Source: an uncultured virus (IMG/VR IMGVR_UViG_3300046675_000363) (Duplodnaviria; Heunggongvirae; Uroviricota; Caudoviricetes). Taken from it: a stretch of DNA of 20,000 bases. Under the pieces are notes generated by a model, which was given only the letters and a program-made list of their open reading frames with translations, searched no databases and was not told the DNA's origin. Positions 1-20,000 of the stretch are shown in pieces. Each line of letters opens with the position of its first letter. Positions within the stretch are counted from its first letter, which is position 1. The DNA lies in IMG/VR virus record IMGVR_UViG_3300046675_000363. One strand, 5' to 3'. The translations under genes and the position numbers were made by a program.

Positions 1-942
1 CAAAGTTTCGACAACTTAGGTCAGATTCGTCTCGTTGGTGGAAATTACGGCGCTGGCATACGCAATGATGGCGCAAGCTGTTACCTCTTGCAGACTGCGG
101 TGAGCGATCAGTATGGGGCATTCAACAGCGCGCGTCCGTTTTCTTGGAACTTGTCCAACGGCACTGTGCAGATCGACGGCGGCGCTGCTGGAACTACATT
201 TGGCGGCCCCATAACTACAACAGGTCAAATATTCACTAGCGGCGGCATAATAGGCGCCGGTATTTACGCTTCTGGCGGTCAGATGACCGTACAATCTAGC
301 GGCGCGCCCGGCTTCATCAACCAGTGCGACAGTTCGGGCAACGGTGGGCAGTTCAGAAATTTAACGATACGCGGGCTTGATTCCGCCTATTCGGCACAAG
401 TCAATCTGAGCGCGATCACTGCTGCTTCTGCTCTTTTTACGTGCAACGGGGTAATAGACGCCATAAATGGTTTTCGGTGCCGCCTTGGCGCTCCTGGTGG
501 CGCGCTGGGATCGAACGTGTTCAGCTATTATTGGAACACCGACAACCATCTCTACGGCTCCGTGGACTCCACCAATCTGGGCTGGATCGCGTGGTCTTCC
601 GATTATCGCATCAAGCGGGACATTGCGCCGCTGCCGTCGATGTGGGAACAAGTCAAGGCGCTGAAGCCAATCAGTTATTTTCATAAGGATTGGACGCCTG
701 AATGGGCGGCGTCGAAAGAAAACGGCGATGCGCCCGATCCACTGTTCAGGGACGACGGCGTAGAGAACTGGGGCTTCGTCGCGCACGAGCTTCAAGAGAC
801 GCTAATCCAGAGCGCGGCGACCGGCGTCAAAGATGAAGCCGGTCTGGTGCAGGCGCCCAACCCGTGGACGGTGATCGCAACGCTGACCAAGGCGCTGCAA
901 GAGGCAATGGCGCGCATCGAGGCGCTGGAGGCAAGAGCATGA
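1..942 (+). CDS. Tail fibre protein, C-terminal part (5'-truncated by the window), with peptidase S74 intramolecular chaperone
   Basis: Frame is open from base 1. QIRLVGGNYGAGIRNDGASCYLLQT...GAFNSARPFSWNLSNG resembles the T4 gp34/gp37-type fibre motif. The C-terminus has the S74 signature SDYRIKRDI...LKPISY...GFVAHELQE and a terminal coiled coil LTKALQEAMARIEALE. Confidence 0.9.
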   Translation, partial: QSFDNLGQIRLVGGNYGAGIRNDGASCYLLQTAVSDQYGAFNSARPFSWNLSNGTVQIDGGAAGTTFGGPITTTGQIFTSGGIIGAGIYASGGQMTVQSSGAPGFINQCDSSGNGGQFRNLTIRGLDSAYSAQVNLSAITAASALFTCNGVIDAINGFRCRLGAPGGALGSNVFSYYWNTDNHLYGSVDSTNLGWIAWSSDYRIKRDIAPLPSMWEQVKALKPISYFHKDWTPEWAASKENGDAPDPLFRDDGVENWGFVAHELQETLIQSAATGVKDEAGLVQAPNPWTVIATLTKALQEAMARIEALEARA

Positions 943-1544
943 CAATTGACAGAGAGTTTTTCTTCAACACCGTCCGCGACGAACTGTTCAGCGGCGGGAT
1001 GGCGCAATCCCAGGTGGACGGCATGAACAATCTGCTCAACATTTGGGAGGCCGACTATGCCGCCGCCAATCCGCGCGACGGCAAGATGTGGCTGTCCTAC
1101 GGGCTGGCGACCGTTTACCACGAGAGCGCGCAGACCATGCAGCCGATCGAGGAGTACGGCAAGGGCGAGGGCCACAGCTATGCCGACCCGGATGGTCCCT
1201 ATGGCGAGTCTTATTACGGGCGCGGCCACGTTCAGTTGACGTGGTTCGAAAACTACGAGAAGGGCGAAAAGGTCTTCAAGGAAAAGTTCGATCGCAATGT
1301 CCCGATGGTCAAATATCCGCATCGCATGCTGGAGGAGGAAACCTCGGCGGTGATCCTGTTCGAAGGCATGATTGATGGCTGGTTCACCGGCGTCGGCCTG
1401 CCCGACTTCTTCAGCGCCGAAGAGGGCGAGGAAGATCCCTACAACGCCCGCAAGATCATCAACGGCCTCGACAAAGCTTCGACCATCGAGGGCTATTATT
1501 GGCAGTTCAAAGGCGCAATTCGAGATGCGGAAAGCAGTGTTTAA
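939..1544 (+). CDS. Endolysin, glycoside hydrolase family 19 (chitinase/lysozyme-like)
   Basis: The ATG at 939 overlaps the fibre stop (ATGA) and has GGAGG upstream. Motifs YGLATVYHES, YYGRGHVQLTW..NY and ARKIINGLD are typical of phage GH19 endolysins. Confidence 0.88.
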   Translation: MTIDREFFFNTVRDELFSGGMAQSQVDGMNNLLNIWEADYAAANPRDGKMWLSYGLATVYHESAQTMQPIEEYGKGEGHSYADPDGPYGESYYGRGHVQLTWFENYEKGEKVFKEKFDRNVPMVKYPHRMLEEETSAVILFEGMIDGWFTGVGLPDFFSAEEGEEDPYNARKIINGLDKASTIEGYYWQFKGAIRDAESSV

Positions 1545-1749
1545 TGGATCGGTCATCGTCGCCGTCCTGACTGCCGCAGCCAACGGCTCCATCGAGTGGC
1601 CGGGGGTTCTCGTCACGCCTGAACATATCGTGCAGATCCAGAAGGTGCTGTTCGCCGCCTTGAGCGTCTGGGCGGTTGCATTGCCTTTTATCTTGAAGGC
1701 GAGCAATGCTATTGATGATGCTGCCGCTCGAAAGGAGCCGCCGCTATGA
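1525..1749 (+). CDS. Putative holin (small membrane protein)
   Basis: About 74 aa, directly after the endolysin, with two hydrophobic segments (SVIVAVLTAAA; VLFAALSVWAVALPFIL) and a charged C-terminus. The stop overlaps the next ATG. The start could be GTG 1537. Confidence 0.55.
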   Translation: MRKAVFNGSVIVAVLTAAANGSIEWPGVLVTPEHIVQIQKVLFAALSVWAVALPFILKASNAIDDAAARKEPPL

Positions 1750-2531
1750 CGACAACCAATCCGCTCACCTATAGCGGCTACATCAGGTCCATCGCAGCCC
1801 TGGCCGTCATCCCAACAGAGATCGATGCTGCTTCAGGGCAGTACAAGTTTAGCGAACCGAACCTCGCGATCGTGACCCCGCAGATGTTGAGCTACGCGGA
1901 GTTGCGCATCCAGCGCGACCTCGACCTGGTGGCGGGCCAGACGCAATTGACCTACACCTTGACCAGCGGGGCCTCGCTGATGGTCGTCCCCAACGAAGAC
2001 ATGATCATCGTGCAGGACATATCTTTGAAAGGCGTCGACAGCAAGAAAACGACCGTTCTTACGCCGACCACGAGAGAGTTTCTCATGCTCGTGTACCCCG
2101 ACGCCACGGTAACAGGCGTCCCGAAATACTTCGCTCCCTATGTTGGAAATGTCGCGCCCGATTCAGCTTTGGCTGTCACCTACCGGATCGGCCCTGCGGC
2201 GGACCAAGGCTATGAGGCCACAGTCCTTGGCTCGGCCAGGATGCAGTCGCTGGCGCAGTTCGCCGCATCCGCGCCGAACGCCAATAATGTGACCTATGTT
2301 TCGACCTACCATCCCGATCTTTTGCTGATGGCGAGCATGGTCTTTCTCAGCGCGTATCAGCGCAATTTCAGTTCTTCTGGCTCCGATCCGCAGATGCCGA
2401 TTAATTACGAAACGCAGTACCAGACGCTGCTCAAGAGTTCGATGATGGAGGAGCTACGCAAACGGTTCCGCATGGTGCCTGGGGCGGCGGAAGCGGCGGC
2501 CCCGCCGGCGCCGCCGCCTGGGGGAGGCTGA
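1746..2531 (+). CDS. Head-tail adaptor (tail tubular protein A-like)
   Basis: 261 aa with AELRIQRDL, GVPKYF, IGPAADQGY, PDLLLMASM and YETQYQ, typical of podoviral adaptors. It lies directly upstream of the nozzle gene. Confidence 0.72.
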   Translation: MTTTNPLTYSGYIRSIAALAVIPTEIDAASGQYKFSEPNLAIVTPQMLSYAELRIQRDLDLVAGQTQLTYTLTSGASLMVVPNEDMIIVQDISLKGVDSKKTTVLTPTTREFLMLVYPDATVTGVPKYFAPYVGNVAPDSALAVTYRIGPAADQGYEATVLGSARMQSLAQFAASAPNANNVTYVSTYHPDLLLMASMVFLSAYQRNFSSSGSDPQMPINYETQYQTLLKSSMMEELRKRFRMVPGAAEAAAPPAPPPGGG

Positions 2532-2534
2532 TCC

Positions 2535-4706
2535 ATGCCGCATGCAACTCTCAAGATCGAACCCGGCGTCAACACTAACGAGACGCCTGTTCTCAACATG
2601 GCGGGCATCGCGGCCTGCAATTTGATCCGTTTCAAGTATGACCCGCACAATATGGGCTTGGTCGAGAAACTGGGCGGCTGGTCGAAATTTTACAGCGGCG
2701 CTTTCTCAAATGTCGTCCGCCACATCTATGCATGGCAGGAAATTGATAGCGACAAGTTTGCAGTCGTCGGGATGGAGGGCCTCGGTGGCGTCACGCTGCT
2801 GCCCGCCATTCCCAAGCTAGATCCTGTTACGGGCGCCAACACGGGTTTTTACGTAGCCGACGTCAACAACGTAAAAGACCTGACGCCTGTTTTCAGGCAC
2901 TCGAATTTGACGCCGCAGTTTCACACGACCATCAATTCTCCGCTGGTGGACATCAACGACACAACTCTCGTCGGCATCCACACCACTGATTCGGTCTACA
3001 TCGCGACCCACATCGCTGTCGGCGGCATTGTCTTGTTCGGTCAGTACGCCATCCAGAAAACGCTGTCCTTCACTGAGTTTCTGATCCAGTCCTCTACGCT
3101 CCTCGGCCTGCCCAATCCTGCGCTATCAACGGCGACCACGACGTCAGGCGCGCCAGGGTTGCCGATCTTCACTCCGATCGTGAGCAGCTACGAGGTGACG
3201 GTCACTCTGCCCAACCACGGCTATCAGGTTGGCGACGTGTTTCCCCTTCTTGTGCCAGTGACACTGGCCAGCACCGTCCTCCAAATTGGCGAGCACGAGG
3301 TTCGCGCTGTCGCTGACGCCAACAATTTCACCATCCTCGCGGATGATGTGTCTAGCTCCGCAACGCCAGTAACGCTGAACGGCGGCAACGTGCGCCTGAT
3401 CTACAACATTGGCGGCGTTCCCGCCAAGATCGTCAGCGGCTATGGCGCCGGCGGCTACGGCGAAGGCGGTTACGGCACTGGCGGCACGACTGTGGTTCCG
3501 ACGGGCGACGTCGTCAACGCTACCGACTGGGCCTTCGACAATTGGGGCAGCGTCCTGCTCGCCAGCCCTGAAAATCAGGTGGTCAATAATATTCCCACGT
3601 CGGGGATCTACCAGTGGACGCCTGACGTAGGCACGTCGGTTCTCGCGTTGATTGCGCAGGCGCCGCCCTGCAATGACGGCTTTTTCGTCGGCATGCCGCA
3701 GCGCCAGATCATCGCGTGGGGGTCGAGCTTCAGCGGCATTCCAGATCCGCTGCTGATCCGCTGGTGCGACGTCAACGACTACACGGCTTGGGCGGCGACG
3801 ATCACCAACCAGGCCGGCTCTTACCGCCTGCCGAAAGGCTCCAAGATCGTGGCCGGCATCCAGGGGCCGCAGCAGGGCATCATCTTCACCGACCTGGCCG
3901 TCTGGGCCATGCAGTATGTCGGCCAGCCTTACATCTATTCGTTTAACGAAATTGGCAACGGTTGCGGTCTGATCGGGCAGAAAGCGGCGACGTCGCTCAA
4001 CGGCACGATTTACTGGATGAGCCAGCGCCAGTTCTTCCAGCTTTCGGGCGGCGGCGTCGCGCCGATCCCCTGCCCCGTTTGGGACGTCGTCTTTCAAAAT
4101 ATCGATCGGCGCTATTATGACAAGATCCGCGTCGCGCCCAACTCGATGTTCAACGAGATCGCCTGGTATTATACGTCCAACAGTTCACCAGACGGCGAGA
4201 ACGACGCCTATATCAAGTTCAACTACCTGTTGAACACCTGGGACTATGGCTTGATGGCGCGCTCGGCCTGGATCAACCAGAGCGTCGTCGGGCCGCCGCT
4301 CGCTGCGGGCCGCAGTGTTTTCGACGGCAAGATCCGCCTGTACCAGCATGACATCGCCCTCGACGCCGATGGCCAGCCGATGGATTCGTGGTTCTCTACG
4401 GGCTATTTCTCCATGTCGGACGGAGACAGCAAAGTCTTTGTCGATGAAATATGGCCTGATTTTAAGTGGGGGCCTTACAACAATCCGAACCAGAACGCCG
4501 GCGTCAAACTGACCTTCACGGCCAAGGATTTTCCAAGCCAGCAGCCGCAGATGTCCAATGCGTTTACGTTCAAGGTTGATTCGACCTACGTCACGCCGCG
4601 CCTGCGCGGACGCTTGATGCAGGTCACGATAGGAAGCAATGACGTTGGATCGTTCTGGCGCGTGGGCGGCATGCGCTATCGGCTGGCCCCAGACGGGAAA
4701 TACTGA
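2535..4706 (+). CDS. Tail nozzle / DNA-stabilisation protein (tail tubular protein B or P22 gp10-like)
   Basis: 723 aa, beta-rich, with WAFDNWG, DPLLIRWCD...W.ATITNQAGS.RL, CGLIG, YWMS..QFF, PIPCPVWD.VF, FNEIAWYY and a terminal PRLRGR...WRVG..R...PDG. Size and position fit the call. Confidence 0.78.
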   Translation: MPHATLKIEPGVNTNETPVLNMAGIAACNLIRFKYDPHNMGLVEKLGGWSKFYSGAFSNVVRHIYAWQEIDSDKFAVVGMEGLGGVTLLPAIPKLDPVTGANTGFYVADVNNVKDLTPVFRHSNLTPQFHTTINSPLVDINDTTLVGIHTTDSVYIATHIAVGGIVLFGQYAIQKTLSFTEFLIQSSTLLGLPNPALSTATTTSGAPGLPIFTPIVSSYEVTVTLPNHGYQVGDVFPLLVPVTLASTVLQIGEHEVRAVADANNFTILADDVSSSATPVTLNGGNVRLIYNIGGVPAKIVSGYGAGGYGEGGYGTGGTTVVPTGDVVNATDWAFDNWGSVLLASPENQVVNNIPTSGIYQWTPDVGTSVLALIAQAPPCNDGFFVGMPQRQIIAWGSSFSGIPDPLLIRWCDVNDYTAWAATITNQAGSYRLPKGSKIVAGIQGPQQGIIFTDLAVWAMQYVGQPYIYSFNEIGNGCGLIGQKAATSLNGTIYWMSQRQFFQLSGGGVAPIPCPVWDVVFQNIDRRYYDKIRVAPNSMFNEIAWYYTSNSSPDGENDAYIKFNYLLNTWDYGLMARSAWINQSVVGPPLAAGRSVFDGKIRLYQHDIALDADGQPMDSWFSTGYFSMSDGDSKVFVDEIWPDFKWGPYNNPNQNAGVKLTFTAKDFPSQQPQMSNAFTFKVDSTYVTPRLRGRLMQVTIGSNDVGSFWRVGGMRYRLAPDGKY

Positions 4707-4708
4707 CG

Positions 4709-5119
4709 ATGACGGCTTCGCTCACAGACATCCTTTCCGCCGCCAAAAACATCGCCCAGGCGATCAATGACGCGGCGCGCGCTTATGTCGGCGTCCAGGG
4801 GTCGCAAATACAAGTGGCGATGGGCGCCAATTCGCAAGTTACGGTTGGGCCGGGGCGCATGGCCATGCTCAGTGTGATCACTGCTGGTAGCACCGTCGGA
4901 ACTATTCACGATTCCGCCACCATCACCAACGCTGCTCTCGCCAATCAGATTGCCGGCATTCCGATGACAGTCGGCATTTCTTTTGTCAATTTGCCGTTCA
5001 ACAACGGCCTCGCCATCAAGCCAGGCACGGGCCAGGTGGTGGCGGTCAGCTATTCGACAGGCGCCGCCGCCGGGGATCAGACCGTTTCCTCTGAAGGCAG
5101 ACGGGCGAAAGGACGCTGA
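4709..5119 (+). CDS. Small putative virion structural protein
   Basis: 136 aa, tightly packed between the nozzle gene and the next gene, with an N-terminal helix followed by a beta-rich domain. Function unknown. Confidence 0.65.
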   Translation: MTASLTDILSAAKNIAQAINDAARAYVGVQGSQIQVAMGANSQVTVGPGRMAMLSVITAGSTVGTIHDSATITNAALANQIAGIPMTVGISFVNLPFNNGLAIKPGTGQVVAVSYSTGAAAGDQTVSSEGRRAKGR

Positions 5120-5120
5120 C

Positions 5121-5813
5121 ATGCCACTGATCAAATCAGGGTCTAAGGAGGCCGTCAGCCAGAACATCAAAACGGAGATGGGCGCCGGCAAGCCGCAGAA
5201 GCAGGCGATTGCTATCGCCCTCGATGTCGCGCGGCGCGCGCGAGCGGAGGGCGGCGGCATGCCGACGCTCTCAAAACTAGGTTCGCCGCCTGATGTTCCA
5301 GAGACGGTTCACGCGCATCTGTCGGCCAAGGTCCACACCGGTCCGATCCACAGCGCGGTCGCAGGCCGCACCGACCACCTGCCCGTTCACGTTCCGAGCG
5401 GCAGCTATGTCATCCCTGCCGACATCGTGTCGGGCATGGGCGAAGGAAACACCAATGCCGGATTTAAGGTCATTAAACGAACTTTCGCGGGGCTTCCATA
5501 TGGCCCCAAGTCCGACCAGCCCTATGGACATAAGGGAGGCCCTTATGGAAGCGGATCGGCTCCGTATAACCAGGCAGGCGGCCCGTATGGCGAACCGCTT
5601 GTTGGCGACAGACATGCGCGCGGTGGCAAAACTGGATCCGATGTGAAGGTCGTCGTGGCGGGCGGCGAGTACACCTTGACGCCTGAAGAGGTGATGGCGG
5701 CGGGCGATGGCGATATCGATCGCGGCCACCGCGTCCTCGATGATTTCGTCAAACAGATGCGCGGCCACATCGTCAAGACGATGTCGAAGCTGCCTGGACC
5801 GAAGCGAGACTAG
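5121..5813 (+). CDS. Putative internal virion protein: MPLxKxxS..QKQAIAIAL leader plus two related alpha/beta domains linked by PYG repeats
   Basis: ATG at 5121 has AAAGGA upstream; the ORF-track start at 4983 overlaps the previous gene. Related segments are GRTDHLPVHVPSGSYVIPADIVSGMGEGNTNAGFKVI and GSDVKVVVAGGEYTLTPEEVMAAGDGDIDRGHRVL. Confidence 0.75.
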   Translation: MPLIKSGSKEAVSQNIKTEMGAGKPQKQAIAIALDVARRARAEGGGMPTLSKLGSPPDVPETVHAHLSAKVHTGPIHSAVAGRTDHLPVHVPSGSYVIPADIVSGMGEGNTNAGFKVIKRTFAGLPYGPKSDQPYGHKGGPYGSGSAPYNQAGGPYGEPLVGDRHARGGKTGSDVKVVVAGGEYTLTPEEVMAAGDGDIDRGHRVLDDFVKQMRGHIVKTMSKLPGPKRD

Positions 5814-5817
5814 GCAA

Positions 5818-6321
5818 ATGAGCGAGATACAAGTGAGATACGGCGTTCCAGCCGACGTGCATAATTTCATGGACCTGACGGCCATGTGCGCGGAAGAGAA
5901 CGGCCTGCTCGCGGTGAGCAGGAGGAAAGTGCTGGAGGAGGTATGGGCCAGCCTGAACTGGGACCACGGCGTGATCGGCGTGGTCGAGGGCGACAGCGGC
6001 ATCCTGGAGGCCGGCATCCTGCTCCGCGTGGACACGACGCCCTACAGCGTCGAGGAAGTCCTGTGCGAGCGCGCGATCTACGTGCGGCCAGAATTTCGTA
6101 AAGTGCAGCGCAGCCTCTATCAGGGCGGACGCGCCAGCTACCTATGCGAGTTCGCCAAGAACGCCGCCATGCGCCTCGAATTACCCCTTCTAATCAGTAT
6201 TTTGTCAACGCACCGCGCTGCTGGTAAGGTGAGACTTTACGAGCGGCATTTCGGAACGCCGGCGGGCGCCTATTGGCTTTGGAACGCGAAGACGGGCCAT
6301 AAGCAAGAAGCTGCGGAGTAG
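5818..6321 (+). CDS. GNAT-fold (acetyltransferase-like) virion assembly protein
   Basis: ATG at 5818, 4 nt after the previous stop. IQVRYGVPADV, IYVRPEFRK, LCEFAK..A and RLYERHFG follow the GNAT motif pattern. It precedes the ejection proteins, as T7 gp13 does. Confidence 0.7.
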   Translation: MSEIQVRYGVPADVHNFMDLTAMCAEENGLLAVSRRKVLEEVWASLNWDHGVIGVVEGDSGILEAGILLRVDTTPYSVEEVLCERAIYVRPEFRKVQRSLYQGGRASYLCEFAKNAAMRLELPLLISILSTHRAAGKVRLYERHFGTPAGAYWLWNAKTGHKQEAAE

Positions 6322-6326
6322 ACGTC

Positions 6327-9300
6327 ATGGGCGGCAAGACACAGCAGGCTTCCTCTCAGGTCACGATACCTCCGGAAGTTTTGGCGCGCTACAACGCGGT
6401 CAATGCGCAGGCGCAGCAGACTGCCGCCACGCCCTTCCAGCAATATTCGAGCGACCCGAACGCCTTCGTGGCGCCGCTGACGGCTGCGCAAAACATGGGC
6501 CTCCAGCAGACTGCGAACTACGCCAACGCCGCCCAGCCGGGCATCAATAGCGCGATGGACATGACGCAAGGAGCGATGGGATCGGCCAATCCGTGGGAAC
6601 TGACTGGCGACAAAATCCAGCAATACATGAACCCCTACACCCAGAACGTCACTGGCCAGATGACAAATCTGATGAACCAGCAGTTCGGGGCGCAGCAGTC
6701 GGGCCAGACTGGCAATGCGATCAAGAGCGGCGCTTTTGGCGGCGATCGCGCTGGCGTTGCGGCGGCGAATCTTTCCGGGCAGCAATCGCTGGCTTATGGC
6801 AACGCTATGGCGCCGGTGCTCCAGCAGGGCTACAACACGGCGCTCCAGACCGCCACCGGCCAGCAGGCGATCGATCTGCAGGCCCAGCAGGCCAACCTGG
6901 CGCGGCAAATGCAGGGCGCAAACCAGTACGGCCAGTTGGCCGGCATGGGTCAGCAATATGGCCTCGCCGGCGCGCAGGCTTTGATGGGCGCGGGCCAGGT
7001 CCAGCAGCAGACCCAGCAGGCCGGTCAAACGGCGCTCTACAACCAATTCCAGCAGCAGCAATCCTATCCGTTCCAGGTTGGACAGTATCTCGCCAATATC
7101 GCGGAAGGCACCGGTTCGCTGTCGGGCCAGACGTCGAACACCACGCAGCAAGCGCCGTTCTTCTCCGATCGCAAATTGAAGGAAAACATCAAGCGAATTG
7201 GCACCGCCAAGAACGGCCTGCCGATCCACAGCTTCAATTACAAGGACGATCCCGAAAAGCTGTCTCGCCTCGGCTTCATGGCTGACGAGGTCGAGAAGAA
7301 GCATCCGGAGGCGGTGGGCCTCGCCGGCGGCTACAAGACCGTCGACCACGAGCAGGCGATGAAGAGCGCCGGCGGCAGCGTCACTGACTTCGACCAGGGA
7401 CGAGCCTACGATCGCGGCGGATACGACCTCGGCGGCGCTCCCAGCACCTATGATCCATCCTGGCAGTCTGTCACCCAGCGGCACATGGCGGGGCTGCAGG
7501 GCCAGCCGCAGCAGGGCAGCAGCCTGTACGGCGGCAAGCGGCGCCACGTTCCGGAAGGATCGGGGGGTCGCTACAGCCTGCCGAATGCGCCGACCATGCC
7601 GGGGGCAAGGCCGTCAGGCTTGAGCCAGGCTGTTGGAACAGCGCAGGCGACTGTGGGCCTCGGCCAGTCGCTTGGTGACGCCTATGACAAATACACCGGC
7701 AAGGACAAGACTGCCGCGCCCGCCGCGCCCGCCGCGCCTGCCGCGCCTGTAGTGGCGGCGAAAGCGCCCGGTACGCCTGGCACACCCGATCAGCCCGACA
7801 TCATGAATTTGAGCCGTGGCGGTCTGGCTGGAGGCGGCGAGCCGCCCATGCCGGCTATCGCCGCCGCCTCGATGGCTGGAAGGCCGGCGGAAGGCGTACC
7901 CGACGTCACCAAAACAACGACTGCTTATGACGAGGGCCTCGCGAAAGCGCAGGATGCGCAAGTTCGCGCAAATGCGCTTCAAGACGCGGATCGCGCGCAG
8001 GCGTCAGCGGCTGGCATGTCGTTCAGGCCTGATTGGGATAACCCGATGCTGGCGCAGAGCGATCTGGCCCGCTCGATGGGCGTGTACAAGACGCTGAACG
8101 GCTACAATGATCCGACGCATGGCGGATCCTACCTTGGTTTCGATCGCGGCGGCTACGCGACAGACGGCGGCGTGAACAGCAGCGCGGATGTGCTCAAGAC
8201 CCCCGATCCGAACGCCACGCAAGACACGACCCAGATGAATATTCCGGACAAGGAGTCGCATTTCAAATTGCCCGACCCGCCCAAGCCGCCAGGCGGCGCT
8301 GGAAAGAGCGGAGCGGGCCAGGCTTTGGGTGCCGCCAAGTCGCTTATGGGCCTCGCTTCGCTCATTCCCGGCGTCGGCGCTGTCACCGGCCCGCTCGGCG
8401 CCGTAATGGGCGCAGGCGAGGCGCTGGCCGGCGCTGCCGGCGGCATGATGGTTGCGGGCGGTCGCCGCCGCAGGGGCAAGCGCAAGGGCCTGTCTGTCGG
8501 CGGTCAGGGCGAAGGCGTCGATTTCATGAGCAAGACGCGGCAGGTTGATCCTGAAATAGCGGACATTGCGGACTCGTGGAGCAGCCCTCATGACGATACT
8601 GGCAATCAGGGCGCTGGCTCCGATAACATGAGCGAATATGAGCAGGGGCGTAGGTCTGAGCATCAGGGTTCCGTCAATAACGAAACGGCGCCGCTGACCA
8701 CGAGCGCGAACACTGGTCTTGCTGGTCAGGGCGTGGATTACATGAGCCAAGAGCGGCAGGGGCGCGAGCCGGAACTCAGAAGCTCCGTCCACCCTGCCAT
8801 GTCGGCGTCGAATGCAACGCCTGAAGAACAAAATGCGTATCTTATGCAGCATGTCCCGCGTGAGCGTTTGCATGAAGTGATGACGCCTGCTGCCTTGGCA
8901 AAAGCGTATCCGCCCACGGAAGCGCCCGCGCGCGGAGAGCTATCTCCGACATGGAAACCCGCCGATGTGGTGATCCCCACTCCTGGCGGCGGCGAATCTC
9001 CGCTGGCAACCGATCTGGGCGGCACGTCGCGCCCGCTTCAGCATGGGGCCGAGCCGATTGCTGACGTCGATGCCGGCGGCGCTCCTACGGTGGGCCTCGC
9101 CGCTGGCGAGCGCGGATCTGGTTTTGCCGAGAAGCCTAACCTTGGAAGCGCGGAATTTCCCACTGCGGCGTTTCCCAACGCCACCGCAACGCCTGAAGAA
9201 GCCGCCGCTGCGCTCAGAGAAGCCACCTCGCCTGAAGGACGGGCGCACACGCAAGCAGTGCTGGCGAAGAGGGTTGCCGATCTTCAGGCGACCAGGGAAG

Positions 9301-11159
9301 CGCGCGAAAACGAAGAATACGGAAATAAGTCGCTGCTGCGGAAGGTGGGCGAAGCTACTGGCATGATAGCGCCCACCCGTGGCCTGGTGCCTGACGCGGA
9401 AAAGGAGGCGGCTGCTCATCTCAACGCCCCCGTCTCTCCTCTGGACAATGATCCGGAGACGCGCGTTGCCGGCCCGAACACCACGATCATTCCGTCGAAC
9501 ACCAACGATAAGGTCGCTGCACCCGCGCCTGGCTTGGGGGCTGCTGAAACTCCTACTGCAGTTAAGACTGCCACTGAGGCTCCCGACTCCTTTACGCCAA
9601 AAGTCACTCCAGGCGTCGGCGCTGGCGCCTTCCCGATGACGGTCAGCCCGACCGGCGTCACTGCCCCTGCTGCCGCCGCGCCCGCTCGCGAACCGGATTT
9701 GCAATACCTGGCGGAACACAAGCAGTTCCCGCTGTCGCCAGCGCCGATCGGCGGCGATGTTCGCGCTCCCGCTGCGGCCCCCGCCCCCGCTCCCGCAAGG
9801 GTTGCGCCTCGTGGCGGCGTTGCGCCGACTGCTCCTGCTGGCGGGGCGGCCAGAGCGCCGACGCCTCCGAACGACGCCAACGGCAATCCCATCGAACAGT
9901 TCTTTGGCGGCATCGCTCGCGGCGTGGACGGCGCGCTCCACAATGTTGCCGATTTCTTCACGGGCGGCGCCCGCAATGTCGGCAACACCATCAACAGCGC
10001 GGGCCAGGTGGTCAACAGGGCGGGCCAGGCTATCGGCCAGACCGTCAACAGCGCGGGCCAGGCTATCGGCAATGAAGTCCACGGGCGCTTCAACGAATTG
10101 ATGAATGGCTCGCCAAAGATGATGTCGCCTGGCGGTAATTTTCACGCCCAAGGCGTCGATCCGCGCCTGGTCAGCAACCTCACGGAAGCCACAAGGGGTC
10201 TGCCGCAAGGCTGGCATGCGCAGTTCGAATCGGGTTTCCGCCAAGGCGATAAGCGCCAGCATGGCAGGGGCAACGCGGTTGATGTCGCGCTCTATAATGA
10301 GAAGGGCGAGAGGCTCGCCAACTATCAAGACCCGACCACCTTCCGCGCCTATGAGAAATTTGCGCAAGATTTCAGGGCGGCGCAGCAGCACAACAACCCC
10401 GAACTGAACAGCGCCACGCGCTGGGGCGGTTATTTCAGCGGCAAGACGGAAGCGCAAGGTGGGCCATATGGCGCGGTCGATCTGATGCACTTCGACCTCG
10501 GCGGGCGGCAGGGCCTCGGCATGCTCGGCGGCTCCTGGGAAGGCGGCATGACGGCGAAACAGCATGCGCTGTTCCCCGGCGCTACGTCTGTCGGCATGGG
10601 CCAGCGCCCGCCTGAAGGCTATTCGACGGCAGTGTCCACTGACAGCACTGGCGCCAGAACCGATGCGACAGGGCGCGTTTCGCCAGGCTATAGCAATGGC
10701 GTTCAGGGCATCCTCTCGCAGGAGGAAGCTTTTCGTGGGCAGGCGTATTTTGACAAGAACGCCAGCGGCAGCGGGGGCCACTGGGCTGTCGGCTACGGCT
10801 CCCATAAGATGCGAGATCCGAACACTGGCGAAATGCGCGAAGTTCGGCAGGGCGACACCATCACGCCACAGGGCGCCCAGCAGGATATGACGCATCGCAT
10901 GCAAAACGAGTACCTTCCGGCGGCGGTGAGAAAAGCCGGCGGGGTGGATGTCTGGCGCGCCCTGCCGCGCAATGTCCGCGACGGCCTCGGCTCGACCATC
11001 TGGAACTATGGCCACCTGCCCGATCCGGTCGCCGCTGCTATCAGACACGGCGGTGGCCCCAACGAGATTGCAAATGCAGTTGCGGGACTTGGCGGCAAGA
11101 CGCCAGCGGCTCGCGCTCGCCGCGCTCGTGAAGCCGCGCATATTCGTGGTGGAGGTTGA
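6327..11159 (+). CDS. Large DNA-ejection/pilot protein: Gln/Ala-rich N-terminus, internal peptidase S74 domain, low-complexity linker, M15-like Zn peptidase and C-terminal lysozyme
   Basis: 1610 aa with GGAG upstream. N-terminus MGGKTQ...QQYMNPY...GAFGGDR. S74 at ~7164-7350 (SDRKLKENI...GFMADEVEKKHPEAV). M15-like domain at ~10150-10500 (SGFR...QH..GNAVD...RWGG...DLMHFDL). Lysozyme at ~10700-11156 (EEAFRGQAYFD...WAVGYG...GDTIT...WNYG...RRAREA). Confidence 0.82.
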   Translation: MGGKTQQASSQVTIPPEVLARYNAVNAQAQQTAATPFQQYSSDPNAFVAPLTAAQNMGLQQTANYANAAQPGINSAMDMTQGAMGSANPWELTGDKIQQYMNPYTQNVTGQMTNLMNQQFGAQQSGQTGNAIKSGAFGGDRAGVAAANLSGQQSLAYGNAMAPVLQQGYNTALQTATGQQAIDLQAQQANLARQMQGANQYGQLAGMGQQYGLAGAQALMGAGQVQQQTQQAGQTALYNQFQQQQSYPFQVGQYLANIAEGTGSLSGQTSNTTQQAPFFSDRKLKENIKRIGTAKNGLPIHSFNYKDDPEKLSRLGFMADEVEKKHPEAVGLAGGYKTVDHEQAMKSAGGSVTDFDQGRAYDRGGYDLGGAPSTYDPSWQSVTQRHMAGLQGQPQQGSSLYGGKRRHVPEGSGGRYSLPNAPTMPGARPSGLSQAVGTAQATVGLGQSLGDAYDKYTGKDKTAAPAAPAAPAAPVVAAKAPGTPGTPDQPDIMNLSRGGLAGGGEPPMPAIAAASMAGRPAEGVPDVTKTTTAYDEGLAKAQDAQVRANALQDADRAQASAAGMSFRPDWDNPMLAQSDLARSMGVYKTLNGYNDPTHGGSYLGFDRGGYATDGGVNSSADVLKTPDPNATQDTTQMNIPDKESHFKLPDPPKPPGGAGKSGAGQALGAAKSLMGLASLIPGVGAVTGPLGAVMGAGEALAGAAGGMMVAGGRRRRGKRKGLSVGGQGEGVDFMSKTRQVDPEIADIADSWSSPHDDTGNQGAGSDNMSEYEQGRRSEHQGSVNNETAPLTTSANTGLAGQGVDYMSQERQGREPELRSSVHPAMSASNATPEEQNAYLMQHVPRERLHEVMTPAALAKAYPPTEAPARGELSPTWKPADVVIPTPGGGESPLATDLGGTSRPLQHGAEPIADVDAGGAPTVGLAAGERGSGFAEKPNLGSAEFPTAAFPNATATPEEAAAALREATSPEGRAHTQAVLAKRVADLQATREARENEEYGNKSLLRKVGEATGMIAPTRGLVPDAEKEAAAHLNAPVSPLDNDPETRVAGPNTTIIPSNTNDKVAAPAPGLGAAETPTAVKTATEAPDSFTPKVTPGVGAGAFPMTVSPTGVTAPAAAAPAREPDLQYLAEHKQFPLSPAPIGGDVRAPAAAPAPAPARVAPRGGVAPTAPAGGAARAPTPPNDANGNPIEQFFGGIARGVDGALHNVADFFTGGARNVGNTINSAGQVVNRAGQAIGQTVNSAGQAIGNEVHGRFNELMNGSPKMMSPGGNFHAQGVDPRLVSNLTEATRGLPQGWHAQFESGFRQGDKRQHGRGNAVDVALYNEKGERLANYQDPTTFRAYEKFAQDFRAAQQHNNPELNSATRWGGYFSGKTEAQGGPYGAVDLMHFDLGGRQGLGMLGGSWEGGMTAKQHALFPGATSVGMGQRPPEGYSTAVSTDSTGARTDATGRVSPGYSNGVQGILSQEEAFRGQAYFDKNASGSGGHWAVGYGSHKMRDPNTGEMREVRQGDTITPQGAQQDMTHRMQNEYLPAAVRKAGGVDVWRALPRNVRDGLGSTIWNYGHLPDPVAAAIRHGGGPNEIANAVAGLGGKTPAARARRAREAAHIRGGG
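9981..10073 (+). repeat. Intragenic imperfect repeat encoding N(S/R)AGQ units
   Basis: TCAACAG(C/G)GCGGGCCAGG occurs three times and encodes GNTINSAGQVVNRAGQAIGQTVNSAGQAIGN. Confidence 0.75.
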
Positions 11160-11161
11160 CA

Positions 11162-12763
11162 ATGGCTGACCCAGCATCTGACGACATCATGATGCCCACC
11201 GACACCGCGCCTGTGGCTGGAGCGCCAGGTAAGGTTGACGCGGATCCCGTGGTCGCCAAAGCCTTGCCTGTGGCCAGGGATGCGACGCCGCCCCTGCTCG
11301 CGCGCAAGCCCGCTGCAGAAGATCCATCAGACAAAAAAGGCGGCGACTGGTTCGGGCAGAACCGAAGCTGGCTAATCCCGCTGTTGAGCGGTGTCGGCGG
11401 CATGGCGTCTTCAAACAGCCCATACCTCGGCACCGCTCTATTGCAGGGCCTCGGACAGGGCGCGCAGGCTTACGCCGGCGAGCAGAGAAGCGAAGCTGAA
11501 CTGGCGGGCAAGCAGTCTGAGACGCGGCGCAATGACATTGGCGCAACGACAGAGGCCGCCGCTCTCAAGGAACGCGGCATCTACACGAAGGACGGCCTCC
11601 GGATGGTCAATCCAGTGGATGGCCCTCCGATGACGTTTGCTGCGTGGCTTCAACTGGAGAAGCAGGGCCGCGCGCCGAAACTTATTGGCGAAGACGAGGT
11701 GCGTGGTTCGGCTGAGTATTCGGGTCACACGAACCAGCCCGTAACCATGACGGGCGGCACAAGCGGTCCTGCCGGCGGTCCAGGCGCAACAGGGACGGCC
11801 CCAGTGGCGGGCGCAGGCGCAACAGACGCGGCCCCGGTAGCGGGCGCAGGCGCAACAGACGCGGCCCCGGTAGCGGGTGGCGCTCCTGCAGGCCATTCTC
11901 ATTTCATGCCCGAAGCCAAGCCGCTTCCTCCAAAGACTGATGTGGAGGCATCAACGGGCGTTGGCGGCGCGGGCGAGTCGATCATGAATGAAGCGCATGA
12001 TCGCTACTTTATAAATCAAAACGCCTATGCTGCAGCCCAGAAAATATCGGCTCCGCTAGAAGCCAAGATTGCGGGCGATGCGGAAGACGCCAGGTCGCAG
12101 CGCCCTGCCATGAACACTCTGGCCGACAAGCTTCTTCAGATACCCAAAGACAGCCTTTTGAAAGCCGACACTCTAGCTCCGCTCACGCATAACATTGGCA
12201 ACTATTGGAATGCGGCGCTGGGCCGCGCTGCGGCGATGTTCCCTGACAAAAAAGAGGAAATAGCCAAGTTAATGCTAAACGAAGGGGATCTTGAGAAAGG
12301 CGTGGCCGCTGACAAATACACGGCGGCGATGCAATTCATGATGGCTGGTGGCGCGGGGCAGAAGGCTCTCGGCGCCCTTGGGGAAGCTTCAAGAGCCATT
12401 CCAGGCAAGCACATGACCAAAGAGGCTGCGATTTCGGTTTTTCAGGGACTTTATAAAGACCAGCAGCGAGCGATCGATCGCGATGCCTATCTCAACGATT
12501 GGAAGATCAAGGCGAACTCAGGCGACAAGCAAGGAGTGGGGCTTTACGCCGCGCAAGACGCCATGCGCGCTTTTGAGAAGGAGCATGGCGATCGCTACGG
12601 GCGCGAGGGCAATTTGTTTGAAGACATCATGAAGATCCAGCATGACAAGACCCATCGTCACCTCTTCTCCGACATCCAGAGCGGTGCAATTTCACCGGAT
12701 GACATAGAGAAACGGAAGGAGTGGAGGCATATGTCCCGCTGGTTCAGAAATTATGGAGGGTGA
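11162..12763 (+). CDS. Putative internal virion / DNA-ejection protein
   Basis: ATG at 11162 with GGAGG at 11151-11155. It has a hydrophobic Gly-rich segment (WLIPLLSGVGGMASS..YLGTALLQGLGQGA) and a helical Ala/Lys/Glu-rich remainder, and sits in the ejection-protein cluster. Confidence 0.7.
   Translation: MADPASDDIMMPTDTAPVAGAPGKVDADPVVAKALPVARDATPPLLARKPAAEDPSDKKGGDWFGQNRSWLIPLLSGVGGMASSNSPYLGTALLQGLGQGAQAYAGEQRSEAELAGKQSETRRNDIGATTEAAALKERGIYTKDGLRMVNPVDGPPMTFAAWLQLEKQGRAPKLIGEDEVRGSAEYSGHTNQPVTMTGGTSGPAGGPGATGTAPVAGAGATDAAPVAGAGATDAAPVAGGAPAGHSHFMPEAKPLPPKTDVEASTGVGGAGESIMNEAHDRYFINQNAYAAAQKISAPLEAKIAGDAEDARSQRPAMNTLADKLLQIPKDSLLKADTLAPLTHNIGNYWNAALGRAAAMFPDKKEEIAKLMLNEGDLEKGVAADKYTAAMQFMMAGGAGQKALGALGEASRAIPGKHMTKEAAISVFQGLYKDQQRAIDRDAYLNDWKIKANSGDKQGVGLYAAQDAMRAFEKEHGDRYGREGNLFEDIMKIQHDKTHRHLFSDIQSGAISPDDIEKRKEWRHMSRWFRNYGG
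11783..11881 (+). repeat. Three tandem 33-nt repeats (GATDAAPVAGA)
   Basis: Units at 11783-11815, 11816-11848 and 11849-11881. Units 2 and 3 share GGCGCAACAGACGCGGCCCCGGTAGCGGG exactly. Confidence 0.9.
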
Positions 12764-12766
12764 GCC

Positions 12767-14899
12767 GTGGGTGACATTGGCGAATACAACACATCGAGTG
12801 ACGCCAAGGCTCCTACTGCGGCTGCGCCCATTGAAGCTGGAGCTTCCGACGCTGCATCGAGGCCTGACGCACACCCGATCCACGAATACAATACACCAAG
12901 CGATGCCGCCTCTACGGAGGCAAAGGTTGAGACGCCGAAGCCGCCGCCTGATTACGCCAATATGTCCGGTTGGGATGTCGCTAAAGGCACTGCCAAAGCT
13001 TTTATTCCGTCAGCAGCCGCGAAAGTGGGCGACGTAGTTTCAGGCTTGGGCAGCGCGGCCAAGCATGTCTATGACACGCATGAGCTTCCCGGCAAAGATC
13101 TGGTTCAAGGCGCCGATGCGTGGGTCAACAGGAAGCTTTCGGACTATGCTCCCGAAACCATGAAGGTGGTCAACAAGGCGATAGGCTACACGCCGCCTTC
13201 GGACGCGGAGTACGAGGCGAAGGTGAAGCCGGCGACCGAAGCTGCTTCCGCTGCTTACCACAGCACCGTGGACCCCTTCACATCGTGGCCTAAGTTCGCT
13301 GAGAAGATGACCACAGACCCTGTAGATCCGCTGCTCAACGTCGCCAGCGTGGCGATGCCGGCTCTGCGCGTGGCCAGAACCGGAGCCGAATTGACTGGCT
13401 TGGCTTCCAAGGCTGGCAAGGCGGCTGACCTCACTAAGGTGACGACCCCCGGCGAGCTAGGCCAGGCTGTCCACGGCGCTGCGTCTGAGGCGCTCGCCGC
13501 GAAAGATCTCGCTTATAAGAAAGCTTTCAGCCACACCGCTACGTTTGACCCCGCTGCGGTTCAACCCATCATGAGCGAAGTGCAGGCCAATCTCGCCAAC
13601 ACGCCAAACTTCCCAGGCTTGAACCGTCTTGACAAGCACCCGCACCTCGCGGACGCCAAGGTGGCGTATGACCATTTGGAGAACAGCCTCAAAACCATAG
13701 ACCCGAATGATTTCACCATGCCGAACATGGAGAACATCAGGCGCGACCTCCAGCAGAAGGCGATGGAGACAGAAAGCGGCCCCGCTCGCTACATGATCGG
13801 CCAGATGATCGACGGAATCGACACTGGCATCAGCAAGGTGGCCGTGAAGCCGGGAATGTACGGCGGCGACGGCGCTGCGGTGGCGAGCGACATGGCCAAA
13901 GCTCGCAAGTTGAACGTCGACTGGATCAAGCAATTCGGCAGTGAGGCGCCATCGAGCTTCAAGCCCACGATGAACACGCTCCCGAAAGACCTGGCGACGG
14001 CTGACGACAACCACTTCCACGCCGTCGGCACGGGCCTCGGCAATGCGCTGATGAATGAGGGCAAGGGCGGCGTTCTCTACAGCCATCTCAAGCAGTTTGT
14101 GCCGAAGGAAACACTCGACAATTACCTGCGCCAGCCGATGCTGGCGGGCGATTCGGCAACCGTGATGAAGCGTCTAAACGCGCCCGTCGCGCAGGATGTC
14201 TTTGGCTCCGATCTGGACAAGGTCAAGAGACTAGCCGCCTCACAGGACACCAAGACGCTCATGGGCAAGGCGGCCCCGGTCGCTAAGTGGGGGTTGGAGG
14301 CAGCGGCGCCTTTCGTTGGCCACGCGCTGCTTCCGGGTGGCGGCGGCGCCTTGGCTGGGGCAGCAGTGAGTGGTATTGGGGAGCTTGCGAGCAGGAAGTT
14401 TTTCCCGCACGGCGTCGGCAACAGGGCGCCGCTTTTTGAGCGTTATGCAGGCAAGCCGGCGCCTGCGGCGGCCCTGCCAGATAAAGGATTGCGCGCCGCG
14501 CTCCCGCTGGTGAGGCCAAGTAGCTACACGCAATTCCTTAAGCCTTCAACCTACAAGGGCGGGAGGCTTCCTGCAGCAGCCATCGCCGGCCATCGCCCGC
14601 CTGTCGGCGGCGCGCCCATCGCGCCCATCGCGCCTGTCGCCGCCGCCCCGGCCCCAGTGACCGCAGACGCGGAGGCGCGCGTCGATCCGTTGGCGGGAAT
14701 GTCTTATGGCTATGACCCCACGGGGAAAAATCGATACGCCAGCGGCGGCGCCGTGAAAGGGCACCAGCACCTGGTCGATCGACTGTTCTCCGCAGCAGAG
14801 CGCGCCAAGCGCGAGGAAAAAGCGCATACTGCAGACATCCTGCACCAGCCGGATGAGGCGGTCGCAAAAGCCCTACACGTCGCCCAGGCGGCTATCTGA
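12767..14899 (+). CDS. Putative internal virion / DNA-ejection protein
   Basis: 710 aa, GTG start with GGAGG upstream. Ala-rich and helical, with a hydrophobic Gly-rich segment (AAPFVGHALLPGGGGALAGAAVSGIG) and a C-terminal helical tail after RYASGG. Confidence 0.7.
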   Translation: MGDIGEYNTSSDAKAPTAAAPIEAGASDAASRPDAHPIHEYNTPSDAASTEAKVETPKPPPDYANMSGWDVAKGTAKAFIPSAAAKVGDVVSGLGSAAKHVYDTHELPGKDLVQGADAWVNRKLSDYAPETMKVVNKAIGYTPPSDAEYEAKVKPATEAASAAYHSTVDPFTSWPKFAEKMTTDPVDPLLNVASVAMPALRVARTGAELTGLASKAGKAADLTKVTTPGELGQAVHGAASEALAAKDLAYKKAFSHTATFDPAAVQPIMSEVQANLANTPNFPGLNRLDKHPHLADAKVAYDHLENSLKTIDPNDFTMPNMENIRRDLQQKAMETESGPARYMIGQMIDGIDTGISKVAVKPGMYGGDGAAVASDMAKARKLNVDWIKQFGSEAPSSFKPTMNTLPKDLATADDNHFHAVGTGLGNALMNEGKGGVLYSHLKQFVPKETLDNYLRQPMLAGDSATVMKRLNAPVAQDVFGSDLDKVKRLAASQDTKTLMGKAAPVAKWGLEAAAPFVGHALLPGGGGALAGAAVSGIGELASRKFFPHGVGNRAPLFERYAGKPAPAAALPDKGLRAALPLVRPSSYTQFLKPSTYKGGRLPAAAIAGHRPPVGGAPIAPIAPVAAAPAPVTADAEARVDPLAGMSYGYDPTGKNRYASGGAVKGHQHLVDRLFSAAERAKREEKAHTADILHQPDEAVAKALHVAQAAI

Positions 14900-14909
14900 G
14901 GATCTGGCC

Positions 14910-15944
14910 ATGGTGGAGCAGTACAGCGACAACAAACACTTCGATCTGCCTGATCCTGGGGCGCCGACGTGGAACAATCCGACCAACAGCAATTGGCGGC
15001 TGGCGGATGCGGCGTTTGCTGCGGCTCAGTATGTCGACTATGGCGCTGGCGACAAAGCTGGCGCTGTTTTGCTGACGCCGCTCTTTCCTCTTCCTGGCAA
15101 TGTGTCGCCCAATGCCGTGGCGGGATCTTGCATTCCGAGCATCATAATTTGTATCGGCACACCAACTGGATACATCTCTCTTGGATTTCCCAAGGGCATT
15201 ACGGGTTCATGGACTGTTTTGAACTACACTGGCGGCGCTAACTCCGTGCTGCACTGCTATTGCTATGATCCTGTTGGCGGCGCTCAAATAGGCGGCGGCA
15301 TTGACATGACATCTGGGGAGACGCTGCAGATCGTCTCAAACGGAGGTGGCCTTTTCGCTGTTGGAGCGACGCCGCCCTCTGGCGCCATCGCCATGGTCAG
15401 CGAAGTGAAGATTTGGGCGGCTCAGTCTGATTATGTTCCGCCGCTGTGGTTCCTGTGCAACGGGCAGGCGCTTGACAGCGTCACCTACAATTTGCTGTTC
15501 GCCAGGATCGGCGGCGCTTATGGCTACAATTCTTCTGCAAGTCCGCACCCGACTTTCAATGTTCCCGATCTGCGCGGTCGCGTTGTCGCCGGCGTCGATC
15601 ACGGCATAGGGCGCTTGCCTGGCTGGGCGTTAAATTCCGGGACCGACGCCAATCACGTCAACCTGAACTACAACCAGATGCCGCGCCACCAGCACACTGA
15701 TTACGGCCACAACCATCCCGATCCGGGCCACGTTCACGTCATGGGGGGCTACCGGCTTGAGCAGGCCTACCCTCAAGGCATTGCTTTCGGCAACGGCTGG
15801 CAAATAGGAAACAAGAACACCGAAGCGTCGGGAGCTAATCTTCAAGCCGCCGCCGCCAACATTTCCTGGGAAGGCTGGGGAACGGACGTCAGCGTCATTC
15901 AGCCGACGCTCGCCCTGAACTACATCATCTACGCCGGCCAGTGA
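14910..15944 (+). CDS. Short tail fibre with phage tail collar domain
   Basis: ATG at 14910 with GAGGA upstream. Collar signature WFLCNGQALDSVTYNLLFARIG..YG...FNVPDLRGRVVAG, HxH motifs (HQH, HNH, HVH) and terminal IQPTLALNYII. Confidence 0.88.
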   Translation: MVEQYSDNKHFDLPDPGAPTWNNPTNSNWRLADAAFAAAQYVDYGAGDKAGAVLLTPLFPLPGNVSPNAVAGSCIPSIIICIGTPTGYISLGFPKGITGSWTVLNYTGGANSVLHCYCYDPVGGAQIGGGIDMTSGETLQIVSNGGGLFAVGATPPSGAIAMVSEVKIWAAQSDYVPPLWFLCNGQALDSVTYNLLFARIGGAYGYNSSASPHPTFNVPDLRGRVVAGVDHGIGRLPGWALNSGTDANHVNLNYNQMPRHQHTDYGHNHPDPGHVHVMGGYRLEQAYPQGIAFGNGWQIGNKNTEASGANLQAAAANISWEGWGTDVSVIQPTLALNYIIYAGQ

Positions 15945-16364
15945 TTAGCTCGCCAGCCGTTGGACGTAGCATGCCAGCATGTGCTTGCGGCAATAGATGG
16001 TCGTGCCCGGTTTATCGACCCGCTCGCAGCAATAGGTCACGCCCGCCGGCGATCGCGCATCGCCAAACGGATAGCGGCAGGTGAAAGCCGTCAGGCCCAT
16101 GATCGTCCGATCCTGAACAGGCGGCGCGATCGGCGCGGCGGGTGCGGCGATTGTTTTCATTTTGGGCGTCCTCGGCGGTCTGGGTGGCGTCGGCTCTTTG
16201 GGCGACACTGCACCCTCGGCCCGACTGACGTCGAATCCGCGAGCGCGGAGCCTGGATATGACGCCGATGATCGCGTTCTTGGTTTTCCCCAGCTTTGCGC
16301 CAGCCTGCGTTCCTGTCAGACCGGCCTTCCACAGGGCCAGGATCGCGACCTCGTCGCTGTTCAT
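15945..16364 (-). CDS. gcrA: GcrA-like cell-cycle transcriptional regulator
   Basis: N-terminal HTH LWKAGLTGTQAGAKLGKTKNAIIGVISRL, Pro-rich linker and C-terminal CRYPFGD...YC...YCRKH...Y. The alternative start is 16388. Confidence 0.85.
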   Translation of the reverse strand: MNSDEVAILALWKAGLTGTQAGAKLGKTKNAIIGVISRLRARGFDVSRAEGAVSPKEPTPPRPPRTPKMKTIAAPAAPIAPPVQDRTIMGLTAFTCRYPFGDARSPAGVTYCCERVDKPGTTIYCRKHMLACYVQRLAS

Positions 16365-16365
16365 T

Positions 16366-16599
16366 TCAGTTCGTTTGTTGTGCGTCATTTAGAATGTTCT
16401 CGTATTTCACGCCGCAGAACGGGCAATGTGTCGGGACGATGAGCGGCATCTTTTTGCCCACGCTACTGACGATTTTTTCAGTCGCGAGCAGCGTAGGGAT
16501 AACGACCAGGTGGCCATTGGTGATGTGAAAAGCCTGGGCCAGCCTGGTGTTATTGTCGGCAATCAGCGCATTCATTTCGTCGGCGCAATTGCAGGTCAC
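16366..16599 (-). CDS. Small phage Zn-ribbon protein (CxC...CPFCG)
   Basis: GTG at 16599 has GGAG upstream and overlaps the upstream stop (GTGA). Sequence MTCNCADEMN...PTHCPFCGVKY. Confidence 0.7.
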   Translation of the reverse strand: MTCNCADEMNALIADNNTRLAQAFHITNGHLVVIPTLLATEKIVSSVGKKMPLIVPTHCPFCGVKYENILNDAQQTN

Positions 16600-16757
16600 G
16601 GCGCTCTCCATGTCGCGAGGGGTTTTGGGTTGAAAAGCAGCGAGGCCTCCACCGTGGCATTGTGACGCGCCTTGACGCGATGCAGGACGTAGGGTGCGGC
16701 GATCGTCGAGGCGCTCCACATTGCTACAGCCAAGCTTAAGCTTAATTTCTTTACCAT
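16596..16757 (-). CDS. Small hypothetical protein with signal-peptide-like N-terminus
   Basis: MVKKLSLSLAVAMWSASTIAAP... fills the gap between neighbours, and its stop is coupled to the next start. The start is uncertain (16820 possible). Confidence 0.4.
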   Translation of the reverse strand: MVKKLSLSLAVAMWSASTIAAPYVLHRVKARHNATVEASLLFNPKPLATWRAP

Positions 16758-16823
16758 ATCGCCACCAGCATCGCAAAGGCGCACACCCCTGATATAGCGC
16801 CGATCAGGTATCCTTCCCAAAAA

Positions 16824-17201
16824 CTACCGCTCATTTTGGTCCTCCACTTTTTCCGTGATTCGGGCATTTTCAATTTTCTTGTCGACGATCGCCAGGATCT
16901 CTGCGTAGTTCTGCTGGATCTCAACGCGCAGCGCCCTGTAGGCGTCCGCTTTGCTGGCGTACCAGGGACCGCCGGTGCCCTGGGAATCGGTCCTGTCGGT
17001 CCTGCTGTAGCTGTGAGCGCCGGCCCTAAAGCAGCCGACGCCGACTTCCCGATTATACTGGTTGAAAGCCCAGCCGATCTGGAGCAGTTCGCTGGGGACC
17101 AGCCTGAACAGCGTAAAATCGCGAAAGCGCATGGCGCGCGCTTCGTCTAGCTGTTTTAGCGTCGCCGCGAACGCCGCCTTCTCAAGCTTGGTCATGGACA
17201 T
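16824..17201 (-). CDS. Hypothetical phage protein
   Basis: 125 aa, overlapping the stop of the MazG-like gene. Globular composition (GWAFNQY...SQG...YASKADAYRALRVE). Confidence 0.7.
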   Translation of the reverse strand: MSMTKLEKAAFAATLKQLDEARAMRFRDFTLFRLVPSELLQIGWAFNQYNREVGVGCFRAGAHSYSRTDRTDSQGTGGPWYASKADAYRALRVEIQQNYAEILAIVDKKIENARITEKVEDQNER

Positions 17202-17659
17202 TGTTTTAGCCTCGTCTTGAAGCCCAGCTTGCGGCTGGTTTCATTGAACTTTTCGGCGGTCGCCCTGTCCAGGTTGATGCCGCTCTTGATGGCGATCAGC
17301 GACACATAAACCATGACGTCGCCCAGTTCTGTCGCCAGATCGCGGACACTGGCGCGTGAGCCGTCGAGGCCCAGGCGCTCGCGCTCCAGCTTTTTGATCA
17401 CGTTGCAGGCTTCGCCCATTTCGCCGGCGGCGGCGTTGCCGTAATAGGACAGGTCGAGCTTGTCGCTGTTCTTCCATTCAAGCTGGCGGGCGATGTTGGC
17501 CTCTTCCAGCGTGTCATAATAGATGACGGGTTGGGCCTTTCTGGGTATGGGCTGCACCTTTTCAAGCACCCCAGTAATCAAGTTGTGGGCGACTATTTGA
17601 TCCATGCAAGCTTTGTGGGCGAGCAGTATGCTCATGGCGTCAATTTCTTCAGGGGTCAT
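17192..17659 (-). CDS. MazG-like nucleotide pyrophosphohydrolase
   Basis: AGEMGEACNVIKK...ELGDVMVY...GINLD.A..EKFNE gives the ExxE...ExxD metal-binding signature. AAGGA lies upstream of the start. Confidence 0.88.
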   Translation of the reverse strand: MTPEEIDAMSILLAHKACMDQIVAHNLITGVLEKVQPIPRKAQPVIYYDTLEEANIARQLEWKNSDKLDLSYYGNAAAGEMGEACNVIKKLERERLGLDGSRASVRDLATELGDVMVYVSLIAIKSGINLDRATAEKFNETSRKLGFKTRLKQCP

Positions 17660-17682
17660 GTTTGGGTTCCTTGTGTTTGGGC

Positions 17683-17704
17683 GGGGGCGGATCTAGCCGC
17701 CCCC
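17683..17704. other. Intergenic GC-rich hairpin without U-tract
   Basis: GGGGGCGG-atctag-CCGCCCCC, a perfect 8-bp stem between the amidase stop and the MazG RBS. Confidence 0.6.
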
Positions 17705-17708
17705 TCGG

Positions 17709-18359
17709 TCAGACCGGTTGACGAAAAGCGACGATGCGGCGGATCGACACCATGCCATAGCCGACATTGTGCCGGTGGTTGCCCGACAGCAGCAGGATCG
17801 AGCTAGGATAGACTTTGGCGACGACGCCGATGTGATGCGGCAGGACAGCGATCGCGCCGGGCTTGGGCGCGCTGGGGCGGCCATAGCGGGCATAATCGAC
17901 GGCGGCGAGCGACCCTAGGCGGGAATAGCCGGCCTCGCGCAGCCACAGACCCACGGAGGCCGCGCACCAGGGGCCATTGAAGCCGGTGAAGTTGCCGCCG
18001 CCGATATAACGCTCCGCGACGTGCAGGAGGCGCGTATCGCCGCTCAGGGACGCCGTGGGCGTGTAGAAGCGAAAGCCGAATAGGCTGAAGCCCTGATCGG
18101 GTTCAGGGGCCACCGCCGCCGCCGCGCGCGCATAGACGCGGCGCTGATAGTGATGGTGGTGATGATGCGCGACAGGGCGCCAACGATGATACACGCGGCG
18201 AGGCTTCAAGCTTTGGAACGATCGCTCTTGCGCCTCCATGCCGAAAATGCGCCGGATGTTGAAATTTTGACTGGACGTTTGCGGCGGCGGGTCCACACTA
18301 GCAAATGCCGGCGAGGAACACGCCACGAGTAGAGCCGTGACGGCGAGCAGCTTTCGCAT
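17709..18359 (-). CDS. Secreted CHAP/NlpC-P60-superfamily cysteine amidase (TIGR02594-like)
   Basis: ATG at 18359 with AAAGGA upstream. Signal peptide MRKLLAVTALLVACSSPAFA, His/Arg-rich linker and catalytic pattern PWCAASV...PGAIAV..HHIGVV...LSGN. Confidence 0.8.
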   Translation of the reverse strand: MRKLLAVTALLVACSSPAFASVDPPPQTSSQNFNIRRIFGMEAQERSFQSLKPRRVYHRWRPVAHHHHHHYQRRVYARAAAAVAPEPDQGFSLFGFRFYTPTASLSGDTRLLHVAERYIGGGNFTGFNGPWCAASVGLWLREAGYSRLGSLAAVDYARYGRPSAPKPGAIAVLPHHIGVVAKVYPSSILLLSGNHRHNVGYGMVSIRRIVAFRQPV

Positions 18360-18379
18360 CTTGCATCCTTTCTGGACAT

Positions 18380-18414
18380 AAAAAGAGCGCGCCCTGCGCG
18401 AACAGGACGCGCTC
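18380..18414 (-). terminator. Rho-independent terminator
   Basis: The minus strand reads GAGCGCGUCCUG-uucgcg-CAGGGCGCGCUC-UUUUU, a 12-bp stem plus U-tract, 25 nt after the stop at 18439. Confidence 0.85.
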
Positions 18415-18438
18415 AATTACTCAACTAGGACGTGACGA

Positions 18439-18801
18439 TCAGTGACCGGCGACGCCGCCGCCAACCGCGATCACGCTCGATCCGCCGCTGGTGGTCGAAC
18501 CGGCAAGGCCATTGCCGGAAGACGCAGCGAGGGTCGAAGAGGTCGAGGACGCCGTTCCGGCGCCGCCGCCACCCGCGATGGCCGGGCCGAAGAAGCCGCC
18601 GACAGCGACGCCCCCGCCGCCCGCAACGCCGCTCGCAGAGGCGGTCGTGCCGCCAATGGCCGAAGCATGACCCAGCGAACCCGTCAGGGTGCTGGAGTGA
18701 GTGCTGGTGATGACGGTGCCGCCACCCACGCCGAAGTCGAGGGCGAAAGCCGGGGCCGCAAGCATCGACAGGCCGGCGGCGAGAACAAAGATCTTCTTCA
18801 T
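18439..18801 (-). CDS. Secreted Gly/Ser/Ala/Thr-rich small protein
   Basis: ATG at 18801 with GAGGA upstream. Sec signal MKKIFVLAAGLSMLAAPAFA, a nearly uncharged mature part, and its own terminator. Confidence 0.8.
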   Translation of the reverse strand: MKKIFVLAAGLSMLAAPAFALDFGVGGGTVITSTHSSTLTGSLGHASAIGGTTASASGVAGGGGVAVGGFFGPAIAGGGGAGTASSTSSTLAASSGNGLAGSTTSGGSSVIAVGGGVAGH

Positions 18802-18861
18802 GCTGTAATTCCTCACACAGTGTGTTGCCAGGGAAGCCGCCCTGGCGCGGATATCGAATTA

Positions 18862-19295
18862 ATCGGCGGGTCTAGCAGCGGGATCGAACCGACACACCCG
18901 TCGCGGACAACTTACGTTGCAGCGAGAATAGAACCATCTCTTGTTGCCCACCCCCGGCCTTGTCGAGGTAAGAGCTTGCCCGCGCTTCGTACCTTACTCG
19001 CGGGTTCATCTGGCCCGCCGATCAACTACCCCTTGCGGGATTTCAAAACCACTGACCGCCCTCCGAAACCGCTTAAGTGACAAGTTCGGCCAGTGGCTTG
19101 CTTGCTTTCGTGGCTGGATCCATTTGGAGCAAACCCAGAACGCCCCGCTCTCCACGGGGGACGCAAGATCTCTTCATGACCGCCGAGCCGGTGGGGACGA
19201 ACCCTTCACCTTCCCTCGGCGGTCAGCTTGCTTTCGTGGCTCGCTGATGAGCAAGGGCCACGCCCGCCCGGTTCGGCGCGCGGGGACGCAAGATC
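18862..19295 (-). ncRNA. Candidate structured RNA cluster of unassigned family
   Basis: Nested inverted repeats, GNRA and UUCG tetraloops on the minus strand, and two copies of a three-way-junction motif with compensatory changes. No credible ORF covers the region. Confidence 0.6.
19100..19295. repeat. Bipartite direct repeat with ~125-nt period
   Basis: GCTTGCTTTCGTGGCT at 19100-19115 and 19226-19241. GGGGACGCAAGATC at 19157-19170 and 19282-19295. The intervening sequences differ. Confidence 0.9.
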
Positions 19296-19998
19296 AGTTG
19301 GAAGCCGTCTTGACGCAAACGCCGGCGTCGGCAGACTGGCGGGCGCCCTTGGTGCCGCAGGCGGCGACGACGTACTGGTGGCCTTTCTTGTCGAAGTAGC
19401 TGGCCGAACGCTTCATGTCGAGGGCCACGGGCTGCGACTTTTCGCCAGGAACCGGACCATGGTATTCGCCCTTGAAGACCGGGTGCCCATAGCTTTCGGT
19501 ATAGGCGACCGTCTGCACAGCATAGCGACCGATCCGGCAGCGGACGCCAGAGGCGACCAGGGCCGAAGCTACCTCGTCGTCCTGGCACATGACCTGGATC
19601 GCGGCGTCACGCTGCCCGAAAGCCCATAGAGTGCGAGCGTTGAGGCGCTTGTTGCAAGGCCCGTCCTGCCAGGGAAACCCAAGCGCCCCACCGCCGCCGA
19701 CAGCGGCGCCGCCCAGGGAGACGGAGCCATTGCAGCTTTCGATGCCGGCGGCGCTCATGCCGGGAGCAAACACCGCCGGCGACTGGCCAGTGGTGGTCGA
19801 ATTGAAATTGTTGGTGTTGGCGGCGCCAGACTGGTTGGCGTTGACCGAGCGGACAGCCGTGCTCTGGGCCGAATTGATGCGGCTGTTGACGTTGGAGTTG
19901 GAGCGCGAGGCCGAATTGGACTGGCTGGCCGACAGCGCGGTGTTGCGGTTGTTCTGGACGGGATCGGCAACAGCGGCGGAATTGGAGCGCGAGTTGGA
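19294..19998 (-). CDS. Ser/Asn-rich protein with Cys-patterned C-terminal domain (5'-truncated; probably exported)
   Basis: The frame is open to the window edge (SNSRSNSAAVADPVQNNRNTALSASQSNSASRSNSN...), then PAVFAPGMSAAGIESC.GSVS.G...C..RLNARTL...G..DAA..VMCQD..V..AL...GVRC. I recognise this pattern from uncharacterised phage and proteobacterial proteins. Confidence 0.75.
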   Translation of the reverse strand, partial: SNSRSNSAAVADPVQNNRNTALSASQSNSASRSNSNVNSRINSAQSTAVRSVNANQSGAANTNNFNSTTTGQSPAVFAPGMSAAGIESCNGSVSLGGAAVGGGGALGFPWQDGPCNKRLNARTLWAFGQRDAAIQVMCQDDEVASALVASGVRCRIGRYAVQTVAYTESYGHPVFKGEYHGPVPGEKSQPVALDMKRSASYFDKKGHQYVVAACGTKGARQSADAGVCVKTASN

Positions 19999-20000
19999 GA

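Follow-up and report, generated by a model that had tools for sequence, protein, structure and literature searches.

Two consecutive copies of a structured RNA module occupy the spacer between genes X and Y in the 20,000-nucleotide stretch of an uncultured Caudoviricetes virus (IMG/VR IMGVR_UViG_3300046675_000363) that we analyzed as a whole and call the window. Each module is composed of a three-way junction, in which a short stem (P1) closes two hairpins (P2 and P3), and of a long hairpin that directly abuts the junction. Junction copy A is followed by hairpin A and, after 6 nt, by junction copy B with hairpin B. The module is a real structured RNA of the minus strand: its core is under purifying selection, the modules are exchangeable units, and they are found at one locus per genome. 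It is an uncatalogued structured RNA without a match in Rfam. The features of the locus are listed in Table 1.

Table 1. Features of the module locus in window coordinates, listed along the minus strand (R1: covariance model built from five A copies)
Feature	Position	Strand	Details
Gene X, 3′ part	19294..20000	minus	ORF list; stop codon TGA 19296-19294
Junction copy A	19226..19295	minus	70 nt; fold, R1 score (93.1 bits) and pair counts; GAU; P1 19292-19288/19231-19227; GUC 19287-19285; P2 19284-19263; P3 19262-19235; AAA 19234-19232; C 19226
Hairpin A	19177..19225	minus	perfect 11-bp stem 19225-19215/19187-19177 (inverted repeat I6, 100% complementary) with inner extension
Junction copy B	19100..19170	minus	71 nt; fold, R1 score (34.9 bits) and pair counts; P1 19167-19163/19105-19101; GUC 19162-19160; P2 19159-19143; P3 19142-19109; AAA 19108-19106
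Hairpin B	19046..19099	minus	13-bp stem 19099-19087/19058-19046; conserved apical GCGGUUUCG; stem hypervariable yet always paired
Small hairpin CCC-GCAA-GGG	19030..19039	minus	also in module-less relative L062
Optional structured insertion	18859..19025	minus	~167 nt; 12-bp closing stem (inverted repeat I5); T-arm-like GGUUCGAUCC
Hairpin GCCAGGG-CGGCUU-CCCUGGC	18827..18846	minus	just upstream of the ribosome-binding site of Y; in all relatives including module-less L062
Gene Y, downstream	18439..18801	minus	120 aa; secreted, with signal peptide; Gly-rich; no family match
Intrinsic terminator after Y	18385..18414	minus	canonical, 13-bp stem + UUUUU; CHAP-like gene next, directly after

An earlier note on this DNA had read both copies as P1-GUC-P2-P3-AAA with P1 formed by CUUGC and GCAAG (the 5′ and 3′ strand, respectively, in copy A); sequence, strand, coordinates and pairings proved correct. 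The first nucleotide of copy A lies inside the stop codon TGA of gene X, so that the module does begin at the stop of the upstream gene as the note had said. Closing stem and junction nucleotides are identical between the copies: the end blocks of 14 nt and 16 nt are exact direct repeats (D10 and D4), and the interiors differ. The invariant core of the junction comprises the two top pairs of P1, the unpaired GUC, the C-G pair at the base of P2, the CGU/ACG base of P3 and the unpaired AAA. Across the family junction sizes range from 60 to 76 nt. The descriptions of the long hairpins stood in part. Hairpin A has the perfect 11-bp stem and a conserved CAUG at its 3′ base, but its tip is a UUCGU pentaloop on GGG/CCC and not a classic C(UUCG)G tetraloop. 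For hairpin B the 13-bp stem is predicted as described; however, the terminal UUUU occurs in only one of five distinct variants, and three of the four ‘terminal’ U are paired with A-A-G. A reading of both long hairpins as intrinsic terminators was rejected: the terminator scan calls neither, and a U run follows hairpin B in 1/5 variants and hairpin A never.

The loops had been described as unrelated, which is true for A versus B, whereas the loops of orthologues are partly conserved. Of the five distinct A copies, four keep the P3 tip GCUCAUCAGC; of the six distinct B copies, four keep the P2 loop GUGGAGAGC. The lineage-conserved loops are the CAUC tip of the A type, the GGAGA loop of the B type and GCGGUUUCG of hairpin B. 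Possible loop pairings connect the hairpin-B loop UUUCG with CGAAA, and the A-type P3 tip with the B-type P2 loop. Since the partners are either invariant or inside stems, covariation is uninformative for them. Discrete stable folds with lineage-conserved loops and a variable copy number could be expected of trans-acting small RNAs or decoys of ~125 nt that, once cut out of the mRNA, would act on defence proteins or on targets of the host or the phage. We consider this improbable: the folds have no promoter of their own, no target was found, and the only universally conserved part is the junction and not a loop. The more specific proposal of the note, an array that displays variable loops as guides or decoys, was not upheld either, with several loops conserved and no target found.

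In order to define the relatives of the locus, IMG/VR was scanned for exact matches to both end blocks, which returned 47 loci. Judged by folding and context, nine of these are the same spacer in related phages, seven with two modules and two with one; 36 do not fold as the motif. L012 and L047 (21.7 bits with R1) lie inside a 717-aa open frame and were treated as chance matches. Partial folds at L141, L087 and L088, which sit in coding frames, were rejected. A search with protein X gave 11 loci. Among them, L061 carries an extra small ORF after X and then one A-type module, in which the P1 return strand GUGAG forms two G-U wobbles; L062 has a spacer of only 70 nt with zero modules. Taken together, these counts mean that the spacer holds 0, 1 or 2 modules, and the case of L062 that the module is dispensable for the X-Y pair. 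A-type modules (5 distinct sequences) and B-type modules (6 distinct sequences) are separate groups of orthologues. When ten records were searched with models R1 and R2, nine had a single locus per genome and the record of L062 had none. The group-1 records (those with the X-Y spacer) all come from one soil and rhizosphere sample series, hence they represent few truly independent lineages.

Some further observations concern individual relatives. In L061 the extra ORF (2232-2549) spans the whole A-type junction and hairpin and ends at the UGA of the conserved CAUGA; it reads through the module, so in that lineage the fold lies inside an open frame. The X-Y pair of L062 (2184-3703, record G004) belongs to a different, smaller phage, and is followed by a hairpin, a promoter of consensus type (TTGACA-17-TACAAT) and a collagen-repeat tail-fibre-like gene. 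As the pair recurs in this smaller phage, X-Y behaves as a movable two-gene cassette.

With 1.6 kb as the query, blastn gave no match in the INPHARED phages, and protein X matched genome contigs only twice, both matches being low-complexity and archaeal. The strict pattern hit 8 loci in the metagenome collection, of which 0/8 fold as the motif. A dispersed repeat of the REP or RIME type was rejected on these grounds: there is one locus per phage genome, and none of the eight strict-pattern matches in the metagenomes is real.

Members in other genomic contexts were sought with a relaxed core pattern (GCGTCCC..GGCGT..ACGAAAGC), which returned 66 loci with 41 distinct scored sequences over IMG/VR. 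The clearest is L120. It has P1 UUUGC/GCGAA, a 4-bp P2, an 8-bp P3 and a 12-bp hairpin that starts 1 nt past P1; it is not part of the R1 training set and scores 33.1 bits with this model, while the best of 52 pattern-selected controls reached 17.6. In its phage (L152) it lies after a MazG-like gene and before a 78-aa Cys-rich ORF, GcrA and a convergent tail-collar gene. This is the homologous MazG-GcrA operon of a more distant phage with the module in a different spacer; the module is not tied to one gene pair. Two further forms consist of a junction and a hairpin in intergenic DNA: L111, near HNH and resolvase genes, has an 8-bp P1 with one mismatch, and L099, L139 and L142 share an 8-bp P1 CAAGC/GCUUG. 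With 19.5 bits for L111 and 15.6 bits for L099, their R1 scores do not stand out from the controls, so these are possible members only. For L120, L111 and L099 alike, a good score with R2 follows from the way that model was built. In L151 (2990-3050, minus strand, record G005) and the corresponding part of L139, a second stretch with the same end blocks, CUGGCGUC...GGACGAAAGCG, precedes the candidate junction. Its interiors are unrelated between the two variants and a P3 is not clearly recognizable, so this may be a tandem copy that has degenerated.

The case for selection on RNA structure rests on compensatory changes, wobble pairs and strand asymmetry. Although built from the five A copies, R1 recovers all B copies with 31–42 bits. 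In the resulting R1 alignment of 12 distinct rows, one of which is the false match L012, 96.2% of the cells are paired and 6 of 16 pairs are changed on both sides. An alignment of 15 sequences, made of the group-1 copies plus L120, L111, L099 and L139, has 99.1% of 222 pair cells paired, and 9/16 pairs changed on both sides; with the partner strand slid, 29–41% are paired, and 0 of 500 shuffles reach the observed values. The four added sequences were found by a pattern that fixes the core and were kept because P1 paired, so the covariation in P1 (3/5 pairs) is partly circular. P2 and P3, however, covary within group 1 alone. Hairpin B (five distinct sequences, 18 pairs) is 92.9% paired with 9/18 pairs changed on both sides and 18 G-U cells. 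Hairpin A forms 11, 11, 11 and 12 contiguous pairs in four of five variants, where G-C replaces A-U and U-A replaces C-G; the fifth variant, that of L061, has an interrupted stem (RNAfold). The core is invariant in 11 distinct copies. Over the final 342 nt of X and the initial 360 nt of Y, by comparison, the flanking coding DNA of other lineages is 66–82% identical to that of the window; for the sister genome the values are 92% and 82%.

The signal belongs to the minus strand. The junction alignment contains about 10 G-U cells, and in L061 the change of P1 from GCAAG to GUGAG preserves pairing solely by way of G-U. The minus strand folds with −116.2 kcal/mol (z −2.72) and the plus strand with −100.9 kcal/mol (z −1.02), a gap of 15 kcal/mol. 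Read on the opposite strand, the numerous G-U pairs turn into A-C mismatches, and the plus strand folds less well; we therefore conclude that the signal is a minus-strand RNA, in agreement with the selection on RNA structure that the earlier note had suspected. In the 138-kb record the module pattern has 4 matches on the reverse strand and 0 on the forward strand, and the backwards control 0 on each. Translation does not explain the conservation: the junctions measure 65, 67, 70, 71, 74 and 76 nt and, as these lengths differ by non-multiples of 3, the junction is non-coding. Read-through past the stop codon of X was rejected; the open frame up to the next in-frame TGA is not conserved and L019 uses TAA. 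From the AUG at the foot of hairpin A, a frame of 34 codons is open in the window lineage only, which counts against coding.

Several observations could also fit an element that acts at the DNA level, be it a recombination site, a cruciform or a selfish mobile insertion without RNA function. The modules show presence/absence polymorphism with sharp boundaries (0, 1 or 2 modules), and the identical end blocks of 14–16 nt could drive recombination. Hairpin B is a mosaic exchanged between lineages: the 5′ arm of the window equals that of L019, and the sister genome carries an unrelated stem. We nevertheless hold this explanation to be very improbable, because G-U pairs are frequent, whereas a DNA cruciform should show mismatches of the A-C type and few of these occur, because the fold is strand-asymmetric, and because the genomes contain no further copies and the strict pattern yields 0/8 in the metagenomes.

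The window corresponds to bases 49398-69397 of a 138,254-nt IMG/VR record (G000, C1:1-138254). This record is made of two collinear genomes of ~69 kb, 77–94% identical and joined head-to-tail; as a consequence, it contains the module locus twice, in two diverged versions. The record is labelled ‘complete, direct terminal repeat’. The join is probably an assembly join of two strains and the stated size double that of the real genome. By Pfam the phage has the gene set of an SU10-like podovirus (SU10 portal and adaptor, Sf6-type small terminase, family A polymerase) together with a Tad2-like protein. The gene of the latter, with a Thoeris anti-defence domain (PF11195, E 1.7e-20), is situated outside the window at C1:27191-27898. 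The modules are part of a leftward accessory operon of X, Y, a CHAP-like gene, a MazG-like gene, two unknown genes and GcrA that converges on the tail genes, and all neighboring genes are on the same (minus) strand as the modules. At full length the secreted protein X has 265 aa, which include a signal peptide, a region rich in Asn and Ser, and a C-terminal domain that contains Cys; it belongs to phrog_20531, of unknown function, and has no Pfam family.

Other structures share the X-Y spacer. The small CCC-GCAA-GGG hairpin probably belongs to the ancestral spacer. The ~167-nt insertion is separate from the junction modules and has a weak match to the tRNA-Sec model of Rfam (19.3 bits, E 0.45); ARAGORN finds no tRNA in the window, and the junction modules have no match among the tRNA models of Rfam. 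The window and its identical relatives have this insertion, which is missing from the sister genome (L018), L015, L019 and L034. Contigs of one soil run contain an insertion copy that is ~10% diverged, lies in an L015-like background and carries two compensating double changes (19001/18982 and 19000/18983). Contigs of four DNA runs show population variants only.

The promoter scan found no promoter-like site in 18300-20000, which supports co-transcription of the modules with their neighbors, and none in 15800-18500. With a strong terminator before the CHAP-like gene and no promoter-like site after it, the downstream genes need either read-through or an unrecognized promoter. Read-through would be provided if the module were an RNA-only antiterminator similar to put, whose nascent fold would bind RNA polymerase and carry it through the hairpins and the terminator of Y into the promoterless genes. 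A strong hairpin follows Y in seven module-bearing loci (six lineages), with a U-tract in 6/7 loci (5/6 lineages), and the next gene begins within a few tens of nucleotides of it; the module-less L062 has its consensus promoter after the terminator. The size, the two adjacent hairpins and the presence of one to two copies also match the put RNAs of HK022 as described in PMC9378689. However, the negative case L062 stands alone and differs in its downstream gene, the sole terminator-like site on the respective strand of L152 lies 60 nt upstream of the junction, and put has nothing that corresponds to the long hairpin immediately after the junction. We regard a put-like function as distinctly unlikely.

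Our preferred reading, which we hold tentatively and rate somewhat short of even, is that of a cis-acting mRNA element whose junction would be recognized by a trans-acting factor. The module would be transcribed from the minus strand within the leftward accessory-gene transcript, and the junction could serve as a sequence-specific dock for a protein, for example a phage RNA-binding regulator or an endoribonuclease. The adjoining hairpin would insulate the fold and block 3′ exonucleases. In this way the module might set how much of the transcript survives or is used in upstream versus downstream cistrons. The occurrence of one locus per genome would favor a specific site over a generic hairpin. 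On the other hand, a barrier to exonucleases alone would need no conserved junction, processing and stabilizing elements usually occur at many spacers per genome and the module occurs once, and the relative L062 does without any module. There is also some chance, which we consider small, that the junction is the core of a new functional RNA class that works without a protein, either a hammerhead-derived or convergent ribozyme with a different active site or an RNA-only antiterminator of alphaproteobacterial phages.

Well-understood RNA signals in phage operons are few (nut, put and RNase III sites). With its invariant core, clear covariation and half-resemblance to the hammerhead, the module is a compact candidate for a new device of RNA-level control or processing in soil phages of alphaproteobacterial type. 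Should it prove to cleave itself or to bind RNA polymerase, a very short list of RNA classes would gain a new entry; a role as protein operator would instead hint at a phage regulator that is still unknown.

The author of the earlier note could not match the motif to a known RNA class, and this was borne out by Rfam 15 with 0 matches at the gathering score over the window. At E≤10 nothing relevant appeared over 18700-19400, with just noise and, away from the modules, a weak tRNA-like match. No hammerhead or other ribozyme model scores at the gathering threshold or at E≤10, and the only match of a known aptamer model at E≤10 is a 13-bit Mg-II match on the other strand. The RNA of a retron or diversity-generating retroelement was rejected, as no RVT_1 match was found in the 138-kb record and control genomes matched. 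Text searches of the literature brought up no prior description. The catalogue of 8,495 candidate RNAs from IMG/VR in PMC10690425, whose supplements are partly searchable, may contain the module; in the searchable supplement files the six sample numbers do not occur.

Among known RNAs the type III hammerhead offers a close parallel in layout. Its consensus has an NUH triplet (GUC) after the 5′ strand of the open helix and C-GAAA before the return strand. The module shares with it the helix order III-I-II-III at one junction, the GUC after the 5′ strand of the open helix, and a second hairpin that is closed by G...C and followed by GAAA and the return strand of the open helix. Both are ~60–75 nt long, intergenic in phages and sometimes tandem. 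GUC and C-GAAA are invariant in 15/15 aligned sequences. By contrast, the catalytic CUGANGA (CUGAUGA) box is missing, with 0 nt between P2 and P3 in 15/15 sequences, and one bulged G shifts the open helix out of register; without the box, the module is not a hammerhead. Copy A contains CTCATCAG, which in reverse complement reads as the hammerhead box; we take this for a coincidence because the plus strand has no GAAA. A decayed hammerhead or a new self-cleaving ribozyme that would cut the polycistronic RNA after GUC seems to us quite improbable. The earlier note had listed a ribozyme or a processing signal among its candidates, and the module may be one, with a hammerhead-like half core that lacks the catalytic box. 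Helix order and placement of GUC and C-GAAA would suit it, as would a conserved core with a variable periphery, tandem intergenic copies in phages and a first copy that begins at a stop codon. Against it stand the missing box, the register of the closing helix that requires a bulged G, the silence of all ribozyme models at E≤10 and a count of only six conserved unpaired nucleotides; to our knowledge the known self-cleaving classes all have more than six. In PMC10085705 the block order of type III hammerheads is given as S-C-G and CUGAnGA is named as typical of hammerheads.

The overall plan is also reminiscent of purine-type and tandem glycine-type riboswitches, in which a P1-closed junction of ~70 nt is followed by a hairpin and a ribosome-binding site, or arranged in tandem. 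The earlier note had listed a tandem riboswitch or attenuator among its candidates. In such a scheme the junction, single or tandem, would be a ligand-sensing aptamer and the next hairpin its expression platform. The conserved junction with variable arms, the hairpin, a ribosome-binding site within 9–30 nt in L111, L120 and L061 and the tandem layout would agree with this. The differences are substantial: P2 and P3 of the module abut without a linker, just six nucleotides of the junction are unpaired, Rfam has no aptamer that matches, and the downstream genes have nothing in common (the Gly-rich Y without a family, the 78-aa Cys-rich ORF before GcrA, and others). Inspection of five lineages revealed no conserved alternative pairing that could act as a switch, a U-tract follows only 1/5 hairpin-B variants, and the module of the window lies ~240 nt from the start of Y with other structures between. 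With L062 lacking the module altogether, neither a riboswitch nor an attenuator is borne out, and we believe a riboswitch to be hardly probable.

The put RNAs of HK022 (putL and putR), which are RNA-only processive antiterminators, are described in PMC9378689 as ~70 nt long, with two stem-loops in a V shape, two per genome and similar to each other. The module resembles them in its ~70 nt, its two adjacent stem-loops and its one to two similar copies per genome, as well as in covarying stems around conserved lower parts and, in group 1, in a position ahead of intrinsic terminators. In one member, however, the nearby terminator-like site lies upstream. Unlike in put, the two hairpins here are closed by a short P1 and succeeded by a long hairpin; host clade and type of phage are different as well.

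Hairpins between cistrons that shape the fate of an mRNA are well known from the RNase III sites of phage T7, the hairpins of the Rhodobacter puf operon and REP-type 3′ stabilizers. As in these systems, the module places a stable structure between cistrons whose sequence varies while the pairing is kept. Those elements, in contrast, are found at numerous spacers and work without a conserved junction of several helices, whereas the module occurs once per genome and has an invariant junction core.

Follow-up and report, generated by a model that had tools for sequence, protein, structure and literature searches.

A presence/absence block with a multi-branch fold and a tRNA-like half in an intercistronic spacer of a lytic soil phage

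Structured intercistronic spacers punctuate or stabilise polycistronic mRNAs, as do the RNase III sites of phage T7, punctuation by tRNAs and the stabilisers of the REP type. We know of none among these that carries a tRNA-like half with D and T arms or a four-arm junction. Bacterial Y RNAs follow another plan. In the sections of the source available here, YrlA and the Yrn1 of Deinococcus are described with a long stem formed from the RNA ends, which surrounds a mimic of the D and T arms of tRNA (PMC4201824). The same sections report that Y RNAs occur in phages too, that they are processed from longer transcripts, and that YrlA genes lie within about 4 kb of the gene for Ro60, on the same strand (PMC4201824). 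Y RNAs are 80-130 nt in size and have near the 5' end the motif GNCGAAN0-1G, a putative contact for Ro60, again as given in that part of the source (PMC4201824). A third point of reference is the MITE, which the accessible portion of its source defines as non-coding, 50-800 bp in length and without a transposase, with inverted repeats of at least 10-15 bp, a target-site duplication of 2-10 bp and several copies (PMC11602168). The same portion describes MITEs as rare in viral genomes (PMC11602168).

Here, a block of 189 nt is described that is either present or absent in the spacer between two co-oriented genes of an uncultured phage. The window, which is the whole stretch of 20,000 nt that was analysed, is part of the IMG/VR record IMGVR_UViG_3300046675_000363, and all coordinates are those of the window. 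According to the preferred reading, for which the case is about evenly balanced, the block is an optional, non-coding, structured RNA cassette and does not serve the gene downstream as a regulatory leader.

Locus, indel and distribution of the block

The window belongs to a virus contig of 138,254 bp in which two genomes of ~69 kb are joined head to tail, with a terminal repeat of 99 bp. The two genomes are 77-94% identical across aligned blocks, and the complete contigs of relatives are 67 kb in length. The gene set is SU10/N4-like and includes a portal, an adaptor, a small terminase, DNA polymerase A, a primase and a helicase, together with a GcrA-like regulator, MazG and a Tad2-like protein. 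Distant relatives of the portal include those of Caulobacter, Roseobacter and Pelagibacter phages; the phage GcrA protein, used as a query, retrieved no genomic relative. Neither an integrase nor a Y1 transposase nor a reverse transcriptase was found in the 138-kb record (Phage_integrase, Y1_Tnp and RVT_1, 0/1). Given the SU10/N4-like genes, the relatives of the portal and the lack of integrase, transposase and reverse transcriptase, the phage is lytic, podovirus-like and ~69 kb in size, and its host is probably alphaproteobacterial.

On the minus strand, a gene that ends at 19294 is followed by a spacer of ~490 nt and then by the gene for a glycine-rich secreted protein of 120 aa (18801-18439). 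A terminator-like hairpin 3' of this gene (18414-18385) is the sole one in a scan of 18300-19500, and no promoter-like site was found within the same interval. The spacer itself is an array of stable hairpin modules with short, single-stranded, A/U-rich linkers between them, and, by reading, a linker that resembles R-A-N-A-U-C-Y opens all four of its module boundaries. The 5'-UTR hairpin of the glycine-rich gene (GCCAGGG...CCCUGGC, 18827..18846, minus strand) lies outside the insert and is kept in seven of seven lineage types, where three of its pairs show compensating changes. Directly upstream of the block (19295-19045), two tandem Y-shaped modules with long hairpins vary in copy number among lineages.

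The block spans 18849..19037 on the minus strand, as delimited by pairwise and four-way alignments and by BLAST, with ATCC at each junction and a copy of the linker on each side. The second genome of the record, that of a phage 85-90% identical to the first, has the same locus, 91% identical, minus the 189 nt of window positions 19037-18849. Eleven related IMG/VR loci were collected with the upstream protein, and an alignment of the glycine-rich protein retrieved the same 11 contigs. The preliminary description had left its RNA to be judged by conservation in related phages, and such conservation is largely missing: by BLAST, the block is absent from nine of the 11 loci and present in two, each of which is 100% identical to the window. 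It is found in roughly one of seven lineage types, which would likewise be expected of a neutral or selfish insertion.

In the loci that are free of the block, and likewise in the sister genome, the glycine-rich gene is kept along with the 5' hairpin and the Shine-Dalgarno region, and the protein is 81-86% identical over all lineage types. Where the block is present, it is 48 nt from the start codon, with the conserved hairpin between, and no terminator-like or sequestering structure was found between the block and the ribosome site. Because the block is absent in most relatives while the gene, the hairpin and the ribosome site persist, the riboswitch-like leader proposed in the preliminary description fails; judged by this comparison of sequences, the block is not a regulatory leader of the glycine-rich gene.

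Two copies of an imperfect direct repeat of ~19 nt flank the domain that makes up most of the block. The left copy (19030..19047, minus strand) comprises the linker and the beginning of a mini-hairpin, and the right copy (18840..18858, minus strand) comprises the linker and the beginning of the 5'-UTR hairpin. The two are identical in 15 of 19 columns, and their local alignment score was reached by 5 of 1000 shuffles. The domain, of 171 nt, sits exactly between them, and in the empty site of the sister genome, the left repeat contributes its left half and the right repeat its right half. L021, the most diverged relative, has the two repeat units in tandem, only a few bases apart; the GCAA mini-hairpin is present there and the domain is absent. 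ATCC therefore belongs to a longer imperfect repeat, which stands in L021 even without the domain, and need not be a target-site duplication. The site is thus seen in three states, namely empty, with the mini-hairpin alone (L021), and with both the mini-hairpin and the domain. Another lineage, L017, is without the block, and seven letters of its empty site (GATATCC) recur at the right junction of the window. Loss of the block through repeat-mediated deletion would be easy, and gain through recombination at the core that is shared would be no less possible. The two genomes of the record differ by clean indels in many other places; the ones that were examined are small ORFs with overlapping start and stop signals, and are therefore of a different kind from the non-coding block.

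Fold of the domain, its tRNA-like half and the search for homologues

The multi-branch domain (18857..19027, minus strand) lies inside a closing stem of 14 pairs (19027-19014 with 18870-18857), of which 12 are Watson-Crick and two are G-U; the core of this stem (19022-19014 with 18870-18862) consists of nine Watson-Crick pairs. The corresponding inverted repeat at the domain ends, I2, is 12 nt long with 92% identity and lies 10 and 8 nt inside the ends of the 189-nt indel. The ends of the block coincide with the 14-bp stem and also with repeat units that belong to the spacer, and a mini-hairpin, UCCC-GCAA-GGGG (19029..19040, minus strand), stands at its left edge.

Within the closing stem, arm 1 (18979..19004, minus strand, as are all arms) has a 6-bp stem, CCCGCG/CGCGGG (19004-18999 with 18984-18979), and a loop of 14 nt. 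Arm 2, as folded (18946..18975), pairs GCUC with GGGC around CCUCG/CGGGG. It is followed by a hairpin that resembles a D arm (18924..18940), with the stem GAGA/UCUC, the loop UGGUUCUAU and a pairing probability of 0.38; in the cmscan alignment, the same region is drawn in the style of tRNA-Sec, with a 6-bp stem and a UGGU loop (18936-18933). Arm 3 (18901..18925) occupies the position of an anticodon arm, with UCGC/GCGA enclosing GCAAC-GUAA-GUUGU (18920-18907) and a GNRA loop of 4 nt. Arm 4 (18877..18900) resembles a T arm, in that CGGG/CCCG encloses GGUUCGAUCC at 18890-18881; drawn as a tRNA-style stem of 5 bp, it has one U-C mismatch.

Pair probabilities over the ensemble are 0.95-1.0 for the closing stem, 0.91 for arm 1, 0.57-0.76 for arm 3 and 0.81 for arm 4. 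Sequence reading and a pairing check bear out the closing stem, arms 1, 3 and 4 and the GCAA mini-hairpin where the preliminary description had placed them. For arm 2, the letters are present, but the proposed outer helix, CUCUU/AAGAG (18974-18970 with 18942-18938), has a probability of ~0; in the minimum-energy fold, GCUC/GGGC is the outer helix of this arm, and AAGAG competes as the D-stem-like GAGA/UCUC. The suggested pseudoknot could form, with 5-6 bp between GUAAG(G) and (U)CUUAC. Five G-U pairs of the fold form on the minus strand only.

Folding energy was compared with that of shuffled sequences, as had been advised at the outset, and the fold of the sense strand is within the range of chance (z about -1.2). 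The z-score is -1.21 for 191 nt, with 21 of 200 shuffles equally stable, and -1.19 for the 171-nt domain, with 20 of 200. Measured against shuffles of itself, the opposite strand is slightly ahead of the sense strand (z = -2.37, 4 of 200). Three features stand above chance, namely the rarity of the T-loop, tRNA-Sec as the lone Rfam match, and the coincidence of the structure with a clean indel.

A diverged copy of the block allows for a limited comparison. The block is listed in 24 soil or rhizosphere sequencing runs, all of DNA, and contigs of four of these runs were aligned to the locus; the insert-less form is found in all four. One of the four, X4, has a contig of depth 5.39 that covers 18952-19043, and the differences listed for it are four substitutions and one deletion. 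The G-C pair at 19001/18982 is replaced by A-U and the C-G pair at 19000/18983 by U-A, such that all four substitutions listed make up two compensatory pairs of arm 1. Comparative support is limited to this arm and to one contig, and paired changes could also be produced without selection by hairpin-templated mutation (quasipalindrome correction). The deletion removes 1 nt at 18991, in the loop of arm 1, and shifts the frame, so the block is non-coding through this loop on either strand. Past 19043, 29 of 30 letters of the contig agree with the L017 lineage. A second diverged contig of X4 covers 18778-18973, and thereby the other half of the block, with 19 differences and seven gaps. Given the divergence of the X4 contigs and the L017-like flank, two backgrounds or more apparently carry the block at one and the same site, with arm 1 kept. 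The separate RNA domain that had been proposed is thus supported, in that the block is self-contained, has a closing stem of its own, is present or absent as a unit and, in the variant, has compensatory changes in arm 1.

The 3' half of the domain resembles tRNA. No Rfam family reaches the gathering threshold in the window, and ARAGORN at default settings finds neither a tRNA nor a tmRNA in the window or elsewhere in the record; the assignment to a known family that could have explained the domain was therefore not obtained with cmscan or ARAGORN. Below threshold, tRNA-Sec (RF01852, clan CL00001) aligns to 18953-18869 with 19.3 bits, against a cut-off of 47 bits. Its E value is 1.1 when 1.7 kb are searched and 0.14 for the insert by itself, for which it is the lone Rfam family with E <= 10. 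The alignment rests on a canonical T-loop and on the UGGU D-loop, while its acceptor columns are mostly non-pairs and a GUAA tetraloop takes the anticodon position. Among the marks of a tRNA, the domain has a T-loop of the form GTTCRANYC closed by G53-C61 (GGUUCGAUCC) and a D-loop with GG; it does not have the gathering score, detection by ARAGORN, an acceptor stem by the T arm or an anticodon loop of 7 nt. At a threshold of 80%, ARAGORN returns only a poor cloverleaf, and at 60% it makes an implausible tmRNA call on the opposite strand; no tmRNA is found by ARAGORN at default settings or by Rfam at E <= 10.

The T-loop consensus occurs once in the 138-kb record, in the insert, and once more across five related genomes. 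No tRNA genes were found in the record or in five related genomes, and the block is therefore not part of a tRNA cluster. Among tRNAs at metagenome loci, the best match is to a tRNA-Ala, with a score of 15.5 against a shuffle maximum of 14.0 (n=30), a score that rests on the T-loop by which those loci were collected. The ends of the block, when circularised, are not significantly similar to its internal T-loop region (91 of 1000 shuffles). Given the sub-threshold match to tRNA-Sec, the unpaired acceptor, the tetraloop and the poor cloverleaf, the 3' half is tRNA-like, with a D-arm, a variable region and a T-arm of the class-II or selenocysteine type, but it is not a tRNA.

No homologue of the block was found outside this phage group in the collections searched. 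Patterns from four parts of the insert retrieved only the same phage from IMG/VR, and a pattern for the inverted repeat gave six unrelated chance matches. Neither 50,697 GenBank phage records nor 72,556 plasmids contain a match to the insert, and the 22-mer from the T-loop towards the 3' end is absent from 185,579 GTDB species genomes. A 22-mer scan of metagenomes found nothing beyond the same phage. A pattern of the T-loop plus the junction found 119 metagenome loci, to which BLAST matched the T-loop word only, and ARAGORN identified 20 tRNA genes there. A covariance model has one match in the record, which is the insert itself, and none in nine related records.

Several other identities were considered for the block. 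An attachment site of a temperate phage was ruled out by the lytic-type genome and the lack of an integrase, and a retron or an element of the IS200/605 type by the lack of a reverse transcriptase and a Y1 transposase in the record. A group I intron was ruled out in that no possible boundary ends in G and no intron family of Rfam matches. A small protein was ruled out by stops in all three sense frames and by the 1-nt deletion in the variant; for the open antisense frame, a search of about 5.8 billion protein clusters gave no relative.

Competing explanations for the block

On the preferred reading, the cassette would be transcribed from the minus strand within the mRNA of the operon, a direction suggested by the orientation of the genes, the five G-U pairs that form on the minus strand only and the lack of a promoter-like site. 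The A/U-rich linker in both flanking repeats would be an endonuclease processing site of the spacer. Cutting at the linker would free an RNA of ~180-190 nt with its ends protected by the terminal stem, and the cassette would probably be excised from the operon transcript in this way. By analogy with the bacterial Y RNAs that mimic tRNA, its tRNA-like elbow would engage host factors that bind tRNA. The cassette itself would be gained or lost through recombination at short repeats.

The block could instead be selfish DNA, namely a gene-less, MITE-like or mini-integrative element for which the RNA fold is a by-product of inverted terminal repeats. This explanation is unlikely, but it is, together with the capture of a tRNA-bearing fragment, a serious rival. 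Clean presence or absence of the block, an inverted repeat of 12-14 bp that bounds the domain and ATCC direct repeats at the junctions would all be consistent with such an element, as would a diverged X4 copy that seems to occupy this site in another background, given the L017-like flank (29/30), and an empty site in L017 with the GATATCC of the window's right junction. The 189-nt block, being non-coding, within 50-800 bp and without a transposase, matches the definition of a MITE in size and coding nature as that definition reads in the available part of the source (PMC11602168). Against this, the terminal repeat is imperfect as DNA, with two G-U pairs, and ATCC falls within the longer imperfect repeat that is already in tandem in the domain-free L021. 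Furthermore, the block is single-copy: beyond the one match of the covariance model in the record and its absence from nine related records, no further copies were found by the IMG/VR patterns or by the phage, plasmid and GTDB 22-mer searches. The record encodes no transposase, integrase or reverse transcriptase, and the paired changes lie in an internal hairpin for which a DNA transposon has no need.

Capture of foreign DNA by illegitimate recombination is a distinctly unlikely source of the block. It would have brought in a degenerate gene for a class-II or selenocysteine tRNA together with its flank, which would now be decaying and functionless. The weak alignment to tRNA-Sec fits this history, since the D- and T-loops are good and the acceptor and anticodon parts are broken, as does the poor cloverleaf that ARAGORN draws at the 80% threshold only. 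The phage group itself lacks tRNA genes, and most lineages dispense with the block, both of which are consistent with capture. However, no donor was found among GTDB species genomes (by the 22-mer), plasmids or phages. The compensatory changes are in arm 1, which is in the half that does not resemble tRNA, and the ends of the block match the 14-bp stem and the repeat units of the spacer, unlike those of a random fragment.

It is very improbable that the structure is a product of chance, such that an ordinary indel in a variable spacer happens to contain stems and a T-loop-like word. The folding energy, which is within the range of the shuffles, is what chance would predict; GC-rich sequence folds readily, and clean indels are common between the two genomes of the record. 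Those other indels that were examined are small ORFs and not non-coding blocks, and the ends of the stem coincide with the ends of this indel. The T-loop word is unique in the record, tRNA-Sec is the lone Rfam match, and arm 1 has paired changes, all of which argue against coincidence. A riboswitch-like, cis-regulatory leader for the glycine-rich secreted protein gene is suggested by the position of the block upstream of this gene on the coding strand and by its fold, which is multi-branched, has GNRA loops and may form a pseudoknot, but is exceedingly improbable, given that the block is absent from nine of 11 loci and from the sister genome with the gene intact (81-86% protein identity), that no riboswitch or aptamer family is found in Rfam at any threshold, and that no expression platform was found at a terminator or at the ribosome site.

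Comparison with known systems

The preferred reading of an optional RNA cassette can be extended to a more ambitious and quite improbable one, in which a gene-less RNA cassette would spread between co-infecting soil phages via the core GA[A/T]ATCC (T-loop-like), be excised as a free tRNA-mimic and act on the host machinery that binds tRNA. Within this extension, the RNA may be a decoy for defence nucleases directed at tRNA, or an orphan that partners a Ro60 or an exonuclease of the host in the manner of a Y RNA. Were this reading true, lytic phages would harbour accessory RNAs of a new class, mobile and protein-free. If the block is a functional tRNA-mimic, it would be a rare pure-RNA accessory gene of a lytic phage, exchanged between lineages in the way of a protein-coding moron. 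If the block is inert, a convincing multi-arm fold upstream of a gene would still have been shown, by comparing relatives, not to be a leader, which is in itself a useful result. The spacer is also shown to be an array of swappable modules of RNA structure, so that these uncultivated phages, probably of alphaproteobacteria, could serve as a natural test bed for the gain, loss and processing of such modules.

Like the structured spacers of polycistronic mRNAs, the block is found between co-oriented genes, in an array of hairpins with A/U-rich linkers. Like a MITE, it is small and non-coding, has inverted ends flanked by short direct repeats, and is carried by some close relatives but not by others. 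It differs from a MITE in that it is single-copy in all collections searched, in that its flanking repeat is a pre-existing, imperfect unit of ~19 nt and not a clean target duplication, and in that an internal hairpin has paired changes.

Its likeness to class-II tRNA and tRNA-Sec lies in the T-loop decamer, the UGGU D-arm and a short hairpin like a variable arm, in the order of a tRNA. In contrast to a tRNA, it has no paired acceptor stem, a loop of 4 nt in place of the anticodon loop and a mismatch in the T-stem, and ~85 additional nt separate the closing stem from the D-arm.

The comparison with Y RNAs is one of architecture only. In contrast to the Y RNAs, there is no Ro60 partner: the search for TROVE (PF05731) found nothing in the phage record (0/1), while the positive control was matched in Deinococcus. 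The motif GNCGAAN0-1G is missing, and the closest sequence, UACGAAG, is in the loop of arm 1, away from the terminal stem. No Rfam family other than tRNA-Sec matches the block. With 171-189 nt, the block exceeds the 80-130 nt given for Y RNAs in the available part of the source, where, in addition, the order of elements in YrlA is permuted (T, acceptor-like stem, D) (PMC4201824). The order of a D-like arm, a short anticodon-like hairpin and a T arm is that of Yrn1, as this RNA is described in the same sections (PMC4201824). A terminal stem, here of 14 bp, that encloses D-like and T-like arms is common to the block and the Y RNAs, and by this analogy the bacterial Y RNA is the closest architectural counterpart of the cassette.

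Spacer before the glycine-rich gene

The spacer before the glycine-rich gene contains a 5'-UTR hairpin, GCCAGGG/CCCUGGC, on the minus strand (window 18846-18827), which is kept in all seven of the seven lineage types. Three of its pairs carry compensating changes, identified by reading (A-U/G-C, G-C/A-U and G-C/A-U). Two tandem three-way-junction modules of ~70 nt each lie farther upstream (window 19295-19045, minus strand); both have the 5' start GAUCUUGCGUCCCC and the end GCCACGAAAGCAAG, with a long hairpin after either one. Two copies of the module are present in the window type, the B type and the related loci L016 and L017, one copy is present in L018 and L020, and L021, the most diverged relative, has none. 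At this locus (L021:2905-2935) the L021 spacer amounts to ~75 nt in all, and consists of a stop codon, the GCAA mini-hairpin, the 5'-UTR hairpin and a ribosome site. This spacer represents the minimal form of the intergenic region before the glycine-rich gene.

Two genomes in one record

The window corresponds to G000:C1:49398-69397 of the whole record, G000 (138,254 bp, with direct terminal repeats), which comprises two related phage genomes of ~69 kb each, joined head to tail. Their aligned blocks are 77-94% identical, the end repeat is 99 bp, and complete contigs of relatives are ~67 kb. Most likely, assembly merged two strains that occur together into one chimeric record. The genomes also differ by other clean indels, at G000:C1 27900-28017 and 28209-28479 in the first and at 31366-31940 in the second (numbered from its own start, G000:C1:69299); these are small reading frames at overlapping stop/start signals (ATGA/GTGA), and represent gain or loss of gene cassettes.

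Neighboring and other phage genes

The glycine-rich gene (window 18801-18439, minus strand) encodes a protein of 120 residues that carries a signal peptide. This protein belongs to no family in Pfam or PHROG and shows unusually high conservation, with 81-86% identity among lineages; the upstream protein falls to 58% identity where the glycine-rich protein is still conserved. The next gene encodes a secreted protein with a weak PHROG match to a tail-lysozyme family (E 1.3e-4). A MazG-like pyrophosphatase is located at window 17192-17659. The phage also encodes a GcrA-like regulator of the cell cycle (Pfam E 2e-12), as well as a protein with a Tad2-like anti-Thoeris domain (E 2e-20), with genes at window 15945-16388 (minus strand) and L007:7191-7898 (plus strand).
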